Shown here piece by piece: positions 1 to 64,000 of a stretch of 64,000 nt of DNA. The notes under the pieces were generated by a model. The model saw nothing but the letters and a program-made list of their open reading frames with translations, was not told the DNA's origin and searched no databases. The translations under genes were made by a program, and so were the position numbers. This DNA comes from a virus (taxonomy: Duplodnaviria > Caudoviricetes), in IMG/VR virus record IMGVR_UViG_3300032335_001059, positions 22,814 through 86,813 of that record; one strand, written 5' to 3'. Positions within the stretch are counted from its first letter, which is position 1. Every line of letters begins with the position of its first letter.

Positions 1-174
1 ATGAAAAACAAAGCAAACTTATTCTTCATCATAGCATTAATCAGCTCACTAACACTAATATTTGTTCAATATATTGACAATCTAGACAATCAAAGTCTAT
101 TGTTCTTCTCATTTAGTTTAATATTATGTGCAATAACTAGCATATTTTTATTCATTCGAGAAAATGACAAATAA
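1..174 (+). CDS. Small two-TM membrane protein (57 aa), possibly 5'-truncated by the window edge
   Basis: Hand translation MKNKANLFFIIALISSLTLIFVQY...FSLILCAITSIFLFIRENDK*; two hydrophobic stretches; below the ORF-track cutoff. Confidence 0.5.
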   Translation: MKNKANLFFIIALISSLTLIFVQYIDNLDNQSLLFFSFSLILCAITSIFLFIRENDK

Positions 175-179
175 CTCCT

Positions 180-875
180 AATCCTAAGCATGATGTAAAA
201 CTGCTTAATTAATGCACCACAACTCATGTGGATATAAAGACTTCTTAGTTTAGAGGAAACTGGGTTATTGCCTGTTAGTGTAACTCTTGTAAAATATCTA
301 AGATGTGAAACCACCTGATTATATAAATCTTGGTTTTGGAGTGATGTCCTAAAGGGTTAGAATCCCAATTACTCAGTATTAATCAGCTCCCAAGGATGAG
401 CAGTTGTAATAGAGACAACAAGTAGCATAAACAGGCAATAATGCGCTATTACAACTGAGTGCAGAATACTAATGCTAAATAGTATAAACTAGTTATACAT
501 AAAGTAATGTAAAGCCATTACAACACAATAAGATGTGTTCAGTTGTATAATGAATAACAACCTGCAAAGTCGTAAAACATTGACACGACTATAAATAATA
601 ATGTCAGATGTGAGTCTGAATGTGTTGTTCCCTTGAGAAAGGAATGTATTTGGAAAGAGTGCTAATAAACCACTACAACACAAATGAGTTCTCAGCAAGT
701 AGTTAACCAATAAACAGAAATGTTTAAATCTATATGGGTTTGGTGAAATCATATATTAACTACGTGACCCTACTCTTATATGTTCCAATAAGATTGAAGT
801 CTGATGGAAATCGTCAAACCGTAAAACGTAAAGATGGACTTAGAAAAGCTAAGTAAGAAAGAGAGTGCTAAACAA
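180..875 (+). ncRNA. Candidate large structured non-coding RNA
   Basis: About 740-nt gap with no credible ORF, packed with stems. Examples: taagca/tgctta, ccac/gtgg, aaacc/ggttt, cagttgtaatag(401-412)/ctattacaactg(446-457), gtataa/ttatac, gtaatg/cattac, aacaca/tgtgtt, agtcgt/acgact, tcaga/tctga, cttag/ctaag, actctt(772-777)/gagagt(861-866). Confidence 0.5.
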
Positions 876-917
876 AAATCAATTAAAGTCAATTAAAAAC
901 AATTAACAAACAAAACA

Positions 918-1385
918 ATGGAATTAAAATTAAATTCATGGTATGTATGGTTATGGAATTATACATACAACGAAAAGTTACCAAGTAACTTATGCCCTTT
1001 CTTTTGGAAATTAGTATTAGCAATAATATTATTTATACCAAATTTTATTTTACGTTTACCTTTAGTCATAGGAAGTATTTTTAATAAAAAAATTGAAAAA
1101 GAATCTAGTGCATTAGGTGTAATTATATGGCTTCTATTATGTGCTTTTACAATTACAACATATACTTTGTTTCATTTTTTTATGTATTTATTTGATGCTT
1201 ATAGTTATGATAGTGCAGCAGCTAGTTGTGGTGGTATAATTTTAGTATGTTTAGGAATAAGTATAATATATTATTATTTATGTGATAAATCTTATTATTT
1301 AGAAAATAGTTTAAAAAATAATATTATAATAAATTACAGTAAATCAGTTTATAGTAAATATTGTCCTAAAATTAATTGGAAATAG
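918..1385 (+). CDS. Hypothetical membrane protein
   Basis: 155-aa ORF with three hydrophobic segments and an A-rich initiation region. Confidence 0.75.
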   Translation: MELKLNSWYVWLWNYTYNEKLPSNLCPFFWKLVLAIILFIPNFILRLPLVIGSIFNKKIEKESSALGVIIWLLLCAFTITTYTLFHFFMYLFDAYSYDSAAASCGGIILVCLGISIIYYYLCDKSYYLENSLKNNIIINYSKSVYSKYCPKINWK

Positions 1386-1630
1386 TTATGAAAAAAGAAC
1401 TAAAAGATTTAGTAAAAGGTGATAAAGTTAGAGTAATTGCTGAAGCTAAATATAATAAAAATGCAGATTATAATCAATTTAAAATTGGTGATATTTATGT
1501 TCTTGAAGATTACTGTAATACTTATGTAAAAACTACTTGCGATAAAAGATTATCTATAGTTAATAGCAGTTCATATAATATTGAATGTGAACATTACGAT
1601 GAAATAGAAAATAATTATGAAATATACTGA
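1376..1630 (+). CDS. Hypothetical protein ending in ENNYEIY
   Basis: 84-aa ORF overlapping both neighbours; start may be at 1388. Confidence 0.7.
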   Translation: MEIVMKKELKDLVKGDKVRVIAEAKYNKNADYNQFKIGDIYVLEDYCNTYVKTTCDKRLSIVNSSSYNIECEHYDEIENNYEIY

Positions 1631-1886
1631 TTTAGACTTAAACGATGAAACTCAAGTAATAGCTTGGTTAAAAGAAAACTATCCTATAAAAACTAAAGTA
1701 ATTTCTCCTAGCACTGGTAAGCATACTTTTATTCACAACACGAGTGAATTTGAGAAATCTACTAGTTATGATAATTCTTATATAGTAAATGGTATATTTA
1801 TAATTTATCATAGTAAACTTACAGAAACTCTACCATTATGTGATTTAGAACCACAACACTTAGAAAACAATTACGAAATTTATTAA
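1617..1886 (+). CDS. Hypothetical protein ending in ENNYEIY
   Basis: 89-aa ORF with the same C-terminal heptapeptide as the upstream gene. Confidence 0.7.
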   Translation: MKYTDLDLNDETQVIAWLKENYPIKTKVISPSTGKHTFIHNTSEFEKSTSYDNSYIVNGIFIIYHSKLTETLPLCDLEPQHLENNYEIY

Positions 1887-1905
1887 CTATTTAAAATAAA
1901 AAAAC

Positions 1906-2328
1906 ATGACAACACTAGTAAAAACATCAGTATCTTCACAATTAGAAGAAGTTACTAAAAAATTAGAAAAATTACAAGCTATTCACGAATCTGTATATAA
2001 AACAGGTAGTAGTTTTGCACCAACAGGATTTAATGCTATTCAAAGTGAAACAAACATTGAAACCTTAATTAAGATAGCTTCAGCTCAAATAGGTAAAGAA
2101 AGAAGTTATGAAGAAGCTGCAAAAGAGTTAGGATTGAGTCAATATCCTGTTTACAAAGAAAAAGGTTATACTAAAGATGAAATCATTACTGATATTAAAC
2201 TTAGAATTGCAATTCTTACAACTGAAAACAAACGTAATGAGTTGTTAGAAATTAAACGTGGATTTGAAGAGTTAATGGATAAAGATGATAAATTAGCTTT
2301 ATTGAATCAAAGAATAGCTAATCTTTAA
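1906..2328 (+). CDS. Hypothetical helical/coiled-coil protein
   Basis: 140-aa ORF with host-like codon use, followed by a terminator. Confidence 0.8.
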   Translation: MTTLVKTSVSSQLEEVTKKLEKLQAIHESVYKTGSSFAPTGFNAIQSETNIETLIKIASAQIGKERSYEEAAKELGLSQYPVYKEKGYTKDEIITDIKLRIAILTTENKRNELLEIKRGFEELMDKDDKLALLNQRIANL

Positions 2329-2334
2329 ACTAAC

Positions 2335-2366
2335 AATAAAAGGAGAATTAATTTTCTCCTTTTATT
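2335..2366. terminator. Intrinsic terminator (symmetric)
   Basis: Perfect 13-bp inverted repeat aataaaaggagaa/ttctccttttatt with loop ttaatt. Confidence 0.8.
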
Positions 2367-2386
2367 ATTAAATTAATTAAAAAGAT

Positions 2387-2605
2387 ATGAAATACATTAT
2401 CGCAATTATTTACACTATAACATTAGTGGTATTTCCTTTATTTATCATACCTTTTTTGCAATGGTATAAGTTAACATTTTGTCAACCTGATACAGAATTA
2501 TATCCTTTTTATATGATAATAGCTTTTATCTCAATAGGAATGCTAATTATGACTATAATGAGATGGGTTGTAGCATTAGCAAATGATAAACATATAAATA
2601 GTTAA
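2387..2605 (+). CDS. Small membrane protein
   Basis: 72 aa with two hydrophobic helices. Confidence 0.7.
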   Translation: MKYIIAIIYTITLVVFPLFIIPFLQWYKLTFCQPDTELYPFYMIIAFISIGMLIMTIMRWVVALANDKHINS

Positions 2606-2607
2606 CT

Positions 2608-2985
2608 ATGAAAAACATACAATCAACACACGCAACATTTGAACAATCTAAATTGCTTAAAGAGAAAGGATTTAATATATCTTGTAAAGAAGGGTGGTAT
2701 GTAGCTCAATTAGACCCTTATAAAGGTCAATTATTTCCTGATGATACAGGAGGTAAACACGAAATAGAAAAACCAGAACAATGGCAAGTAGTTGAATGGT
2801 TAAGAGTTGAAAAGGGTATTTGGGTATGTGTAAATATAAACGGTTTAGATAAACTATTTACTTTTGATATTCATAACTACAAGCAAAAAGGTTGTTCGTT
2901 AGAGTCTATCCTCGATGGCGGGTTCATAACACCACAAGAAGCTTACTCAGCAGCATTTGATTACATTTTAAAAGAATTGATATGA
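2608..2985 (+). CDS. Hypothetical protein, paralog of 3799-4185
   Basis: Anchors FEQSKLLKEKGF / PEQWQVVEWLR / TPQEAYSAA. Confidence 0.75.
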   Translation: MKNIQSTHATFEQSKLLKEKGFNISCKEGWYVAQLDPYKGQLFPDDTGGKHEIEKPEQWQVVEWLRVEKGIWVCVNINGLDKLFTFDIHNYKQKGCSLESILDGGFITPQEAYSAAFDYILKELI

Positions 2986-3797
2986 AAAACATAAATTTGT
3001 TACCAACGGATAAACCAAGTAGGTTATGGTTGTATAAAAACTTTGATAATTTACTAACTGGATTAACAGTTGAAAAATCAAAAGATATTCATCCTCAACA
3101 CATCTACATCACTTCTGATGAAGAAATTAAAGAAGGGGATTGGGTTAAACTATTTGTGAAACACATAAATAAAGAATGGGTTCATAAAATAACCAAAGAA
3201 GATTTACTTTTATACTCTGATTTTAACAATGAAGGTTCTAAAATCACCCTAACAACAGACCAAAACTTAATCAAAGATGGTGTACAAGCTATTGATGATG
3301 AGTTTTTAGAATGGTTTGTTAAGAATCCAAGTTGTGAGAGTGTTGAGACTGATTTAGTTCCTGTAAATTATTTTGGTTCAGAAACTATAGTTAATAGTTA
3401 TGGGTTTTATAAATTTATTTACAAAATCATCATTCCACAAGAAGAACCTAAAAGAAAAATAGATACTTGTTATAATTTTAATATAGAAATTGGTTGTGTA
3501 CAAAATATTTGTAGATGTGAACAAGAAGAACCTAAACAAGAAACTATTGAAGAAGCCTTAAATTATCAACTTAATTTTATACACGATGTGGTTAGAAATA
3601 AAGATTTTGATTTAGGTTTTCAAACAGGTGGAATATTCGGTGCTAAATGGCAAGCAGAAAGAAGGTATAGTGAGGAAGAGGTTTATAAATTACTATTAAA
3701 ACATCAATCTGATTATAGAAGCTATGTAAGAAATTCATATCCGTTAACTTGGAGTTTTGATATTAAAGATTGGTTTGAAAAATATAAAAAGAAATAA
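2982..3797 (+). CDS. Modular hypothetical protein with an internal direct repeat
   Basis: 271 aa, ATGA-coupled; QEEPK occurs twice. Confidence 0.75.
   Translation: MKNINLLPTDKPSRLWLYKNFDNLLTGLTVEKSKDIHPQHIYITSDEEIKEGDWVKLFVKHINKEWVHKITKEDLLLYSDFNNEGSKITLTTDQNLIKDGVQAIDDEFLEWFVKNPSCESVETDLVPVNYFGSETIVNSYGFYKFIYKIIIPQEEPKRKIDTCYNFNIEIGCVQNICRCEQEEPKQETIEEALNYQLNFIHDVVRNKDFDLGFQTGGIFGAKWQAERRYSEEEVYKLLLKHQSDYRSYVRNSYPLTWSFDIKDWFEKYKKK
3437..3536 (+). repeat. 16-bp direct repeat acaagaagaacctaaa (3437-3452 and 3521-3536)
   Basis: Exact copies 84 bp apart, in frame. Confidence 0.9.
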
Positions 3798-3798
3798 T

Positions 3799-4185
3799 AT
3801 GGAAATAAAAAACGAGTTCATTCCATATGAACAAGCATTAGAGTTAAAACAACTTGGATTTGATGAACCTTGTTTGGCGCATTGGTATAATGAAACACCA
3901 ACAAACTCAGAAGGTCAGTGTCTTGTTTATTATAAAAAGCCTTGGGATAATCAAAAGATTATAAAAGGAGTTATCAGAGATTATTATTTTGCACCACTCT
4001 ACCAACAAGCATTTAGATGGTTTAGAGAGAAGTATGGTTACTTATCTAATATCCATGATTTTAATGGAAATTTTAAAGCTACTTTAAGTGGTAATTGTAA
4101 TTGGTTAGGAAGTTGGACAAAAACTTACGAAGAAGCAGAACTTGCTTGTTTAATTAAATTAATTGAAATAGTAAAAAATAAATGA
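3799..4185 (+). CDS. Hypothetical protein, paralog of 2608-2985
   Basis: Likely start ATG at 3799 (MEIKNEFIPYEQALELKQLGF); anchors PLYQQAFRWFR / TYEEAELAC. Confidence 0.75.
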   Translation: MEIKNEFIPYEQALELKQLGFDEPCLAHWYNETPTNSEGQCLVYYKKPWDNQKIIKGVIRDYYFAPLYQQAFRWFREKYGYLSNIHDFNGNFKATLSGNCNWLGSWTKTYEEAELACLIKLIEIVKNK

Positions 4186-4409
4186 AAGAAAAAAATCAAA
4201 AAAAAGTAGCTGGATTTATATGTATATTGTTTTTAGTAATAACAGTTATTATTGGTATAATAGCTGTTTCACCACAAATGTTAGGACTTAGATTTTATAC
4301 AATAGTTCAGTCAGTGTTATTATGGATTACAACTTTTGCATCATTAACAGTATGTTTTTTGTATGCAGAAGCTTGGTTTTCCTCTAATCATCATTATTTT
4401 GATGATTAA
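4182..4409 (+). CDS. Small membrane protein
   Basis: 75 aa, two TM-like segments, ATGA overlap. Confidence 0.7.
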   Translation: MKEKNQKKVAGFICILFLVITVIIGIIAVSPQMLGLRFYTIVQSVLLWITTFASLTVCFLYAEAWFSSNHHYFDD

Positions 4410-4414
4410 AAGAT

Positions 4415-4437
4415 AAACTAGGAGGACACTAGTTTTT
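4415..4437 (+). terminator. Intrinsic terminator
   Basis: aaactag/ctagttt stem with T tract after the stop of 4182-4409. Confidence 0.6.
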
Positions 4438-4517
4438 AATTTAAAATAAATAATAAAACAAAAAATCAAAAACTTAAAAAAAAGTGTTTGATTTGTCTAA
4501 TAATTTATAATTCACGG

Positions 4518-4549
4518 AAAAAGCATGGGTAGTCCACCATGCTTTTTTT
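4518..4549 (+). terminator. Intrinsic terminator
   Basis: aaaaagcatgg/ccatgcttttt 11-bp stem plus T tract. Confidence 0.7.
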
Positions 4550-4664
4550 AATTTTTACACACAAAACCTAAAAAAATATTGTTTTATTTCTATCAACTTA
4601 AAAGATACAATCTGGTATTTTAAATGAGTCAGATAAATAAACAATTAGATTAATTTCTAAAATT

Positions 4665-4835
4665 ATGACTGAAGAACAAAAAACAACAAACAAAATTGCA
4701 AAAGTTGCAAAACAAATGCGTAGCACACCGCAAGGAAAATCATTGAAAAATGAATTTATTCGTAGTATTTTAAATCATTCAAACAATCTGCCTCAATGGG
4801 GAGGATTAAATGTTAAACTTTATGAAAAAAATTAA
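4665..4835 (+). CDS. Small basic hypothetical protein (56 aa)
   Basis: Hand translation MTEEQKTTNKIAKVAKQMRS...; A-rich initiation region. Confidence 0.5.
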   Translation: MTEEQKTTNKIAKVAKQMRSTPQGKSLKNEFIRSILNHSNNLPQWGGLNVKLYEKN

Positions 4836-4968
4836 AATTTTTACCTTAAACATCAGTACATATGGTGTATTTCAAGCAATTAAATCTTATTTAATGCAAA
4901 AGTATGTAGTTTATACTGCTAAACTTGTAAGAAATACTGCATATTTTAAAATTGGTTACTCAATTTAA
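4822..4968 (+). CDS. Small hypothetical protein (48 aa)
   Basis: Hand translation MKKIKIFTLNISTYGVFQAIK...; overlaps the upstream ORF. Confidence 0.45.
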   Translation: MKKIKIFTLNISTYGVFQAIKSYLMQKYVVYTAKLVRNTAYFKIGYSI

Positions 4969-4983
4969 AACTAAATATACCTC

Positions 4984-5187
4984 TTGAAAAAGAGGTATAT
5001 TTTAATTAACTTTACAATGAAGGTTACAAGTCATCTATTTCTAATTCAAGCTTTTGGGCATGATATAGAAAAAATCAAAAATTGGTTACTTCAAAACAAT
5101 ATTGAAAAAATATATGTAAATGAAAACATTGAAGTAAACACACAAAATTATTTATCTAACTTTTTAACTTATAGTCATATAAAATGA
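4984..5187 (+). CDS. Hypothetical protein
   Basis: ORF track; ATGA-coupled to the next gene; start uncertain. Confidence 0.5.
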   Translation: MKKRYILINFTMKVTSHLFLIQAFGHDIEKIKNWLLQNNIEKIYVNENIEVNTQNYLSNFLTYSHIK

Positions 5188-5516
5188 ACAAACCACTAAG
5201 ATATTTACGTAATCCTGATGGAACGCCAATATTAGAAGACAATCAAAAACAATATACTGAACCTTTAACTTTAGGATTTAATCCAAACAAAGGACCTAAC
5301 AGAAGACAAAGAAGACAATATTTACAAAAAGCAATTAGAAATCCTTTATATGGAATTTCTACATATAGTAAATATATTCAATTAGTTCCTGAAACAATTA
5401 AAGATGAAGAAGGTATTGTTGTAAAACTAGGTAGAATTTTAAATAACATTAAAAGAAAATTTAGTTATACAGGTAAAATAAAAGTTATTGACCATTATCC
5501 ATATAAAACAAGATGA
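5184..5516 (+). CDS. Basic hypothetical protein (NRRQRR motif)
   Basis: 110-aa ORF. Confidence 0.7.
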   Translation: MNKPLRYLRNPDGTPILEDNQKQYTEPLTLGFNPNKGPNRRQRRQYLQKAIRNPLYGISTYSKYIQLVPETIKDEEGIVVKLGRILNNIKRKFSYTGKIKVIDHYPYKTR

Positions 5517-5740
5517 GTACTTTAACAAGAAAAAAGACAGTAAATGATTTAAAATCAGTATGGTATAACAAAAGTAAGACTGCTTCCATTACTGAATTAA
5601 AAATTATTTCTCCTTTAAATCAAACAGAAGTTTTTATGCCAGCACATAAAACTTTAAAATCAAAATTTAATCAAATCGTTTATCCAAAATTTGTTTTGAA
5701 AAAAATAAGTTTTATTAAACAAAAAACATTTAAATTCTAA
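5513..5740 (+). CDS. Basic hypothetical protein
   Basis: 75 aa, ATGA-coupled. Confidence 0.6.
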   Translation: MSTLTRKKTVNDLKSVWYNKSKTASITELKIISPLNQTEVFMPAHKTLKSKFNQIVYPKFVLKKISFIKQKTFKF

Positions 5741-5744
5741 AATT

Positions 5745-6089
5745 ATGAATTACGTACAAAGATTACAACAATCTAAAGATTCTAAAGATGCAAGCAAAGC
5801 TTTAATGAATGCTCGTGAAGCTCATTTACAATTAACTAAAGATGCTTTAGATGCTGAAAAACGCAATTTAGCTGCTGAAAGTAGAGTTGAAATGCTAAAA
5901 GGTCAATTTCCTATTGATACTCAAGCTATTCTTGAAGCACAATATGAAGCTGAAGCTGCTAGTAGAAACTTTTTAGACCTTATTGAATTAGGTGCTGAAT
6001 TGTTTCCAGAAAAAACAAAAACGTCTGTAAAAGAAGAAGCACCTGCTGCTCCTAAAAAAACAGTTAAAAGACGTACAACTAAAAGATAA
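5745..6089 (+). CDS. Coiled-coil protein with an Ala/Lys-rich basic tail
   Basis: 114 aa ending APAAPKKTVKRRTTKR; strongly biased codons (gct, gaa, aaa). Confidence 0.8.
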   Translation: MNYVQRLQQSKDSKDASKALMNAREAHLQLTKDALDAEKRNLAAESRVEMLKGQFPIDTQAILEAQYEAEAASRNFLDLIELGAELFPEKTKTSVKEEAPAAPKKTVKRRTTKR

Positions 6090-6096
6090 TTAATTT

Positions 6097-6145
6097 AAAA
6101 CTTTGTGTTTCATAGAAGATATATAGATTAGAAACACAAAGTTTT
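6097..6145 (+). terminator. Terminator-like inverted repeat
   Basis: Perfect 15-bp aaaactttgtgtttc/gaaacacaaagtttt with a 19-nt loop. Confidence 0.65.
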
Positions 6146-6197
6146 ATTTTATCTAAAAAAACTAATAACAATTAATAACAATTTAAAAATCAAAATT

Positions 6198-6632
6198 ATG
6201 AATTTAATTCAAGTCGTATCAGTTTCGGAAATTAAAACTGCAAAAAACAATCGTCCTTACAAAGTAGTAGTATTTAAGGAATTAGACAAAACTATCAAAT
6301 TAAATGGTAGAGAGGTTACTGTTAAATCTAATAACAATAACAGAACAAGAAATATCTGGGGTGAAGGTCATACAGAAGATGGTGTATTAATTAAAGCTGA
6401 TGCTTTGTTTAGCAACATTACTGTAAATGATATCGTTGAAGGTTCTTTTCATACCTTCCAAACAACTCCTTATGCTATTGGTGACAAACAAGTTACTCAA
6501 TATTCTTGTGTTGTATTTAGTAATGAAGATGCTGTAACTTACGCAAACCGTAATTTGAAGCAAAATGATGCAACTGTTTTAAACTCTGAAGCTGTTAGTT
6601 TAGCTCCAGCAGAAACAGAAAGAGCATTTTAA
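6198..6632 (+). CDS. Beta-rich protein, possibly OB-fold nucleic-acid binding
   Basis: 144 aa with alternating hydrophobic beta pattern; stands alone between terminators; function inferred only. Confidence 0.45.
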   Translation: MNLIQVVSVSEIKTAKNNRPYKVVVFKELDKTIKLNGREVTVKSNNNNRTRNIWGEGHTEDGVLIKADALFSNITVNDIVEGSFHTFQTTPYAIGDKQVTQYSCVVFSNEDAVTYANRNLKQNDATVLNSEAVSLAPAETERAF

Positions 6633-6634
6633 TT

Positions 6635-6662
6635 ATAAAAGGGGATTAATTTCCCCTTTTAT
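6635..6662. terminator. Intrinsic terminator
   Basis: ataaaagggga/tcccctttta stem with loop ttaatt (same loop as 2335-2366). Confidence 0.8.
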
Positions 6663-6698
6663 TTTTCTATTTTAAATAACCCTTAAATAAAAAATTAG

Positions 6699-7007
6699 AT
6701 GGAAGGCGTAGAAATACAAGCAAAAGATAGTGAAAATCAACTTCTTTGGAAAAAGAAAGATGGTAGCTTAGTAAATATTAGTACATTAAGTGATAGTGAA
6801 TTAATAGAAGCTAGAAAAATATCAAGTTCTTTAATGAATAAATATTACAATTTTAAAGAAAAAGCTCTTTATCAAGTAAAAAAATGTGCCGATATTTGCG
6901 ATTTACACACAGAATTGTTGGAACAATTAGATGAAGAACTAATTGTAAGAAAAAAAGTTTATGCTAAAAAAGCAGAATTGCTTATGAAAGCTGAACAAGA
7001 TATATAA
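6699..7007 (+). CDS. Hypothetical protein
   Basis: 102-aa ORF. Confidence 0.7.
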   Translation: MEGVEIQAKDSENQLLWKKKDGSLVNISTLSDSELIEARKISSSLMNKYYNFKEKALYQVKKCADICDLHTELLEQLDEELIVRKKVYAKKAELLMKAEQDI

Positions 7008-7125
7008 AATTTATCAGATACTCGAAAGAGTGGCAATTAGAGAACTCATTAAAAATGTGTTGGTTACGAGAAAACAGAATATCGCTCAAAATTGCTTCTG
7101 CTGATTTTAAATTAAATGAAAAGTT

Positions 7126-7983
7126 ATGAAAACAAAAGAAGTAATTAGAAAAGCTTTAGATATTAAAGAATCAGGTAGAAGTAGTGATTTTATAACACCT
7201 AGTTTTATTTATGAATGTGGTCTAAATTGTTCATACTGCTATGTTAAAAGACATAGAGCAAAATCTATTACAATTGCTAAAAACATAGGAGATTTACTTA
7301 CAGTAGTAAATACTCATGTTACATGGTTGCCTAAAAAAGAACCTAATCAAACGCATGATATTTATTATACGTATGACATAGGATGTAATAGCGATATAGG
7401 TTTACACAGAAAACAAATTAATTGGAAATATATTTTTGATTTTTTTAAAAATAACGATAAAGCTATGGCAACATTTGCTACTAAAGTTATTCCTTTAGAT
7501 TTTTTAAATTATAATCCTGAAAATAAAATAAGAATTAGATTTAGTTTAATGCCACAAAAATATTCTGATTTGTTAGAACCTAATACATCTAAAATAATTG
7601 ATAGAATTAAAGCTATTGATGCATTTATAGATTCAGGTTATGATGTTCATATTAATTTTTCTCCTGTAATTGTAACTGATAATTGGTTAGAAGAATACAA
7701 AGATTTATTTCAAATGGTTAATGATTATGTAGATTATAAAGATGTAGTTAAAAGTGAAGTTATATTTCTTACTCATAATAAAAATAAACATATTGATAAT
7801 TTAAATAACAATGTAAAAGGTGAAGATTTATTATGGAATCCTGAAATACAAGAAAATAAAACTTCTCAATATGGTGGTATAAATATACGTTACAAACATA
7901 ATCTAAAGTACCAATACATTGAAGAATTTAAAAAGATTCATAATGAAATAATTCCTTGGAATATAATAAGATATATATTTTAA
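7126..7983 (+). CDS. Radical SAM protein, spore photoproduct lyase (SPL)-like
   Basis: CGLNCSYCY (CxxxCxxC) preceded by SSDFITPSF; DIGCNSD, ATFATK, RIRFSL and VHINFSPVI match the SPL-family layout. Confidence 0.8.
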   Translation: MKTKEVIRKALDIKESGRSSDFITPSFIYECGLNCSYCYVKRHRAKSITIAKNIGDLLTVVNTHVTWLPKKEPNQTHDIYYTYDIGCNSDIGLHRKQINWKYIFDFFKNNDKAMATFATKVIPLDFLNYNPENKIRIRFSLMPQKYSDLLEPNTSKIIDRIKAIDAFIDSGYDVHINFSPVIVTDNWLEEYKDLFQMVNDYVDYKDVVKSEVIFLTHNKNKHIDNLNNNVKGEDLLWNPEIQENKTSQYGGINIRYKHNLKYQYIEEFKKIHNEIIPWNIIRYIF

Positions 7984-7989
7984 AACAAT

Positions 7990-8143
7990 AGTCAGGTGGC
8001 GGAATGGTAGACGCTGATAATGGGTTTCTTTAAGAAAAACGATGGATACCAACTAAGTAGTGTTTTATGCCTTCGGGTATTGGGTCTTAATAAAGAAAAT
8101 TTGAAAATGGTTTTTCGTACAGGTTCGAATCCTGTCCTCGACC
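7990..8143 (+). ncRNA. tRNA-like RNA 1 with a ~104-nt insert in place of the anticodon/variable arms
   Basis: Acceptor agtcagg/cct(c)gac; D-arm gcg-gaatggtaga-cgc; canonical T-arm acagg-ttcgaat-cctgt (8119-8135); no anticodon stem-loop. Confidence 0.65.
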
Positions 8144-8156
8144 GAACAATGTGAAT

Positions 8157-8180
8157 GAGAGGTATAGAAATATATCTCTC
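8157..8180 (+). terminator. GNRA hairpin / terminator after tRNA-like RNA 1
   Basis: gagaggtata-gaaa-tatatctctc followed by T-rich sequence. Confidence 0.55.
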
Positions 8181-8184
8181 TTCT

Positions 8185-8216
8185 ATTGTTTTTTAAATAA
8201 AAGGTTCGTATATTTG
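8185..8216 (+). promoter_or_regulatory. Bacteroidota primary-sigma promoter for the HNH gene
   Basis: TTG (8186-8188), 20-nt spacer, TATATTTG (8209-8216) matching TAnnTTTG, 21 nt before the ATG. Confidence 0.65.
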
Positions 8217-8237
8217 TGACTACAAAATTATAAATAT

Positions 8238-8654
8238 ATGAAAAGGTTTTTTGACAAAATAGAAAAAACAGAAACTTGTTGGATATGGACAGCAGGTTGT
8301 AGGGGTAAATCAGGATATGGAGCGTTCAAATTAGCTGGCAAAGTAATAGATGCTCATAGAATATCTTATGAATTACATAATGGCATTATTCCTAAAGGAA
8401 TGTATGTATGTCATACTTGCGATAATAGAAAATGTGTTAATCCTAATCATTTATTTTTAGGAACAGCAAAAGAAAATCATCAAGATGCTGTTAATAAAGG
8501 TAGAATTATATTTGGATGGAATACTGAAAAATTAAAAAAACATCCAAGTAGAGGTGCTTATTTAAGAGGATGTAGATGTGATGAATGTAAAGCTATTAAC
8601 AATATGATATCTAAAAGATATAGGGCAAGTTTAAAAGCAAAAAAACTGTCCTGA
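8238..8654 (+). CDS. Free-standing HNH endonuclease with a C-terminal Cys motif
   Basis: CWIWT...GYGAF...AHRISY...[16 protein letters not shown]; tail [17 protein letters not shown]. Confidence 0.9.
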
Positions 8655-8673
8655 CAACTAAAAATAAAAAAAT

Positions 8674-8859
8674 ATGGGATTTTTATCAAACATGTTGAGT
8701 GCAACAGTTAAAACAGTTTTAACTCCAGTTGCGGTTGTAAAAGATGCAGTTAATGTAGTAACAGGTGAAGAAGCTGATGCTACTAAAAATTTATTTTCGT
8801 CGGCAGTTGAAGATGTCGAAGAAGGATTCGATGATTTAGGAGAAGGAGAACTCCTTTAA
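8674..8859 (+). CDS. Small amphipathic/acidic hypothetical protein
   Basis: 61-aa ORF between the RNA elements. Confidence 0.7.
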   Translation: MGFLSNMLSATVKTVLTPVAVVKDAVNVVTGEEADATKNLFSSAVEDVEEGFDDLGEGELL

Positions 8860-8864
8860 AAAAT

Positions 8865-8969
8865 AGTCAGGTGGTGTAAAAGTAACACATGGGTGACGTT
8901 TAACAGAGTATCATTAGTGACACTCTGTAAACAAAAAACCAAGCAACAGGCGCAGTACCTGTCCTGACA
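8865..8969 (+). ncRNA. tRNA-like RNA 2 with a long hairpin in place of the anticodon arm
   Basis: Acceptor gtcagg/cctgac identical to RNA 1; D-arm gtg-taaaagtaa-cac; T-stem acagg/cctgt with a non-canonical loop cgcagta; internal stem acagagt/actctgt. Confidence 0.55.
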
Positions 8970-8974
8970 ACTAA

Positions 8975-9170
8975 GCTTTCTGTATGGTGTGTAGAGAGAT
9001 TCTACAACTCAAAGTCTTGTAAATTTGGCATGAAACAGTAAGAAAGCACTTTCCATTAGTGATGATACGTAAACATAAAATGTTAAGTAACTCTTGTAGC
9101 AAAAGACGTTATTATGGAGTGGTCACAGAAGGACTGTTGGAAAGTCATTATTGGTCTACGTAATTAGACT
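8975..9170 (+). ncRNA. Further structured non-coding segment
   Basis: gctttct(8975-8981)/agaaagc(9041-9047); actttcca(9048-9055)/tggaaagt(9138-9145); internal hairpins; gtcta/tagac. Confidence 0.4.
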
Positions 9171-9191
9171 TTAAGGGTAAAATGTGTGTGT

Positions 9192-9222
9192 AAACTCTAG
9201 GTATTACGGCCTAGAGTTTTTT
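9192..9222 (+). terminator. Intrinsic terminator ending the RNA cluster
   Basis: aaactctagg/cctagagttt plus T tract. Confidence 0.75.
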
Positions 9223-9235
9223 AAATTTAAAAATT

Positions 9236-11101
9236 ATGAAAAGAACATGGGTATATGATTTAGAAGTATTTAAAGAAATATTTACTGCGACATTTATTGA
9301 TAAAGATAGTGACGAAACAAAAGTTTTTGTTATTACTAAAGATAAAGATGATAGAAAAGAATTTTTTAACTTTTTATCAAATGAAGTTAAAGCTTTGATT
9401 GGTTATAATAATCTACATTACGATAGTCAGATAATAGAATATTTCTTAAAAAATAAAAATGCTACAACTCAGCAACTTAGAGATTATTCAGATTTAATTA
9501 TTACTTCTGAAAATAGAAAACCTGATTATCCTGAATGGAAATTAACTATAAATCAATTAGATTTATTTAAAGCATTAAGTTTAAGTACATCTGCTAAACG
9601 TACAGGTTTAAAATGGTGTGAATTTATGTTAGATTTTCCTAATATAGAAGAAATACCTGATACATTAGATTTAGAATCAGTTTTATATTACAATCTAAAT
9701 GACGTTCAAGCAACTAAATTTCTTTACAAAACTTATTATCATGAAATAGAATTAAGAAAAACTTTAACCGAATCTGAAAAAGTAAATTTAATGAATTGTA
9801 CTGAACCAGATATGGCTAAAAAATTATTTTTAAGATATTTATCTGATGAAACTGGAATACCAGAAAATGAGTTAAAAGCTTTAAGAACTAAAAGAGATAT
9901 TATAAATGTAAAAGATATAATATTTCCATATGTTAAGTTTGAAACAGAAACTTTTAATTTAGTTTTAAATGAGTTTAATAAACTTAAAATAAGACCTGAT
10001 GAAAAGTTTACTTTTACATTACCTTATCAAGGAATAGAAATAGATTATGGTTTAGGTGGTTTGCATGCTGCTCCTAAAAATAATATTGTTGTAACTACTC
10101 AAACTCATACAATTAAAACTGTAGATGCAACAAGTTATTATCCTCATTTAGATTTTCAAAATGATTTATGTCCTGCTCATTTACCTAAAGATGCATTTTT
10201 AAAATTATATAAAGGTTTTTATCTTAAAAGAAAAGAAATACCAAAATCTAATCCTAAAAACTATATATTAAAAATTATTTTAAATGCTAGTTATGGTCTA
10301 ATGAATGATGAATATAGTTTTCTTCAAGACCCTTTAGTAGGTTTAACTATATGTATTAATGGTCAATTACTTTTATCAATGCTAGTAGAAAAAGTTACAA
10401 CTGAAATATCTGGTAGTAAATTAATTATGATTAATACAGATGGTTGTGAGTTTTTAATACCTAATGAAGATATAGATAAATATATGTCTATATGTAAATG
10501 GTGGGAAGATTTGACAACTATACCTTTAGAACATGATACTTATAATAAAATGATTATAAAGGATGTAAACAATTACATAAGTATATATAGTAATGGTAAA
10601 ACTAAATGTAAAGGTATGTTTGAATTTGAAAACATTCCTCTTCATAAAAATAAATCATATTCTATTATACCTTTAGCTATATATAATTATTTTGTAAAAG
10701 GTATAGCTATTGAAGATACTATACGTAATTATAAAAATATATATAGTTTTTGTGCTGGAGTTAAAGCAAGTAGTTCACCTGAAAAAGGTAAATCTAAATT
10801 TGTTCTTTATCAAGTAATTGATGGTAAATTAGAAAGAAAAAAATTATCTAAAATAGTTAGATATTTTGTTTCTAAAAGAGGAGGTTATCTTATTAAAGAA
10901 TATGCAGATAATACTACTGCTCAAGTAGAAGCTCCTGTTATGAAAGGAAATAAGTTAATTAAAGAATGGAAAGTTACTTATTTTAATAATTATTATGAGT
11001 TACCGATAGAAGAGTATAATATTGATTATAGTTATTATACAAGTAAAGCTAGAGAAATTATAAACAATATAGAAAATATACAACAATTAAAGTTATTATA
11101 A
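9236..11101 (+). CDS. polB: Family B DNA polymerase with 3'-5' exonuclease
   Basis: Exo I YDLEV, Exo II YNNLHYD, Exo III YNLND; polymerase motifs DATSYYP, KIILNASYG, NTDG. Confidence 0.95.
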   Translation: MKRTWVYDLEVFKEIFTATFIDKDSDETKVFVITKDKDDRKEFFNFLSNEVKALIGYNNLHYDSQIIEYFLKNKNATTQQLRDYSDLIITSENRKPDYPEWKLTINQLDLFKALSLSTSAKRTGLKWCEFMLDFPNIEEIPDTLDLESVLYYNLNDVQATKFLYKTYYHEIELRKTLTESEKVNLMNCTEPDMAKKLFLRYLSDETGIPENELKALRTKRDIINVKDIIFPYVKFETETFNLVLNEFNKLKIRPDEKFTFTLPYQGIEIDYGLGGLHAAPKNNIVVTTQTHTIKTVDATSYYPHLDFQNDLCPAHLPKDAFLKLYKGFYLKRKEIPKSNPKNYILKIILNASYGLMNDEYSFLQDPLVGLTICINGQLLLSMLVEKVTTEISGSKLIMINTDGCEFLIPNEDIDKYMSICKWWEDLTTIPLEHDTYNKMIIKDVNNYISIYSNGKTKCKGMFEFENIPLHKNKSYSIIPLAIYNYFVKGIAIEDTIRNYKNIYSFCAGVKASSSPEKGKSKFVLYQVIDGKLERKKLSKIVRYFVSKRGGYLIKEYADNTTAQVEAPVMKGNKLIKEWKVTYFNNYYELPIEEYNIDYSYYTSKAREIINNIENIQQLKLL

Positions 11102-11102
11102 A

Positions 11103-12317
11103 ATGGATAGAAATAAAAGGCAAGAAGAAATAATAAATAATTGGATTCAACATAAAGCTATGGGTTTTGTCGAAGCATTCACAGGTTTTGGTAAAACAAG
11201 ATTAGCTATTCTTGCTATACAAGAATGCAATAGACGTGATGCAAATAGAGTAACTCATGTAATAGTACCGACAACAACTTTAAAAAATAGCTGGACAAAA
11301 TCTAAAAAAGGTTTTATTGATACATTTAAACTTAAAAACGTAGAAGTATTTGTTATTAATACATATATAAAATTTGACAGAAGTTGTGATTTGTTAATTT
11401 GTGACGAGGTTCATAGAATGACAAATGATAACGCTTTACATTTTACTAAAGTAATTAATGAAACTAGATATAACTGGTTTTTAGGTTTATCTGCAACATT
11501 AGAAGCAAATCATATAGCTTTTCTTAACAGAAAAAATATAGTATCTGTAGGTAAAGTTACTGCTCAAGAATGTAAAGAAAATGGTTGGGTTGCTGATTTT
11601 ATTACAATTAATTTTGGAGTAGAGTTAGATGATGTAGATAGAAATCATTACGATACATTACATAAATCTTTTAACAAATATTTTGCTACTTTTGGTCATG
11701 ACTTTGATAAAGCTATGTCTTGTTTGACTAATAAAAATATTAGAGAAGCTCATGCAAGAGAGTTTAATATACCTGTTGAAAGAGTTATGATATCTGCTTT
11801 AGAATGGAATCGTAATATGAGAGAACGTAAAAATTTTCTTTACCATGCTCATTCTAAAATGACTGTAGCTAAAGAGTTAACTAAACTTGACAAACATATG
11901 ATTTGTTTTAGCGAGTCTGTAGATTTTACTCAACAATTATGTGATGAAATAGGTGAAAAAGCAGTAAGTTATCATTCTAAAAATGGAGTTAAAGCTAATA
12001 GAGAAGCTTTACGTAAATTTATGGATAAGAGAACTAAAGTTAATTGTATATGTACTGCTAAATCTATGGATGAGGGTTTTGATGCTCCTGATGCTGATAT
12101 GGCTATTATTTGTTCAAGAACAAGTAAACGTATTCAAAATGGTCAAAGGTCTGGTAGAATTTGTAGAGCTAAAGAAGGTAAAAAAGCATATGTAATTAAT
12201 TTATATGTAAAAAATTCTCAAGATGAAGTTTGGTTACGTAAAGCAAGTAAAGGAACTCAATGTTTATGGTTAGACGATTTAGAACAATTAAAACAATTAG
12301 TAAATGACAGTAGATGA
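11103..12317 (+). CDS. Superfamily 2 (DExH) helicase
   Basis: Walker A TGFGKT, DEVH, SAT, MDEGFDAPD, QRSGRICR. Confidence 0.92.
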   Translation: MDRNKRQEEIINNWIQHKAMGFVEAFTGFGKTRLAILAIQECNRRDANRVTHVIVPTTTLKNSWTKSKKGFIDTFKLKNVEVFVINTYIKFDRSCDLLICDEVHRMTNDNALHFTKVINETRYNWFLGLSATLEANHIAFLNRKNIVSVGKVTAQECKENGWVADFITINFGVELDDVDRNHYDTLHKSFNKYFATFGHDFDKAMSCLTNKNIREAHAREFNIPVERVMISALEWNRNMRERKNFLYHAHSKMTVAKELTKLDKHMICFSESVDFTQQLCDEIGEKAVSYHSKNGVKANREALRKFMDKRTKVNCICTAKSMDEGFDAPDADMAIICSRTSKRIQNGQRSGRICRAKEGKKAYVINLYVKNSQDEVWLRKASKGTQCLWLDDLEQLKQLVNDSR

Positions 12318-12810
12318 AGAACTTAAAAAATTATATGATTTATCAGATTTGATTAATTTGCGTATAAACTTTTTAACTAAAAATGATATAGAGTTTTTAA
12401 ATAAAAATCGTTCATATTTTAACAAGCATATTGCTGAGTTTATTATTGATTTTATTACTGATGCTGAAAATATAAATAAAAAATTATTGACTTCTTCTTC
12501 TAGAAAACAAGAAATAGTTGCAGCTAGAATGCTTTGTCAATATTTTATAAAAATGTATACTAGTTTTACATTAAAGCAAATAGGTGAAATTTTTGGAAAT
12601 CGTCAATATTCAACAATAATACATGCTGTTAAAACAGTAAATAACGGATTAGAAACTAACCGTAATGATTTTAATAATTTTAACTTATATGACGAAAGAA
12701 TCAGAAATTACCGAAATACTGTTGTTGCTAAAGCAAAACTTATCTCCGCAAAATCTTGTGAAGAAGTTTTCAGCGGAGAATATATCGACAGCCTTATGGA
12801 TTATAAATAA
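12304..12810 (+). CDS. DnaA domain IV (C-terminal HTH)-like protein
   Basis: SRKQEIVAARMLCQY...TLKQIGEIFGNRQYSTIIHAVKTV matches the DnaA_C signature; no AAA+ domain. Confidence 0.8.
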   Translation: MTVDEELKKLYDLSDLINLRINFLTKNDIEFLNKNRSYFNKHIAEFIIDFITDAENINKKLLTSSSRKQEIVAARMLCQYFIKMYTSFTLKQIGEIFGNRQYSTIIHAVKTVNNGLETNRNDFNNFNLYDERIRNYRNTVVAKAKLISAKSCEEVFSGEYIDSLMDYK

Positions 12811-12917
12811 CGAAGAAGTTGTTGAAATAGAAGAAGATTTTGAAATGTTAAATAAAAAATAATGTTCTTGTTTTCTGGGAATTAATTTCGTATGAGAGAT
12901 TTAAATAGAAAAACAAA

Positions 12918-13502
12918 ATGCTGTTAGATAACCCAGAAAATTACGTAGACTTTCTATGTAAAAACAAGTTAAAGACTAATCAGTTTCTTCTACTCTATTT
13001 ATTATATACTGAGAAAATGGTAAAACAAGGTGCATCCTTGAAATTTACCAAAGGAGGTTTAATATATAAATGGAGTCATGAAGGAGCTGGTTGGACTAAA
13101 GACGAGATAAAAGATTTAGTAAACAAAGAATATGTTATATCTTTATCTCAAGATTATGCTTTTGACCAACTTATACTTACAAGTAAATTTGTAGATTTGA
13201 TGTTTATTAATGGTGGCGAAGCTTTTGAAGAATTATTAGAATTATATCCAGATACTTTTATGGTTAATTCGACAAAAGTTTTTACAAAAACTGTAGATTT
13301 AGAAGAATTAGAGAAAAATTATGTAAAAGCCATTAAAAATTCTCAAAATAAGCACGAAGAAGTTAAAGAATTATTAACTTACGCTATTGAAAAGAACTTA
13401 CTAAATATGAAAATAGACAAATTTATAGCAGGTAAAGTTTGGGAAAGTATAAAGAAAATTAAAGAATCGGAAGGAGAAGGCTTTGGAAAATCTATCTATT
13501 AG
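12918..13502 (+). CDS. Hypothetical replication-associated protein
   Basis: 194 aa overlapping the dnaB start; function from position only. Confidence 0.6.
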   Translation: MLLDNPENYVDFLCKNKLKTNQFLLLYLLYTEKMVKQGASLKFTKGGLIYKWSHEGAGWTKDEIKDLVNKEYVISLSQDYAFDQLILTSKFVDLMFINGGEAFEELLELYPDTFMVNSTKVFTKTVDLEELEKNYVKAIKNSQNKHEEVKELLTYAIEKNLLNMKIDKFIAGKVWESIKKIKESEGEGFGKSIY

Positions 13503-14418
13503 TGGTTTACAACATATATCGGAAATTGTAGACGAAACAAATGAAATTATACGAAAGTATAAATCAGGAGAATTAAGACCATTTAAAACATTTAGTAATA
13601 AACTAAATGATAAAATTACTGGTATATATAAAGGCGACCAATTAGTATTGCCTGCTCGTTCGGGCGTGGGTAAAAGTGCTTTTGTTACTATACTTGTAAA
13701 AGATTTAGCAATTAAATATCCTGATTTAGTTTTTATTTATTGGTCATTCGAGATGCGTTCATGGCAAAATGTAGCTCGTATGTATTCTGCCGAAGCAATG
13801 TTACCTGTAAAAGAAATGTTATCTGCTAATACACCTTTAGAAGAAGATACGTATGCTTCACTTGTTAATGCTGGTAATGAGTTAAGAAAAATACCTATGT
13901 ATTTTAGAGACATTCCTGTTAACTTTAAACAATGGGAAAGTAAAGTAGAAGAGGTATCAACATTGTTTCCAAATAGAACTATAGTTAATATAGTAGACCA
14001 TACTCGTTTGATAACATCATCTAACGAAAAAACAGAAGAAGAAAAAATTACTAATCTAATGCTTGCTGGAGTAAGATTAAAAAACAAACTAGAATGTATT
14101 AACATATTCTTGTCTCAACTTAATAGAAAAATAGAAGACGGTGAGAGAAGTGATGTCGGTACTACTGGTATTCTTCCTAGTTATATTTTCGGTGCAGATA
14201 GTGTTATGCAATGTGCAACACTTGTGTTAGCATTACATAGACCAGAGATGTATGACCTTAGTAGATATAAAAGTCTAGATACTAAAAACTTACTGATTAC
14301 TCAAATTTTAAAACAACGCGAGGGTGAATTGTGTGAAATTGCTATGTATCATAACTTAGCAATTAATAGAATATATGATAGCCCTCCACAACAAGGACAA
14401 ATCAATTTTAATTTATGA
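13483..14418 (+). CDS. dnaB: DnaB-like replicative helicase (SF4 ATPase domain)
   Basis: LPARSGVGKS, SFEM, IVDH, LSQLNR, ADSVMQ, KQREG. Confidence 0.92.
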   Translation: MENLSISGLQHISEIVDETNEIIRKYKSGELRPFKTFSNKLNDKITGIYKGDQLVLPARSGVGKSAFVTILVKDLAIKYPDLVFIYWSFEMRSWQNVARMYSAEAMLPVKEMLSANTPLEEDTYASLVNAGNELRKIPMYFRDIPVNFKQWESKVEEVSTLFPNRTIVNIVDHTRLITSSNEKTEEEKITNLMLAGVRLKNKLECINIFLSQLNRKIEDGERSDVGTTGILPSYIFGADSVMQCATLVLALHRPEMYDLSRYKSLDTKNLLITQILKQREGELCEIAMYHNLAINRIYDSPPQQGQINFNL

Positions 14419-14829
14419 CAGATGCAATAGTTGTTCAAGAACAACAAATCACAAAGCCAGTTCCTGCTAACGAAATGGAACAATTACAATTACTTATTGA
14501 CTCAAAAGTACTTCCTTCTAACATCAAAACAATTGAGCAAGCATTTGCTATTGCTCAATATGGTAAAGATTTAGGAATGAAGCCTATGCAAGCTTTTCAT
14601 CAAATTTATTCTATTCAGGGTAGATTAGCTCTTTCATCTAAAGCATTAGGTGCTTTGATGTGGAGAAATGATATATCTATAAAAACAATAAAAGATGGCG
14701 AAATTGTAGTAAGAGGAGTTGATAGTAATGGAGTAGAAATAAAAGATAGAGTAACTACTATCGAGTTTTACAGAGGAAACATTGTAGAAACTACAAGTTT
14801 TTATTGGTCTGATGCTGTTAAAGCAGGGT
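14415..14829 (+). CDS. RecT/Red-beta-like ssDNA annealing protein, exon 1 (join 14415-14829, 15753-15940; 200 aa)
   Basis: Spliced junction reads SDAVKAG-W-TTKDNWVKMPKHMLYARC, in frame. Confidence 0.8.
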
Positions 14830-15752
14830 TAAGAGTTTAGCTCTGGGTAAATTGGGTTAATTCGGTGAAAGTCCATCAATAATTATAGACATTTTGTAAA
14901 AAAATGTACTATACTTGTAAGGATAATACCGAGCCAAGTTATAATTTAAATAATTATAAAAGGTGTAGAGACTAGGTATTGAAACTATTTAAAAATAGAA
15001 TATAATATACCCACGAAATCCCAATATTAAAATGTATAAAAAAGAAGAATGGAAACCTATTTTAGGTTTTAACAATTATTTAGCTAGTAATTTAGGAAGA
15101 ATTAAAACAAAAACTGGAAAAATTTTAAAAGGATATGACCAAAATGGTTATAAAATTGTTAAAATAACAAACAACTTAAATAAAAGAAAAACAATAGGTG
15201 TACATAGACTTATTGCTTTAGCTTTTTTACCAAATCCTAATAATTTACCAAGTGTTAATCATATTAATAAAGTAAGAAATGATAACACTATTGAAAATTT
15301 AGAATGGATGTCTGTAAAAGACAATAATGTTCATTCTAAAAAAAGAAAAAAAACTTCTTTTCAAGCAAATTCAGTATTTTATGAACGAGATTTAAAACTT
15401 ATTCATTTAATGCTTGAATATAATATTCCAAGAGAGCTTATAGAAAAAATATATCAAATTGAACGCAACACACTTACTAATTTATTTAATGATAAAACAT
15501 ATAAAGAAGATTGTGTCAAACTTGATTTAAATTTTAATAAATTTTCTAAAAAAAGAACAGCTAAAACAATTGAAGAACATAAACAAGAAATTAAACAATT
15601 ATTGCAACAAAATTATAGTTGTCGCAGTATTGCTAAAAAATTTAATGTTTCTCATTCGTCAATAATAAATTTTAATAAAGATATAGTCCGAACTACAGTA
15701 AATGATAAATCTGTAGAGCTAAAAGATAAAGAGCTTTTAGGTTAACAAATTG
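14830..15752 (+). mobile_element. Group I intron in the annealase gene
   Basis: P1 cagggt/gctctg ending in a U.G pair; P10 ggact/agttt; core aattcggtgaaa, aataccgagccaag, gtagagacta (14965-14974), aagatatagtccg (15678-15690); ends in G. Confidence 0.9.
15032..15745 (+). CDS. Intron-encoded NUMOD4-HNH homing endonuclease with a C-terminal HTH
   Basis: EEWKPI..Y.ASNLGRIK; VHRLIALAF...VNHINKVRNDN..ENLEW; lies between the P7 strands. Confidence 0.92.
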   Translation: MYKKEEWKPILGFNNYLASNLGRIKTKTGKILKGYDQNGYKIVKITNNLNKRKTIGVHRLIALAFLPNPNNLPSVNHINKVRNDNTIENLEWMSVKDNNVHSKKRKKTSFQANSVFYERDLKLIHLMLEYNIPRELIEKIYQIERNTLTNLFNDKTYKEDCVKLDLNFNKFSKKRTAKTIEEHKQEIKQLLQQNYSCRSIAKKFNVSHSSIINFNKDIVRTTVNDKSVELKDKELLG

Positions 15753-15940
15753 GGACTACTAAAGACAATTGGGTTAAAATGCCTAAACACATGCTTTATG
15801 CTCGTTGTTTAGCTTTAGGTGCTAATCGTATTGCACCAGACATGTTACTAGGTCTATATACTGTTGAAGAAATGGTAGATGTAACAAATGCAAGTAATGT
15901 AAGTATTACTGAAGACGGAGATGTAAAAATTATTAATTAA
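15753..15940 (+). CDS. Annealase exon 2
   Basis: TTKDNWVKMPKHMLYARCLALGANRIAPDMLLGLYTVEEM...IIN*; absent from the ORF track. Confidence 0.82.
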
Positions 15941-15947
15941 AAAAAAG

Positions 15948-16205
15948 ATGAAGCAGATTATTAAATCACAATTTGTAACAGACGTTACAGAAACAAAAAT
16001 GACTCGCAAAGAGTTAGCAGCTAAGTATGAGTTGCCAGAAACAGAAATCAAAAAGATTATGAAAGCTTTTGGTTTAAAAATTAGTAGAAAACAACATGCT
16101 ACTTATACTATTGTAGATGATACAATTGTAAATGAAGCAGTTGAAATGACTCCTTTTACTCAAGCATTTTCTCAAAATATAGAATCAGAATCACACGTAA
16201 ATTAA
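15948..16205 (+). CDS. Small HTH-like protein
   Basis: MTRKELAAKYELPETEIKKIMKAFGL. Confidence 0.6.
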   Translation: MKQIIKSQFVTDVTETKMTRKELAAKYELPETEIKKIMKAFGLKISRKQHATYTIVDDTIVNEAVEMTPFTQAFSQNIESESHVN

Positions 16206-16212
16206 TTAACAT

Positions 16213-16746
16213 ATGTACGGAATATCAAAAGACCTAACGGTTGACGAAAACAATCGTTTTGACGGTGGAATCCATAGTGGAGTAATCATCGAAAAAATCT
16301 CTTACGAGAACGCAAAGAAAGACGGAACAGGTAAAGATGTTTTAGCTTTTCACTTTAAAGGTGCTAAAGGTGAGACATTTAGACACGTAGAATGGCCTGT
16401 AGAAGCTTCTGATGATAAAGCAGAAAGTAAAGTTGCTAACATGAGTAAGCGTATTAAGCATATTTTATCTAAGTTTGTAGCTGAAGATAGTATTGTAGTA
16501 GGCAATGTTGCTACTTTTCAAGAATACGCTAACGAAATCATTCGTATCGCAGGTAACAATTATAACGGTAAAACTTTTGAAATCAAGTTATTATTTGATG
16601 ATAGAGGTAATTTAGGTTTCCCTAAATACGTAGGTTTTATTGCTAAAGATGCTGGTACTTTGAAAGTTAGTGCTACCGAGAAAATAACTAAAGCTGCTCC
16701 TACTTCTACTGACGAAATAAGTAATTTCGTTCCAGAAGCGTTTTAG
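16213..16746 (+). CDS. Probable single-stranded DNA-binding protein
   Basis: 177 aa, beta-rich, acidic tail ending in F (DEISNFVPEAF); located between annealase and primase. Confidence 0.6.
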   Translation: MYGISKDLTVDENNRFDGGIHSGVIIEKISYENAKKDGTGKDVLAFHFKGAKGETFRHVEWPVEASDDKAESKVANMSKRIKHILSKFVAEDSIVVGNVATFQEYANEIIRIAGNNYNGKTFEIKLLFDDRGNLGFPKYVGFIAKDAGTLKVSATEKITKAAPTSTDEISNFVPEAF

Positions 16747-16770
16747 TAAAAACAAAAAATGATTTAAATT

Positions 16771-17739
16771 ATGTATAGTATAAATGATAAACCTGAATAT
16801 TTAACTCCAAATTATTTATTAAGTAAAATATCACAAGAAGATATTTGGAAATACTATACTAATTTAACTCCAGATTCATCAAGTTTATATACAAATCCAT
16901 CAAGACATGATGTAAATGCAGGTTGTAAATTTTTTCAACAATCTGGTTATTGGTGGTTAACTGATTTTGCTAGAAAAAAAGTATATAATTGCTTCACTAT
17001 ACTTAAAGATATGTATAATATACCTTACCCGAAGGTACTAGAAATGGTATATGAAGATTTTTTAGGTAAAGGAAGCAATTATGTAAAATCAGATTACATA
17101 TATATACCGAAATTAATTAAAGAAGAAACATTAATTGATTGTAAACTTCAAAATTATACTAAACAAGATATTGATTATCTCAAATCCTTTCATCTAACCG
17201 CAAATATTTGCAAAAGACATAATGTCTATAGTGTAGCAGTATATTGGATTAATGGTAAACAAGTTTATAGTTATAAAAATAGTGACCCTTGTTTAGGATA
17301 TTTAGAAAATGGTAAATGGAAATTATATCATTATAAAAGAAAAGATTTCAGATTTGTGAGCAATATAAATTCTTCAATGTTGCAAGGTTTAGACCAACTT
17401 AGATACGAAAGTAATTTATTAATCATAACAAAAAGTAAAAAAGATGTTATGGTTTATGATTTATTAGGATATGAATCAGTTGCTCCACATTCTGAAGCTT
17501 TGTCTAAATGGGAAATGCATTTACCTCATTTACAAAACAATTACGACCAAATATTAATTAATTTTGACAATGATGAAGCTGGGTATATAGCTTCTGAATC
17601 TATAATTAATAAATATTCAAATTTGATTCCTTTATTTATTCCGATAGAATCAAATCAAAAAGATATTAGTGACTATATAAGGTCATATGGAATAAGTCAA
17701 ACAATAAATAATTTAAAAAAATGGCTAGAAAAATTGTAG
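16771..17739 (+). CDS. dnaG: DNA primase (DnaG-like TOPRIM)
   Basis: N-terminal YTNPSRHD..AGCKF; TOPRIM region LIITKSKKDVM, INFDNDEAG, KDISDY. Confidence 0.85.
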   Translation: MYSINDKPEYLTPNYLLSKISQEDIWKYYTNLTPDSSSLYTNPSRHDVNAGCKFFQQSGYWWLTDFARKKVYNCFTILKDMYNIPYPKVLEMVYEDFLGKGSNYVKSDYIYIPKLIKEETLIDCKLQNYTKQDIDYLKSFHLTANICKRHNVYSVAVYWINGKQVYSYKNSDPCLGYLENGKWKLYHYKRKDFRFVSNINSSMLQGLDQLRYESNLLIITKSKKDVMVYDLLGYESVAPHSEALSKWEMHLPHLQNNYDQILINFDNDEAGYIASESIINKYSNLIPLFIPIESNQKDISDYIRSYGISQTINNLKKWLEKL

Positions 17740-18125
17740 TTTTTTCAACAAAAACAAACACATCGCAAACTTTAATGTCAACTTCTTCAACATGGGGAGA
17801 ACTTAGAGCAGAAATTCCTTCATTGTTAAATGAAGATATGGTAGCTACTATTGTAGAAACTAGAAATCAATTAGTATCTATGGAAGCAATTCTTCCTGAA
17901 GGTGAATTTAAATTAGTTTTAACTCCTGCTAAAACTAAATCTGGTTCTGAATCTATTGATGTAGCTTCAGTAATTGCTTGTCTTAAAGAAAAATTTGATG
18001 AAGCTTTTGAAGATATCTTAAACGAAATCGAAGAAGGTGAGCATTCATCTACTTCACATCTTAGTTCATCTGATTTAAGTTTAGCAGCAGAAGCAGCTAA
18101 AATTAAAAGAGAATTAGGTCTGTAA
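17721..18125 (+). CDS. Putative ubiquitin-like (beta-grasp) protein precursor
   Basis: About 75-aa N-domain with a strand-strand-helix(TWGELRAEI)-strand pattern ending KLVLTPAKTKSG75, followed by an acidic helical tail; adjacent to E2-like, JAB and E1 genes. Confidence 0.65.
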   Translation: MARKIVVFSTKTNTSQTLMSTSSTWGELRAEIPSLLNEDMVATIVETRNQLVSMEAILPEGEFKLVLTPAKTKSGSESIDVASVIACLKEKFDEAFEDILNEIEEGEHSSTSHLSSSDLSLAAEAAKIKRELGL

Positions 18126-18133
18126 TTTTATTT

Positions 18134-18168
18134 AAAACTCTCTTGTTAATACAACAAGAGAGTTTTTT
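18134..18168 (+). terminator. Intrinsic terminator after the Ubl gene
   Basis: Perfect 14-bp aaaactctcttgtt/aacaagagagtttt plus T tract. Confidence 0.85.
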
Positions 18169-18185
18169 ATTTTTAAATTAAAAAA

Positions 18186-19490
18186 ATGAAAGCATTAATA
18201 ACTGGAATTACAGTAGGAAAATCTAGAAATGCATCTGCAACTTTAATATATAGAATATTTGATAAATATAAAGATTGTGATACTCATATAAATATTATAG
18301 ATGACCTAACTGATGGTAATTGGGCAATAGATAAAAGAGATGTTATATTTATAGAAGATGAAATTCCTAATATAGAATATAACTCTAAATGTTACATTTG
18401 TTCTGAAGAATACTTTAATGATGTTAGTGAAAAATTTTTACAAGATTTTACATTAAATTCTTATAACAAATTAGTAGGAAAAGAATACATTAGCGATGAA
18501 GATTTTTACATTAAATATTATAGTATTAAAAAAGATAATATTTTTGATTGGAAAAAAATAATTAAAGATTTTTTTGGAGATAGAGTAGATATACAAAATG
18601 AATATTTTATAGTACATTTTCCAAAAAAACATGTAGAAAATAGTTCAGGAAGACAACATACTATTTATGATGTATATTTAAAAATTACAATAAATTATTC
18701 AAATTCTTCTAGAATGTATTATGGACATTATTTTAATGAGTATTTTGATAAATATTTACAAAATTGTTATGCAAATCCTTGTTTTTTATTAACTAGTGGT
18801 ACAAGAACTACAGCATCTAAAGAAGAACATATTTCTTCATATTGTTTTTCTCATTTTCAAAGAGGATTTGGTGAATGGAGAAATACTTGTTTAGGCGAAG
18901 GATTGTTAAGAAAATATGGAAGTATTCCAATTTCTAATGAAGAACTTGCTGTAGGTTATTGTGTAGCTTTAGAAAATTATCTTTCTTGGGAATCTTTAGA
19001 AGGCGGACCTTATATTAAAATTAGTGATATTCGTTCTAATATTGAAAGAGAAAATTTAAATTCTTCTCTTTTTAGTTCAAGAATAATGAAAAGTTTAATA
19101 TCAAATAAATTTAACAATTTGATTTTAAATTTAGATACAAATAAAGTTTACATAAACGAAAATGTTCTAGATGAAGTTAATTCTTTTTATGCCATTAATG
19201 GAGATTATATTTCTTTAGACAAATTAAATCAAAATGATAAAAATAACAGTAATCATAAAGAAATTGTTGGAAATAACTTTTTTACTTTTAATGGAAAAGA
19301 AACTGGTAAATTAACAATTGATTATTCTTTAAATAAAAGTTCATCTGAAACAATTTTTTCTGGAGAATTAGATGTTTATAGAATGCATTATTCTTCTTTA
19401 GAACAATCTTTAACAAATAAAATAAATAGTATTATAAATGACAAATCAAACAACTTCCTTGAAAAAAAACCCTTATTCAGAATTAACTGA
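18186..19490 (+). CDS. Putative prokaryotic E2-like (UBC-fold) protein
   Basis: FSH223F-x(10)-TC235LGEG followed by a helix and YLSWESLEGGPY, resembling the His...CLG core of prokaryotic E2s; operon context. Confidence 0.5.
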   Translation: MKALITGITVGKSRNASATLIYRIFDKYKDCDTHINIIDDLTDGNWAIDKRDVIFIEDEIPNIEYNSKCYICSEEYFNDVSEKFLQDFTLNSYNKLVGKEYISDEDFYIKYYSIKKDNIFDWKKIIKDFFGDRVDIQNEYFIVHFPKKHVENSSGRQHTIYDVYLKITINYSNSSRMYYGHYFNEYFDKYLQNCYANPCFLLTSGTRTTASKEEHISSYCFSHFQRGFGEWRNTCLGEGLLRKYGSIPISNEELAVGYCVALENYLSWESLEGGPYIKISDIRSNIERENLNSSLFSSRIMKSLISNKFNNLILNLDTNKVYINENVLDEVNSFYAINGDYISLDKLNQNDKNNSNHKEIVGNNFFTFNGKETGKLTIDYSLNKSSSETIFSGELDVYRMHYSSLEQSLTNKINSIINDKSNNFLEKKPLFRIN

Positions 19491-19779
19491 GTTTTCTAAA
19501 AAGAAGGGTAAATTAATATTGAGTCAAACTGTAATTGACCAAATTAAATATTTATGTTCTAAAATGCCATTAGTAGAATGGTCAGGTGTATTATACCACA
19601 CTAGTGAAGGTGATTTACAAAATCCAGAACAATTTACATGTAAAGCTGAATATATATTGCTATTAGATAAAGGCACTTCAGGTTATACAGAATATGATTT
19701 TTCTTCTCCTTCTTTTACAGAAGCTTTGATGGAAAAACCAGAGTTTATGGAATGGTCTATGAGCCATTGTCACTCGCAT
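19438..19779 (+). CDS. JAB/MPN+ metallopeptidase, exon 1 (join 19438-19779, 20910-21749; 393 aa)
   Basis: VEWSGVL (catalytic Glu); splicing restores the JAMM motif HSH|NNMSVFFSATD. Confidence 0.88.
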
Positions 19780-19992
19780 TCGAGAAATTGTGGTGCAGCT
19801 ACAAAGTGATTTGTAGTAAAAAATAGAGGATGAATTGCTGGAACGATGACAAAGTAATCCAATCAGCAGCCAAGCTATAGTTACAACTATAGAAGGTTCA
19901 ACGACTACCTGAGCAGTATAGTCTGCTTAATAACAGGAAGTAGCTAATAGTAGTGTATTAGTGAAAAAGCGTCCTCCAACTTAACATGTCCG

Positions 19993-20853
19993 TTAAGTTG
20001 ATGATATAGTCTGTTCGTAGTTAATTCTTTGAAGAAAAACATTATGTTTTCTTTTTAAGAAAAAAGTTAAGTTATCGTAACAAGAATAGAAATTATAAAA
20101 ATCTTTTTTATTGCATATATCTAAAATATAATAATTACTTTTATTGGTAATTTTAAATTTTTCAAGTTTAAGCTCTTCGGCAATACCTTTTAAAAAAAGA
20201 TATGTTCCGCAAATGTTTATACCGTATGTTCTATAAAATTCATTTTTTACTCTTTTATCTGTATGGGCATAAACATGACCATCGCCATCAAAATATCCTA
20301 ATATTACAGCTTTTCTAAACTGTTTAGGTATTATTGGTAAAAAATTTTCAAGAGTAAAAGTTTTATTTCTATTAATACCAAGTGCAATTAAATTTCTACA
20401 AAGAGTTTGATTACCTAATGTTATTGATGACCTATTATAAGTTTTTTTAGTTCTTTTATCATAAGGTGTAGAATTTAATATTTTAGTTTCAAATCCAATT
20501 TCGGATTTAATAAAATTTAAAAAATCAACATCTTTGGTATTAACAACAATAGTTAGATTATATAATTTTTTTATTTTATCAAAACCGATACAACCATCAG
20601 CAGCTATATACCCCAATATATAAGCTTTTGAATATGTATCAATTTTTGAAAAATAATCAACATTACCTTGTGAAGGTCTTTTATTATTATAACCGCAATC
20701 TCTTTTGAGAATATAAGTTATAGTAGGATAAGGTTTTTGCATAATTTCAGCAATTTTTAAAACAGGAGTTTTGTTTAAATACAATTCTTTAATTTTTTCA
20801 ATTTGTTCTAATGATAATCTAGTTTTCATGTTTTTTCTTTTGTTATAACACAA
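19993..20853 (-). CDS. Antisense intron-encoded LAGLIDADG homing endonuclease (start probably 20829)
   Basis: Two motifs, AYILGYIAADGCI and AVILGYFDGDGHV; N-terminal HTH-like segment. Confidence 0.9.
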   Translation of the reverse strand: MCYNKRKNMKTRLSLEQIEKIKELYLNKTPVLKIAEIMQKPYPTITYILKRDCGYNNKRPSQGNVDYFSKIDTYSKAYILGYIAADGCIGFDKIKKLYNLTIVVNTKDVDFLNFIKSEIGFETKILNSTPYDKRTKKTYNRSSITLGNQTLCRNLIALGINRNKTFTLENFLPIIPKQFRKAVILGYFDGDGHVYAHTDKRVKNEFYRTYGINICGTYLFLKGIAEELKLEKFKITNKSNYYILDICNKKDFYNFYSCYDNLTFFLKRKHNVFLQRINYEQTISST

Positions 20854-20881
20854 AGGTAAGAATAAAACTTATAATAACAAA
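20851..20881 (-). promoter_or_regulatory. Bacteroidota promoter driving the antisense endonuclease
   Basis: On the minus strand: TTTG (20881-20878), 19-nt spacer, TACCTTTG (20858-20851), an exact match to TTTG-N19-TAnnTTTG. Confidence 0.78.
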
Positions 20882-20909
20882 TTTTCTTAATGTTTGCTAC
20901 GAGTAAACG

Positions 20910-21749
20910 AACAATATGAGCGTATTTTTTAGCGCGACTGACAATGAAGAACTTACAGATAATGCTCCTAATTACAACTACTACCTTTCGTTAATTGTAA
21001 ATAACAAAAATGAATATTGCGCTAGAATTGCATTCATTGGTGAAATTGAAGGTAGGACAATAAAATTTAAAGATAGACACGGAGTAGAGCAAGCAATAAC
21101 TTCAGCAAATAAACAAGTTACATTTTATTACGAAATGGAAATATTTGCTGAAAGTTCTAATTTAATTGATGATTTCTTTGTTAAGCAGTATGAAAAAGTA
21201 ATTGCAGCTAAACCAGTACAAACTTTTCCGCAATTTGAAAATAGTTATACAAATTATAACGTTACTAATTATGAAAATTATGGTATAGGTTATAATAAAA
21301 ATTATGCAAAAAATAATTACAAACAAGGTAAATTATTTGATGACAAAAGTACTGAAAAGATTGAAGATAAATTAACTTGGGATTCTCAAGCTGTAAACTT
21401 TATTAAAAGATTGATTGATGTAAATTATACTATGGAAAACATAGCATTTTATTTAAACTACAATCAAGATTATTCTTCTCCTTTACATAATTATTTAGAT
21501 GATTTGATTCCTAAAAACAAAGGACATTTCAAAAACAATAAAGAAGTTAAAGAATTTATTGAAAATAGAGTAGCTAATGCAGATGAAGTATTTGAATATT
21601 TTTCAATTACTTGTGATGAGTATGATAATACAAGTGATTTAAATGATGTATGGATAGATTCTATTAATTTTCTAAAAGCAAGTAGTTTTAAAAATCATCC
21701 AACATCAAAATTAATTATAGAAGAAATGGACAAATGGGTATGGAAATAA
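20910..21749 (+). CDS. JAB/MPN+ peptidase exon 2 with a long C-terminal extension
   Basis: NNMSVFFSATDNEEL...YYLSLIVNN continues the JAB fold. Confidence 0.88.
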   Translation, partial: NNMSVFFSATDNEELTDNAPNYNYYLSLIVNNKNEYCARIAFIGEIEGRTIKFKDRHGVEQAITSANKQVTFYYEMEIFAESSNLIDDFFVKQYEKVIAAKPVQTFPQFENSYTNYNVTNYENYGIGYNKNYAKNNYKQGKLFDDKSTEKIEDKLTWDSQAVNFIKRLIDVNYTMENIAFYLNYNQDYSSPLHNYLDDLIPKNKGHFKNNKEVKEFIENRVANADEVFEYFSITCDEYDNTSDLNDVWIDSINFLKASSFKNHPTSKLIIEEMDKWVWK

Positions 21750-21925
21750 AAAAAATTAAACAAAGTACAGTAAGATTTTCAGAAGCTTACTTTTATAAAC
21801 CAAATGTAGAAGTACTAGTATTAGGATTAGGGGGTATCGGCTCATGGCTGACCCTCAATCTTGCTAGATTAGAATGTAATTTACATTTATACGATTATGA
21901 TTTAATTGATGAAGTAAATTTAGCT
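21734..21925 (+). CDS. ThiF/E1-like adenylyltransferase, exon 1 (join 21734-21925, 23173-23664; 227 aa)
   Basis: VLVLGLGGIGSW (GxGxxG); YDYDLIDEVNLA|GQMY across the junction. Confidence 0.88.
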
Positions 21926-21935
21926 AGGAATATTC

Positions 21936-21978
21936 TATTATATTAATTATTTTTGTATATACAAAAAATAATATAATG
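21936..21978 (+). promoter_or_regulatory. TAnnTTTG element (21948-21955) inside a hairpin that pairs with the endonuclease ATG
   Basis: tattata...tttttgt/acaaaaa...tataatg stem; no clear -33 element. Confidence 0.5.
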
Positions 21979-23043
21979 GATAAATACTCAGGAGAATTTA
22001 AAACAATTGACACACAAGAAAAAGCTTATGTTTTAGGCTTGTTTTACGCAGATGGATATATTTATAAAAGAAAATATAGTTATTTTTCAGGAATTACTTT
22101 ACATTTAAAAGATGAATATTTAATAGATAAATTATGTGAAATTTTTTCTTTTTTTCAAAAAACTTTTGACAAAAGTAAACCTTCAACAATACATTTGAGA
22201 TGTAATGTAAAAGAATTTATTTTAGATTTAAAAGCAAACGGAATGCATGAAAGAAAATCTTTTGAAAACAAAGAGAATTTACATGTACCAAATATTGATA
22301 AATCTTTAATTAATCATTTTATTAGAGGATTTTTTGATGGAGATGGTAGTGTTTATTTTAGTAAAACTGCATCTATAAATTCTAAATATTGTACTTTTAC
22401 AGGAGTATGTTTTTCTTTTTTAAAAGAAATTCAGGAAATTTTAAAAACAAATAATATTAATTTTAGATTTACAATTAATAAACTTTCTAAAAAAGAATCT
22501 TACATTTTTGGAAGAAAAATTAATAATCCACAAGATGTTGGAATATTAACTTTATCTTTAAGAAAAGAAATTGAATTTTTTTCAAATTTTTTATATAAAA
22601 ATAGTAATATACATCTTTATAGAAAATATGAAATAATGAATTCTTGGACAGAAACTTTATCTGAAAGATTTATATGTAGAATATGTAATTCTAAAAATAC
22701 AATATTTGTAGGAAAAAATAAATATAAATGTAAAAATTGTAATAAAATAATTCCAATAATAGGTAATATTTTTGTTAAAAAAACAAGCAAGCCTTGTAAA
22801 CATTGTAATTCACTAAATACCGTAGGAAACGGTAAAACTAAAAGTAGAACTACAAATGAAATAATATCTGAAAAATTTTTGTGTAGAAATTGTAATAAAA
22901 ACTCCAGTTATTTAATGACTGGTCTTAATAACAGTAATGTTATTAATGGAGAGGATGAATTGACTGGAAAGCTAAGGGATGAAAGACTCCTATGCCAATC
23001 AGCAGCCAAGCCGTCAGAGACGGAAGGTTCAGAGACTACCTGA
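21976..23043 (+). CDS. Intron-encoded LAGLIDADG endonuclease with two C-terminal C4 zinc ribbons
   Basis: AYVLGLFYADGYI and HFIRGFFDGDGSV; CRIC..CKNC and CKHC..CRNC; ORF reads into the ribozyme core. Confidence 0.9.
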   Translation: MDKYSGEFKTIDTQEKAYVLGLFYADGYIYKRKYSYFSGITLHLKDEYLIDKLCEIFSFFQKTFDKSKPSTIHLRCNVKEFILDLKANGMHERKSFENKENLHVPNIDKSLINHFIRGFFDGDGSVYFSKTASINSKYCTFTGVCFSFLKEIQEILKTNNINFRFTINKLSKKESYIFGRKINNPQDVGILTLSLRKEIEFFSNFLYKNSNIHLYRKYEIMNSWTETLSERFICRICNSKNTIFVGKNKYKCKNCNKIIPIIGNIFVKKTSKPCKHCNSLNTVGNGKTKSRTTNEIISEKFLCRNCNKNSSYLMTGLNNSNVINGEDELTGKLRDERLLCQSAAKPSETEGSETT

Positions 23044-23172
23044 GTAATAGCGATATTACTTAATAACAGGAAGTAGTTATAATATATATTGAAGTTATAA
23101 TGAAAAAGTGTCCTCCATCCTTATAGGATGAAGATATAGTCCATGCCGCATAGAAATATGGGATAAACATTG

Positions 23173-23664
23173 GGTCAAATGTATGCTAATACTGATATTG
23201 GATTGAGAAAACTTGATAGTATTAATAGTTTAGTTAATTTATTATGTGATAAACCTAATATAATTTCTTTAAATGAAAAATATACTAATGAAAGTTTGAC
23301 TGGTCCAATAGTATTTTCTTGTTTTGACAATATGGCTGCAAGAAAATTAGCTTTTGATAAATGGAAAGCTGAAGACGATAGAGAACTTTTTATTGATGGA
23401 AGAATGGCACTTTCAACAGGAGAAGTTTATTGTGTAACAAAAGGAAAAGAAAAAGAATACGAAAGAACTTTATTTGATGATTCTGAAGTTGAAGATGCTG
23501 CTTGTAGTATGAAAGCAACTACTTTTAGTGGTATGACTATCGCAAGTATAATGACAGCATTATTTTGTAATTATGTAGGTACAACTTTAAATCCAGATTT
23601 ACCAGTTAATTTATCTTTTAAAACAACTTATAATTTTCCGTTAATGATGTTTGAAAGTATATGA
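23173..23664 (+). CDS. ThiF/E1-like exon 2
   Basis: IVFSCFDNMAARK, FIDGRM, candidate catalytic Cys in EDAACSMK; no Zn-binding CxxC pairs. Confidence 0.88.
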   Translation, partial: GQMYANTDIGLRKLDSINSLVNLLCDKPNIISLNEKYTNESLTGPIVFSCFDNMAARKLAFDKWKAEDDRELFIDGRMALSTGEVYCVTKGKEKEYERTLFDDSEVEDAACSMKATTFSGMTIASIMTALFCNYVGTTLNPDLPVNLSFKTTYNFPLMMFESI

Positions 23665-24929
23665 TAATTTTTAAAAACACAAGACGTTTTAATAATTCAC
23701 TTCCTGAAGTAGAAATAGATATAAGAAGTTTAAACATTATTCCTTTATTTGATATAATTGATGCTCCTTTTGGATTAATCAAATATGATTCAAATCCTAT
23801 ACTTTCTAAAAATAAAACTGCTAGTAGAATTTTACATAATAAAAATCTAATTTATAGATATTCTTATTCAGGTCAATTATTACATTATGATTATGAATAT
23901 TTAAAATCAAAGTATATAGATTTTAAAAAAAGAATAAAAAATGAAGTTTATTTCTTTTTTAATGAAAAAGTAAATTTTATTACTACTATCAATAATACTA
24001 ATATTCAATTTAATGAAAAAGTATTTATTAATACTGAATATATAACAAATAATTTTCAATTTAGAGGTAATAACCAATTTATAAAAAATACTTTTGATAA
24101 ATTTTCAACAAAAAAAGTAATTAGAAATAATGAAAAATTAGCTATTTATTTTGGTTCTGTTTTTAAAGAAGTCGATGAAGGTATATATCCTGTTTTACTA
24201 TCAGGTATTGATGCAAATAAAATAAATTCTTTTAAATCAAATTTAATAAATACTTTAGTAAATGAACCTACTGATTTTAATTCAGTTAAAGTTTATATAG
24301 ACAAAGATTGGTATTTAGATTCATGCAATAAATCTTTAAAAATATATTTGTTAAAAAATTTAGAAGAAAAATATTATAATTACGAACTTATATTGTTTGA
24401 CGGTAAAGAATTTGCTAATCAAAATATGTTTTCTTATCAACCTTTATCTTTTTCTACTCTTAGTAAGAGAAAAAAGTATTTTAATGATATTGAAGCTAAA
24501 CTTTATGAATTAATGCTAGATGATTATAAAGATAGTTTTGACTATAAAGCTGAACAAGAAAAGTTTTTAAATAAATACAATCAATTATTAGAAAATAATA
24601 GAAAAGAAAAACAAGATAAAGAAGAAAATAAATCTGAAATATTAGAAACTAGAAGTTTAACTTCAGAAGAAATGTCTTTAATTGATTCGTTATTTTATAA
24701 TAATGTAGAAGAGGAAATTGTTCCACGTGTAATTTCTACAGACATAATGAATGAAGCTATTGGTAATAGTATAGAATATCAAGAAGTACCTGTACTTAAT
24801 TTAATTCCAGTTTTACAAGAATTAAGTCCTACAAGTCAACTTCTTTCTACAATATCAGAAATAGATAATACATTTGCAGATTTAGAAGAAGAATTACGTA
24901 GAATAGCTAATGAAATACAAAATGGATAA
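23661..24929 (+). CDS. Hypothetical protein with an acidic tail, translationally coupled to E1
   Basis: 422 aa, ATGA overlap. Confidence 0.75.
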   Translation: MIIFKNTRRFNNSLPEVEIDIRSLNIIPLFDIIDAPFGLIKYDSNPILSKNKTASRILHNKNLIYRYSYSGQLLHYDYEYLKSKYIDFKKRIKNEVYFFFNEKVNFITTINNTNIQFNEKVFINTEYITNNFQFRGNNQFIKNTFDKFSTKKVIRNNEKLAIYFGSVFKEVDEGIYPVLLSGIDANKINSFKSNLINTLVNEPTDFNSVKVYIDKDWYLDSCNKSLKIYLLKNLEEKYYNYELILFDGKEFANQNMFSYQPLSFSTLSKRKKYFNDIEAKLYELMLDDYKDSFDYKAEQEKFLNKYNQLLENNRKEKQDKEENKSEILETRSLTSEEMSLIDSLFYNNVEEEIVPRVISTDIMNEAIGNSIEYQEVPVLNLIPVLQELSPTSQLLSTISEIDNTFADLEEELRRIANEIQNG

Positions 24930-25539
24930 AAATTTTAAACACATATATACTTTAGAAATTCCTAAGTATATAACATCAGTACAAACTTCTAAATCAATTA
25001 GACCTAAATATTATTCTAATATTGCTGGAATAGGTAGAGTTAATAAATGTCCTAAGAAATTAGAAGGTGCTCAAGTAGACAGTAAAGGTTTTTATCTTGA
25101 CAAAGATGGTAACAAAATTGTAGCTAATACAAGAAGTGTAGGTAAAGCTAGGCAAGTTCCTATTAATGCTCAAATACTTTATGTAGGTAGTACATGGAAT
25201 AGAGTTGCTATTAAAAATGGATTAGAAGAATTTTTTATAGATTACATTAAAGATATGCCAGTTTTTACTGGTAGTATTGCAATGGAATGTGAAATTCATA
25301 CTATAATAGGACATTCTCAAGCAGATTTGGACAATTTAGGTTATATGTATGGTAAAGTATTGACTGACACTATGGTAAACATGGGAAGATTAGTTGATGA
25401 CAAAGTACCTTATGTAACTAAACCTTGTTCAGCTCCTTTATTTTATCCTGTTGATTCATTTGATGATAGAAAATTAGTTTATCATTTTTATCAAGATAAA
25501 AGACCTGAAATATTAAAATTAAATAAAGTAGAAGATTAA
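24910..25539 (+). CDS. RusA-like Holliday junction resolvase
   Basis: ADLDNLGYMYGKVLTDTMVNMGRLVDD resembles the RusA DxDN..K...D.......DD motif. Confidence 0.65.
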   Translation: MKYKMDKNFKHIYTLEIPKYITSVQTSKSIRPKYYSNIAGIGRVNKCPKKLEGAQVDSKGFYLDKDGNKIVANTRSVGKARQVPINAQILYVGSTWNRVAIKNGLEEFFIDYIKDMPVFTGSIAMECEIHTIIGHSQADLDNLGYMYGKVLTDTMVNMGRLVDDKVPYVTKPCSAPLFYPVDSFDDRKLVYHFYQDKRPEILKLNKVED

Positions 25540-25580
25540 TTTCTTCTACTTTATTTTTAAAATTAAAAAATTAAATTAAT

Positions 25581-25826
25581 ATGAAAAAAATAATTATCAC
25601 TATTCTAGTAGCTATTATAATGCTACCTTCGTGTAAAAAAGAATGTAACTTTCCACCTGCTCCATACGGAACAGCAGACAATGTAAGCGAGTATAGCTCT
25701 ACTGGGTACAACTCAATTACCTACACCTACTACTGCTATAGCGGTAGGTACACAGCCGTAACCTATACCAATACGGAAGGTTGTGTTTGGGAAGATAGTT
25801 ACTATTATTCTAATTGTATAAAATAA
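25581..25826 (+). CDS. Small lipoprotein
   Basis: MKK, hydrophobic stretch, lipobox-like LPSC; stop codon lies in the TAAC of an attC-like site. Confidence 0.75.
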   Translation: MKKIIITILVAIIMLPSCKKECNFPPAPYGTADNVSEYSSTGYNSITYTYYCYSGRYTAVTYTNTEGCVWEDSYYYSNCIK

Positions 25827-25945
25827 CTTTTCCGAGTATTGCCGCAGTAGCAGAATTACAAAACATCAAAGTAAAAACAAATGGAAAATAAAGAACAAAA
25901 AGTTGAAACAGGCACAGAAGCTGCTATTGTCGACAATATTGTGTT
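25824..25945. mobile_element. attC-like site A
   Basis: TAAC ... arm 25837-25853 / arm 25921-25938 (one extra T) ... GTT; 67-nt central loop. Confidence 0.55.
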
Positions 25946-26132
25946 GCCTGCCGTTTTTTCGCAGGATTATTTAGAGTGGGTAAAGCAAGCCAATTTGCCT
26001 CCACTAACAAATACACAGCATAAATTTGCGGAGTGGTTACTACAAGAAGATAATAGAAAAGTTATTTCTCAAATTGGCGGATTTGATGAAATATTTATTT
26101 CTGTTCGTAAGTGGGTCAAAAATTTCAGCTAA
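25881..26132 (+). CDS. Cassette protein whose start lies inside site A and whose stop lies in site B
   Basis: 83 aa; AAIVDNIV is encoded by the right arm of site A. Confidence 0.65.
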   Translation: MENKEQKVETGTEAAIVDNIVLPAVFSQDYLEWVKQANLPPLTNTQHKFAEWLLQEDNRKVISQIGGFDEIFISVRKWVKNFS

Positions 26133-26206
26133 CGTTTTCGGGCTTGGCGAAGTGGCTTTTGTGCGTTGGCTTGTGTGTCGGAAAGCCATTTTGCCAAACC
26201 CGTGTT
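26130..26206. mobile_element. attC-like site B
   Basis: TAAC, then a 21-bp stem cgggcttggcgaagtggcttt/aaagccattttgccaaacccg, then GTT. Confidence 0.65.
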
Positions 26207-26280
26207 ATATGAAGTGCCGACTTATTTACGATAAAGCCCAATTGAAACAATAAACAGAAAAACAAAAAGAAAAAAAAGCG

Positions 26281-26424
26281 ATGGAAGAATATAAAAAAAT
26301 ACCTTATAAAAAGGTTTCAAATTTTGGAAAAAGATTGAGAGATAAATCCAAAATAGAAGACCGTGAGTTTATAAAAAAACAACAAATATCTTTAATTAAA
26401 GCAAAAAAAATAATAGTAAAATGA
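26281..26424 (+). CDS. Small basic protein (47 aa)
   Basis: Hand translation MEEYKKIPYKKVSNFGKRL...; ATGA-coupled to the next ORF. Confidence 0.5.
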   Translation: MEEYKKIPYKKVSNFGKRLRDKSKIEDREFIKKQQISLIKAKKIIVK

Positions 26425-26753
26425 ATACAGGAAATATGTCAAATGACGAGGCAGAATCAATAGGTAAATTTATTGAACAACTTAACAATATACAGCCATT
26501 TTGCAAAGCAAGTGTTACTCGCAGTAATTTATCCAAAGGGATGTGTGTACAGGATAGTGAAGGCAAAAAAGGTGTTATTAGAAATTGTGAGGACTTGCAC
26601 AATGTTCACGTAACTTTTGAAGGCGAAGGAATTGAAATAGATTGGTACGAAATACCTTTTGAGTGCGGTGGAAGTGGGCTGTATTGCTTCGTTGAAGATT
26701 GTCAAGGTAATTGTGAAAACGAAAAATTTATAAATAAGTTTTTTGTAATATAA
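26421..26753 (+). CDS. Cassette protein with an SH3/KOW-like beta pattern and a Cys-rich end
   Basis: LSKGMCVQDSEGKKGVIRNCEDLHNVHVTF; GSGLYCFVEDC. Confidence 0.65.
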   Translation: MNTGNMSNDEAESIGKFIEQLNNIQPFCKASVTRSNLSKGMCVQDSEGKKGVIRNCEDLHNVHVTFEGEGIEIDWYEIPFECGGSGLYCFVEDCQGNCENEKFINKFFVI

Positions 26754-26906
26754 CAATATAAAGATAGTATTCATAAATGTGCGGTGGCTTTTTTCTTTTT
26801 GTTTTTCCTTCACGGAACTTCAATTGGAAACGGTCAGCAAGGCATTTCATATAACGTGCTAATACCCGATACTAATACACGCATATACAACAAAATAAAA
26901 AATAAA

Positions 26907-27155
26907 ATGGATTTAACTAACTACGAATTTAGGATTTACAATGGCAGAATTAAGGTCTGCTACAAAGGGGCTGTGATGTTTACCTTCAACCAAATAGACT
27001 TCTTGAGCTACTACTTTTTTAAAGATGATACTCAGCTGTATGGCATGACCCTACACTTCCTCAGAGAAAAGGCAGGAGGACATGAGATGGATGTCTATTT
27101 TAAAGATAAAGAAACTTGGCTAGCAGTTAATAAATTGTTAGACGAGAATATGTAA
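26907..27155 (+). CDS. Hypothetical protein with atypical (GC3-richer) codons
   Basis: Likely start ATG at 26907 after an A-rich leader; upstream in-frame sequence is repeat DNA. Confidence 0.65.
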   Translation: MDLTNYEFRIYNGRIKVCYKGAVMFTFNQIDFLSYYFFKDDTQLYGMTLHFLREKAGGHEMDVYFKDKETWLAVNKLLDENM

Positions 27156-27174
27156 AACAAATAAACATACGAAA

Positions 27175-27417
27175 ATGGAAAAAGAATCAAATAAAATGAC
27201 TGCGGTTGAATGGGTATTACAATATTTGAATAATGTAAAACCAAATGAATTTTGTTCAATAGAAAAAATAAAAGAACTTTTGGAACAAGCCAAAGAAATG
27301 GAGAAGGAGCAAATGTTTAATTCGTTTATGGCATTTGAATCTAATACTGAAGAAAACGAAAAGTTATTTGATGAATACTACAAAGAAACATACGGAGGTA
27401 ACAATGAGCAACAATAA
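27175..27417 (+). CDS. TAVEW/QAKEMEKEQ/YYxETYGGN family paralog 1
   Basis: 80 aa with three constant anchors. Confidence 0.75.
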   Translation: MEKESNKMTAVEWVLQYLNNVKPNEFCSIEKIKELLEQAKEMEKEQMFNSFMAFESNTEENEKLFDEYYKETYGGNNEQQ

Positions 27418-27655
27418 ACAACAGACGGCAGTTCAGTGGTTTATTGAGCAACTTGAACAGAAGGGAGATGCTTGGGAAAAAGTAAGCATTAGACAAATAA
27501 AAATATCAGTTGATGTTAGCGATTATCTTGACCTAAAAAGACAAGCCAAAGAAATGGAGAAAGAGCAGATTATGGATGCACATTATGCACCAAAATACGG
27601 ATGTTTTAATAAAGATTACTACAACGAAACATACGGAGGTAACAATGGGAAATAA
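27404..27655 (+). CDS. TAVEW/QAKEMEKEQ/YYxETYGGN family paralog 2
   Basis: Start reassigned to ATG 27404 at the end of the repeat (MSNNKQQTAVQW). Confidence 0.75.
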   Translation: MSNNKQQTAVQWFIEQLEQKGDAWEKVSIRQIKISVDVSDYLDLKRQAKEMEKEQIMDAHYAPKYGCFNKDYYNETYGGNNGK

Positions 27656-27776
27656 GCAGACAAAAAAAGAAGTTAATATAACTGAATATATTTATGGAGT
27701 AGCAATATTTATTATGCTATTTATTATGGTATTAGGTTCAATTTTATGGGTATTAGGATACGGAGGTAACAAATGA
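27645..27776 (+). CDS. Single-TM mini-protein ending in YGGNK
   Basis: Start reassigned to ATG 27645 at the end of the repeat. Confidence 0.6.
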   Translation: MGNKQTKKEVNITEYIYGVAIFIMLFIMVLGSILWVLGYGGNK

Positions 27777-27955
27777 TTAAACCAGAACCAACAATAGTAA
27801 CAATATCACATTATGGTAGAAAATTTACAGCAGAATTACCATGTGATTCATCAATAGGAGAAGTTTGCGATGCCTTAAAAGGCTTATTAAAAGCAGCAGG
27901 GTATGCAGATGAAACAGTTAACGAACATATTAAAGGTGAACATGACGATTTATGA
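27773..27955 (+). CDS. Small hypothetical protein
   Basis: 60 aa, ATGA-coupled at the repeat. Confidence 0.7.
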   Translation: MIKPEPTIVTISHYGRKFTAELPCDSSIGEVCDALKGLLKAAGYADETVNEHIKGEHDDL

Positions 27956-28013
27956 CAATAGGTATAAAGAAATTCACAAATACTACAACAAAACATACGG
28001 AGGTAACACATAA
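27942..28013 (+). CDS. 23-aa mini-ORF ending in YYNKTYGGNT
   Basis: Hand translation MTIYDNRYKEIHKYYNKTYGGNT*; may be a remnant. Confidence 0.35.
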   Translation: MTIYDNRYKEIHKYYNKTYGGNT

Positions 28014-28255
28014 TGACAAAAGTAATAATAATAGGGGAACAGCCCGAAAAAAAAGAATTAAAACCGATTGAGTTTGTGAAACGTTTAAATTATCATTTAG
28101 AATTTAGTTCAGGTTGCTCATCTCCAACAGTACGGGAGAACATTGAATTAATTTGTAAAAATTATGCTGCTAAATTTGATTTAATGTTCGCATTTGATGA
28201 AGATAGGAATAATGGCGTTTTATATCTTGGACACTTTAATGATGGTGTAGTATGA
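28013..28255 (+). CDS. Hypothetical protein
   Basis: 80-aa ORF. Confidence 0.7.
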   Translation: MTKVIIIGEQPEKKELKPIEFVKRLNYHLEFSSGCSSPTVRENIELICKNYAAKFDLMFAFDEDRNNGVLYLGHFNDGVV

Positions 28256-29256
28256 ATAACATAGATAAACAATACCAATTACTTTTACAAGATATTCTTG
28301 ATAATGGAATAGTAAAACAAGACAGAACTGGAACTGGTACAATTTCAGTATTTGGTAGACAAATACGTCATAAAATGAGTGAAGGATTTCCTTTACTAAC
28401 AACTAAAAAATTACATTTTAAATCAATAGTAGTTGAATTGTTATGGTTTTTACGTGGTGATACTAATATAAAGTATTTAGTTGATAATGATTGTAATATT
28501 TGGAATGGTGATGCTTATAAAGTTTATCGTGAAGCTAGACCAAATGATAAAGATGCTTACACTATAGAAGAGTTTGCAGAAGCAATTAAAACTAATCCTA
28601 TATTTGCTGCTAAATATGGTAATTTAGGTCCTATTTATGGTAAGCAGTGGAGAAGTTGGGAAACAAATGTTCATACTGTTATCGGTTTATTTAGTATAGA
28701 CCAAATCTCAAACCTAATCAACGACCTTAAAACAAACCCAGACTCAAGACGATTAATGGTTAATGCTTGGAATGTAGGTGAATTAGACCAAATGGTACTT
28801 CCACCTTGTCATTATGGATTTCAAGTTTATACAAGAGAGTTGAGTTTGGAAGAGAGATTTAATTTATATAATCAAAACGAAACAATCCATTTTGAGGAAT
28901 GTACTATGGGTATGTTGGATATGCATAATGTTCCTAAACGAGCAATCTCTCTAATGTGGAATCAGCGAAGTGTGGATACATTTTTAGGATTGCCGTTTAA
29001 CATTGCAAGTTATGGATTGTTATTAGAGATTATTGCAAAGGAAGTGAATATGATACCAGATGAGTTAATTGGTAACTTAGGTGATGTTCATTTATACAAT
29101 AATCATATTGAACAAGCTAAAGAACAAATTAGCAAAGAACCTTTTGATTTACCAACAGTTCACGTTAGAGATGGAATATTTTGTAGTTCAGTTAATGATG
29201 TTATTTTAGAAAATTATCAATCACACCCAACAATTAAAGCACCTTTAAATAATTAA
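28252..29256 (+). CDS. thyA: Thymidylate synthase
   Basis: DRTGTGT, FPLLTTKK, ELLWFLRG, SRRLMV, PPCH, QRSVDTFLGLPFNIASY, GDVHLYNNH. Confidence 0.98.
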   Translation: MNNIDKQYQLLLQDILDNGIVKQDRTGTGTISVFGRQIRHKMSEGFPLLTTKKLHFKSIVVELLWFLRGDTNIKYLVDNDCNIWNGDAYKVYREARPNDKDAYTIEEFAEAIKTNPIFAAKYGNLGPIYGKQWRSWETNVHTVIGLFSIDQISNLINDLKTNPDSRRLMVNAWNVGELDQMVLPPCHYGFQVYTRELSLEERFNLYNQNETIHFEECTMGMLDMHNVPKRAISLMWNQRSVDTFLGLPFNIASYGLLLEIIAKEVNMIPDELIGNLGDVHLYNNHIEQAKEQISKEPFDLPTVHVRDGIFCSSVNDVILENYQSHPTIKAPLNN

Positions 29257-29266
29257 ATTAAAAAAT

Positions 29267-29602
29267 ATGAATAGTAAAGATTTTAATGAAATCGTATTAA
29301 GACGATTAGATTTAGTTGAAGATATTTTAACTAAAAAAGCAGCAGAATATGCAGTTAATGATGATAGATTACATAACTTTAATAAAGCTGCTGCATTTAC
29401 AGGTAAATCTAGAGAAGAATGTTTATGGGGAATGGCTTTAAAACATTTAGTATCTGTTACAGATATTATTGATAAAATAAGCGTTGGACAATTACCTTCT
29501 AAACATTTATTAGATGAAAAAATTGGAGATTTAATAAACTATTTATGTTTATTAGAAGTAAGTATTACAGAAAAAATAGAAAACAATGAAAGAGTGGATT
29601 AG
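29267..29602 (+). CDS. All-alpha NTP-pyrophosphohydrolase-like (DUF1599-type) protein
   Basis: KAAEYA..RLHNF...KH....EKIGDLINYL. Confidence 0.55.
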   Translation: MNSKDFNEIVLRRLDLVEDILTKKAAEYAVNDDRLHNFNKAAAFTGKSREECLWGMALKHLVSVTDIIDKISVGQLPSKHLLDEKIGDLINYLCLLEVSITEKIENNERVD

Positions 29603-30092
29603 AGATATAACAATAATACTAGGAGTATTTATTTTAGGTTTGTTTGTAGGTTTAAAAAGTCATTACTACAATAAAGAATCAAAACAATTAGATGAAGTTT
29701 ATTGTATTACTGATAGTAATAATTTATGTAAAACTTTATATTTTGAAAAGCATAAAATTAGATTTTCACATATAGTTTATGCTCAAGCAATGTTAGAATC
29801 TAACAATTTTAAATCAAAACTTTGTAAAGAAAACAACAATATATTTGGAATGAAAGTTCCAGCTCAAAGATTTACATTTTGTAATAATCCTTATGATTAT
29901 GGAAATTACGCAAAATACGATAATATTGAAAGTTGTGTTTTAGATTACAAAGCTTGGCAAATGCAAAATGCTTATAATATTACTACTGAAGAAGGTTATT
30001 TTAATCTTCTTCGTAGTATATATGCTGAAGATACTGAATATGTTAACAAATTAAAAAAAATAATAGATGGAAATAAATCAAGAAATAATTAA
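29586..30092 (+). CDS. GH73-type glucosaminidase (peptidoglycan hydrolase) with an N-terminal TM
   Basis: AQAMLESNNF..L..ENNNIFGMK ... YAKY ... YAED..Y. Confidence 0.82.
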   Translation: MKEWIRDITIILGVFILGLFVGLKSHYYNKESKQLDEVYCITDSNNLCKTLYFEKHKIRFSHIVYAQAMLESNNFKSKLCKENNNIFGMKVPAQRFTFCNNPYDYGNYAKYDNIESCVLDYKAWQMQNAYNITTEEGYFNLLRSIYAEDTEYVNKLKKIIDGNKSRNN

Positions 30093-30357
30093 AACTATTC
30101 ACGATAGAAATGGATATTTTTACAATCTTCACAAAGCTTCAGAAGAATGCCAAGAATTAGGATTAATTCTTAATCAAAAATTACTTAAACAAGAAAAAGT
30201 TGCAGATGAAGCAATTATTAACGAAATTGGTGATGTAATTATTAGATTAGAAATACTTAAGTTAATGTTTGATAATGATAAAATTCAAGAAAGAGTTAAT
30301 TATAAATTAGCTAAGTTTGAAGAATATATTGAGCAAAATAGATATAATAAGATATGA
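30067..30357 (+). CDS. MazG-like nucleotide pyrophosphohydrolase
   Basis: EECQEL ... NEIGDV (ExxE/ExxD). Confidence 0.75.
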   Translation: MEINQEIIKTIHDRNGYFYNLHKASEECQELGLILNQKLLKQEKVADEAIINEIGDVIIRLEILKLMFDNDKIQERVNYKLAKFEEYIEQNRYNKI

Positions 30358-31133
30358 AAATAGCTATTCTTGATTGTGATTCAATAGCTTATACTATTGG
30401 TCATGGTAATAAAATACAAATTGATGAAGTTGATGGAGAACCTGTTTATCAAAGAGATGAGTTAGGAAGATTAGTTTACAATGATAAAACTGAAGAACAA
30501 CTAATAGAATCTTGCAATTTTGTTATAGGAGATATTTTAAACAAAGGAGGCTTTACTCATTATGTTGGCTATATTAAAGGTGTTAATACTATATCTCATA
30601 AATTAAATTTTAATCCAACTTATAAACAAGATAGAAAATTAGAACAACCTAAGTGGTGGAATTTTGTTAAATCTTATTTAGTAAACAATTATAATATATT
30701 TTTAGCTAATGATTTTGAAGTTGACGATTATGTTGTTTCAGCTTATAAATGTATTCCTAATTCTCATATTGTAGCTATTGATTCAGATATTCTTGCAACA
30801 ACAGGTACTCATTATAACTGGAGAAAAAATGAATGGGTAACTGTAACAGAAGACCAAGAAAGATATGCTTTTTGGAGTCAAATGATTACAGGTAATCACA
30901 ATAATATTAAAGGTTTAGCTAAGAAAGGTGCAAAATATGCTGAAGGTGTTTTAAAAGGTATAGATGTATTTAAAGATAATATAGCTTCTATAATGCTAAC
31001 AGAATATATTGACCATTATAAAGATATTACTTTAGCTATTGACGAATATTATAAAAATTATAAATCGTTAAAAGTTATAGATAATATAATTGTTGACAAT
31101 AATATAGTAAAAGAATGGGGATTTGATTTATGA
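30354..31133 (+). CDS. 5'-3' exonuclease / flap endonuclease
   Basis: ILDCDSIAY, YKQDR, EVDD, IDSD, ITGNHNNIKGL..KGAKYA. Confidence 0.82.
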   Translation: MKIAILDCDSIAYTIGHGNKIQIDEVDGEPVYQRDELGRLVYNDKTEEQLIESCNFVIGDILNKGGFTHYVGYIKGVNTISHKLNFNPTYKQDRKLEQPKWWNFVKSYLVNNYNIFLANDFEVDDYVVSAYKCIPNSHIVAIDSDILATTGTHYNWRKNEWVTVTEDQERYAFWSQMITGNHNNIKGLAKKGAKYAEGVLKGIDVFKDNIASIMLTEYIDHYKDITLAIDEYYKNYKSLKVIDNIIVDNNIVKEWGFDL

Positions 31134-31498
31134 TAGTTGATAATGAAGGTAATAAAATATTTTTAAAAGATAATAATATTTATCTTAAACTAGCAATTGA
31201 AAATTTTAACAGATTATTAGGTAAATTAAATAAAAATACTTGTTCATTACATGTTTATAGAAATTATGATAAACATTTGCATATATTAACAAATTCTTTT
31301 GGATTTAATTACGCATTATTGCATGCAGCTACTAAATTTAATAAAATAATATTAGAAACTAATAAGAATGAAAAATTTGATATACCTGTAAATTATATAC
31401 TATCTAAAGGAACTTTTTTATTTTTTAAAAATAAAGGTTTTGAAAAACAAATTTTTTGCACTTTAACTGAATTAGAAAATTTTAAAATAATAAATTAA
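31130..31498 (+). CDS. Hypothetical protein
   Basis: 122-aa ORF. Confidence 0.7.
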   Translation: MIVDNEGNKIFLKDNNIYLKLAIENFNRLLGKLNKNTCSLHVYRNYDKHLHILTNSFGFNYALLHAATKFNKIILETNKNEKFDIPVNYILSKGTFLFFKNKGFEKQIFCTLTELENFKIIN

Positions 31499-31906
31499 AT
31501 GGAACGTTTTTTAATTAGAAATGCAATGCAATGTTTAAATTGTAATGATGTAATAGAAAGTAAATATAGACATAATTACGTGACATGTAGTTGTGGCGGA
31601 TGTGCTACTGATGGAGGTTTAGATTATATTCATAGAGCACATCAAAATGGAATAGATTATGTTGAATTAGATATGTATTCTACTGACCCTCATTGGGCAA
31701 TAAGAGAATATGTAAAAAGATTTGGTTACGGTAAACCTGGTACTAAAGATTATGGTAAGTTTACAGTTACTTTATTAAAAAATATGACAGATGAACATTT
31801 AAATGCTTTGCTTACTTATTGTTTACCAAATAACATATATCTTCCTATTTACAAAAATGAAATAGAGTATCGTAAACAAAATAATATTAAAATAGATGAC
31901 CTCTAA
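31499..31906 (+). CDS. Zn-ribbon protein
   Basis: QCLNCNDVIESKYRHNYVTCSCGGCATDGG. Confidence 0.75.
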   Translation: MERFLIRNAMQCLNCNDVIESKYRHNYVTCSCGGCATDGGLDYIHRAHQNGIDYVELDMYSTDPHWAIREYVKRFGYGKPGTKDYGKFTVTLLKNMTDEHLNALLTYCLPNNIYLPIYKNEIEYRKQNNIKIDDL

Positions 31907-32156
31907 AAAAGATGAAGTATTATTAGAAATACTTAATAAACAATTATCTTATTTTAACAAAACTGTAGATGATGTTAAAAATAATGAAAAATGGTATGAA
32001 GAAAATTCTTTTACTGAAGAACAATATGAAGAGTGGAAAAACTTTAGCATAGAATTATTAAGGAAAAAACTTAAATTTAGTAAAACTTTTGCTATAAAAC
32101 AATTTTCGTGGATTAACTTAATGTGGGGATTTAAAATTAAAGAAAATGAGATATAA
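31896..32156 (+). CDS. Hypothetical protein
   Basis: 86-aa coupled ORF. Confidence 0.7.
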   Translation: MTSKKDEVLLEILNKQLSYFNKTVDDVKNNEKWYEENSFTEEQYEEWKNFSIELLRKKLKFSKTFAIKQFSWINLMWGFKIKENEI

Positions 32157-32331
32157 TTGTGCATTTACAATAGAAAAAGATGGAACTTTTGAACCTAAGT
32201 TTGAAGTAGTATCTTCAGAATCAAATAATAAAGATTATATATTAAATCTTATACAAAAAAAGTATAAAGGATTTAGTATTACTGTAAAATATATTAAAGA
32301 ATCTATAAACGGTAAACCTAATATACTTTAA
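32146..32331 (+). CDS. Hypothetical protein
   Basis: 61-aa coupled ORF. Confidence 0.6.
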   Translation: MRYNCAFTIEKDGTFEPKFEVVSSESNNKDYILNLIQKKYKGFSITVKYIKESINGKPNIL

Positions 32332-32981
32332 TGGAAATATATAAAACTTTATTTAATACATGGAGTGAAAAATTTTCATCTATAACTTCATCAACTATGT
32401 TTAGTGAATTAGGAAGTACTTTAGCTAAACTTAGAAAAATTCAAAAAGTTTATCCTGAAAGACAAAATGTTTTTAGATGTTTTAAAGAAACTAATATAAA
32501 CAAAACTGTTGTTATCGTATGGAGTGATGAACCATATGCTAGCAATGTTTCTGATGGATTAGCTTTTTCAGCAAATTCTTCTGTAACTCCTTATATTTTA
32601 AGTAAAATACATTCAGAAATAGAAAACCAAATGTATGATGGTTTAAAATTAAATTATGAAAACGATTTATCTTATTTATCTACACAAGGAGTTTTACTTT
32701 ACAATTCTAATTTGACTGTATCTGAATTTCATCATGATGAACTTTGGAAAAAATTTAATTACGAATTTGTAAACTTACTTAATTCTTTAGAATGGCCTAT
32801 TTATATAATATCAATGGGAAATTTAGCTAACGAATATACACAACTTATTAAAAACGATTACATTACTGTACAACAAATTAGTCATCCTTCTGCATCTTCT
32901 TGGAATGCTGATGATTGTTTTATAAAATGTAATGAGTTTTTAAAAAAACATTATGGACCTTTAATTGAAATAATATGGTAA
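32331..32981 (+). CDS. Divergent uracil-DNA glycosylase (family 1-like)
   Basis: VYP..NVFR.F, VVIVWSDEPY (where GQDPY is expected), GLAFS, QGVLLYNS.LTV, HPS. Confidence 0.78.
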   Translation: MEIYKTLFNTWSEKFSSITSSTMFSELGSTLAKLRKIQKVYPERQNVFRCFKETNINKTVVIVWSDEPYASNVSDGLAFSANSSVTPYILSKIHSEIENQMYDGLKLNYENDLSYLSTQGVLLYNSNLTVSEFHHDELWKKFNYEFVNLLNSLEWPIYIISMGNLANEYTQLIKNDYITVQQISHPSASSWNADDCFIKCNEFLKKHYGPLIEIIW

Positions 32982-33178
32982 TAGATATAATATTAGCAAT
33001 ATTTTTATGCTTGTTGTTTGTTAAACTTGCTATAAATACTTATGAAATAATAACTAATAATAATGATGTTAATGATTACGCATCTTTAATAATAGGAATA
33101 TTATTCTTTATGTTATTTGTAATAAGTATTTTTGCAATAATTTATTATGTAATATATACAATATGGATAGCAACTTGA
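32975..33178 (+). CDS. Small membrane protein
   Basis: Two TM segments. Confidence 0.65.
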   Translation: MVIDIILAIFLCLLFVKLAINTYEIITNNNDVNDYASLIIGILFFMLFVISIFAIIYYVIYTIWIAT

Positions 33179-33354
33179 TAAAAATAAAATTTTTTACAGA
33201 TACATCAGAATATACTCATACATTAGAAAAAAATGATATAGACGAAGTATTAGATTCTGTAGTAACTGGAATGAAAGTAGTAGGTTATACTAATAACGAA
33301 ATAAAAGAAGCTTTTAAACAAAAGTTTCTTCATGTTTTATTAAATAGTAATTAA
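33163..33354 (+). CDS. Hypothetical protein
   Basis: 63-aa last gene of the + strand block. Confidence 0.6.
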   Translation: MDSNLIKIKFFTDTSEYTHTLEKNDIDEVLDSVVTGMKVVGYTNNEIKEAFKQKFLHVLLNSN

Positions 33355-33387
33355 AAAAAAGAGAGTAAAAGCTACTCTCTTTTTTTT
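33353..33387. terminator. Bidirectional terminator at the convergent strand switch
   Basis: aaaaaaaagagagta/tactctctttttttt. Confidence 0.9.
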
Positions 33388-33394
33388 CTAACTA

Positions 33395-36300
33395 TTAATT
33401 TTCATTTTCAATTTGAATTTGTAAAGCTTCGTTTACAAATCTTTCTCCTTGAGAATATAAAGGAATAGTTCTTGTTACAGATTTTCCTAATTTTTTACGA
33501 GCTTTTTCAGAAACTTCTTCGTCACCAAAAATTACATCATTAAAATTACTAAACATTCTTCCTACACTTTGAACAGTAGATACTGCTGGTGCAGGTGATA
33601 TTAAAATTTGACCTTTACCTTCTATTTCAAATGGAGTAAAAAATGCCATTTCAGCTACATATCTATCAGTTACTCTAATAACATATGCTAATTTTTTACG
33701 TCTTTCTTCATCATCATCATCTCCTTTTAAAGCAGCTAATAATAATGTAGCAGCAGCTAATATAGTAAATTCAGCAATAGATTCTTTAACATTTGCTTTT
33801 TCCATATCATCTAACTTACTCCAATTTAATGATTTAGTAAAAATAAATTTAGTTAATGATACAAATCTACCTTCAATATATTCTTGTAATTGATAATCAT
33901 ATTGACGTTTACCAAAATGAGATTGAATCATTGCTGGCATCCATCCTCTATGTTGCATTACTGCTCTACCAAGAAACCATTTTTTTAATAAAACCTTATC
34001 ATCAGGATTCATATTACCTAAAGCTCTACCATTAACATGAAGAACTTTTTGTCTAAATGCTTCTTTAACACCTTCAGTTATTTCTTCTTTACCTACATAT
34101 TGTAATTCTCCTTTAACTAATTTCCAATCATCCCATTTAATAGAATGTTTGTTAGATTTAATCATTGCAATTAAACCTGCTTTATGTAAATGTGCTTCAG
34201 TCCATTGCATAAGTGAGTATGGTCCAGGAACTTTATGTAATATTTTGTTTTCAGAACGTATTTTATTAAATTCATCTTTAACAAATTCATTTATTTCTAC
34301 ATTTAACATTTCAACAAATTTGTTAGCTTTAATAATATCTTCACTTAATTCACTAAATGGTCCAGCACTTACTACAAGTGAAGCAAATCCATAATTTTTA
34401 CTACTATACCATTTTCCTCCAACTCCCATTAATAATTGCATTGATTTACCACCAAGTATGTTAGTTACAGGAGAGTATAAGTTATAACCTATATTATTTA
34501 AACCAGTATATTTAAGCAAAACGTCTTTTGATTTACTCCAAGATATTATTTTTTCTGTTCCTTTAGGTATTAAACCTAATGCTTCAGTAATACCATTACC
34601 TGTAACTTTAAATCCACTTTCTTTTTCTACAGTTTTACCATATACAGTAGTATCAATAAAATTTTCAAATCTTCTAATTTCATTTTCTAAATTTTTAGAT
34701 AATTTAATATTACCGTAACCTTCTTTAACTTCTTCTCCAACAACATTAGTTATTGTTTTTTCTTGTTCTTGTAATACATTTTTAGCTATTTCTAATGTAG
34801 TTTCAATAGATTTAAGTTCTTGATATCTTACTGCTGATTCATAAAATACAGCTAAGCTATAACCTAAATCATAAGATTTATCTTTTTGAACAAAATCTTC
34901 TCTTGTGCTATTAGGGTCAAACTTTCTTTTACCTAATACAGGAATGCTTTTAACAAGTTCTTTAGTAAAAGGGTCAACTTTATTAACTTCAGCTTCATCA
35001 AAGTTAATAGTTATGCTATCAATTAAAGATTCTCCTAATTTTAAACTACCTATTCCGTTATTAATAATTTTATTCAATAAATCTTTTTTAAATTCAGGTA
35101 TAAAATTTTCAGATATATCAAAAGGTAAACCTCCATCTTCAATTTCTCCCATAACATAAGTATACAAATCATAAAATTCTTCTACAACTGTACCTTTATA
35201 TTTACCTTCTTTAATGTCTACCCATTTAGAATCTCTCCATTTAAGTTTAGGTTTATAAAATTTAGTTATTGTTTTATTATCTTTAACCCATTCTTGTAAA
35301 TACTTAACGTTATCTTCTTTAACAAATTTTTCAGCTAATTCTTGTTGTTTTTCACTACTTAAATCTGCATATTTTTCAGATGCTTTAATATAAGCTAATT
35401 TACGAGCAACTTCTGATGTAGAATTTTCTAGCATTTCTTTTTGTCTAGATTCAGCTATTTTATATTTTTCATTATCGAAAGTAGCATTTTCAGAAAACCA
35501 AGAAATATCTCCTTTTGAAATAGCTTCTTTAGCTTCAATATAAAATTCACCTTTAAATTCACGAATTAAATATCCTGTTTTTTTACCTTTAACTGTTTGC
35601 AAAAACATACTATACATATCTTCACCAGTTTTACCAGTAAAAGTTTGCAAATCACTAACTAATTTTTGCAATTTAGTTCCTAAAGTTCTAGCTTTATTTC
35701 TACCTATTGCTAATCTTTCTTGTACTTGTTTGTACATAGAAGCTATAATAGGAACTTCAGAATAAGATGCACCTAAAGCAAAACCTTGAAAAGCATTAGT
35801 ATCTTTAATAGGTTTTAATACATCATCTTCAGTTTCAATAGGACTTCCTTTAAAACTTAAATTTTGAAAAACATTCTGAACAAGTTTATTTTGAACTTTA
35901 TCATTTAATTCTTGATATAGTAATGAAGCTCTACCAACTATTTCTTTAATCATAGCTTCATCTTTTTTATTATCAGTTTTAATATATTTATTTAATTCTG
36001 AATATGTTATTAAATCGTTTTTAAAATCACGATAATTTGCGTCAACATCATCACTTAAAGATAAAGCACTTTCAATAGCAGCTAAATCAGAAAAAGCGTT
36101 TCTTAAAATTTCTTCATTTGATATATCTTGTTGAAGCTTACTCATTAAAGAAGTTTTAGCAGCTATCAATCTGTCTATTTTATCAGAATTATTTTTGTTT
36201 CTAATACTTACTAACTTTTCTACTTGTTTAAATAAAGAACTTAACATAGTGTTAATTTTTTTATTTTTAGAAGTTTGAGCTAGTACAGGAAGTCTTTCAG

Positions 36301-39300
36301 AAACAGTATAAGATATACCGTTTTTAGTAGAAGCTTTGACATAAAGTAATTCTTGAAAATCTACTTTCTTTTTTTTATCTTGCAAAGTTTCTTCTACCAT
36401 TTCTTTATAATGCTCTTGTTGTTCAGAATTACCTCTAAACTTTTTATACTTAGTAGTTGGATTTCTACTACGTATTGAAGTTTTGTAATCTAACATTTTT
36501 AACTCTTTATCTTTAGTTATTTCCAATAAATCTATAGTACCTGCTTTCTTTTTCTTTATAGATGCAATAGGTAATTCAGTAACTAAAACGCTACCTTCTT
36601 CTTTAGCTTTATTAATAATAGGGTCAATAATAGCATGAATGTTTATTACTGTACCTTCGCTAACTCCTTCTAAAGGTATTCCGTTAAAATGTCTATTGTA
36701 TTCAGGAAAAGCAGAAGCTATTCTGTTAGCAGCAACAGCATGAAATATATCACCTAATGCTTGAGCAGTAGTGTTAGTTAAATTATTAAGATTTCTATTT
36801 TTTTGAATTAAAGTACTAATTCTAGAAAAACCTGATTCACCATTAACTATATATGTTTTACCATCTGCTGATAAAGTAATATTATTTTTTAATAAATCAT
36901 TATATATTTCAGCTTGAGTATCTAATTCTTGTTGAAATGAAATTTTATTAAATGTACCTTTTTGAAAATTAATCATGCTATCTTCAACAACACTACTAGC
37001 CGCAGCAAATACTTCATCAAATAAAGTAACATCTTTTATTTTAAAAATATTTTTAAATATTTGAAGAATTTCTTCCCATAAATTTTTAAAAGAACTTCTA
37101 GTTGCAGGTAAATTTTTTAAGTCATTGATAAAAGTAGAATCAGTAAAAATATGAGTTAAAACTTCATCTATATCAAAAATAGAATATTGTTTAGTAATAT
37201 TATTTTTGTTATTTTTTAAATGTAACCATAACCTGTTTAAATTTTTTACATTTTCATTATCAGGATTAGCTTTAATAAAATTAGAAGTATAAGCATGTAA
37301 TATTTCATGTAACATTAAAGGTATAGGGTGAGCTTTTGTACCTGATGCTACATATATTTTATCATCTCTAGTATCATAAAAAGCAGCTCCTTTAAAATCA
37401 TCACCTAAATCCTCTTTCATATTACGATTAGGTATATTATTTTTAGTAAAATAAGGTACGCTAATTACTTCAATAGGTACATTTAAATCTAATTTTAATA
37501 ATTTTTTAGCAACATTGCTCATAGTACTTTCACTATTAGCAATTTTATTTAATACAGTAGTAGAATCGTTAATAGGACTTCCTAAAAAATCTAATATTCT
37601 GCTATTAGAATCTATACCTTCTTCTTTATTAAATAATATTTTATTACTTAATTCAGGTGTAATTTCTATTTCATTCCAAGTATTACCATATTCATCTGTA
37701 ATTTTATTTACTTTATAGTTTTTATTAAGAATATTAGTTACAGTATTTTCATAGAAATTATAAATAGGTTTTAAAGCACCAAATCCTTCTGTTCCTACTC
37801 TTTCAAGTTCTTGTTTAAGTTGGGCTATTTCATTGTCTATGCGTTTTTCTTGCTGTTCTACAGTAATAATAAACTTTTCTTTTTGCTTAGAATTCAAATC
37901 AACATAATCAAATTTTACACCTGATGGATTAGTTGTAGATTCTCCTGTTTTATTTAACGAAGTTTCTTTATCACTATAAACTGCATAACCATTTTTTTTA
38001 TAACCATTTTCTACAGTTAGATAGAAAACTTTTGTACCGTCAATTATTTCAGAAGTAAAAACATTTTGTTTTTCTTTTAAAAAAGATTTTTCTTTTTCAA
38101 GCTCTTTAATTCTATCTTCTTTCTGTTTCTTAAACTCTTCTAAAGTAGTATGTTTTTCAACTTTACTTGCTGTATTACCAGTAGGAAATAATACTTTTTC
38201 ATACCCTTTTTTAGCACTATCTTGTATAATAGATTTAACAAAGAATGTTACCCAATTATTATCTTTATTTAGGAGTTGTAAGAATTGGTTTTGACTATTT
38301 CCATTTTGAGTGTGCAAATCATTAACTCTGTTATCATACTCTTCTTGTGATATATACTTTTTTCTTAGGGCTTCTTTTAATTCAAAAATTAATCCATTAT
38401 AATTTTCTTTTTGAGAACTTAAATTTCCTTTATTTCTACCTTTCTGAAATAAATCAGATTGTACTTCTAGTATTCTACGGATTTTAAATTTACTTTCTGT
38501 TACAGCTCTATCAATAATTTTAAGATATTCATATTCACTAATTTCCCCTTTTTCTTTTTTAATTTCAGCCTGTTTAAGATATTCTGGTATAATATCATCT
38601 GATACTTCATCACTTCTAAACCAACCGATACCTTTATCAGTAGCAAATTGAGCATGACCTTTAATACTAGGTGTAATACCTGGTGTAGCTATTTCTTGTT
38701 CTGTATAATTAACTCCTCCTGGAACTGTTAAATTAGAGTGATAAGTAGTAGGTCTTTCGTTAGCTTTTAATCTTTTAGAAACTTCATTATAATATTCATC
38801 TGAACCAGGTTCTAACAAACCTTCATTATCTATTTGTCTATAAATTTTATCTAATACTTCTTCTTCAGTTTCTGTAAAAGTATTTCCTGAATCATTAGAA
38901 GTTGTAAAACCTTTACTTTTAGCAAGATTAATTTCAATAGTAAAACTATAATTGGCTAATAAATTAGTAATTATTTCTTCTCTATTAGTTTTACCACTAT
39001 CTAATATCAACTGTTTTTGCTCTTTAGGTATAGCAAGTTCAGTAAGAATTTTATTTAAATCCCAATTAGCTTTTTTACCTTTTTCAAAAATTTGTTTAGC
39101 TTTATCAGAATTTAATATATCTATTGATTTTAATCCATAATTTACAGAAGGTTCTTGTTGAAACAAAGACATTTGGTTAGAATCACCGTCCTTTTTTGTC
39201 CATAACTTTTTAGCTAAACTTATAGACCATATATTTTTATTTACACCACCTATATTAATTGGTTCAGCAGCATAATCATAACCTTTTTCATTTAAACTAT

Positions 39301-39571
39301 TAGCAAATTTAGTAGCTGTTTCTTTAGTAAAAAGTTTGCGTTCACCTTGATTAGTTAATAATTTAAAACTTTTATAAAGTTCTAAATTTTGTTTCCAAGG
39401 TAAAGTTACCATTCCCATATCAAATATAGTAGGAATTGCAGAAGTACCTTTGTTATTAGCATTTTGCCAATCTTCTATTTTAACAGCAGTTGTTGCTGAA
39501 GAATATCCTAATTTTTTACTTAACTCTTTTACTTTAGGTAAGTTTGGTCTTATACATCTATACTGTCCCAT
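33395..39571 (-). CDS. Giant crAss-type ejected (polyvalent) protein
   Basis: 2058 aa; zincin motif HEILH; PD-(D/E)xK motif GTIDLL...MLDYKT; position next to the RNAP gene. Confidence 0.8.
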   Translation of the reverse strand: MGQYRCIRPNLPKVKELSKKLGYSSATTAVKIEDWQNANNKGTSAIPTIFDMGMVTLPWKQNLELYKSFKLLTNQGERKLFTKETATKFANSLNEKGYDYAAEPINIGGVNKNIWSISLAKKLWTKKDGDSNQMSLFQQEPSVNYGLKSIDILNSDKAKQIFEKGKKANWDLNKILTELAIPKEQKQLILDSGKTNREEIITNLLANYSFTIEINLAKSKGFTTSNDSGNTFTETEEEVLDKIYRQIDNEGLLEPGSDEYYNEVSKRLKANERPTTYHSNLTVPGGVNYTEQEIATPGITPSIKGHAQFATDKGIGWFRSDEVSDDIIPEYLKQAEIKKEKGEISEYEYLKIIDRAVTESKFKIRRILEVQSDLFQKGRNKGNLSSQKENYNGLIFELKEALRKKYISQEEYDNRVNDLHTQNGNSQNQFLQLLNKDNNWVTFFVKSIIQDSAKKGYEKVLFPTGNTASKVEKHTTLEEFKKQKEDRIKELEKEKSFLKEKQNVFTSEIIDGTKVFYLTVENGYKKNGYAVYSDKETSLNKTGESTTNPSGVKFDYVDLNSKQKEKFIITVEQQEKRIDNEIAQLKQELERVGTEGFGALKPIYNFYENTVTNILNKNYKVNKITDEYGNTWNEIEITPELSNKILFNKEEGIDSNSRILDFLGSPINDSTTVLNKIANSESTMSNVAKKLLKLDLNVPIEVISVPYFTKNNIPNRNMKEDLGDDFKGAAFYDTRDDKIYVASGTKAHPIPLMLHEILHAYTSNFIKANPDNENVKNLNRLWLHLKNNKNNITKQYSIFDIDEVLTHIFTDSTFINDLKNLPATRSSFKNLWEEILQIFKNIFKIKDVTLFDEVFAAASSVVEDSMINFQKGTFNKISFQQELDTQAEIYNDLLKNNITLSADGKTYIVNGESGFSRISTLIQKNRNLNNLTNTTAQALGDIFHAVAANRIASAFPEYNRHFNGIPLEGVSEGTVINIHAIIDPIINKAKEEGSVLVTELPIASIKKKKAGTIDLLEITKDKELKMLDYKTSIRSRNPTTKYKKFRGNSEQQEHYKEMVEETLQDKKKKVDFQELLYVKASTKNGISYTVSERLPVLAQTSKNKKINTMLSSLFKQVEKLVSIRNKNNSDKIDRLIAAKTSLMSKLQQDISNEEILRNAFSDLAAIESALSLSDDVDANYRDFKNDLITYSELNKYIKTDNKKDEAMIKEIVGRASLLYQELNDKVQNKLVQNVFQNLSFKGSPIETEDDVLKPIKDTNAFQGFALGASYSEVPIIASMYKQVQERLAIGRNKARTLGTKLQKLVSDLQTFTGKTGEDMYSMFLQTVKGKKTGYLIREFKGEFYIEAKEAISKGDISWFSENATFDNEKYKIAESRQKEMLENSTSEVARKLAYIKASEKYADLSSEKQQELAEKFVKEDNVKYLQEWVKDNKTITKFYKPKLKWRDSKWVDIKEGKYKGTVVEEFYDLYTYVMGEIEDGGLPFDISENFIPEFKKDLLNKIINNGIGSLKLGESLIDSITINFDEAEVNKVDPFTKELVKSIPVLGKRKFDPNSTREDFVQKDKSYDLGYSLAVFYESAVRYQELKSIETTLEIAKNVLQEQEKTITNVVGEEVKEGYGNIKLSKNLENEIRRFENFIDTTVYGKTVEKESGFKVTGNGITEALGLIPKGTEKIISWSKSKDVLLKYTGLNNIGYNLYSPVTNILGGKSMQLLMGVGGKWYSSKNYGFASLVVSAGPFSELSEDIIKANKFVEMLNVEINEFVKDEFNKIRSENKILHKVPGPYSLMQWTEAHLHKAGLIAMIKSNKHSIKWDDWKLVKGELQYVGKEEITEGVKEAFRQKVLHVNGRALGNMNPDDKVLLKKWFLGRAVMQHRGWMPAMIQSHFGKRQYDYQLQEYIEGRFVSLTKFIFTKSLNWSKLDDMEKANVKESIAEFTILAAATLLLAALKGDDDDEERRKKLAYVIRVTDRYVAEMAFFTPFEIEGKGQILISPAPAVSTVQSVGRMFSNFNDVIFGDEEVSEKARKKLGKSVTRTIPLYSQGERFVNEALQIQIENEN

Positions 39572-39575
39572 AATT

Positions 39576-42500
39576 TTATTTTTTTAAACCGTAACAATCA
39601 ATAGTTATTTCTTTTTGTTTTTCAGTCATACTGTTAAATTCTTCTGAAGATATTCCAGCTCTTTCTATACCAAATTTATCATCTTCTGATAAAGAATCCC
39701 AAGTTAATTGAAAAGCAGGCAAAGTTGCAATCTCTGTTTCGACAATCACTGCATCTTCCCAAACTACATCTTCAAAAGGTGCTTGAGTATCAACTTCTTC
39801 TTCATTATTAAATTTAGCTTTAACATCAACATCATCACCTACAATACCATTATATAAATTAGAAGCTCCAGTAATAGGTATTCTGTAATAAGATAACGAC
39901 TCTTCGTTTATACTATTTAATTTATATAAACCTAATTCGTTTAATTTAAAATCAAATTTAGTAATGTAAGATTCAGGATTATTATTGTATTCAATTTCAA
40001 GATAATCAGGTAATCCTATTTTACCTTCAAGTATTTTACTATAAGATATCTTATTGGCAAGACCTTTTAATGTAGGTAAATTTTGAATTACTTTTTCTAT
40101 CATATCTGGATATTCTACTAAAGAGTTTTTAGTCAAATCTCCAACAACTTCCACAAAATCCTCAACAGGTATGTATTTGTAAAAAGATACTGGAGACTCT
40201 ATTACTCCCGTTTGAAACAAAGATAATTTAATTAAATCTGTATACAAAGCTGGATATTTAAATTTAAAATCTCTAAAGCTTTCGTTAATAACTTTATCTA
40301 AATTATTATCAATTCTAATAGTATTATCAAATCTAACAATATCAGGTTTACCTTGAGTTTGAGCAAAATCTACGATTAGCATATTATCAAAAAGATAATT
40401 ACCTTTCATTTCATCAGATTTGATTAATTTAGATATTTGTTTACTTACACTATTATCACCATATACGTTATTATCAAACCATTCTTTTTTGTTTTGTAAA
40501 TTATTTTGAATAATAATGTTAGTTAACATTCCATAGATTTTATATAAAGATTCAGGCTTTAATTGAGAATTTTTATCAAGAATATTCATTAATGATTTTA
40601 AAGCTATATCTGAATTAAATATTTTATGTACAGCAACTGAAGGTTTGTACAAAGCAATAGCAGTATCTAACACGTTTACTTTAAAAGGACGTATAATAGT
40701 TTTATCAACTAAAGTATAAATTCCATCAAAAATGTTATTATCTAACTTTTTATAATTATAATCATAAATCATACTTTCAGGTAAGTTTTTACCTGCACCT
40801 TGAGTATCAAACTTTAAAGAGCTAATTGCTTTACGTAAATCCATAGCGTATTCAGTGTAAAACAAATAATCATCAAGTATATTTAATTGTGAAGAATTTA
40901 CAGGTTTTTCAATAAAACTTAATAATTGCTCTTCATCGTAAATTCTACCTTCAGGATTTGCAGTAGGTATTTTTTTACCATTTAAATCTACTTTAGCTTT
41001 TAAATATTCAGAATCAACACTTGCTCCTCCAAACATTTTTCTAACCTCAAGAATTATATCATTTTTAGTTTTATTTTCACCTAAATTAACTCTTCTATAT
41101 TTAGAAACTAAACCTTTATTTTCAGAAGTTTTTTTAATAAATTCTAATATAATAGGTTGAGTCATAAAAAGATTAACCCATTTATCAGGTACTCCTGCTT
41201 CTAAAAGATAGTAGTGAACATCATTAGTTTTACCATTAGCGTTTAATTGAAAAATAAATGGAGTTTTAGCAGCATCCACATTTGCAGATAAATGTTGATT
41301 ACCAATTAAATCTATAATAGATTTACCTTCAGCATTATTCTTTTTACCTAAAATAATTTTACCATCTTCATTTAAATTTAAATAACCTTTAGGTACAAAT
41401 AATCTATTACTGTAATCTTTTTGAGTTAAAGGAGATATTTGAGTAAGTGCAGTAAATACAGATTGACTAGCAGATTGACCTACTCCAGCTTTAGCTGACC
41501 AAAAGTTTTTACCTACTCTAACATTAGTACCTGTCCAAAATTGTTTAATACCTTTATAATCAACAGTTACTTTATATTTTTCTTGTTGAGCATTATTAAT
41601 TTTTTCAGCTTGTTTTTGTAAATTTTCAGCAGAGTTAGGAGTAACATAATCAATAAATCTTTCTGGGTCTTTAAGACGTTTAATTAATAAAGTTAAAAGT
41701 TTATTTTGTAAACGTTTCTTTTCAAATCTACGTCCTAAATCACCACCTAAAGGTATAGGTAAAGGTTTTTGATTACTCTTAATAAATAAATCTAAAATCT
41801 TGTCATCAGTAATTGTATTTTTAATTTTATTATACTCTTTAATTTTTTCTTCAGACATGTCAGTTATATAGTTATATAAAAACATATTTAACTTATCCAC
41901 GTCAAAATCACCACCTGATTGTACAGTAATTTCGTAAGGAACTGCTGCTAATAAATCGGTATTTTTAGGTAAAAATCCAACTACTTTGAAAGCTAACATT
42001 GAATTTAAACCTTGAGTAGGAATACGATAACCTAAAGATTCTAATAAATTATTATCTAATGTATTAATATCAAATTTACCTTTAAACCAATTAGGTAATA
42101 ATATTTCAGCTACATTTATTTCATCATTTACTTTATTGATAAAACCTAATCTAGCATTACTATTATTAAATTTATTATCAATAAAATGTGATTTATAAAA
42201 TTCACTATCTTTTAATATATCACCATTTCTTAATGCTTTATTTAAAGATTCTTCAGTAGCATATTCAAATCCAACAGAACTTGTTTGTACATAAGACCTA
42301 CCAAACATTTTTTGTTTTAAAATTCTATTATTTAATAAAGCATTCATTAAATTTTGAATTTTATTTCTACTTGGTAAAGCATCAATAGTTAATTCTTGAC
42401 TTTTAAGATAATCTAATCCATATATAACATTATCAGATTCTTCTCTTTCAATAGCTGATTGTTTAAAAATATCAATTAATTTACCCCAAGCATCTCTGTC

Positions 42501-45500
42501 TAAATCTCCTTCTCTTAATCTATCTAAAGATATACCTAAAGATTCAGCTAAATTAGCACTTTCTATTTCAACTAACTCATCTATAAGTTTAAGAAACTCA
42601 TTATAATCTTCTTCATTTTTAAATTCTTCACCTGCATTAACTGCATTTTGAGTAATTAATTTACGAATCTGACTACCAAATAAAACTTCCCATTTATCTT
42701 TTTTAGGAGATATATCTACTTGAATTTTTAAATCTTGAATATTAAGAGTATGAATAGAATCTTTATTTACTTCTCCATAATAATTAGATTTATTTATTAA
42801 ACTACCTACTTTGTTACCACTTTCAAATACACCAATAGATGAACCTGACTCTAACATTTTTAAATTAGTTTGCTCTAAAACTCTACCTTTAATTAAAGAA
42901 GGTACTAAAGGATAAACAGCAAACTTATAATATACAGGTATAAATTCTTCAGTATAACTAGCTTCTGGTCCAAAATGAACTAATTTTAATGGAGGCCATG
43001 CAGAATCAGAAAGAGAATTTCCTTCCATTTCAGCTACAAATTGTTTTTCTAATTTTTCATTCCATTGACCAGTTCTAATCATGTATTCACGATAGAATTG
43101 AAATGTAGAAAAACCTTGTGCATCAGTAGCATTAACTTTTTCATAACCAGTAACATCTAAAGATTTTATATAATCTGCATTGTATTTAGATTCAACTTCT
43201 ACATCAGAAAAGACTAATCCTTTAAATAAAGTAGGGTCGCTAGGTAAATTCTTTTCGTATTCTCCGTAAAATTGTTTTCTACTATCTACAATAAAATCGT
43301 TAACATTAGTATCAATAGAAGGAATACGACCATTAGCACGAATAGCAGGAGTACGTTTAAATAAATCTTTATAAAATGCTGGATTACCGAAAAAGATATT
43401 CATTTGTTCTAAATTAGTAACAAACTCAGTAGAAACTAATGCTCCAACAATTTTATTTACAGTTATACTATCGTTTACTAAATTACCTAATACAGTGTAA
43501 TCTTTTCCAGTTTTATCTGTACCAACATAATTTCTAGTCAACTCCATTGCATCAAGATATGCTTTGTACAATTCTTTTTTGATAACATTAGAAAATTCTT
43601 CTTTAGTTGAAAAACTACCTAATTCATCAAATATAGCAGAAGCTTTACTTACTTTAAATATTTTATTAATTCCTTTATCTTTAAATACTTTATCAAATTC
43701 TTTGTAATTTAAATATATATCAAATAATCTATCTATAAGTGAGTTAGGTACTTCAAGATAATCATCATTAATTGTAACTTCATCTGGTTTAACAATTAAA
43801 CTTTTATCATTTATAGTTAAACCATATACTGATTTTTTATCAGCCATTTGCATAAACTGAACTGTAGGATATTTATTTTTATCTCCATATAATCCTACTA
43901 TTTTGTGCATTAACAATTCTTCTTCAGTAAGAGTAGATATATGTTGACCTTCATTTCCTATTTCATTAAATTTTTGACCATCAACTAAAGTTATATCAAC
44001 TTTTCCTTGAGCAATAGCATCCCATAACTTAGAGTTTTGAGTAGTTATAGTTTTAGCCAATCCTTTTTTAATTGCATCTAATTTTTGAAATAAAAATGAA
44101 GGTTTAGCAAAAGCATAAACAGTTTCATTTTCAGTATTTCTAGATTGATTTTCAGTAATAGAAGTTGTAGTTTCAATATCTGCTTCAATCAAATTATTTA
44201 AAGCATTTCTCCATTTAGCTACAGCTTGTCTACTAGATTTATCTTTAACAGATATAGCTTCTTCTAAAGAAGATTCATACCAAAAAGGAGTAGTTACAGT
44301 TAAAGTTTGACCGTCAACTACTACAATCTTTTTAGGTAATGTACCTATTGCTTCTTTAAAATTAGTAATTAAATTTTCAAGATTAGAATCAAAAGGTGCA
44401 TTAAACTTCATACCTACTTTTTCAGCAAATTCTTTAGCTGGTAATTTTTGTAATTCAGAATAATTTCTAATAAACCTTTGTCCATCAACAGTTTCAACTA
44501 TATCAGTAGACATTAAACCTGTTCTCCAAACTTGTCTGATTCTATTTTTAATTGATTCTTTCATTGAATCAAGAACAACATTAGTATTATTACCGTAATA
44601 TATTTGAGTTAACATTGTTTGGTAAACTAAACTTAATGCATCAAAAAATTGAGTATGAAGAAAAACTTGATTTGCAGTAGGATTCATATCACCTAAGCTT
44701 TCTTTTATTTGACCTACTAATCCCCAATTTCTAGCTTCAAATTCAGTAGTAGGTTCGCTATCATAAATAGCATTAAGCTTATCCATCATTTCTTCAAAAG
44801 TAAATGTATCGTGTAATAAATTAGCAAGATAAGCTTTTACTTCACTAGAAGGAATTAAAGGTTGATGTCCATATTCAGTATAATCAGCAGTTTGGTCTAC
44901 AACAGTATTAAGTAAAAAATCTATTTTTTTAGACATACCAGCAAAACCTGATAGCTTATTACTTTCAGCATAATTTTCTGTTCTATTTCTTGTATTATTA
45001 TCGCTACTTTCTTCATCTTCTTCAAATTCAAAACCTAAATCAGTTAAAGTTTTTTCTTTAAAAGTAGTTAAAAATTCATCAGGTTTTAAGTTAAAAGCTG
45101 AATTATATTTTAACATTTCAGCTTTAACGTAAGTATTAAATTCAGGAAGAGAATCAGCTAATTCAAAATCAGCAAAATTTACTCCTTTTTCAGCTACAAA
45201 TAATCTAAAGTAAGAAAGTAAAGCTTCTTCAATTTTTTTATTTTCAGAAGGAGATATTTCAAATGTACTAAATAAAACTAAATCTTTACTTCCTTCACCT
45301 AATCTATTAATATAAGAAGCTTTATTATAATAACCTTCATTTAATTTACCAAATACTTCATTAACAGTAGCAGTATTTAAATTTAAAAAAGATTTGATAA
45401 AATTCCATAATCTTCCAAACAAAGATTGTTGTTTAGCAGGAAATGATAATTTACCATCAGACATTACATAATCTCTAAACTTTTCAGCTAAATATTCTTC

Positions 45501-48500
45501 AGCTTCTAAGTCAGTCATATCTTTACCTGATACTTCTCTAGCTTCATTATATAAACTATCACGTTCAGTACGACTTAAATACATTTGACTTACTAAGTGA
45601 AAAGCTTCATGATATTCAGTACCTTCTTCTAGTATGTCAGATAAAGTAATTGCTCCATTTCTAAAATAACCAAAATAATCTCCTTTAAATCCAGCTAATT
45701 TAATTAAACCTTCAGCTACTTCAGGAGTTACACCTAATTTAGCTTGAGTCCATTTTTTAGCTGATTCTATATCTCCTAGTTTATAAGGTAAAGAATCTAC
45801 TTTTCTAGTTAAAGGTTTTTGTTTTTGAAAAGGATTAGGTTTTTTAGTAGCACTAGGAGCTTGAACAGTTTCAATTTTAGAAATATCATAAACATAAAGC
45901 TTACCTTTTCCATTTAACCAATCTTTTGTTTGTTGATATTTTGGAGTATTATTTTCAAAATTTTCAGATTTTTCTATAGCTTCTTTACCACCTGCTTCTT
46001 CAATCGTCAACAATCCTCTATTAGTTACTAAAAAATCTTTGCCTCCAATATTTACAGTAGCTGTTTTTCCTACAGGAATATTTATTTGTTTAGCTTGAGA
46101 TTCACTTCTTGTAGTAGTTGTTTTAGTACCATTAATTATTTTAGCAATATTATCAGGTTGCATCTGTATAGTTCTTCTTTCTATATCAGCTTTTTCATCA
46201 ACAGTTTCTACAGTTGTTTCTACAACTATTTCTGGTGCTTTAACTTCAATTATTTCTTCAACAATAGGTGCAGAAAATACTGGACCACCTTTACTTAAAT
46301 CTAAAACTTCTTGATAAAAAGGTATAGTTTCTATATTACTTTTTACAAAACTTAAAAGATTCATTCTATCACCTTGAATTTCACCATTTTCAAATTTTAT
46401 AACATAGTTACCATATAACTTATTAATAAATTTTAAATGTTCAGGAACAGGTATTATATTTCTACCTGATTTTCTATATTCATTTTTTTGTTCAGCACTT
46501 AAAGTAAGAAATTGAAAAGCATTAACTTCTCCATTAATAATTTTAGATTTTTCTTCTTCAGTTGGAACAATATCAACAGGTTTAGGTGTAGCTTTTAATA
46601 TAGCTTTAACTTTGGTATTAGGTTTTTCTTCTATTTTAGGATTAAAAATAGCATATTTATTTATAAATATATTGTTCTTATCTAAAGTAGAAATGTTATG
46701 GTAAACTGCTGGAGGAAATGCTGAAGGAATTCCGTATAGCATTAAATCAGAATATGTAGTTTTACTCATTGTCCAATTACCATTTTTCAAAATAGGCAAA
46801 TTTCTTTCTCCAAGAAAATTACCTAAATGTTTATTGCTTACAGTTCTTTTCTTTGCTAACAAAGCATTTCTTAAAAGGTCTACACTTCCTTCAAAAGTAT
46901 CTTTAGTAACAAATAGTTTAGTATTGTTTTCTCCAGAAGCAAAATATAAAACTTCAGTATTACCTTGTTTTTCAAACTTCATTGAAGTTTTAGCATTAGA
47001 TGAATCTCCAAAAAACAAAAACATATCTAATACAGAATACACATTAGGATTGTAAGATAAAATAGATACTTCTTTACCATCTATTTTTTTAACTCTAGTA
47101 CCTTCTAAATAATCTTTAATTAAAGGTAATATAATATTGTCTACTTCAAAAACAGTAAGATTACGAGTTTCTAACTCATGATATATATATTGAGGTTTAC
47201 CATTATTGGTACCAGTAAGTACAGCTATATAAGGTCTACCACTCCATTTAACATTTACTTTTTGACCATTATGTTCAATAACAGGTATTCCAGTTACAGG
47301 GTCAATCATAGATACAGCTAACTTATACCCTCCTGCACTTACAGCAGGTATATCTTTTAAAGTAGATAATGGTTCTTCCATTAAATCTTTTTTGATATTT
47401 AAAAATCCAGGAGATATACTCTCAACAGTAACATAACTTTCTAAACCTTGTTCTTCTCTATCTTTTATATTATCTATAAATTTACTATAATCAAGTCTTT
47501 CTTGTTCAGTTGCTTTAACATTAGTATTGTTAACTTCATTTAGTACAGTATATGCACGAACACCATCTTTTTCTACAACTTTACCATTTTTATATAGTAC
47601 TGCTATAATAGGTGGATTCTTATAAGTTACTCCTTTTATAGTAGCAGGATAAGTAATTCCTTCAAATGTTTGAGGAGCTACTTCTAATTTTAAAGATAAA
47701 GGTGTATTAGAATTAGATAATTGAGTTAAAGTATCAAAATATAATTTACGTGAAGGATTGATATTTAAATCTCTTCTATCTCCTAAATCATTAAATTCAT
47801 CTTTACCTAAAGAACTTCTGCCAGCACTAGAAAATAAAGTAGGTTTTTTAAATTGAAATTCTTCTTTAACAGTTCCTTCAGGAGCTTCTTGAGAATCATC
47901 TAAATCTACATCAGTAACTTTTAATTTAAGTAAATCTGATGTACCTTTTTTAACTATTTTGGCGTTAGGATTTTTAGTATAAAAACTTTCAGTTATATCA
48001 TTACCATCTTTATCTATAAAAACAGTACTACCGTCTTCAGATTTTAATATATCAACTCTATCTCCATTAGGCAATAACATTTCGTAATCGCTTTCAAAAG
48101 TATCTTCATTTCTACTTATACTTTCTATTTGAGATTCAAGTTCAGAAATTTTTAATTTGTTATTGTTAGAATCTTTTATTTGTTTTTTTACACTTTCTTG
48201 ATATTCTTCAGCTATTTCTTCTTCTAATAATTTAGGATTAGCTACATATTTTTCATATTCTTTTAATAAAAGTTCATTTGCTTTAAATAATTCTTGATAT
48301 GTAATAGCATCTTTTTTTTCTTTTGCTGCTAAAATAGGGTCTGAATTATAAACAATAAGTTCAGGTTCGTTAGTTTTAACTAAAGGATTAAAAGATTCAA
48401 GTTGTTTTTGAATAGCTTTTTGACTATTAATAATACTTCCTAATTTAAACATAGCAGAATTACTAATATTTCTAAATTGAGGAAGTTCTTTCATAGCATC

Positions 48501-50258
48501 ATAAGTAACTTTAAAATTATTTATTAAATTTAAAGTATTGTCTATTTGTTTTTTATGCAGTTCAAAATCTTTATCTGTTAAAGTAACTTCTGATAATTTA
48601 GAATTAGTTTGTAAAGCTTTATAAGCTTTAAGTTCTTCTGGAGTTATGTCTTTAGAAGTTTCTAACTCTGTTTTGAAATTATCAAAATTATTTATAGATA
48701 AATGAAATAAAGCTTGATTTAATATTTGTTTATTATTTGCAATTTCATATAAATTTTTATCATTTTTTCCAACAGCATATTGCTTAATAGATTCTAATTT
48801 ACTATTATCATTAACAGTGTTTATATAATCTTCTTTAATAATATTTTGTTTAGTACCATCAGGAAGTTCTATAGTTTTATATAAAGCTGTTTCATTAATT
48901 ACATAATTTTCATCAATATCTTTTTTAATTAAATTTGCTTCTTTATAAATAGAATCTAAATCTTTTTGGTCCATTTTAGATTTACCTCTAGTAGCCAAAG
49001 CACTTGCTCCACCACCAGCAATAGCACCTAAAATCCAAGATATTTGTCCTTCTTCAGTAAGAAAAGAATTACCAAATTCTTTTCCCATATTTTTCATAAA
49101 TCCTTTCCAACCTTCTTTGTTTTCAACAGTTAATTGTGCTCCTTTATTAGAAGCATATTGTATACCTTCTTCTGCTCCTTCAAGAATTCCGTTTTTAACT
49201 AAAGCATTTGCTATATTTAAATAACTATCATATTTTCCTACAGTTTTTTCACCAAGTTTATATAAATCAATAGATTCATCTGAATATTGTGATAAACCTT
49301 TAGATAAAATATTATCAAATGTTCCTAACATTTTTATATTTTGATAATAATCAGGTAAAGACAATGCCATGTTTGCAGCAAAGTTAAATGCTGCTGCTCT
49401 AGAAGCATCTTCTTCAGAACCTCCGTTTCTTAAAACTTCTTCTTTAGTTCCATAAGATTCTAAAGCAGTTTCACCTACTCTACCTATTAAAGAAGCAGAT
49501 AATCCACTTATACTATCGGCAAACTTTTTAGCCTTTCTTAATTTTTCAATATCGTCTACAGCAGATAAACCTTGACTAGCAGCTTCAGCAATAGTTAACC
49601 CAGCTAAAGTTTTATCTCCTCCTTTTAACGACAATAAAGAATTATAAAAAGAACTATCTTTTCCTAACATCTTAGCTGCATTTTTAGCTCCATAAACACC
49701 TCCTGCTAAATAACCTACTAATTGAGAAATATTATCTACACCTTTTAACGAAAAAGGAGATATGTTTTCGTATACTCCTTGGTCAGTAGCATCATATACA
49801 GGAGTCATATCAGTTAAACCTCCTTGTATTGCACCTAAAACATTAGTAGCTAAATTATCAGATAACCAAGCTAAAGGATTATCATTATTTTCATTATCAT
49901 CTGTTAAATTTATACCAGCTTGTAATAAAGAAGCTCCTCCATAAATTGCTAATCCATAAGGATTACTTAATGCCGCACTAGAACCAAAAGCTAATCCTCC
50001 ATGCAATAAAGCATTCCCTAAAGCTAAAGCATCGCTTTGTTTTTCATCTCTATATATATTTAAACCTCTTTGTAAATCAAAGTTAGTTATGTCTTCATCA
50101 TATGACGAATCATTAGGAAAATATCTACCTACACCTACAGCAGGAGCATTTAAAGGTAAAGTAGATGGTGTATTAAACCTATCGCTTCTCATTGCAGCTT
50201 CTGTTTTAGAAAGTTGCAATTCCATTTCTTCTGGAGTTATTAATTTTTTCTTTGCCAT
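39576..50258 (-). CDS. Giant virion-packaged RNA polymerase protein
   Basis: 3560 aa; catalytic GGDFDVD at 41895-41909; zincin motif HEAFH at 45597-45611; central two-barrel-type segments (VNATDAQG, LGYRIPTQG). Confidence 0.88.
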   Translation of the reverse strand: MAKKKLITPEEMELQLSKTEAAMRSDRFNTPSTLPLNAPAVGVGRYFPNDSSYDEDITNFDLQRGLNIYRDEKQSDALALGNALLHGGLAFGSSAALSNPYGLAIYGGASLLQAGINLTDDNENNDNPLAWLSDNLATNVLGAIQGGLTDMTPVYDATDQGVYENISPFSLKGVDNISQLVGYLAGGVYGAKNAAKMLGKDSSFYNSLLSLKGGDKTLAGLTIAEAASQGLSAVDDIEKLRKAKKFADSISGLSASLIGRVGETALESYGTKEEVLRNGGSEEDASRAAAFNFAANMALSLPDYYQNIKMLGTFDNILSKGLSQYSDESIDLYKLGEKTVGKYDSYLNIANALVKNGILEGAEEGIQYASNKGAQLTVENKEGWKGFMKNMGKEFGNSFLTEEGQISWILGAIAGGGASALATRGKSKMDQKDLDSIYKEANLIKKDIDENYVINETALYKTIELPDGTKQNIIKEDYINTVNDNSKLESIKQYAVGKNDKNLYEIANNKQILNQALFHLSINNFDNFKTELETSKDITPEELKAYKALQTNSKLSEVTLTDKDFELHKKQIDNTLNLINNFKVTYDAMKELPQFRNISNSAMFKLGSIINSQKAIQKQLESFNPLVKTNEPELIVYNSDPILAAKEKKDAITYQELFKANELLLKEYEKYVANPKLLEEEIAEEYQESVKKQIKDSNNNKLKISELESQIESISRNEDTFESDYEMLLPNGDRVDILKSEDGSTVFIDKDGNDITESFYTKNPNAKIVKKGTSDLLKLKVTDVDLDDSQEAPEGTVKEEFQFKKPTLFSSAGRSSLGKDEFNDLGDRRDLNINPSRKLYFDTLTQLSNSNTPLSLKLEVAPQTFEGITYPATIKGVTYKNPPIIAVLYKNGKVVEKDGVRAYTVLNEVNNTNVKATEQERLDYSKFIDNIKDREEQGLESYVTVESISPGFLNIKKDLMEEPLSTLKDIPAVSAGGYKLAVSMIDPVTGIPVIEHNGQKVNVKWSGRPYIAVLTGTNNGKPQYIYHELETRNLTVFEVDNIILPLIKDYLEGTRVKKIDGKEVSILSYNPNVYSVLDMFLFFGDSSNAKTSMKFEKQGNTEVLYFASGENNTKLFVTKDTFEGSVDLLRNALLAKKRTVSNKHLGNFLGERNLPILKNGNWTMSKTTYSDLMLYGIPSAFPPAVYHNISTLDKNNIFINKYAIFNPKIEEKPNTKVKAILKATPKPVDIVPTEEEKSKIINGEVNAFQFLTLSAEQKNEYRKSGRNIIPVPEHLKFINKLYGNYVIKFENGEIQGDRMNLLSFVKSNIETIPFYQEVLDLSKGGPVFSAPIVEEIIEVKAPEIVVETTVETVDEKADIERRTIQMQPDNIAKIINGTKTTTTRSESQAKQINIPVGKTATVNIGGKDFLVTNRGLLTIEEAGGKEAIEKSENFENNTPKYQQTKDWLNGKGKLYVYDISKIETVQAPSATKKPNPFQKQKPLTRKVDSLPYKLGDIESAKKWTQAKLGVTPEVAEGLIKLAGFKGDYFGYFRNGAITLSDILEEGTEYHEAFHLVSQMYLSRTERDSLYNEAREVSGKDMTDLEAEEYLAEKFRDYVMSDGKLSFPAKQQSLFGRLWNFIKSFLNLNTATVNEVFGKLNEGYYNKASYINRLGEGSKDLVLFSTFEISPSENKKIEEALLSYFRLFVAEKGVNFADFELADSLPEFNTYVKAEMLKYNSAFNLKPDEFLTTFKEKTLTDLGFEFEEDEESSDNNTRNRTENYAESNKLSGFAGMSKKIDFLLNTVVDQTADYTEYGHQPLIPSSEVKAYLANLLHDTFTFEEMMDKLNAIYDSEPTTEFEARNWGLVGQIKESLGDMNPTANQVFLHTQFFDALSLVYQTMLTQIYYGNNTNVVLDSMKESIKNRIRQVWRTGLMSTDIVETVDGQRFIRNYSELQKLPAKEFAEKVGMKFNAPFDSNLENLITNFKEAIGTLPKKIVVVDGQTLTVTTPFWYESSLEEAISVKDKSSRQAVAKWRNALNNLIEADIETTTSITENQSRNTENETVYAFAKPSFLFQKLDAIKKGLAKTITTQNSKLWDAIAQGKVDITLVDGQKFNEIGNEGQHISTLTEEELLMHKIVGLYGDKNKYPTVQFMQMADKKSVYGLTINDKSLIVKPDEVTINDDYLEVPNSLIDRLFDIYLNYKEFDKVFKDKGINKIFKVSKASAIFDELGSFSTKEEFSNVIKKELYKAYLDAMELTRNYVGTDKTGKDYTVLGNLVNDSITVNKIVGALVSTEFVTNLEQMNIFFGNPAFYKDLFKRTPAIRANGRIPSIDTNVNDFIVDSRKQFYGEYEKNLPSDPTLFKGLVFSDVEVESKYNADYIKSLDVTGYEKVNATDAQGFSTFQFYREYMIRTGQWNEKLEKQFVAEMEGNSLSDSAWPPLKLVHFGPEASYTEEFIPVYYKFAVYPLVPSLIKGRVLEQTNLKMLESGSSIGVFESGNKVGSLINKSNYYGEVNKDSIHTLNIQDLKIQVDISPKKDKWEVLFGSQIRKLITQNAVNAGEEFKNEEDYNEFLKLIDELVEIESANLAESLGISLDRLREGDLDRDAWGKLIDIFKQSAIEREESDNVIYGLDYLKSQELTIDALPSRNKIQNLMNALLNNRILKQKMFGRSYVQTSSVGFEYATEESLNKALRNGDILKDSEFYKSHFIDNKFNNSNARLGFINKVNDEINVAEILLPNWFKGKFDINTLDNNLLESLGYRIPTQGLNSMLAFKVVGFLPKNTDLLAAVPYEITVQSGGDFDVDKLNMFLYNYITDMSEEKIKEYNKIKNTITDDKILDLFIKSNQKPLPIPLGGDLGRRFEKKRLQNKLLTLLIKRLKDPERFIDYVTPNSAENLQKQAEKINNAQQEKYKVTVDYKGIKQFWTGTNVRVGKNFWSAKAGVGQSASQSVFTALTQISPLTQKDYSNRLFVPKGYLNLNEDGKIILGKKNNAEGKSIIDLIGNQHLSANVDAAKTPFIFQLNANGKTNDVHYYLLEAGVPDKWVNLFMTQPIILEFIKKTSENKGLVSKYRRVNLGENKTKNDIILEVRKMFGGASVDSEYLKAKVDLNGKKIPTANPEGRIYDEEQLLSFIEKPVNSSQLNILDDYLFYTEYAMDLRKAISSLKFDTQGAGKNLPESMIYDYNYKKLDNNIFDGIYTLVDKTIIRPFKVNVLDTAIALYKPSVAVHKIFNSDIALKSLMNILDKNSQLKPESLYKIYGMLTNIIIQNNLQNKKEWFDNNVYGDNSVSKQISKLIKSDEMKGNYLFDNMLIVDFAQTQGKPDIVRFDNTIRIDNNLDKVINESFRDFKFKYPALYTDLIKLSLFQTGVIESPVSFYKYIPVEDFVEVVGDLTKNSLVEYPDMIEKVIQNLPTLKGLANKISYSKILEGKIGLPDYLEIEYNNNPESYITKFDFKLNELGLYKLNSINEESLSYYRIPITGASNLYNGIVGDDVDVKAKFNNEEEVDTQAPFEDVVWEDAVIVETEIATLPAFQLTWDSLSEDDKFGIERAGISSEEFNSMTEKQKEITIDCYGLKK

Positions 50259-50259
50259 T

Positions 50260-52128
50260 TTATTCCATTCCTAAATTAGAGTCTGCTATAACTGTAAAAA
50301 TTGCTTCTTTTGTAAAATTACTTATACCTTGTTCGTTTAAAGGATAATTTTCTAATAGAATTGATTTTCCGTTTTCATCTTTAAATTTTTGAATTACACC
50401 TTGTTTATTACCAAGTACTCCAGGTTTTGATACTCTGTAATGAATATTTCCTTCTATAGAAGGAATATTATAAATACCTTCTGAATCTTTAGAAACATCT
50501 AATGCTGATTTTAATATTTGTTGATAAGCAGAAAGTTGTTTTTGAACATTAGCTTCATTAGGTGCTCCTTTAATTAAAGAAGATAAAGGTGTAATAGCTT
50601 GAGTTTCTCCACCAGAAATTTTAATTGTACCTTCATACAAATTAAATTTAGTTGTTCTGTTAGGGGCACTCATTATTTTTTTAGAAGTTTCACTATTTAA
50701 AGGTTCAAAATTTTTATTTAATAACGGCATTCCTGAAATATTAGCAAATATATTTTTATCAACAATTTCTCTAAATTTAGATGAAGCTAAATTATAATCT
50801 ACACTTGCTATTTTAGTATTATTTTTCATTAATGCAGTATAAGCATCAAATATTTCTTTATCAGTTCTATCTTTATTTCCTGGACCTTTTCTATATAATT
50901 TTTCAAAATATGAAGGAAATGGTAAAGTCATATCTTTCATATCGCCAACTATAGTAAGTTGTTCTAAAGCACTTAAAGGATTTTGCAATGCTCCTTCTGT
51001 TCCACCAACACGTTCTGAATAAGATTTAGGTCTACCTATATATTTACCATCAGAATTAAAATTTTTACTTACTTCTTCAACTTCATCATCAATTTCTTCT
51101 ACAGATTTACTAACATCAATATTATTAGGGATTCCAGTCAAAGCTGCATTTAAATCAGCTTTAAAATTAGAAGATTTATTCATAGTCATTACGTTTGTTA
51201 AATTTGCATCCATGTCTACTTCATCTTTACTAGTAACATTAGTATATCCAAATTTATTTTTAGCAAAAGAAATTGCTGGATTTACGTAATTATTAAATAT
51301 TTGCGATTTTCTACTTTCTAAAGTTTCTCCTTGTTGTAAAGGATTTTCAAATAAACTTAATTCAACATCTCTGTCAATCATAGAATTAAACGGAATACTA
51401 GATTTAAATGCTTGATTTAAAGCATAATCTAATTCTTTAGTATCTACTTTTTGCCAACCTTTACCTTCAGTATATTTTAAACCAATTCCTGCTGGAAGAG
51501 GTTCTTTCATTCCAGGAAGTTTAATTTTACCATCAGAAATTTTATATGTAGATGATTGACCAGTAAAACTATCAGCTTGCCATCCAGAACTTAAAGTATT
51601 AGCAAAAGCAATAGGGTCTACGTCAGAAGCAACTGATGGAGTATTGATATTTAAATTGCTAATAAATCTATTTTCTTTATCAAAAGAAGCTGGAGTTATT
51701 TTAGAATTATACATCTTTAACCACTTTTCTTTTGTTTCAGGATTTATAGATTTATCATTAATTATAGATTTTCTATAAGAATCTAATTCTTTAGCTCTAG
51801 AAGTTAATCCTGTATAGATGTTAGCAAAATCTTCAGCATCAGCTAATGTTTGCCATTGCATTTTATGATAATCTCCACTTGTTGCTCTATCTTTAAGACG
51901 TGCAGCATAGGTATCTGCAATTTCTTTTGCTAATTGTTGGTCTTTTGGGTCAACTGACCCCATTAGTTTTTTTGTAAGTGCTCCGATTTTTGTATCTGTT
52001 TCGATAGCTTTGTCATAACGATTTTGTAAGACTTCTCCTACTTTAACACCTGCTTCAACAGGTAGTTGTTCTGGAACAATCTGTAGTTTTGGTGCGACAA
52101 ATTCTGCCTGATTCCAATTTATAGCCAT
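50260..52128 (-). CDS. Smaller ejected/cargo protein
   Basis: 622 aa directly upstream of the RNAP gene, matching the crAss three-gene layout. Confidence 0.65.
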   Translation of the reverse strand: MAINWNQAEFVAPKLQIVPEQLPVEAGVKVGEVLQNRYDKAIETDTKIGALTKKLMGSVDPKDQQLAKEIADTYAARLKDRATSGDYHKMQWQTLADAEDFANIYTGLTSRAKELDSYRKSIINDKSINPETKEKWLKMYNSKITPASFDKENRFISNLNINTPSVASDVDPIAFANTLSSGWQADSFTGQSSTYKISDGKIKLPGMKEPLPAGIGLKYTEGKGWQKVDTKELDYALNQAFKSSIPFNSMIDRDVELSLFENPLQQGETLESRKSQIFNNYVNPAISFAKNKFGYTNVTSKDEVDMDANLTNVMTMNKSSNFKADLNAALTGIPNNIDVSKSVEEIDDEVEEVSKNFNSDGKYIGRPKSYSERVGGTEGALQNPLSALEQLTIVGDMKDMTLPFPSYFEKLYRKGPGNKDRTDKEIFDAYTALMKNNTKIASVDYNLASSKFREIVDKNIFANISGMPLLNKNFEPLNSETSKKIMSAPNRTTKFNLYEGTIKISGGETQAITPLSSLIKGAPNEANVQKQLSAYQQILKSALDVSKDSEGIYNIPSIEGNIHYRVSKPGVLGNKQGVIQKFKDENGKSILLENYPLNEQGISNFTKEAIFTVIADSNLGME

Positions 52129-52164
52129 TTGTAGTTTTATTTTTAATACTGAACTACAAAGATA
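52128..52164 (-). promoter_or_regulatory. TAnnTTTG promoter element paired with the initiation region
   Basis: Minus-strand TATCTTTG (52164-52157); 9-bp inverted repeat 52152-52160/52128-52136 reaches the A of the ATG. Confidence 0.6.
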
Positions 52165-52180
52165 GATATATTTTAAATAA

Positions 52181-52210
52181 AAAAAGCTTAGATTTTACTC
52201 TAAGCTTTTT
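52181..52210. terminator. Intrinsic terminator
   Basis: aaaaagcttag/ctaagcttttt. Confidence 0.8.
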
Positions 52211-52216
52211 ATTTTT

Positions 52217-55200
52217 TTATTTCTTTAAAGAACGTTTTTTAATAGTACCGCCATATTTTTTAATAGCTATGTCTTTAGCTATTTTATCTTCATACATTCT
52301 ACTCATCATTTCATAATAAGCTAATTGATTATCTCTAGCTATTTGATTATTAAACATATTAGTCATGTTATCTCCCATAGAACCAGTAGCTTTCATTCTA
52401 TTACCAGCTTTCCATAACTCGTAATTATATAAATTTTCCAAATTATATTGGTCAATACCTAAATTAGCTTGTACTCCTTGATTATAAGCAGCAGCTTGTG
52501 CTCCACTATAAGCATTGTTTAATTGTTTATTAGCATTTTCTTGAGTTTGGAAAGAACGACCTTTACCCATCATTTGTTGATTTCTAATCTTTTGTAAATT
52601 AGCAGCTTGAGTAGAATAACTACCACTTCCTAAATTTACACCTCTTCTTGCAGCAGCAGTTTCAGCATCTATTGCTGCTCTTTCAGCAGAATAATCAACA
52701 TACTCAGGACTTCTACCTGCACTAAAAGTTACAGGTGCAATACTTCTAGGTGCTTTAACTTTATTAATTTGTTGATTTTGCATTAAATTAGTTAAAGCTT
52801 GAGTAGCGTAACCCATTTGTTGAGGAGAAACATTAAAACCAGTTTCTCCAACTGGATTTTGCCCTTGTCCTGTAATGTTATCAATTTGAGATTGAGTAAA
52901 AGGTTTACCATTATTAATGTTAGGAACTTTTAATAATATATTAGGAGTAGGTTTAGGTGGATTGCTTCTTACACCAAATATAGGTTCAATTATACCAGGT
53001 CTACCATCAGTTCCATCATAATGAATTAATCCACCATGTTTCATAATTCTAACATTATGTGCAGGATACATGCCATTATGTGAAGGAGGTATTGTTCCAC
53101 CTTTGGCAAATAATTTACGTTGTTTAGTTTCTTCTTTTATTATTTTCATTTCTTCTTGAGTGTTAAATAAATTATCTAATTGTTTATTGAATAACATTTC
53201 TGTATTCATTTTAGCTTTAGTATTAGGTTTTTCATCTAACTTAGCTATTTTGTTATTAATAGATTTAGCATGTTGAGCAAAAGTTCTTTTACCATTTTTT
53301 AATCTATCACTAAATACTCTAGTTCCTTCAGGTACATTAACTTCAATACCACCATTATCATGAGATGGACCATCAACTCCCATTACAGTACCATCAGGTA
53401 ATTGCATTTGTTCTTGCAATTCTAATTCAGCAATAGCACCAGGTTGGTCATCAACAATTGTTCCTCCATAAGGGTACATATTATTAACATTAGTTGGCAT
53501 AGTAGTTATTGGAGAATTAGGTCCTCCTATTCTTTTTTTAGACATAATGTTATTATTAGCAGCAGCTTGCACTTTTTTCATTTCATCTTCTTGCTGTTTA
53601 CCTTGAAAATATCCTGCTGCTCCACCAACAAGACCACCAACAACAGTACCTACAGGACCAAATACAGAACCAGCAGCTGCTCCAGTTAAAGCACCTTGAC
53701 CAATAGATTTTCCTGTACTTTGATATGTACCAAGAGCATTACCTTCAGCATCAGTTACTTCATTATCAGGAACAGCACCTAATGCTAAATTACCAACCAT
53801 AGCACCTAATTGAATAGGTCCAGTCATATCTCCACCTTGAGAATATTGATTTAAAGAACGTTTAACTGTTCCTCCATCTTGATGTTTCCATTTAGAAGCA
53901 TTTTTAGCAAAATTTGCACGTTTAACAATAGTAGAAGAATAGTCTTCTTTATTAGCCATTACGTGACTAGCTGCTTCTTGTACTCCCATACCATGAGATT
54001 TTGCCCAAGAAGTAAACTTACCTTTATTTTCAGGTTTAATATGTATGCTACCTCCTTCACCATAAATGTAACCTCCCATAGCCATATTAGCTATAATATT
54101 TTCTTGAACTTCTTTAGGTAAAGCATTGAAACCTGGATTATCAATAGTTCCTCCATCTTCCATTTTAGCTTTAATCTTACGTTCTTGCTTTAACATTTCT
54201 TTAGTAGGTTTTTTACCAGAACCAGCATTATCTCTAATGTTATCCCATAAACCACGTTTAGAATAAGAGCCATCAGCTCTTTTAATTAAGCCACCTTTTT
54301 TATATTCAGGTAATGTTCTTTCTTTCATAATTTGACCTCCATCTTGATATTTAATAAATTTATTTTTATTCCAATAACCTTTAGCTCCATTGCCAGCATA
54401 TAAACTTTCATTACTAAAAGTTTCATGATTAGGTAATTTATAAGTGTCAGGAAAATGATTATTAATATTACCAACACCTTTATTTTTATAAAAAGAAAAA
54501 TAATCATAATCTAATTCATTTGAATAAGGTATTCCTCTTTTTCCTTCAATTGTATTATTCTTATACCAATTTAAAAAATTTAAATCAGAATTTGCGTTAT
54601 TAGGATTATATATTTTTCCTCCATTAGGATATTTAGTAAATACTAAATTAGGTGCAGTTAGATAATAACTGTCTTTTTCAGTTACCATTCTTGCAAAAGG
54701 TAATTTTGTTTTAGATACTTTATTTATATCATTTATTATATTATTTATTTCTTTTAAACTAATGTTAGGATTTCCATCAATTACTGAATTAAAACCTAAA
54801 GTATTTAAAGGACTTTCACCTGTAAAATTTACACTTCCTTTTCCTTCATTTACCATTTTACTCATTGCTTTAGCAGTTAAAGGATAACTATCAGTACTTA
54901 AAGAACTTGAACCTATAAAATTAGAACCAGAAGGAGCGTTATTAACTGTTTTTAAAGCTTGTCTTAAATCAGAAACTACATCACTATCTCTAGTTAAACT
55001 TCCTATTAAAGATTGAGTGTTTTCAGGAAAAGATATTGGTTTGTAAGAAGGATTAAATACTCTATTAGCAATTCCTGAACCAACATCAAAAGAATTGCGA
55101 GAAATTTTTTTTGTTTTACTAAACAATTGTCTATCTTGAATAGGTGATTGTATTTCTTGATTAAATCTTCTTGCATTAGCAGAAACCATTTCATCTATTA

Positions 55201-55906
55201 TATTATTATAATTGTTTGTATTATCAAGATTATATCTTATTATATCGTCAGGTATTATAATTTCAGAAGGAGGCGAAGGTAATTCATTAAATACAGGTAC
55301 TTGTTCGTCAATACTTGCACGTAATTCTTGAACTCTAGGATTAACACGAGGAGCATATCTACTTTCTTTAGTAGAACTTAATTTTAAATCATTTATTTTA
55401 CTTTGAACTTTTTCTTTAGAAAATCCAGTAAGTTTTTCAAAAGTTTCATCAGAAAGACTTTTAGCTTTTGAAAAACTTTTTTCTAAAACAGAAAGATTAT
55501 CCATATTTTTTGGAGAAAAAGAATGACCTACTGTTCTAATAGTATGTAAATATTCTTTTTCAGCAGCAGATAATGTTTGGTTTAAAGCTTTTTTTTGCAT
55601 TATCTTTTTAAGTAAAATTTCACTAGCTGTACCTGCTAAACCTGCTGCACCTGAAAAAAGAGGATTAGCTAAAGTAATGGCGTTAATAACATCTAAACTA
55701 GCATCTTCTAATCCAGGAATGTTAGGATTAACTCTACCATTAGGTTGAATTTCATTTATATTAGTAGCCCAAGAATCAGGAGTATAACCTCTAGGTCTTA
55801 CAGGAGCATAATTAGTTCTTGTATTATCAGATTTGTTAGTTTGGATGTTATCTTTTAATTTAGGTAACTCCCCTCCTTTTTTATAATTTCTTAAACTTCT
55901 TTTCAT
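52217..55906 (-). CDS. Modular virion/cargo protein with repeated xxGG junctions
   Basis: 1229 aa; about 13 (Y/M/F/H)xxGG-type motifs; GPSHDNGG; Gly/Ala-rich TM-like segment; Gln/Asn-rich tail. Confidence 0.65.
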   Translation of the reverse strand: MKRSLRNYKKGGELPKLKDNIQTNKSDNTRTNYAPVRPRGYTPDSWATNINEIQPNGRVNPNIPGLEDASLDVINAITLANPLFSGAAGLAGTASEILLKKIMQKKALNQTLSAAEKEYLHTIRTVGHSFSPKNMDNLSVLEKSFSKAKSLSDETFEKLTGFSKEKVQSKINDLKLSSTKESRYAPRVNPRVQELRASIDEQVPVFNELPSPPSEIIIPDDIIRYNLDNTNNYNNIIDEMVSANARRFNQEIQSPIQDRQLFSKTKKISRNSFDVGSGIANRVFNPSYKPISFPENTQSLIGSLTRDSDVVSDLRQALKTVNNAPSGSNFIGSSSLSTDSYPLTAKAMSKMVNEGKGSVNFTGESPLNTLGFNSVIDGNPNISLKEINNIINDINKVSKTKLPFARMVTEKDSYYLTAPNLVFTKYPNGGKIYNPNNANSDLNFLNWYKNNTIEGKRGIPYSNELDYDYFSFYKNKGVGNINNHFPDTYKLPNHETFSNESLYAGNGAKGYWNKNKFIKYQDGGQIMKERTLPEYKKGGLIKRADGSYSKRGLWDNIRDNAGSGKKPTKEMLKQERKIKAKMEDGGTIDNPGFNALPKEVQENIIANMAMGGYIYGEGGSIHIKPENKGKFTSWAKSHGMGVQEAASHVMANKEDYSSTIVKRANFAKNASKWKHQDGGTVKRSLNQYSQGGDMTGPIQLGAMVGNLALGAVPDNEVTDAEGNALGTYQSTGKSIGQGALTGAAAGSVFGPVGTVVGGLVGGAAGYFQGKQQEDEMKKVQAAANNNIMSKKRIGGPNSPITTMPTNVNNMYPYGGTIVDDQPGAIAELELQEQMQLPDGTVMGVDGPSHDNGGIEVNVPEGTRVFSDRLKNGKRTFAQHAKSINNKIAKLDEKPNTKAKMNTEMLFNKQLDNLFNTQEEMKIIKEETKQRKLFAKGGTIPPSHNGMYPAHNVRIMKHGGLIHYDGTDGRPGIIEPIFGVRSNPPKPTPNILLKVPNINNGKPFTQSQIDNITGQGQNPVGETGFNVSPQQMGYATQALTNLMQNQQINKVKAPRSIAPVTFSAGRSPEYVDYSAERAAIDAETAAARRGVNLGSGSYSTQAANLQKIRNQQMMGKGRSFQTQENANKQLNNAYSGAQAAAYNQGVQANLGIDQYNLENLYNYELWKAGNRMKATGSMGDNMTNMFNNQIARDNQLAYYEMMSRMYEDKIAKDIAIKKYGGTIKKRSLKK

Positions 55907-56284
55907 TTACTTTAAGTTTTTAAGTTTGTACATTGTAGAAGATATTAAACTTTTAACTTCATCTATTCTGTTAATAACATTACTACAATCACAAGCATTT
56001 TGAGCTTTAGTTGCGTAATCATAAAGTTTAGTTAAATGTTCTACAAAGGTAGTAGATTTTAACATAGGTTCTTTAAAAGTTTGAATACCGTATAAACCTT
56101 GATACTCTTCAATTATACTATCAGTTAAATCAGGAATACCATCATAATATTCATTAAGAGCTTTGTGTTGTGCAAAACTTGTAGTTTTTAAATGCTCAAT
56201 ATGAGCAACAGGTGCAGAATACAATAACTCAACAACTAATTGAGATATAGTGTATTTAGGTTCAGATTTTTTAATATTTAACAT
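55907..56284 (-). CDS. Ferritin/Dps-like four-helix protein (DUF5856-like)
   Basis: AHIEHL.T.SFAQHKALNEYY...D...EEYQG. Confidence 0.6.
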   Translation of the reverse strand: MLNIKKSEPKYTISQLVVELLYSAPVAHIEHLKTTSFAQHKALNEYYDGIPDLTDSIIEEYQGLYGIQTFKEPMLKSTTFVEHLTKLYDYATKAQNACDCSNVINRIDEVKSLISSTMYKLKNLK

Positions 56285-59200
56285 TATCGTATATTTTTAA
56301 TTACTAATTTAGTTACATCAAGTAAATATAGTTTAGGTTTTTTAGTTACTTTACTTATAGTTAAGAATTCAAAATTACTATTAAACCTAATAGGTTCATA
56401 AAGTTTAACTCTATAAGTACTACCAGTTACCAAAGATATAACTTTAATGTAAGCAGTATAAGTTGAAGTAGTTACTTTTAATACATCATTTATGTTAATA
56501 GGTTCGCTAGTAAACAAATCAGCAGTAGTATAAGTATCGTAATCTTCAGTTACAGAAAATCCACTAGGGTTACTTAATATATCTTCTTGTTCTATATGAG
56601 TAAAATATTTAAACCTAACTCCAAACCAAAAATCTACTAATTTTTTAATTTTAGTCCAATGTTTATTAAGATTTAAATTATTAGTAAAAGGTCTAAACCA
56701 TAAATCATTATCAACTACTTTTAAATTATTATTAGCAGTATTATCTCTAAATTCATTATGTGACCAATATCCTTCTAAGTTTCTACTATTATCAGTATTT
56801 ACAATTGTATTTTCTTTAGACAATTGATAAGAGTTGTAAGCTTGAGCTGTATCAAATGTAGTAAGTACTTCTTCATTATTACTTGTATCTAAAGCTTTAG
56901 TTTTCCATTGACTAGATAGTAATCTTACAGGTTCAGGATTATTAAATATAGGTTCAACAATTGAAGGTACTGGTCCATTATTATTAGGAATAAGCAATAC
57001 ATTTTTATTATGCTCAAACATTACATTTTCTTTAGTCCAGAAAAATTGAGTATTATTACTTGCATAATTATCAGGATAAAAATTATAATAACTAGCCCAA
57101 CCTTTAAAATCAGGATAGTATCCTATTGTATATCTTTCTTGAACAAAATAAGTTTTATCGTTAAAGTATACACCTACTGCATAATGACCTCCACCTAAAT
57201 CTATACCATCAGGTAATAAAGTAGAAGTTATTCTATATAATTGATTTTCATATATAAAAAGATTTCCTATTGACCAATTATTATCAATTTCTTCTTTATC
57301 GTATTGACCTTTAAATTGAGTCATGAAAGTATTAGTTACAGTCAAATCTTTTTTAGTAAGCAAATATCTTTTATAAAAATTATCAAATCCAGCTATATAT
57401 CCGTAATATATAGAATCTTTACCATTAAATTTAAAATTATCATAGCTATATAATATTTCCCAATTGTTACTTGTAAAAGTAGGAACATCAGTTGTTGTAT
57501 TTAAACAATTCCACAAAGCATTATTATATTTACGAACTTGTCCTTCTAAATAAGTACCTGCTGTCCAAGCAGGACAAAGATTAAATATTAAATTTCTATA
57601 AAAGTTTTCAAAATTTAATTTTATGTTTTTCATAAAAAATATAGACAAACCTTCATCAGATATAATTTTTAATCCATCAGCTAATAACATAATTTTATTA
57701 GTATTAACGTCTGGATAAAATATACCATATTGAGTAAGAACACTAGCAAATTGGTGATGTAATCCTCCATACCCACTATCAGTAAGAACTAAATCTTTTG
57801 GAGGATAATCAAACAAATCACCTGCTCCAACAAATGCTTCACTTTCATCAGTTTTAATCCTATCTCTTGTAGCTGTAGCTTTAATACTATTTTCATGATG
57901 TATTATTAATCTATTATTATAATTCGTAATATTTATTATTTCACCTTTTGATTTTTCAATATCAGTATATTCATTAGCTAAAAATGTTCTATAGTTATCA
58001 ATAACACCTTCAGGATTATCTTTACTTGACCTTGCTATTCTAGTAGGAAAAGAGTCAACACTAGGTATAAAATTTTTAGAATGAATATTAGGTTGTTTTA
58101 AATCATTAACAGAAGTATAATCAGTATTGTAACCATAATAATTACCAAAACCGTTAGGTAAAAGAGGTACATTCAATACAGGTACTATATCTGTTTTAGG
58201 ATAATATATATCATATTGATTAGGACCTTCATGTCTATAGTTTACATTGTTGATAGTTTCAGCTAAGTATTTATGTAATATTCTCCATTCACCTGCTGTG
58301 TTACCAGTTGTTGCAAAATTAAGAGCAGGAACAATATCACTTACACCTCTATAACCACTCCAACCAATAAAAGTATCTCCACCATAAACTACAGATGTAG
58401 ATTGACCTGTTCCATTAAAAGCATTTGCTGTAAGAGCAAAACTATTATTAGTAAAAGCTAATTCTTGAAAATCAAATGAGTTATAAATGTCAGTTTTATA
58501 ATTATATAAATTACATACAACTAATTCATTATATTCGTTACTACCTGTATGAGGAGAACCAGAAGTTTCAAATCCTCTATGAGAAGCACTAAATGTATAT
58601 GTTACTACCCCATTAGGATATAAATCAGATGTTTTTAATGTATTTTCAGTTTCAAGAATTATATGCTTATCACTTTTGTAATGATTAGTTTTTAATGTAA
58701 AATCAGCTAAAGGTACACCTCCAGTAAGAGCATTGTTAGGTATATTTTCTATTGTTAAACAAGGCTTTGTTCTTCTTAAAGCTACAGTAGGATTTGTTGA
58801 ATGTGTAATTTCAGCATTAGCATCATCTACATCCCAATAAGCTTTAATTACATAATTTAAATTTCCCGTATTAGACCAAACATCTCCACTACTATTATAG
58901 TTAAGCAATTTCATTTTTAAAGTTTTTATAAGTTTTAAATATGAAATTGAAGAAGGGTTTGTTAATTGAGATATAGCATCAAAAGGTGCAGCTTTAAATC
59001 TATCTTCAGAAAGTATAAATCTTTTTGTTTGAGGAGAACCTGTAGTACCAAAATCAGTTATAGCTAATGTAGTTCCTAAACTATAAACAGTATCATTAGA
59101 CCATTGACCTGAACCATCAGTAAAACCTTGACCATCAGTTTTAGTTAACAACACATCATTTAATAATAAACTTTGACCAAATACTAATCTATTTTCATTA

Positions 59201-60909
59201 CTTCTTTTAGCATAATAAAAATTAATAGCAACTATTTCGTTTTCTAATTCTTCAGGAAGTCTTATATTACTAAAAATTAAACCTAATCTTTTATACTCGC
59301 TTGTATCATTTCCATCAGTTTGTAAATATTTAGGGTTAGGCATTTTATGATGCTTAACATGAGTATTTCTTAAAGTACCTAAAGTTGTTCCATTTGAATT
59401 TAAAATATCCCAATCACTTAAATCAGGATAAAATTCATTTTGATTTTCCCAATATCCTAAATTAGTATTAGCTAATGGATTAAAAGAAGTATCAAATGCA
59501 TGAAATGTTTGAGAATTATTATCTATATTATACATTTCTCCACCTGGACTTGTATCACTAGGACCACCACCATTAAATGTCCATATGTTATATGGTGTAC
59601 CAAAATTTGCAATTCTAGTAGTTTCAGTTGTAGCTTTAACACCACTAGGACTTATAGGTAAATCTATATTAGCTGAATTTCTTCCAGGAATATGATAGGC
59701 TTCACTTTCACTACCATCTACATAAGAAACTGTTGCATAAAGCGCATATACTTCATCATATTGAAATACTCTATCTGTATATATAGTTTTTTCATTACGA
59801 AAATCATCACTATTATTTACATTACCTAGTTCATCAATATCAGCATTAACTACAATATTGTTAATCCAAGGTTGCAAACTAATTCTTTCTTTTTCTTTTA
59901 AGTTACCTATATATAACTGACTATCAATTTGAGTAATAGTTTTAGCTATCCAACCAACTTTATTTACTAATACATCTAAAGAAGATGTAGGTTTATTAGA
60001 TAAAGTAGGTATTGATAAAGAAAATGTAGAACCAGTTATAGCATGAAAATCATAATCATAAACAGTAAATACACCACCTATTTTAGCTACAATATATATT
60101 CTAAAATAAGTAAAAGATGTTTCAACATTAGATATAGATATAGTAAAACTTTTAGAAGTAGGAGTATTAGCTGCACAACCATCATATTGACTTACATCAC
60201 TTAAAAAGTTTTCATCTACTATAGATATAGGATTTGAAGGAAATAAAGTGTTAGTTTCATTAAAATTTTCATCAGCGTAAGCAGCTATAGCATAATATAC
60301 ACCTGAAGGTAAATTTCCACCAGTATTTATTTCTTGTAAATTTATTGTATTATTGGTAAAAGGAGTTAATACGTTTAATTTATTAAACTCAACAGTACTA
60401 ATTATTCTATAAAAATTATCAGTATTTATATTAGGATTATCTATATTTAGACATCTTATAGGATTTTTATTATCAACAAAATAAACAGTAATTGTATTAT
60501 CAAAATTGATTTTATATGTTCCTTGAATTTGAGTATTTAAATCCCAACCAAAATCAATAACATCTCCAGCAGCAGGGTCAGGATAATTATCTCGTAACAA
60601 AACTCTATAACTTCCGTCTGTAGATAAAACACCTATTTCTCCATTTACTAATCTTCTAGTTATACCATTAATAGTTGAATTTCTAGGAACACAAGAAAAT
60701 ATAACAGTTTTTCCATCTAACAATGGAATTTTACCAATAGTTACAGCTGAAAAAGTTTCTTCAGTTGGATATAAATGTAAAGGATTGTTTCCGTCTTCAG
60801 TTACAATAGAACCAAGTTCAGAAGTTAAGTTAACATTTATATTTAATCTTGAACTTTTATCAGGTTGATTTTTAGGGTCCCCTTCAGTATTTAATAAAAA
60901 TGGCTGCAT
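56284..60909 (-). CDS. Tail stabilisation/nozzle-like protein
   Basis: 1541 aa, beta-rich; TQIDSQLYIGN, FQYDEVY, EIINITNYNNRLIIHHEN; position in the crAss tail module. Confidence 0.65.
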   Translation of the reverse strand: MQPFLLNTEGDPKNQPDKSSRLNINVNLTSELGSIVTEDGNNPLHLYPTEETFSAVTIGKIPLLDGKTVIFSCVPRNSTINGITRRLVNGEIGVLSTDGSYRVLLRDNYPDPAAGDVIDFGWDLNTQIQGTYKINFDNTITVYFVDNKNPIRCLNIDNPNINTDNFYRIISTVEFNKLNVLTPFTNNTINLQEINTGGNLPSGVYYAIAAYADENFNETNTLFPSNPISIVDENFLSDVSQYDGCAANTPTSKSFTISISNVETSFTYFRIYIVAKIGGVFTVYDYDFHAITGSTFSLSIPTLSNKPTSSLDVLVNKVGWIAKTITQIDSQLYIGNLKEKERISLQPWINNIVVNADIDELGNVNNSDDFRNEKTIYTDRVFQYDEVYALYATVSYVDGSESEAYHIPGRNSANIDLPISPSGVKATTETTRIANFGTPYNIWTFNGGGPSDTSPGGEMYNIDNNSQTFHAFDTSFNPLANTNLGYWENQNEFYPDLSDWDILNSNGTTLGTLRNTHVKHHKMPNPKYLQTDGNDTSEYKRLGLIFSNIRLPEELENEIVAINFYYAKRSNENRLVFGQSLLLNDVLLTKTDGQGFTDGSGQWSNDTVYSLGTTLAITDFGTTGSPQTKRFILSEDRFKAAPFDAISQLTNPSSISYLKLIKTLKMKLLNYNSSGDVWSNTGNLNYVIKAYWDVDDANAEITHSTNPTVALRRTKPCLTIENIPNNALTGGVPLADFTLKTNHYKSDKHIILETENTLKTSDLYPNGVVTYTFSASHRGFETSGSPHTGSNEYNELVVCNLYNYKTDIYNSFDFQELAFTNNSFALTANAFNGTGQSTSVVYGGDTFIGWSGYRGVSDIVPALNFATTGNTAGEWRILHKYLAETINNVNYRHEGPNQYDIYYPKTDIVPVLNVPLLPNGFGNYYGYNTDYTSVNDLKQPNIHSKNFIPSVDSFPTRIARSSKDNPEGVIDNYRTFLANEYTDIEKSKGEIINITNYNNRLIIHHENSIKATATRDRIKTDESEAFVGAGDLFDYPPKDLVLTDSGYGGLHHQFASVLTQYGIFYPDVNTNKIMLLADGLKIISDEGLSIFFMKNIKLNFENFYRNLIFNLCPAWTAGTYLEGQVRKYNNALWNCLNTTTDVPTFTSNNWEILYSYDNFKFNGKDSIYYGYIAGFDNFYKRYLLTKKDLTVTNTFMTQFKGQYDKEEIDNNWSIGNLFIYENQLYRITSTLLPDGIDLGGGHYAVGVYFNDKTYFVQERYTIGYYPDFKGWASYYNFYPDNYASNNTQFFWTKENVMFEHNKNVLLIPNNNGPVPSIVEPIFNNPEPVRLLSSQWKTKALDTSNNEEVLTTFDTAQAYNSYQLSKENTIVNTDNSRNLEGYWSHNEFRDNTANNNLKVVDNDLWFRPFTNNLNLNKHWTKIKKLVDFWFGVRFKYFTHIEQEDILSNPSGFSVTEDYDTYTTADLFTSEPININDVLKVTTSTYTAYIKVISLVTGSTYRVKLYEPIRFNSNFEFLTISKVTKKPKLYLLDVTKLVIKNIR

Positions 60910-61634
60910 TATCTTCTATATTTTTGGTTGATAAATGTTTCAGGTATACTGTTAGCATAAAAGAAATCTCTAGCAGCATTAGTATTAGGAATTAATCTTG
61001 CCCAACTATTAGCAAATGCTTCAAATCTAGGAATATCAAACATCTCTAATTGATTTTCAGCTTGACCTCTGTGTTTAATATAATTCATTTCTGCTTTTTC
61101 ATAAGTAATTTGTCTATTAGGATGTTCAAATCCTCCTAACATTAATTGCTTAGTAATGTACCAAAACAAACACTCACTTGTAGCAAAATTATCTGGAATT
61201 AAAGGATAACCTTCTTCATCTGTAGGAATAGCTTGATAAAAAACACATATCTCATCACCATCCTTTACATTAGTATTAATGTAATTAGGATTAACTGTAT
61301 AGCTAAAATCAAATTCACTTATGTTAGCGTTAACGCAATCATCACAATGTAAATTATAGTTAAATGTTTGAGAACCATATCTTAACCAATGACCTCTATA
61401 ACTTACAGATTTAATTAAATGTAAATCACAAGGTAAAGGAGTTTTACCATTAGTTATAGTAAGATAAGCAGTTTTGTTTTCAAGATTAATTACACTACCA
61501 ATACTTTCTAAAGCATCACCTGCCCAGACAATACTTTCGCCAATTAATCTATCAGTATGTTGAGAAAGTAGATTGCCATAAGCACCAAATACTTTGTCTA
61601 TTACACGTTTACAAGAAACAGCTTTATAATTCAT
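60909..61634 (-). CDS. Tail ring / adaptor-like structural protein
   Basis: 241 aa; LPCDLHLI, YQAIPTDEEGYPLIPD; tail module context. Confidence 0.6.
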   Translation of the reverse strand: MNYKAVSCKRVIDKVFGAYGNLLSQHTDRLIGESIVWAGDALESIGSVINLENKTAYLTITNGKTPLPCDLHLIKSVSYRGHWLRYGSQTFNYNLHCDDCVNANISEFDFSYTVNPNYINTNVKDGDEICVFYQAIPTDEEGYPLIPDNFATSECLFWYITKQLMLGGFEHPNRQITYEKAEMNYIKHRGQAENQLEMFDIPRFEAFANSWARLIPNTNAARDFFYANSIPETFINQKYRR

Positions 61635-61665
61635 AACTTTTACCTTTGAGTTACAAAGGTAGTTA
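61634..61665 (-). promoter_or_regulatory. Palindromic TAnnTTTG hairpin covering the initiation region of 60909-61634
   Basis: tacctttg(61641-61648)-agtta-caaaggta(61654-61661), extended by taac/gtta. Confidence 0.55.
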
Positions 61666-62163
61666 TTTTTTAGAATATATAGGAAATTTAAAATGATTTA
61701 AAGGTTCTTTAAGAACTTCTCTTAGTTTATTGTTAGCTCCAGTAACACTTTCAATTCCATTAGTTCTAGAAGATTTAAACTTATATGCGTTATGTCCTTT
61801 GACATTGCATTTTTCTTTAACCCATTTAAAACCAATATAATAATTGTCAGTTATATAAACTACTTTACCTTTTTCTAATTTACCTTCAGCTTTAAGTTTA
61901 CGAGTTTTACCCCAATCAGGAGGAGCACTTAGTTTACCATTTTTTATTTTTATTTCTCTAATAAACTTATATACAGATATATAGCCTAATCTGGAATTAA
62001 AATAGAATTTATTACCTTCTCCTAAAATTAAATAATCAATTACTTCTTGGTTTAATTCCCAACATATTTGATTATATAAAACTAAGTCTACAGGTTTTTG
62101 ATAATTTTCTTTATACCAATTATATCTAGCTTTGGATTTTATCGGTTCCATCGTTTGTTTCAT
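61663..62163 (-). CDS. HU/IHF-like basic DNA-binding protein
   Basis: Helix-helix followed by FYFNSRLGYISVYK; Lys-rich. Confidence 0.5.
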   Translation of the reverse strand: MKQTMEPIKSKARYNWYKENYQKPVDLVLYNQICWELNQEVIDYLILGEGNKFYFNSRLGYISVYKFIREIKIKNGKLSAPPDWGKTRKLKAEGKLEKGKVVYITDNYYIGFKWVKEKCNVKGHNAYKFKSSRTNGIESVTGANNKLREVLKEPLNHFKFPIYSKK

Positions 62164-62791
62164 CAGGAATCATTCTCGTTAAAATGTTCAATTCACTACT
62201 CATTATATCTTTTGTAATTAAATCTATCATATCAGCTGTTATTGGATAATCTGAATTGTTAGTATAACAAGCTTCTCCATCACAAATAAAAGTTTTAGCA
62301 TTTTCAGGTTTTTCTAATATTGCTCTTACATTAAGAGCTCTAATGTCAAGAGTTTCAGGAATATAAATATATCCGTTTAAAAAATAAACTTTAAGTCCTA
62401 ATTGAGGAAATTTAGTATTACCTAAAAAAGGACTTCTTTCTGGTAAAACAATAGTAAATCTGGTTTGTCTATCTACGGCTGATATTTTTAAACCATATCT
62501 TTCTTTTAATCTAATGATAGGTGGAATCTTAACTTCAGTTCTTAAAACTTCACAATCTAAACCAATAGTACAACATTCAGCTTTATCAACTTTAATCATG
62601 TTGATGCAACCTAAATCTTGATAAAATTGGTCAGTATCAAAATAGTTTTTAGTTTGGTCTTGACGTATGTATTGTGCTCTTTTATAATCAGCTATAAAAG
62701 ACAATTGATTTATACTAGGAGTAAAATCATCTGATATTCTCCCAGATTTAATTAAATTTAACCAATTATAAACTATTTCGTTTTTTGTCAT
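62126..62791 (-). CDS. Tail ring-like structural protein
   Basis: 221 aa; YFLNGYIY, YPITADMI; tail module context. Confidence 0.55.
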   Translation of the reverse strand: MTKNEIVYNWLNLIKSGRISDDFTPSINQLSFIADYKRAQYIRQDQTKNYFDTDQFYQDLGCINMIKVDKAECCTIGLDCEVLRTEVKIPPIIRLKERYGLKISAVDRQTRFTIVLPERSPFLGNTKFPQLGLKVYFLNGYIYIPETLDIRALNVRAILEKPENAKTFICDGEACYTNNSDYPITADMIDLITKDIMSSELNILTRMIPDETNDGTDKIQS

Positions 62792-63180
62792 AATAATAAT
62801 AAAGTTAATATAACTCCTTCTATAATTGCAACAGTTAGTGCAATATTATATCTAGATTTATATTTAATAATTGAATTGTTCAAATTTACGTTTTCTTTTT
62901 GTAATTTAGAAGTTTTATTGTTGTAATCTGCAATAGTTTTTCTATTTGAGTTAATCATAACGTCTTTCCAATTAATTCTTTCGACTAATTTATTAATAAT
63001 AGTATCTTTATCTAAAGATTCCTTTTCTAATTGTTTAATTTCTTTAGCCATAAGATTAATTACAATTTTGTCAGTTTTCGTTAAATAAGTAGAAGTATCT
63101 AGCGTAAGCCCATTTGATGTTTGACTTAAACAAACTATCGGTGCAATAATCAGAAAGATTAACAATATCCTTTTTTTCAT
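62788..63180 (-). CDS. Spanin-like / membrane-anchored coiled-coil protein
   Basis: Signal peptide, coiled coil, C-terminal TM; overlaps the upstream gene in the lysis cluster. Confidence 0.5.
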   Translation of the reverse strand: MKKRILLIFLIIAPIVCLSQTSNGLTLDTSTYLTKTDKIVINLMAKEIKQLEKESLDKDTIINKLVERINWKDVMINSNRKTIADYNNKTSKLQKENVNLNNSIIKYKSRYNIALTVAIIEGVILTLLLL

Positions 63181-63427
63181 TTTCGTAAATTATTTTATTA
63201 GTAACATATACATTTTGTTTTTTATTATTTATAGATAAAACTAATAAAGAATCATGTAACTGATAGTTATTCAATAACTTATTATAGTTAGTAAATAAAG
63301 TATCTTCTTTATAAGATATTTCATTTAGTTTTTTTTCAAGTTTATTAATCTTATCATTTTTTAAAATAATAATAAATAATATACAAGCTAGTAAAATAAA
63401 ATTTAATGTACTGTTTATATTTTTCAT
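63071..63427 (-). CDS. Inner-membrane spanin-like protein
   Basis: N-terminal TM plus coiled coil directly after the endolysin. Confidence 0.5.
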   Translation of the reverse strand: MKNINSTLNFILLACILFIIILKNDKINKLEKKLNEISYKEDTLFTNYNKLLNNYQLHDSLLVLSINNKKQNVYVTNKIIYENEKKDIVNLSDYCTDSLFKSNIKWAYARYFYLFNEN

Positions 63428-63858
63428 AAGTGTTTATATTCTTCAGTAGCATCAAAACAAGGACACAATTTTACCCATTCGTTAGAAGTAATTTTACCAT
63501 CACCGTTTAAATCTGGACTAAAATCTCTATGACCTTTTATTTTAGCATTAGGGAATTGAAGTTTTAAAGTTTTTAATATACGTTCTAAAGCAACTTTTTG
63601 TTCAAAAGTTCTAGTGTCTTTACCTTCTAAACCTCCTTTATAACAAATATGAATAGCGTGTTTATTAAAACCTGCAACACCATTAGTAGGATTTTTAATA
63701 TCAGTTAAGTTTTCAATAGAACCATTTTTATTAATTAAATAATGATAACCGTAACTTTTCCAACCTAGAACCTTTGCCCAATAATGTTTTATGTCTTGGG
63801 TTTTTTGGTCTTGTGGGCCAGCCGTGCAATGAACTACTAAGTAATCAATCTTTCTCAT
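63424..63858 (-). CDS. Endolysin, N-acetylmuramoyl-L-alanine amidase (T7 lysozyme-like)
   Basis: LVVHCTA, GYHYLI, IHICYKGG, GHRDF, LCPCFD. Confidence 0.93.
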   Translation of the reverse strand: MRKIDYLVVHCTAGPQDQKTQDIKHYWAKVLGWKSYGYHYLINKNGSIENLTDIKNPTNGVAGFNKHAIHICYKGGLEGKDTRTFEQKVALERILKTLKLQFPNAKIKGHRDFSPDLNGDGKITSNEWVKLCPCFDATEEYKHL

Positions 63859-63998
63859 GATTCAGTTTTGCGTTGTAATACGTTAAATAAATTCTTTAAT
63901 AGGTCAACACCTGTAATCGCTTGGATATTTTCTCGCATAGATTGTAACTCGCTTAAAGCTATCATAGCAATTACAGGCTTAACCAATGGAATCTCATC
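63855..63998 (-). CDS. Holin-like protein, C-terminal part (runs off the window)
   Basis: Hand translation DEIPLVKPVIAMIALSELQSMRENIQAITGVDLLKNLFNVLQRKTES*; ExxSxxEN motif; ATGA-coupled to the amidase. Confidence 0.6.
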   Translation of the reverse strand, partial: DEIPLVKPVIAMIALSELQSMRENIQAITGVDLLKNLFNVLQRKTES

Positions 63999-64000
63999 AC

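What the first reader, a model, noticed from the sequence alone, without database searches (positions are those of the whole stretch)
180..875. Candidate ~700-nt highly structured non-coding RNA
Seen: in an otherwise gene-dense genome, about 740 nt has no credible ORF but more than 15 hairpins. It includes nested multibranch domains (agtatt/aatact enclosing gctc/gagc and a perfect 12-bp stem at 401-457; actctt/gagagt enclosing 778-860). A motif recurs at domain ends: gagtgc at 458, gaaagagtgctaa at 653-665, gaaagagagtgctaa at 857-871. Known: large phage-associated ornate RNAs such as GOLLD and ROOL fall in this size class. I cannot assign a family by eye.
Basis: partly seen in the sequence, partly recalled or inferred. 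Interest (0 to 1): 0.72.

Follow-up and report, generated by a model that had tools for sequence, protein, structure and literature searches.

The report
Two phage RNA modules, not one
The gene-free 740 bases are not one giant RNA: they hold a cut-short copy of a twister-type self-cutting RNA, a short hairpin filler, and an intact member of a widespread, uncatalogued, knotted phage RNA family whose job is unknown.

Summary
Window 175-917 has no credible ORF, has higher G+C than its flanks, and folds better on the + strand. The reading as one ~700-nt GOLLD/ROOL-like RNA does not hold. The stretch has three parts.

(1) 186-469: a twister-type element of a family with at least 112 phage members. 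It has UAA, P2, P4 around a UCCCAAGG loop, a 12-bp P5 and a 159-nt inserted arm. Where 86 of 98 relatives read GAGGG[A/G/T], the window alone reads GAAUAC. It therefore lacks the pseudoknot partner and the 3' strand of P1, and is probably inactive.

(2) 490-568: three hairpins, shared with only three related contigs.

(3) 568-871: an intact member of a ~255-520-nt pseudoknotted RNA family with at least 128 distinct phage copies. Covariation is strong: 91.8% of cells paired against 80.5% in shuffles, with 0 of 500 shuffles as high. The family is absent from Rfam 15. It lies on the same strand as nearby phage tRNA or tmRNA genes. Its copy in Cellulophaga phage phi14:2 lies in what is most likely one of two abundant, stable "long non-coding RNAs" reported there.

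Function is unknown. Earlier follow-ups in this scan found both families on other DNA.

The parts
186..207 (+). Hairpin AAGCA/TGCTT just after the stop of ORF 1-174. It is the optional 5' hairpin of the twister-type unit and may also act as a terminator or stabiliser.
   Evidence: Sequence. The block 182-249 is conserved at 84-87% in family-2 members L204, L170 and L255.
210..212 (+). U-A-A, the 5' strand of twister loop L1. The predicted cleavage site is between U210 and A211.
   Evidence: TAA precedes P2 in 45 of 62 family-2 members with both ends found. The twister cleavage dinucleotide is N-A.
213..463 (+). Body of the twister-type element. P2 is TGCAC 213-217 with GTGCA 459-463. P4 is CTCA 223-226 with TGAG 397-400. 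L4 is TCCCAAGG 388-395. The inserted arm is 227-385 (GTGG 228-231 with CCAC 311-314; TGATTA 316-321 with TAATCA 380-385). P5 is the 12-bp stem 401-412 with 446-457.
   Evidence: At least 112 unique family members. P4 appears in at least 9 fully complementary versions and P5 covaries. The stems of the inserted arm covary in L270 and L219. The P4+L4 consensus of twisters is CCGGTCCCAAGCCCGG.
464..469 (+). GAAUAC in the place of loop L1b (GAGGGR). The partner of the T1/PK2 pseudoknot and the 3' strand of P1 are missing, so this is a 3'-truncated copy.
   Evidence: L1b is GAGGG[A/G/T] in 86 of 98 relatives. The window is the only GAATAC. Sequence after 465 is unrelated to those relatives.
490..568 (+). 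Module B: three small hairpins (503-520, 522-539, 542-561). It may be a decayed fragment of a family-1 copy.
   Evidence: 89% identical to L042/L033. The 18-mer GTAATGTAAAGCCATTAC occurs in only 3 viral contigs. 512-528 repeats 667-683 at 88%.
568..871 (+). Intact member of uncatalogued phage RNA family 1, short form without H2 (~304 nt).
   Evidence: All six core blocks are present with at most 1 mismatch, in the family order. The exact 20-mer at 683-702 occurs in 103 viral contig stretches. Covariation.
568..590 (+). H1: AGTCG/CGACT with the conserved loop UAAAACAUUGACA.
   Evidence: The loop TAAACATTGA is nearly invariant, and the stem varies (GGT/ACC, GTCG/CGAC, CTC/GAG and others).
604..619 (+). 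H3: TCAGA/TCTGA capped by a GUGA (GNRA) tetraloop closed by U.G.
   Evidence: All 6 H3 pairs show changes on both sides, and 99.2% of cells are paired.
620..682 (+). H4 (TGTGTTG 621-627 with CAACACA 676-682). It encloses H5 (TTCC 628-631 with GGAA 641-644, loop CUUGAGAAA) and the variable arm V2.
   Evidence: All 7 H4 pairs and all 4 H5 pairs show changes on both sides; 98.1% and 98.9% of cells are paired. One alternative H4 form is ACGTGAGT/ACTCACGT.
634..694 (+). Pseudoknot: UGAGAA (634-639, in the H5 loop) with UUCUCA (689-694, in junction J4/6).
   Evidence: Three compensatory variants: CGAGA/TCTCG in L120, TGAAAA/TTTTCA in L126, TGAGCA/TGCTCA in L151. Four further U.G variants fit the pairing. 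About 5 single mismatches also occur.
683..705 (+). Junction J4/6 AAUGAGUUCUCAGCAAG, the most conserved block, followed by the 5' strand of H6 (GTAGTTA 699-705).
757..871 (+). 3' strand of H6 (TAACTAC 757-763), then GUG, then the 3' domain. The 3' domain is closed by ACCCT 767-771 with AGAGT 862-866 (one C.A mismatch in the window). It holds the variable arm V4 and ends in the tail GCUAA 867-871.
   Evidence: H6 and H7 are 92-97% paired but almost invariant. The register of the inner helix is ambiguous.

Best explanation
The interval is the leader or spacer at the start of the rightward (early) gene arm of an 86.8-kb marine crAss-like phage. It carries two unrelated RNA modules side by side, with filler between them.

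Module 1 (186-469) belongs to a very widespread phage family that has the layout and key bases of the twister self-cleaving ribozyme, enlarged by a P5 hairpin and, in this copy, a 159-nt arm inserted into L4. In intact relatives it would cut after the U of UAA and separate the upstream message from what follows. That step is inferred. The window copy ends right after P2. It has no GGG to pair with the CCC of L4 and no 3' strand of P1, so it is most likely a dead relic of recombination.

Module 2 (568-871) is an intact gene for a compact RNA of about 300 nt. It has five or six helices around highly conserved junctions and a hairpin-loop pseudoknot. The family is found almost only in phages, and where tRNA or tmRNA genes lie near, they are on its strand. 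It is most likely made as part of the early transcript, trimmed, and accumulates as a stable trans-acting RNA, as the phi14:2 transcript does.

Shown here: the families, their structures and their genomic context. Inferred: processing, stability in this phage, and any function. My best guess for function is about 25%: an RNA scaffold or ribozyme acting on the translation or RNA-processing machinery during host take-over. The confidence of 0.8 is for the identity of the parts, not for the function.
For: Phage identity:
- The window holds virion RNA polymerase-size ORFs.
- The only named relative is Cellulophaga phage phi14:2, Crassvirales.
- The stretch lies two small ORFs after the divergent switch of the genome.

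Family 1:
- 103 viral contig stretches hold the exact 20-mer and 105 hold a second anchor. There are 128 distinct copies.
- Only 3 of 185,579 species genomes hold the 20-mer, all of them MAG contigs.
- On 22 sequences, 91.8% of cells are paired against 80.5% in shuffles and 34-45% with slid partners. 28 of 55 pairs change on both sides. 0 of 500 shuffles reach any measure.
- On 98 sequences, 90.9% of cells are paired.
- G.U pairs occur on the + strand only.
- Every tRNA or tmRNA within 1 kb is on the same strand: 38 of 124 loci, with a tmRNA in 18.
- The phi14:2 copy lies at 2907-3385. The phi14:2 paper reports two long intergenic regions transcribed rightward, above most genes and stable late in infection.

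Family 2: with twister features taken.
Against: - No transcript data exist for this phage.
- The match between the paper's 'g004-g005 junction' and phi14:2 2905-3589 rests on my reading of a gene numbering I could not see.
- The 573-872 fold is not better than shuffles (z = -1.5).
- H6, H7 and most of the pseudoknot are nearly invariant, so they are supported by conservation rather than covariation.
- No protein partner recurs nearby: the best family is in 18 of about 124 loci.
- This genome has no tRNA or tmRNA that ARAGORN finds, so the link to translation is weak here.
- Rfam twister models do not score family 2 at all.
- L4 reads GG where twisters read GC.
- Self-cleavage is untested.
Confidence: 0.8

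Rival explanations
1. One ~700-nt ornate RNA of the GOLLD/ROOL size class, folding as a whole.
For: The whole stretch has z = -6.7. The MFE model draws long-range pairs across 230-700. The stretch is gene-free. Within the family, tRNA genes are often near, as reported for GOLLD and ROOL (my recollection of Weinberg et al. 2009 and 2017).
Against: There is no Rfam match. The closest relatives swap 214-489 for unrelated sequence while keeping 567-1384 at 88%. Each module occurs alone in over 100 contigs. The z-score rests on only 20 shuffles.
Confidence: 0.04
2. Family 1 is a cis-acting leader (a riboswitch-like or protein-binding element) that controls the ORF or RNA gene downstream, not a trans-acting RNA.
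For: It always lies on the strand of, and a short way upstream of, the next gene. In the window it ends 47 nt before the ATG at 918, and in L013 about 35 nt before an ATG. Its conserved junctions and pseudoknot resemble ligand-binding cores.
Against: Downstream partners are unrelated to one another: a tmRNA, a tRNA or diverse ORFs, with no recurring family. Tandem copies exist (L101, L113). In phi14:2 the RNA stays abundant while early messages fall.
Confidence: 0.12
3. Family 1 is itself a ribozyme of a new or unrecognised class, for example one that processes the phage's RNA-gene transcripts.
For: It has very strongly conserved unpaired junctions, a pseudoknot, a GNRA loop and freely swapped peripheral arms, which is typical of ribozyme cores. 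It lies among genes whose transcripts need processing. Ribozymes in these phages escape Rfam.
Against: I could recognise no known catalytic core (hammerhead, twister, pistol, hatchet, HDV, group I) by eye, and Rfam finds none. No cleavage site can be inferred. The comparison by eye rests on memory.
Confidence: 0.15
4. The conservation reflects a DNA-level element (a replication origin, packaging site or recombination hotspot), or a hidden coding region read in another genetic code.
For: The stretch is a clear recombination hotspot with swapped modules. crAss-like phages can recode stop codons.
Against: Conservation comes as perfect 20-32-nt blocks next to unalignable inserts, with no third-base pattern. 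Compensatory changes keep helices. G.U pairs work on one strand only. Orientation relative to tRNA and tmRNA genes is strict. The phi14:2 region is transcribed.
Confidence: 0.03

Closest known systems
Abundant 'long non-coding RNA' of Cellulophaga crAss-like phage phi14:2 (g004-g005 junction; bioRxiv 10.1101/2020.03.07.982082)
   Same: phi14:2 2907-3385 is a family-1 member that shares all core blocks with window 568-871. It has the same place near the start of the early arm and the same strand.
   Different: The paper reports only transcription level and timing. It gives no sequence family, structure or function. The phi14:2 copy is longer (~475 nt, with H2 and an extra arm). The identification of the junction is my inference.
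Twister self-cleaving ribozyme, type P1 with optional P5 (reviewed in PMC5408937; CHiTA survey 10.1101/2024.07.11.603121)
   Same: Family 2 has the same order of parts: (P1) - U^AA - P2 - L2 - P4 with L4 - P5 - P2' - GAGGG - (P1'). L4 reads UCCCAAGG against the consensus UCCCAAGC. A CCC/GGG pseudoknot is possible. A guanine sits at the general-base position.
   Different: Rfam twister models give no score. L4 ends GG, not GC, so the second pseudoknot would be CC/GG and is unproven. P5 is always present and long. Many copies carry a large arm inside L4. The window copy lacks the GGG strand and the 3' strand of P1.
GOLLD and ROOL large phage-associated RNAs
   Same: They are structured RNAs of unknown function, carried by phages and often next to tRNA genes (from memory). 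Their peripheral arms are variable.
   Different: There is no sequence or structure match to the Rfam models. Family 1 is about half their size.
Stable 'species 1 and 2' RNAs encoded in the tRNA gene cluster of phage T4 (from memory)
   Same: They are small stable phage RNAs of unknown function, co-located and co-oriented with phage tRNA genes.
   Different: No sequence relation was tested. They are much smaller and simpler RNAs. This is an analogy of context only.

Membership tests
Uncatalogued phage RNA family 1 (defined here) | Six conserved blocks in fixed order: H1 loop TAAACATTGA, H5 loop CTTGAGAAAG, J4/6 GAGTTCTCAGCAAGTAG, ACTACGTGACCC, and the 3' end GGGTGCTAA (J2/3 is optional in short forms). 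| tested here: met
   The window matches at 574, 632, 686, 759 and 863 with 0-1 mismatch each. J2/3 is absent, as in the other short forms L019, L095 and L162.
Uncatalogued phage RNA family 1 (defined here) | Helices H1, H3 (GNRA-capped), H4, H5, H6 and H7 can form. | tested here: met
   All form in the window. H3 is capped by GUGA. H7 has one C.A mismatch (sequence). Family statistics.
Uncatalogued phage RNA family 1 (defined here) | Pseudoknot between the H5 loop and J4/6. | tested here: met
   UGAGAA 634-639 pairs with UUCUCA 689-694 as a perfect 6 bp. The family shows 3 compensatory variants.
Twister ribozyme | P1-P2-P4 topology, with the cleavage dinucleotide N-A in L1 next to P1. | tested here: inconclusive
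   P2, P4 and UAA are present. P1 is short in the family (0-8 bp). Its 3' strand is absent in the window.
Twister ribozyme | L4 with conserved U, CCC(A), A and a two-base bulge (consensus UCCCAAGC). | tested here: met
   Window 388-395 reads TCCCAAGG, which is 7 of 8 identical. It is nearly invariant across members with at least 9 different P4 stems.
Twister ribozyme | T1/PK2 pseudoknot: CCC of L4 with GRG/GGG in the 3' strand of L1. | tested here: not met
   86 of 98 relatives read GAGGG[A/G/T]. The window reads GAAUAC. Pseudoknot defects are poorly tolerated.
Twister ribozyme | T2/PK1 pseudoknot: two L4 bases with 'NC' of L2. | tested here: inconclusive
   GG 394-395 could pair with CC 217-218, but both are invariant, so there is no covariation.
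Twister ribozyme | Site-specific self-cleavage. | not testable with these tools
   This needs an in vitro assay.
Twister ribozyme | Match to the curated covariance models (Rfam twister families). | tested here: not met
   No twister hit at E <= 10 in window 175-575 or in L164.
GOLLD / ROOL | Match to the Rfam covariance models. | tested here: not met
   No hit at gathering score in the window or in 11 related loci, and none at E <= 10 in 1-1500.
tRNA / tmRNA | Cloverleaf or tmRNA fold detected by ARAGORN or Rfam. | tested here: not met
   There are 0 genes in the window and in the whole genome. There are no Rfam hits.

The most novel reading that the evidence does not exclude
Family 1 is a new functional class of phage RNA, used by many unrelated aquatic phages to take over or protect the host's translation or RNA-processing machinery. 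It could be a ribozyme, or the RNA core of a particle or self-assembling complex as in ROOL and GOLLD. Its frequent placement directly before phage tmRNA genes would then be a functional link.
Probability: 0.3. Interest if true: 0.85.

Novelty: new variant of a known kind. Interest (0 to 1): 0.6.

Why it matters
Family 1 is a strongly conserved, pseudoknotted RNA of about 300 nt. It is carried by well over a hundred unrelated phage contigs, 4-270 kb in length. It is missing from Rfam 15, and I found it in no paper searched other than as an unexplained abundant transcript of one cultured phage. That phage, phi14:2, grows on Cellulophaga baltica, and its public RNA-seq data (GSE133609) already exist. 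The function of a new widespread phage RNA is therefore directly testable.

The 5' half adds to evidence that enlarged twister-type elements, invisible to standard RNA catalogues, are common in phage early regions. It also shows that they decay by recombination.

For genome annotation, the case shows that 'ornate giant RNA' candidates in phages can be chains of small independent RNA modules.

Tried and rejected
- Rfam at gathering score and at E <= 10 on the window, on L001, on L164 and on 11 related loci found only tRNA and tmRNA genes elsewhere.
- ARAGORN found nothing in the window or the genome.
- BLAST against 50,697 cultured phage records found only phi14:2.
- A repeated promoter-like or terminator-like motif AGAGTGCTAA is no more frequent than chance.
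- A second, diverged family-1 copy in 175-572 does not exist: none of the six core blocks is there.
- A constant protein partner was not found: clustering 1,228 neighbouring ORFs gave none, and the top clusters are SPFH, VRR-NUC, an exonuclease and unknowns.
- A closing helix between the H1 loop (CAUU) and the 3' GGUG, predicted by RNAalifold, is contradicted by GGGTACTAA and GGGTTCTAA variants without compensation. It is left open.
I used anchored MAFFT alignments and pair counts instead.
- Supplements of the two most relevant papers are not held.
- Literature searches for a description of either family in phages found none.

Full report
**Setting.** The window is bases 22814-86813 of an 86.8-kb IMG/VR virus record estimated 99% complete. 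It carries ORFs of 3560 and 2058 aa of virion RNA polymerase size on the minus strand. Its only named relative is Cellulophaga phage phi14:2, order Crassvirales. In the whole record, genes run leftward up to about 21.9 kb and rightward from 22.3 kb. The finding therefore lies two small ORFs into the rightward arm.

**Observation.**
- No credible ORF lies between the stop at 174 and the ATG at 918.
- G+C is 0.30-0.36 against 0.19-0.27 just downstream.
- The + strand folds with z = -6.7 (20 shuffles) and the - strand with z = -2.4.
- Split in two, the signal is modest: 175-572 z = -2.7 and 573-872 z = -1.5.
- The 12-bp perfect stem at 401-412/446-457 is real.
- Rfam 15 gives nothing at gathering score, or at E <= 10. 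ARAGORN finds nothing.

**Family 1 (568-871): how it was found.**
- Alignment with phi14:2 showed perfectly conserved blocks of 20-32 nt separated by unalignable inserts.
- The 20-mer AATGAGTTCTCAGCAAGTAG (window 683-702) occurs exactly in 103 viral contig stretches, from contigs of 4-270 kb.
- It occurs in only 3 of 185,579 species genomes, all MAG contigs.
- A second anchor, ACTACGTGACCCTAC, gave 105 stretches (a few of the new ones are coding false hits) and brought in members that vary in the first block.
- In all there are 128 distinct copies, 255-520 nt long from H1 to the 3' end.

**Family 1: architecture, 5' to 3'.**
- H1, with the conserved loop UAAACAUUGA.
- An optional H2 that encloses a variable arm.
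- Junction AUAAAGAUAC.
- H3, capped by a GNRA loop or replaced by a branched arm.
- H4, which encloses H5 (loop CUUGAGAAA) and a variable arm.
- Junction AAUGAGUUCUCAGCAAG.
- H6, with a variable arm.
- GUG.
- A 3' domain closed by ACCCU/AGGGU, with a variable arm.
- The tail GCUAA.

**Family 1: support for the structure.**
- On 22 sequences, 91.8% of 1109 cells are paired, against 80.5% in shuffles and 34-45% with slid partners.
- 28 of 55 pairs change on both sides, and 0 of 500 shuffles reach any measure.
- On 98 sequences, 90.9% of cells are paired.
- H3, H4 and H5 carry most of the covariation. H6, H7 and the pseudoknot are nearly invariant.
- The pseudoknot UGAGAA/UUCUCA has three compensatory variants (L120, L126, L151) and four U.G variants, against about five single mismatches.
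- Variable arms are shuffled between otherwise different members.
- The window copy is a short form without H2. It has every core block, a GUGA-capped H3 and one C.A mismatch in H7.

**Family 1: context.**
- ARAGORN finds a tRNA or tmRNA within 1 kb in 38 of 124 loci, always on the same strand.
- A tmRNA is present in 18 loci, often 5-150 nt downstream. Rfam confirms a tmRNA next to the copy in L003.
- No protein family recurs within 3 kb.
- A phage whose homologue of ORF 918-1385 is 49% identical has no RNA there (L163), so the RNA is an accessory module.

[quoted passage not shown] It calls them long non-coding RNAs of unknown function. phi14:2 has two such long gaps there. One is 2905-3589, which holds the family-1 copy. 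The other is 4102-4601, which holds a tmRNA-like gene. The match is my inference, because I could not see the gene numbering.

**Family 2 (186-469): how it was found.** Earlier notes of this scan pointed to enlarged twister-type RNAs in crAss-like phages, so I tested for one here.
- A 14-mer from the hairpin at 385-400 gave mostly chance hits. About ten of them shared four collinear blocks with window 182-465.
- There are 112 unique members from the first of these anchors alone.

**Family 2: consensus and comparison with twister.**
- The short-form consensus reads: UAA, UGCAC, CAUNN, a P4 stem, U, UCCCAAGG, the P4 partner, C, a P5 hairpin, A, GUGCA, GAGGG(R).
- P4 appears in at least nine perfectly complementary versions, and P5 covaries.
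- This is the order of a type-P1 twister.
- L4 matches the published P4+L4 consensus CCGGTCCCAAGCCCGG in 7 of 8 loop bases.
- GAGGG supplies both the general-base G and the GRG strand of the pseudoknot.

**Family 2: the window copy.** All parts up to P2 are present, together with a 159-nt arm inserted into L4 whose stems covary in L270 and L219. After GUGCA, however, the window reads GAAUAC. 86 of 98 relatives read GAGGG[A/G/T], and the window is the only such exception. Downstream sequence is unrelated to those relatives. The copy is therefore cut off at its 3' edge. Because pseudoknots and catalytic residues are the parts of twisters that tolerate defects least, it is probably inactive.

**Between the modules.** Bases 490-568 form three hairpins shared only with L042/L162, L033 and L164. 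Bases 512-528 repeat 667-683 at 88%, which suggests a decayed fragment of another family-1 copy. The two families are single-copy in this genome. They share a locus in only 4 other cases, 1.7-4 kb apart, so their adjacency here is incidental.

**Verdict.** The stretch is real structured-RNA territory, but it is a chain of modules rather than one giant RNA. The intact module belongs to an uncatalogued, widespread phage RNA family of unknown function. The other is a truncated variant of a known ribozyme class. Earlier follow-ups in this scan reached the same reading for both families on other DNA. I reproduced the evidence independently here.

Noticed in passing
L001 (phi14:2) 4031-4502: A tmRNA-like gene scores 46 bits, just under Rfam's 47-bit cut-off, and ARAGORN calls it a tmRNA. 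It fills the second long intergenic region of phi14:2, so it probably explains the paper's second 'long non-coding RNA'.
   Followed up: partly
L003, L023, L025, L026, L091, L104, L124: just upstream of family 1: A conserved ~45-nt hairpin element (AGCTAAGCTGTGTAAAGCG...AGAAGCT) recurs directly 5' of family-1 copies. Two other recurrent blocks (AGTGGTCTTACATCCAC... and CTACAAGAAGTGTTATGTTTGTTGAGTA...) also appear upstream in several loci. They may be further small RNA modules.
   Followed up: no
L164, oriented (reverse-complement) positions 2160-2260 and 2410-2500: These are mini versions of family 2 that keep only P2 and P5 (GCAC-AA-AGTTGTAAT...ATTACAACT-GA-GTGC) and lack P4 and L4. They look like decay products or a separate small element.
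   Followed up: no
L075, L091, L092, L061, L073 (arm V3 of family 1): An identical ~50-nt arm (AATCAGGTGTGAGTTCAGTAATCCTCCC...GGAGGTAAT) sits in members that differ in their other arms. Peripheral arms are therefore exchanged by recombination.
   Followed up: partly
L002, L015, L096, L099 flanks; compare window 7990-8969: tRNA-shaped elements that start AGTCAGGTGGCGGAATGG and end GGTTCGAATCCTGTCCTGACTAC abut family-1 copies. ARAGORN often misses them, so the count of tRNA neighbours is an underestimate.
   Followed up: no
L123 and L161, inside junction J4/6: A ~35-nt two-hairpin insert splits AAUGAG from UUCUCAGCAAG in two members. The junction therefore tolerates an insertion at that point.
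   Followed up: no
L110, L149, L157, L112, L113: A subfamily of family 1 has a different, shorter 5' domain. It has no UAAACAUUGA hairpin, and its H5 loop reads GUAUGAGAUA. Its 3' half is the same.
   Followed up: no

Follow-up and report, generated by a model that had tools for sequence, protein, structure and literature searches.

A putative virus-encoded ubiquitin-like conjugation cassette, split by two group I introns, in a crAss-like phage

Our analysis indicates that a crAss-like phage probably encodes its own cassette for activating and conjugating a ubiquitin-like protein (Ubl), and that this cassette is conserved after the primase gene in crAss-like and related Bacteroidota phages; no cleavage, adenylation, thioester or conjugate data are available for it. 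Between positions 17721 and 23664 of the window (the whole 64,000-nucleotide stretch of DNA that was analysed), the list of open reading frames (ORFs) contains four co-oriented genes, for a Ubl, an E2-like protein, a JAB peptidase and an E1, and these sit exactly where the original prediction had placed four consecutive co-oriented genes. Its inference that the phage carries a Ubl cascade of its own is supported by predicted folds, motifs and synteny, with no thioester, conjugate or target shown. Two of the outcomes that it had named as refuting, a Ubl without a beta-grasp fold and a lack of synteny in relatives, are not borne out, as far as computation can show. What is particular to the cassette in this phage is its two introns. 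The features of the region are as follows.

16771–17739, + strand: DNA primase gene, given as context (phrog_12622 DNA primase, E 1.9e-30; Toprim_2)
17721–18125, + strand: Ubl precursor gene, 134 aa; predicted beta-grasp domain in residues 1–75 (17721–17945), ending K-T-K-S-G
18134–18166, + strand: terminator-like hairpin in the gap between the Ubl gene and the enzyme genes; 14-bp stem and T run
18186–19490, + strand: gene for the E2-like protein, 434 aa; predicted UBC-type core at about 115–284, with variable N- and C-terminal regions
19438–19779, + strand: JAB exon 1, 114 aa (phrog_21448, E 1.4e-20); E-W-S-G glutamate and H-S-H
19780–20909, + strand: group I intron 1, in the JAB gene; core 19793–20032 (RF00028, 66.7 bits, E 4.2e-17)
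19993–20853, − strand: LAGLIDADG homing endonuclease gene, antisense in intron 1 (PF14528, E 2.8e-9; phrog_4645, E 2.5e-41)
20910–21749, + strand: JAB exon 2 (phrog_16107, E 1e-11); starts N-N-M-S-V-F-F-S-A-T-D
21734–21925, + strand: E1 exon 1 (PF00899, 37 bits, profile 20–65); G-L-G-G-I-G and D-x-D
21926–23172, + strand: group I intron 2, in the E1 gene; core 22930–23163 (RF00028, 72.2 bits, E 8.7e-19)
21976–23043, + strand: LAGLIDADG homing endonuclease gene with a zinc-ribbon tail, sense in intron 2 (PF14528, E 1e-9; phrog_4645, E 8.6e-36)
23173–23664, + strand: E1 exon 2, 163 aa (PF00899, profile 65–195; phrog_15670, 62–221)
23661–24929, + strand: downstream 422-aa ORF of no identified family; 4-nt overlap between its start and the E1 stop

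Gene order and setting

The genes of the cassette overlap by 4–53 nt, and the 3′ end of the primase gene shares 19 nt with the start of the Ubl gene. A synteny survey, which the original prediction had called for, found the arrangement to be conserved. The order primase–Ubl–E2-like–JAB–E1 is kept, wherever the flank allows, in all 18 loci found through the E1, and loci found independently through the E2-like protein have the same order, as do two cultured phages, crAss001 (Gp79–Gp76) and Flavobacterium phage FpV4. The primase lies directly 5′ of the Ubl gene in most related loci, and the E2-like gene is never missing from the cassette in any of them. Every related locus shows this order, even where E1 identity falls to 31%, which is more than chance would explain. 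Public records label the genes "thiamine biosynthesis", "metalloprotease domain" or "hypothetical", and the first and last of these labels hide the cassette.

Of 14 loci, 12 have a strong hairpin in the gap after the Ubl gene; a U run mostly comes after the hairpin, whose sequence differs from locus to locus. In the window, this terminator-like element suggests that the Ubl may be made in excess over the enzymes. The downstream 422-aa ORF is present only in close relatives (L001–L005); it has no profile link to the gene in the same position in other loci, no family match among Pfam and PHROG profiles and no lead in the ESM Atlas.

Introns within the two enzyme genes

In unspliced DNA, the JAB appears as two ORFs (N-terminal part, 19438–19809; C-terminal part, 20916–21749), as does the E1 (21734–21946 and 23170–23664). 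The original prediction held that two introns hide the cascade, and that the JAMM motif and the ThiF adenylation region become intact only once 19780–20909 and 21926–23172, respectively, are removed; each of these points is borne out. Removing the first insert yields H-S-H-N-N-M-S-V-F-F-S-A-T-D, which matches HxH-x7-S-xx-D and completes the motif on the spliced protein. Removing the second joins DEVNLA to GQ in frame, and the two halves of the E1 then abut on both the Pfam ThiF profile (20–65 and 65–195) and PHROG 15670 (1–61 and 62–221).

Judged by sequence, both inserts are group I introns, and so presumably self-splicing, and restoring the JAB and E1 frames would need mRNA splicing, which has not been observed. 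At both, a U ends the 5′ exon and a G ends the intron. Four relatives (L002–L005, 75–97% identity) lack the introns and read straight through both sites, joining exactly at the proposed junctions, so that JAB exons 1 and 2 are continuous in them; across the E1 junction, all 60 bases compared are the same in the joined exons and in L002. Each endonuclease ORF has two PF14528 stretches, that is, two LAGLIDADG-type domains. An intein was considered for the second insert and rejected, because the endonuclease frame differs from that of E1 exon 1.

The presence of two ORFs for each enzyme could also mean that mobile-element insertions have inactivated the JAB and E1 genes and left the cassette non-functional here. 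We find this hardly worth entertaining: both inserts have complete group I ribozyme cores that score above the Rfam gathering score for RF00028, which is 50, with correct U/G boundaries, and the joined exons are intact, in frame and 96–100% identical to the intron-less alleles. Where group I introns split genes within conserved motifs, as they appear to do here, gene callers will miss both enzymes.

The four proteins and a proposed pathway

The original prediction described a Ubl N-terminal domain of about 75 aa ending in TKSG. Residues 72–75 are indeed T-K-S-G, and the domain is predicted, although not solved, to have a beta-grasp (ubiquitin-like) fold. Its AF2 model (pLDDT 79) runs strand-strand-helix-strand-strand, with residues 73–77 floppy. 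The top Foldseek matches are to ubiquitin itself (18–21% identity, probability 1.0, TM about 0.6–0.7), and all of the best 50 structural matches in VIA are ubiquitin-like domains (Z 7.6–9.3, rmsd about 2 Å, residues 1–73). G75 does not vary across a 12-sequence alignment, and its conservation in 30 aligned sequences is at least 90%; in the latter, P59 and K73 are invariant, K71, like G75, is nearly so, and almost all have a K-x-K-S/A-G motif at the end of the domain. The domain ends in Ser-Gly, not Gly-Gly, a point against our reading of the cassette. Beyond it lies a tail of 59 aa, acidic and helical, which varies in the family from 1 to 156 aa; in three loci (L006, L007 and L008) the protein stops 1–3 residues past the conserved Gly.

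For the JAB peptidase, E47, H112, H114, S122 and D125 are invariant in an alignment of 12 uninterrupted homologues. Prok-JAB (PF14464) appears in five of five uninterrupted homologues, as the top match in three and the second in two (E 3.4e-5 to 0.16), with scores of 12.3–24.1 bits against a cut-off of 25; the separate exons of the window have no Pfam Prok-JAB match. No fold has been assigned to the C-terminal region of roughly 250 aa.

The spliced E1 would be a protein of 227 aa with a single ThiF domain and without a separate catalytic Cys domain. Against PF00899, whose cut-off is 28.1 bits, exon 1 reaches 37 bits and exon 2 reaches 25.7 bits; the uninterrupted allele of L002, which is 97% identical, scores 70.4 bits. 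Exon 2 holds F-D-N, with the Mg-site Asp, and an invariant Cys in A-A-C-S-M-K-A-T. Residues G31, G33, G36, D54, D56, K77, D116, C175 and K178 are invariant in the family, as is a Gly in place of the Arg of the canonical N-L-x-R-Q motif; this replacement and the lack of a separate Cys domain both count against the conjugation reading. Searched against the PDB, the family profile finds MccB, UBA5, MoeB and ThiF at about 1e-11.

That these four are the closest sequence relatives of the E1 also fits a sulfur-carrier pathway, in which the E1 would adenylate a ThiS/MoaD-type carrier that is then thiocarboxylated to supply a thio-modified nucleotide or cofactor. MoaD is among the fold matches of the Ubl (Z about 8), and the public label "thiamine biosynthesis protein" would suit such a role. 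However, neither the cassette proteins nor the downstream ORF contain a rhodanese, cysteine desulfurase, ThiG, ThiH or MoaE domain, and the annotations of four phage records show none of these next to the cassette. The presumed carrier ends in Ser-Gly and has long cleavable tails, its best fold matches are to ubiquitin proper, and the cassette never lacks a JAMM peptidase or a UBC-like protein with a Cys. We consider a sulfur-carrier role highly improbable.

The E2 call is the weakest link in our reading of the cassette: its fold Z scores lie near 5, and Pfam gives no match. The H223...C235LG core named in the original prediction is confirmed: an H-S-H motif that includes H223 is followed, 12 residues on, by C235-L-G, and N152, H223, C235, G237, E269 and S270 do not vary among 73 diverse relatives, whose sequences otherwise share about 20% identity. 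The E2 role that it assigned to the 434-aa protein stands only in part, being favoured by the position of the Cys loop and by structural matches but without support from any UBC or Prok-E2 sequence model. E2s have an HPN motif and a catalytic Cys in the loop after strand 4. In the AF2 model, which is weak overall (mean pLDDT 59), the order is helix, four strands, His/Cys loop and long helix, with H223 and C235 between strand 196–209 and helix 252–272. E2, UEV and RWD chains dominate both VIA lists for the core (residues 115–284, Z 4.3–6.6, rmsd about 4 Å), although a Z of about 5 is within the range that the tool warns may reflect a common arrangement. Foldseek returned no match; there is no Pfam, NCBIfam, PADLOC or PDB-sequence match for the protein, no Pfam match in the 73 relatives and no PF14460 match anywhere in the genome. 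The sole sequence-model pointer is a Prok-E2_D lead from a protein-language-model search of the ESM Atlas (score 0.86–0.88). The family itself is large, with 3235 representatives at E ≤ 1e-3 (clusters at 50% identity).

These uncertainties leave room for a system that works without an E2. The Ubl, E1 and JAB could act in the manner of archaeal SAMP/Urm1-type systems, or of Bub, and the 434-aa protein could be a non-catalytic UEV/RWD-like adaptor or an unrelated operon enzyme; UEV and RWD domains score level with true E2s in the VIA fold search, no sequence family ties the protein to E2s and confidence in its model is modest. Yet UEV and RWD domains are non-catalytic and lack the Cys, whereas Cys235 and His223 persist in the 73 relatives despite their divergence, in a loop after strand 4 that corresponds to that of the E2 HPN motif and catalytic Cys, and the gene is a constant member of the cassette. 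We regard an E2-independent system as unlikely, but not to be set aside. The description of the 434-aa protein as E2-like, with C235 as the candidate catalytic Cys, is supported only moderately, in the absence of thioester data.

If the cassette does serve Ubl activation and conjugation, as we favour, the Ubl would be produced as a precursor, and the JAMM peptidase would cut after Gly75 and so remove the tail. The small E1, probably a homodimer, would adenylate Gly75 with ATP and may then hold the Ubl on the invariant Cys175, from which it would be handed to Cys235 of the E2-like protein. As no E3 is evident, the variable N- and C-terminal regions of the E2-like protein would choose the target. 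The JAB may also reverse tagging. The constant place of the cassette next to the primase and UDG suggests that it acts early or during replication, on phage or host proteins whose identity is unknown.

Another possibility is counter-defence: the phage Ubl or enzymes might serve as decoys for, or inhibitors of, conjugation by host systems of the Bil or type II CBASS-like kind, or host-made conjugates might be stripped from phage proteins by the JAB. Bil tags phage proteins and type II CBASS uses E1–E2 and JAB chemistry (PMC11601596), and a phage JAB could reverse such marks. A decoy, however, would not need all four activities, with catalytic residues intact, across thousands of divergent phages; moreover, the relationship of the phage proteins to the defence families is no more than remote, and the cassette lies in the replication module rather than among accessory anti-defence genes. 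Such a role seems to us distinctly unlikely.

The most complete form of the conjugation reading is that crAss-like and related Bacteroidota phages run an entire tagging pathway of their own, in which a JAMM peptidase trims the precursor Ubl, a minimal E1 activates it, and it then goes to E2 enzymes of a new and highly divergent branch, which modify replication-phase phage or host proteins. On this fuller proposal, the evidence leaves us evenly poised. If true, it would make this the first Ubl conjugation system among prokaryotes and their viruses to belong to a virus; a literature search found no paper describing the cassette. To our knowledge, work on Ubl conjugation in prokaryotes has until now characterised it as a defence of bacteria against phages (Bil, Bub and type II CBASS). 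Here the virus, not the host, would own the whole Ubl kit, which has a fixed place in the replication module throughout a very large group of phages; members of the most abundant human-gut phage order belong to this group. Its presence in the cultured crAss001, DAC15 and CrAssBcn phages and in FpV4 makes the proposal testable now.

Comparison with known systems

The cassette belongs to none of the Bil, Bub and PRTRC systems, which the original prediction had cited as analogies only. Against defence-system models, the cassette has no sequence-level match save weak Cap2 matches on the nucleotide loop.

Bil (bacterial ISG15-like) anti-phage operons encode BilA, a Ubl; BilB, an E2; BilC, a JAB; and BilD, an E1 (summarised in PMC11601596). 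Like them, the cassette has four separate genes, for a Ubl, an E2-like protein, a JAB/JAMM peptidase and an E1; it likewise has no E3, so that in both the E2 presumably picks the targets, and its Ubl would need a free C-terminal Gly. Unlike Bil, which is a host defence, it is virus-encoded and lies in a replication module, and with a 227-aa, single-domain E1 it does not meet the definition of Bil (PMC11601596).

Bub (6E/DUF6527) operons feature Ubl–E2 and JAB–E1 fusions, the DUF6527 serine protease BubE, oxyester intermediates and an E1 without a catalytic Cys (Ye et al., PMC11601596). The cassette shares with them a minimal, homodimer-type E1 without a separate Cys domain and a precursor Ubl that would be released by a JAB peptidase, and the fold search with the E2-like core also retrieves the BubCD–BubB–BubA complex (9eav_D, Z 4.5). 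By contrast, the genes of the cassette are separate, an invariant Cys is retained in the E1 as well as in the E2-like protein, and no cassette protein or downstream ORF matches DUF6527 in Pfam or PHROG profiles.

In PRTRC (ParB-related, ThiF-related cassette) systems of plasmids and ICEs, too, a mobile element carries an E1 of the ThiF type that is small and stands alone. PRTRC_ThiF (TIGR03736) is the best NCBIfam match to E1 exon 2, at 16.6 bits against a cut-off of 144.75, and models of PRTRC proteins A–F match no cassette protein.

Among phages, the lambdoid and T1-like TAPI is a tail-assembly Ubl encoded beside the JAB-containing TAPK (Iyer, Burroughs, Aravind 2006, PMC1779556). There too, the conserved C-terminal Gly of a phage beta-grasp protein precedes a further domain, and the protein adjoins a JAB peptidase predicted to cut at the Gly. 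Whereas TAPI and TAPK belong to a tail module and have no E1 or E2, the cassette adds a predicted adenylating E1 and an E2-like protein in a DNA replication setting.

Eukaryotic precursors offer a further parallel. Ubiquitin is made fused to ribosomal proteins, and SUMO, NEDD8 and Atg8 are made with C-terminal extensions; in the phage Ubl, as in eukaryotic ubiquitin precursors, a C-terminal extension of variable length would have to go to expose the reactive Gly. Identity to ubiquitin is about 20%, in structural alignments only, and the basic residues two and four positions before the Gly resemble R72 and R74 of ubiquitin. The phage Ubl differs from the eukaryotic precursors in ending in Ser-Gly and in having a JAMM metalloprotease as its presumed processing enzyme.

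Gene order and distribution of the cassette

The source record describes an 86.8-kb virus rated 99% complete, and the window covers its bases 22814-86813. Genes for a ubiquitin-like protein (Ubl), an E2-like protein, a JAB/JAMM peptidase and a ThiF-type E1 follow its primase gene, and the gene coordinates of the original prediction are the same as those in the ORF list of the window.

Features of the locus, in window coordinates
16771-17739, DNA primase gene (phrog_12622), overlapping the start of the 134-aa Ubl ORF
17721-18125, Ubl ORF, 134 aa
18186-19490, E2-like ORF, 434 aa, following the Ubl ORF after a 60-nt gap
19438-19809 and 20916-21749, JAB peptidase, two ORFs together
19993-20853, minus strand, LAGLIDADG endonuclease ORF between the JAB pieces (PF14528, phrog_4645)
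21734-21946 and 23170-23664, ThiF-type E1, two ORFs together
21976-23043, plus strand, LAGLIDADG endonuclease ORF between the ThiF pieces (PF14528, phrog_4645)

Neighbouring cassette genes overlap, with the gap between Ubl and E2 as the sole exception. Because a strong hairpin, mostly with a U run after it, recurs in this gap in 12 of 14 loci whose gap sequences are unrelated, the arrangement suggests that Ubl is produced in excess over its enzymes.

Synteny in relatives had been set as a check on the cassette, and it holds: the order primase, Ubl, E2-like, JAB, E1 is kept in all 18 loci found via E1 exon 2 wherever the flank suffices, at E1 identities down to 31%, and recurs in loci found independently via two distant E2-like proteins. 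The E1 is present in 74 phage records, which include crAss001, DAC15, CrAssBcn phages, Kolpuevirus, Kehishuvirus and 29 Flavobacterium psychrophilum phages. In crAss001 the cassette is Gp79-Gp76, after primase Gp80, with its first two genes annotated as hypothetical, the third as "metalloprotease domain" and the fourth as "thiamine biosynthesis ThiF". FpV4 carries the cassette as gp53-gp50.

Downstream, a 422-aa ORF (23661-24929) shares 4 nt with the end of the E1 gene and is confined to close relatives, while other loci carry a different, loosely related family in its position. Neither blastp nor profile comparison linked this ORF to the gene that stands fifth at other loci, and ESM Atlas gave no placement for it. 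Its product could be a partner, or a target, specific to this lineage.

Group I introns in the JAB and E1 genes

The JAB gene is interrupted by intron 1 (19780-20909) and the E1 gene by intron 2 (21926-23172). Their cores match the group I model RF00028 at 66.7 bits (19793-20032) and 72.2 bits (22930-23163), respectively, against a gathering score of 50. Rfam detected both in short sub-windows only; over long stretches (an 8-kb stretch, and the loci of five relatives with default filters) it reported no introns. The group I sequence blocks P, Q, R and S are discernible by eye in both, the last base of each 5' exon is U (19779, 21925) and the last base of each intron is G (20909, 23172).

In four close relatives (L002-L005, 75-97% identical) the JAB and E1 genes are both uninterrupted, and tblastn alignments of each exon pair to these alleles meet base-exactly. 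When joined, the E1 exons agree with L002 at 60 of 60 bases and the JAB exons keep the reading frame of L002 and L004, and the two ThiF pieces cover adjoining parts of their models (Pfam 20-65 and 65-195; PHROG 15670 1-61 and 62-221). As originally predicted, splicing would restore a perfect HxH-x7-S-xx-D JAMM motif in JAB (H-S-H-N-N-M-S-V-F-F-S-A-T-D) and the ThiF region of E1 (D-E-V-N-L-A-G-Q). We rejected an intein reading of intron 2, as the endonuclease ORF is out of frame with E1 exon 1 and the insert contains a ribozyme core.

Three relatives have ORF-less inserts in the E1 gene (L013:6581-6899, L015:7755-8000, L017:8226-8764), which were absent from Rfam output under default filters and were identified by eye via conserved group I Q, R and S blocks. 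Two of the three occupy the site shared with the window, between the A and G of N-L-A-G-Q, and the other lies 77 codons downstream of it. Introns have targeted the E1 gene repeatedly; what is particular to the window is that it has two introns, with the endonuclease gene of one in antisense orientation. That antisense LAGLIDADG ORF, in intron 1, terminates within the ribozyme core, its final codons running across both the conserved S block and the 3' portion of the RF00028 match (19993-20032), so the same DNA is used by the ribozyme and the opposite-strand ORF.

Exon substitutions cluster in the flanks of intron 1 (19750-19779, 20910-20939) relative to the intron-less L002 and L004, even though the JAB exon 1 proteins are ~97% identical; the E1 junction has no comparable differences from intron-less alleles. 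The cluster is consistent with co-conversion or with a lost target site for the endonuclease. The two intron cores (19827-20000 and 22953-23144) are alike, and both have 74-80% identity to sequences from unrelated phages (crAss-like cr116_1 and Vibrio, Pseudoalteromonas and Shewanella phages), one of these sequences lying under a terminase large-subunit annotation, and the intron lineage is therefore widely mobile among phages. Upstream of the replication genes, a 237-aa ORF (15032-15745) has, by eye, the look of a free-standing HNH-type homing endonuclease (H-R-L-I-A ... N-H-I-N ... N-L-E-W); if this call is right, the genome's mobile endonuclease load is larger.

Predicted folds and conserved residues of the four proteins

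The Ubl had been proposed to adopt a beta-grasp fold, and its predicted structure is indeed ubiquitin-like. The AlphaFold2 model (30-sequence alignment, pLDDT 79) runs strand, strand, helix, strand, strand, a floppy stretch at 73-77 and two helices. Its best Foldseek matches are ubiquitin itself, and all of the top 50 chains from VIA-align, searched against 48,161 representative PDB chains, are ubiquitin-like domains aligned over residues 1-73 (Z 7.6-9.3). Across 30 sequences P59 and K73 are invariant, and K71, S74 and G75 are each conserved in at least 90%. Past G75 the tail has one residue (L006, L008), three (L007) or up to 156, the pattern of a Ubl precursor.

The tail itself (window 17946-18122) is highly variable among loci. 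Where K-S-G all but completes the Ubl, a small, mostly acidic ORF of 41-49 aa occupies the gap ahead of the E2-like gene (L006:4644-4793, L007:4957-5082, L008:5085-5225). Several tails have a common hydrophobic-x-D-hydrophobic-hydrophobic ... E patch, and many terminate in L-G plus one residue. The tail may thus be an independent module, fused to Ubl in some loci only, in the manner of ubiquitin-ribosomal protein fusions, though homology has not been established. Longer tails (L012, L013, L024, L019, L020) share a block, F-x-x-L-R-A-F ... H-F-G-K-N-x-T-Q-x-S-T-x-E-L, which by eye, without model comparison, is like the SAP/HeH-type helix-extended-helix motif.

On Pfam ThiF the uninterrupted E1 allele reaches 70 bits, and the family profile matches MccB, UBA5, MoeB and ThiF at ~1e-11, with an invariant glycine loop, D54/D56, K77, D116 and C175. 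Since the protein is a single adenylation domain of 227 aa, we infer that, as MoeB and ThiF do, it probably acts as a homodimer. The Arg of the N-L-x-R-Q motif, which is also found in MoeB and ThiF, is present in MccB in the profile alignment but is an invariant Gly throughout the phage family; the site is E1 residues 62-66 (window 21920-21925 and 23173-23178). PADLOC and NCBIfam searches of the cassette proteins gave only weak matches to the E1 nucleotide loop.

In the JAB family E47, H112, H114, S122 and D125 are invariant. Pfam Prok-JAB matched all five homologues tested, as top match in three, just under the cut-off. Against PDB sequence profiles the family gave nothing significant, the nearest being a proteasome Rpn11-like chain (E 0.38).

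The E2 assignment survives in part. Against it, the protein matched no family in Pfam, PADLOC or NCBIfam, Pfam found none common to 73 relatives, PDB sequence profiles gave no significant match to its family, and a Foldseek search of the PDB with the whole 434-aa model returned nothing meaningful. The model is also weak overall (pLDDT 59), with core blocks (~120-270) mostly at 62-93. In its favour, the modelled core runs helix, four strands, a loop with H223 and C235, and a long helix, which is the E2 order. E2, UEV and RWD chains predominate in both VIA-align lists (residues 115-284, Z 4.3-6.6), among them UbcH5, Ubc13, UFC1, Atg3, CBASS CdnG-E2 and the BubCD-BubB-BubA complex. The protein belongs to a large family of its own, with 3235 representatives at E<=1e-3, among which a search for shorter stand-alone relatives found none; 73 members with ~20% identity among them all have N152, H223, C235, G237, E269 and S270. 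ESM Atlas pointed to viral Prok-E2_D clusters (0.86-0.88), which we treat as a lead only. On balance, we consider the 434-aa protein a likely E2. Its first 57 residues (window 18186-18356), alignable among close relatives only, form a small barrel in the model that matches SH3 domains (Z ~4, rmsd 2.5 A).

Proposed pathway and known systems

The conjugation pathway itself is inferred, and goes beyond the demonstrated parts, order, motifs and introns of the cassette and its predicted folds. JAB would cut the Ubl precursor after G75, and the exposed Gly would be adenylated by E1, with Ubl possibly held on C175 before being handed on to C235 of the E2-like protein. The variable end regions of the latter would choose the target; target choice by E2 has been proposed for Bil E2s (PMC11601596). 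JAB may deconjugate as well. No data in our analysis identify a target.

Our literature searches found no description of this cassette. A gut-phage UBA5-like protein family receives a brief mention in one 2026 preprint. The PRTRC_ThiF match to the phage E1 is far under its cut-off. All four activities of the cassette occur in Bil, but we rejected membership because its E1 has tandem domains and a Cys domain that the phage E1 lacks. Bub likewise has a minimal E1 and processes a precursor, but was rejected because it relies on fused proteins, oxyester chemistry and a protease of the DUF6527 type. Lambdoid TAPI/TAPK, finally, are a phage Ubl and JAB, but without the E1 and E2 that accompany them here.

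Follow-up and report, generated by a model that had tools for sequence, protein, structure and literature searches.

An orphan, hairpin-led gene cassette of an integron-like system in a Bacteroidota phage

Do phages of the Bacteroidota carry gene cassettes of the integron kind, and if so, what moves them? The question is raised by a short run of small genes in a 64-kb window (the whole stretch of DNA analysed here), taken from a virus record of 86.8 kb with a CheckV completeness of 99%. Integrons are almost absent from Bacteroidetes (PMC9024848), and clusters of attC sites without an integrase (CALINs) have been described in virulent phages (Qi et al. 2023; PMC9892861). A first-pass annotation of the window proposed that an integron-like cassette array lies at 25824-26855, bounded by attC-type hairpins and served in trans by a tyrosine recombinase encoded elsewhere. 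This integron-like reading is partly supported: the cassette is a real and well-defined member of an integron-like system and occurs here as a single orphan copy, with a mechanism of movement that we infer from its relatives.

One complete unit and perhaps a decayed one

The DNA had been assigned to a Bacteroidota phage, which is a fair description given that the thymidylate synthase region resembles its counterpart in Flavobacterium phage immuto and that cultured Flavobacterium phages contain pieces of the site B hairpin (Table 1). The reported lack of an integrase in the window was confirmed and holds for the whole 86.8-kb phage genome, in which a search for tyrosine recombinases (PF00589) gave no match and searches for NinG and for a Y1 transposase found neither. 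The DNA of the units is GC-richer than its upstream flank, as had been noted (0.33-0.38 versus 0.17-0.26), but the GC-richer block reaches to approximately 29.1 kb and thus spans the entire small-gene region, beyond the cassettes.

What the window holds is not an array. A structure scan and a covariance model identified a single firm site in the 64 kb, site B, and the hallmark of a CALIN, two or more close attC sites without an integrase, is therefore absent from the window. The interval in question instead consists of one complete cassette unit, U2, and perhaps one decayed unit, U1, at best bounded by a decayed site. The three TAAC copies on which the array had been based are present, at 25824-25827, 26130-26133 and 26852-26855, and the two upstream open reading frames (25581-25826 and 25881-26132) do stop in the TAA of a TAAC. 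As a rule for the family this position of the stop codon was rejected, for it lies within TAAC at only about 12 of 55 loci. By the fold test no hairpin follows the third TAAC, which is the end of a cassette. A further match to the model at 14752-14831 (23.9 bits) was also set aside; it lies inside coding sequence beside a group I intron insertion.

Table 1. Features of the cassette locus, in window coordinates
Feature	Position	Strand	Description
TAAC core, cassette junction common to L007	25824-25827	+	81-aa lipoprotein gene has its stop codon here
Site A, possible decayed big-loop site, 123 nt	25824-25946	+	stem of 16 bp; 3' core GTTG at 25943-25946
U1, candidate decayed unit	25828-26133	+	83-aa ORF at 25881-26132; TAAC at end
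Site B, attC-like	26130-26207	+	TAAC, 5 unpaired nt, ~20-bp imperfect stem, 22-nt loop, 1 unpaired nt, GTTA
U2, complete cassette unit, 722 nt	26134-26855	+	hairpin, GTTA, left arm, two ORFs, right arm closing with TAAC
Left arm of U2	26204-26275	+	opens with 15 nt, GTTATATGAAGTGCC, that pair with the unit's right end, then A-rich leader of the first ORF
Cargo ORF, 47 aa	26281-26424	+	no Pfam match; 89% identical copy behind the same left arm in L061
Cargo ORF, 110 aa, Cys-rich	26421-26753	+	no Pfam match
Right arm of U2	26789-26855	+	ends ...GGCATTTCATATAAC; TAAC core 26852-26855 is the 3' end
Junction sequence past the last TAAC	26856-26906	+	no hairpin; the leader of gene 26907-27155 comes next

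Sites A and B had both been described as imperfect stems, a description that suits B but not A. The stem of site B (26139-26159 with 26182-26202) folds as DNA at -16.6 kcal/mol (z -3.4), a value equalled by none of 200 shuffled sequences, and the site scores 54.2 bits with covariance model R1 (E 6.5e-8); an Rfam search of 25400-27300 returned no matching family. The stem of site A (25837-25853 with 25921-25938) has a z of +0.98, with 169 of 200 shuffles folding as well, and scores 11.7 bits with the family covariance model (E = 6), and site A was accordingly rejected as a hairpin. It is kept as a possible decayed site: the 83-aa ORF has its ATG and A-rich leader in the loop of the site, and a start codon in that position together with the length of the site fits a class of sites of about 125 nt at other loci. 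The mirrored ends claimed for U1 (GTTgcCTG/CAGctAAC) prove to be weak, since 10 of 15 positions agree between GTTGCCTGCCGTTTT and GTTAGCTGAAATTTT, the latter written as reverse complement, but the G/A pair that the family has at position 11 is present. No relatives of the 83-aa ORF were found, and it, too, had no match in a Pfam search.

For U2, the claim that the ends of a unit mirror each other is well borne out. The first 15 nt of the left arm (26204-26218) mirror 26841-26855 at 14 of 15 positions, and the mirror, made up of three blocks, spans approximately 70 nt, of which one 19-mer (26257-26275 and 26789-26807) is perfect. At position 11 a left-arm G stands opposite a right-arm T, and U2 satisfies the end-pairing rules of the family described below. 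When the junction of a U2 circle is rebuilt by joining 26841-26855 to 26134-26218, the sequence forms one continuous hairpin at -27.4 kcal/mol (z -8.8), compared with -18.7 kcal/mol in the array context and -20.8 kcal/mol for the bottom strand. The 110-aa cargo ORF has different affinities in different parts, its central part having relatives of 80-83% identity at three loci with no sites nearby (L010-L012) and its N-terminal 29 aa being common to L013 and L105. In view of the relatives considered next, U2 is probably a single, complete and mobile gene cassette, belonging to an integron-like system spread among Bacteroidota phages.

A hairpin family with self-complementary cassette ends

An exact 19-mer of site B was found in 46 viral contigs whose upstream sequences are unrelated up to the TAAC, and an exact 23-mer of the right arm in 21 viral contigs, where conservation ends exactly after TAAC and the downstream sequences are unrelated. 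In collections of bacterial genomes the true matches fell on small MAG contigs and on no isolate chromosomes. Alignments of the hairpins likewise show conservation that starts at TAAC, and the sequence 3' of GTTA splits into several classes. These sites define a family of the form TAACG-stem-loop-stem-GTTA, with members in cultured phages of Flavobacterium and Polaribacter and in dozens of contigs from Bacteroidota phages. The order hairpin, left arm, variable cargo (0.2-1.4 kb), right arm recurs at approximately 25 loci, and the right arm covaries with the left arm by class. The same left arm can be preceded by divergent hairpins, with different stem arms and loops of 10-100 nt, in which TAACG...GTTA is kept. 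Compensatory changes affect 11 of the 17 pairs in a consensus built from 28 diverse sites. The spacing is fixed, with 48 of 86 arm families starting to pair 9 nt from the T of TAAC, and the stems contain 83 G.T pairs versus 20 A.C mismatches.

Hairpin homologs that bound other genes, which the first-pass annotation had suggested looking for, are thus present in related contigs, and several of these contigs carry true arrays. There are 7-8 sites in 4.5 kb of L068, at least 42 sites over 37 kb of G012, all on one strand, and 7 sites with methyltransferase cassettes in the cultured Flavobacterium phage mumin6-1; two or more close sites, the CALIN feature, occur in L068, L007 and mumin6-1. Sites and genes share one strand in the phage arrays examined. 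In the relatives, DNA methyltransferases are the most frequent cargo (35 loci), with Mom and C-5 methylase next, and one cargo family carries a PAPS-reductase domain.

One site of the family is already in print as a predicted attC. P12002L_attC1, which lies between methyltransferase genes of a Polaribacter phage and was predicted by HattCI only, stood alone among the tested phage sites in not being recombined by IntI1 (Qi et al. 2023; PMC9892861), and it belongs to the TAACG...GTTA hairpins. Our search of the literature found no description of this phage cassette system. A covariance-model search of the kind that had been recommended gave one firm site in the window and, with strict filters, matches in only 3 of 141 sampled Flavobacteriaceae genomes. 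One of these three, G090, has three sites among GNAT, methyltransferase and NACHT genes, in the orientation opposite to the genes.

The ends of each cassette are complementary to one another. Across 96 unique cassettes, the two ends of the same cassette share 7.9 of 14 nt, compared with 4.6 for the two flanks of the same hairpin and 4.4 for random pairs, and in L068 each inter-site segment has mirrored ends of its own sequence, whereas the flanks of any one hairpin are unmirrored. The pairing covers positions 5-15, counted from the G of GTTA, and ceases at position 16. Among 53 well-mirrored cassettes, which have 46 distinct end 11-mers, positions 5-9 and 12-15 are paired in approximately 95-100%, and at position 11, in 50 of them, the left end has G where the reverse-complemented right end has A, which amounts to a coding-strand G.T mismatch and is the state seen in U2. 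Varying sequence, preserved pairing and a fixed mismatch together point to recognition of a folded strand, and judged from these sequences a protein that reads a fixed terminal repeat does not fit ends that are variable and complementary.

Gain and loss of units and the recombinase beside arrays

Empty and occupied versions of the same junction show what is gained and lost. The junction in L042 reads ...CACTAAC|TACTCGAC, and at this point L047 has an additional 1603 nt and L041 an additional 190 nt. Both inserts have a hairpin at the start, TAAC at the end and no target duplication; the mobile unit is thus hairpin plus cassette, placed 3' of a TAAC. U2 has the same anatomy, and no relatives with an empty U2 site were found. 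The window itself has the lipoprotein gene in common with its close relative L007, and the homology between the two (92% identity) stops exactly at 25827; the next base of L007 after the shared TAAC opens a family hairpin (7541-7628, 68.9 bits). Breakpoints at the cores, which had been put forward as a check on the reading, are therefore seen right after TAAC in both comparisons. A different picture comes from the close relative L006, which is without 25577-26891 (the lipoprotein gene and both units) and has its breakpoints in A-rich leaders, not in cores, with homology restarting at 26892, within such a leader. Ordinary recombination thus moves these genes too. The hairpins are also shuffled relative to both adjacent cassettes, a pattern that one fixed crossover point explains only partly and that counts against the cassette reading. 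Sites resembling circle junctions were sought in the contigs and none were seen.

In four relatives (G012, G024, G025 and G042) a gene for a small Xer-like recombinase of 266-298 aa lies 20-60 nt past the final TAAC, on the same strand, and the four proteins are mutually 36-48% identical. The proposed search for an IntI/Xer-like enzyme thus succeeded for the Xer-like part, next to arrays, and fell short for IntI: the array-adjacent recombinases score 151-169 bits against TIGR02249, which has a cut-off of 265, and leave unmatched the profile region 180-238 that holds the IntI-specific insertion. A cognate recombinase beside arrays in other phages fits supply in trans. Against the proposed cassette system as a whole counts the scarcity of such genes, any tyrosine recombinase being encoded in only 5 of 50 records with sites, the four above among them, and in 3 of 13 that are at least 90% complete. 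NinG was considered as the enzyme and rejected, since no more than 9 of the retrieved loci contain it and the genome of the window lacks it; a host counterpart of the recombinase was likewise set aside, because homologues of 31-43% identity occur in 120 of 141 Flavobacteriaceae genomes and are uninformative.

A proposed mechanism, its rivals and known systems

The observations can be assembled into a scheme in which a unit is excised as a circle, the right end of the unit meeting its own hairpin. For U2 the predicted circle junction is ...CATATAAC|GTTTTCGGG, where the last 15 nt, closing with TAAC, would pair with the 15 nt that begin at GTTA to create a long two-helix site on the coding strand. 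The outer helix would be 15 bp long, its position 11 always a G.T mismatch, the inner helix approximately 20 bp, and the two would be separated by an asymmetric bulge of 5 nt versus 1-2 nt. The small Xer-like tyrosine recombinase beside the arrays may recognise this folded single strand by shape, not sequence, and exchange strands by cleavage within or at the TAAC core, such that the unit would enter directly 3' of another TAAC without target duplication. With one unit and no recombinase, the cassette in the window is an orphan, which was either acquired earlier or may move only with an enzyme from a co-infecting phage or the host. The suggestion that the phage shuffles small genes through an attC-like system supplied in trans agrees with gain and loss at cores in relatives and with the missing recombinase here, but the candidate enzyme is Xer-like.

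We lean, with some reserve, towards the view that Bacteroidota phages run their own integron analogue, in which a small Xer-like recombinase serves cassettes that are led by a hairpin and folded from the coding strand, and through which unrelated co-infecting phages trade anti-restriction and other accessory genes, the orphan being a live substrate in trans. If a structure-specific recombinase moves the units, the phages of a major bacterial phylum own a dedicated gene-capture system, which would explain the spread of DNA methyltransferases, Mom-like and other DNA-modification genes and small genes of unknown function between unrelated phages, and would be a second, independently organised case of recombination that recognises folded DNA. 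The scheme offers testable rules in the 15-bp end pairing, the G.T mismatch at position 11 and the 5-nt bulge, and the orphan, one unit with no enzyme, is a natural test of cassette movement in trans.

Other explanations of the same features have to be weighed. The promoter-stem-loop (PeSL) cassettes of T4-type phages are conserved intergenic stem-loops that flank small accessory genes in hypervariable regions subject to gene shuffling, and their exchange depends on the sequence homology of promoter plus terminator. On this model the hairpin and arms would be regulatory modules at the RNA level, conserved for what they do in the transcript (such as a terminator, an RNase III processing site or a control of translation that encloses the start codon), and phages would exchange them and the intervening genes by ordinary homologous recombination. 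The sites always share the strand of the genes and are transcribed, that strand favours G.U-compatible pairs (83 versus 20), a bias that fits a role in RNA equally well, the stems measure approximately 20 bp, and the big-loop class encloses the A-rich leader and ATG of the next gene; moreover, the canonical hairpin and both arms are near-identical across many contigs, making good substrates for homologous exchange, and gene-sized indels with leader breakpoints exist. Although PeSLs and the phage cassettes are alike as conserved stem-loop modules beside shuffled small accessory genes, the cassettes have exact 4-nt core junctions and self-complementary ends. An RNA-level role leaves unexplained why complementary ends lie 0.1-1.4 kb apart in 46 distinct sequences, why pairing length and mismatch are fixed, why different units at one junction are cut after TAAC with flanking homology of at most 4 nt, and why a tyrosine recombinase gene stands at the array end, and the hairpin has no following U-tract. 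We consider this explanation unlikely.

Two kinds of transposon were also considered. Non-autonomous single-strand elements of the IS200/IS605 kind (PATE-like), cut by a Y1 HUH transposase, would account for insertion exactly 3' of a fixed tetranucleotide without target duplication, for units that end in the same tetranucleotide, for an imperfect subterminal hairpin that begins 5 nt from the left junction and for folding biased toward one strand. However, only one of 50 records encodes a Y1 transposase (PF01797) and the genome of the window has none, the hairpin is at one end of the unit, whereas that family has subterminal hairpins at both, and the right end has none of its own, and the tandem arrays close at a tyrosine recombinase gene, not a TnpA gene; to our knowledge, dense tandem arrays of 42 or more units are atypical of this family. 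We judge this origin quite improbable. The case is poorer still for a miniature transposon at 26204-26855 with terminal inverted repeats of approximately 70 bp, mobilised by a DDE-type transposase and merely adjacent to an unrelated hairpin, which we regard as very improbable. The inverted repeat itself (three blocks, about 70 nt) is genuine, and variable cargo lies inside it at approximately 25 loci, but target-site duplications are absent at the junctions, the inserted unit contains the hairpin, no transposase was seen in the loci, and the ends vary freely yet stay complementary (46 distinct among 53), which argues for pairing, not for a protein that recognises one fixed sequence.

The integron-like reading, in which the folded ends of hairpin-led cassettes are recombined, has a possible parallel in the bacteria of the same phylum. 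The rAID-1 regions of Bacteroidales are XerD-associated arrays whose intergenic repeats were called reminiscent of integrons, and their defining feature is a co-directional, low-GC array that has a XerD-like recombinase, over 44% identical to BF9343_RS08045, on its 5' side (Ross et al. 2019; 10.1101/471110). Compared by description only, the two systems share the Bacteroidota, a XerD-family tyrosine recombinase and co-directional small accessory genes; rAID-1 is found on bacterial chromosomes with its recombinase 5' of the array and interbacterial immunity genes as cargo, whereas the phage arrays have the recombinase 3' and carry mostly DNA-modification genes.

With integrons themselves the phage system has in common sites that are imperfect palindromes, with AAC...GTT cores and two helices separated by an unpaired spacer, recognition that is apparently by shape, as sequence varies and pairs covary, a cassette start that complements its own site and not the neighbouring one, and co-oriented arrays without target duplication that have a tyrosine recombinase at the end. 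The classical integron build that had been attributed to the locus nevertheless does not apply. The phage hairpin leads its gene and often holds the start codon, whereas attC follows the ORF; units are joined after TAAC as read on the coding strand, and this strand folds better here, whereas for attC the bottom strand is the recombinogenic and better-structured one. The outer helix has 15 bp with a fixed G.T mismatch, in contrast to 7 bp with extrahelical bases in attC, and the recombinase is an Xer-like protein of 266-298 aa, below IntI cut-offs, encoded downstream of the array in the same direction. As far as the arrangement of the sequence goes, the phage layout read on the other strand is that of an integron cassette with inverted genes.

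Recombinase genes and varied cargo

In four phage records, genes for small Xer-like tyrosine recombinases start 20-60 nt 3' of the final TAAC of a cassette array, and in one of these records, a 170-kb phage, the array has at least 42 sites across 37 kb. The left and right arms of the window's own cassette unit frame an N6/N4 DNA methyltransferase gene in another locus (L024 7222-8031); therefore, a single arm pair can enclose quite different cargo.

Sites of the same family occur in a Flavobacteriaceae chromosome, where three of ~126 nt each (L134, from G090:C4, 3790-7418) are interspersed between genes for a NACHT NTPase, a glycosyltransferase, a GNAT protein, a methyltransferase and an amidohydrolase. 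These chromosomal sites run opposite to their genes, matching the orientation of classical integrons, and no recombinase was found near them within the 17 kb read.

Coordinates of recombinase genes, the insertion ORF and a variable block
Feature	Location	Strand	Remark
Xer-like tyrosine recombinase gene	L110 1183-2079		
Xer-like tyrosine recombinase gene	L112 1195-2028		
Xer-like tyrosine recombinase gene	L111 1420-2289	(-)	
Xer-like tyrosine recombinase gene	L113 1468-2268	(-)	
237-aa ORF	window 15032..15745		inside 925-nt insertion
Variable block of 1247 nt	window 21925-23173		contains ORF 21976..23043

Gains and losses away from the cassette cores

Gene-sized indels at window 25577 / 26892 and at L064 4074-4333 (a locus on another contig) have their breakpoints in similar A-rich leaders immediately 5' of ATG, away from TAAC/GTTA, and constitute a second, homology-driven route of small-gene gain and loss in these phages. 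Further presence/absence blocks among the five related phages include the tabulated 1247-nt block and window 19767-20910, 30073-30354 and 31118-31498.

A 925-nt insertion (window 14828-15753) splits a coding sequence that is intact in the relative L009. Part of it, 14859-14976, gives a partial match to an Rfam group I intron model (27 bits, E 1.4e-4), and it also contains the 237-aa ORF listed in the table; the insertion is likely a group I intron carrying a homing-endonuclease-type gene.

Small genes and a hairpin near the cassette region

An AT-rich hairpin with a perfect 15-bp stem (window 25521-25556), immediately 3' of gene 24910..25539, looks like a terminator. Three adjacent small paralogous genes occupy window 27175-27776, each overlapping the following start codon within ACGGAGGTAACAATG, and their proteins end in ...(E)TYGGN(N/K).
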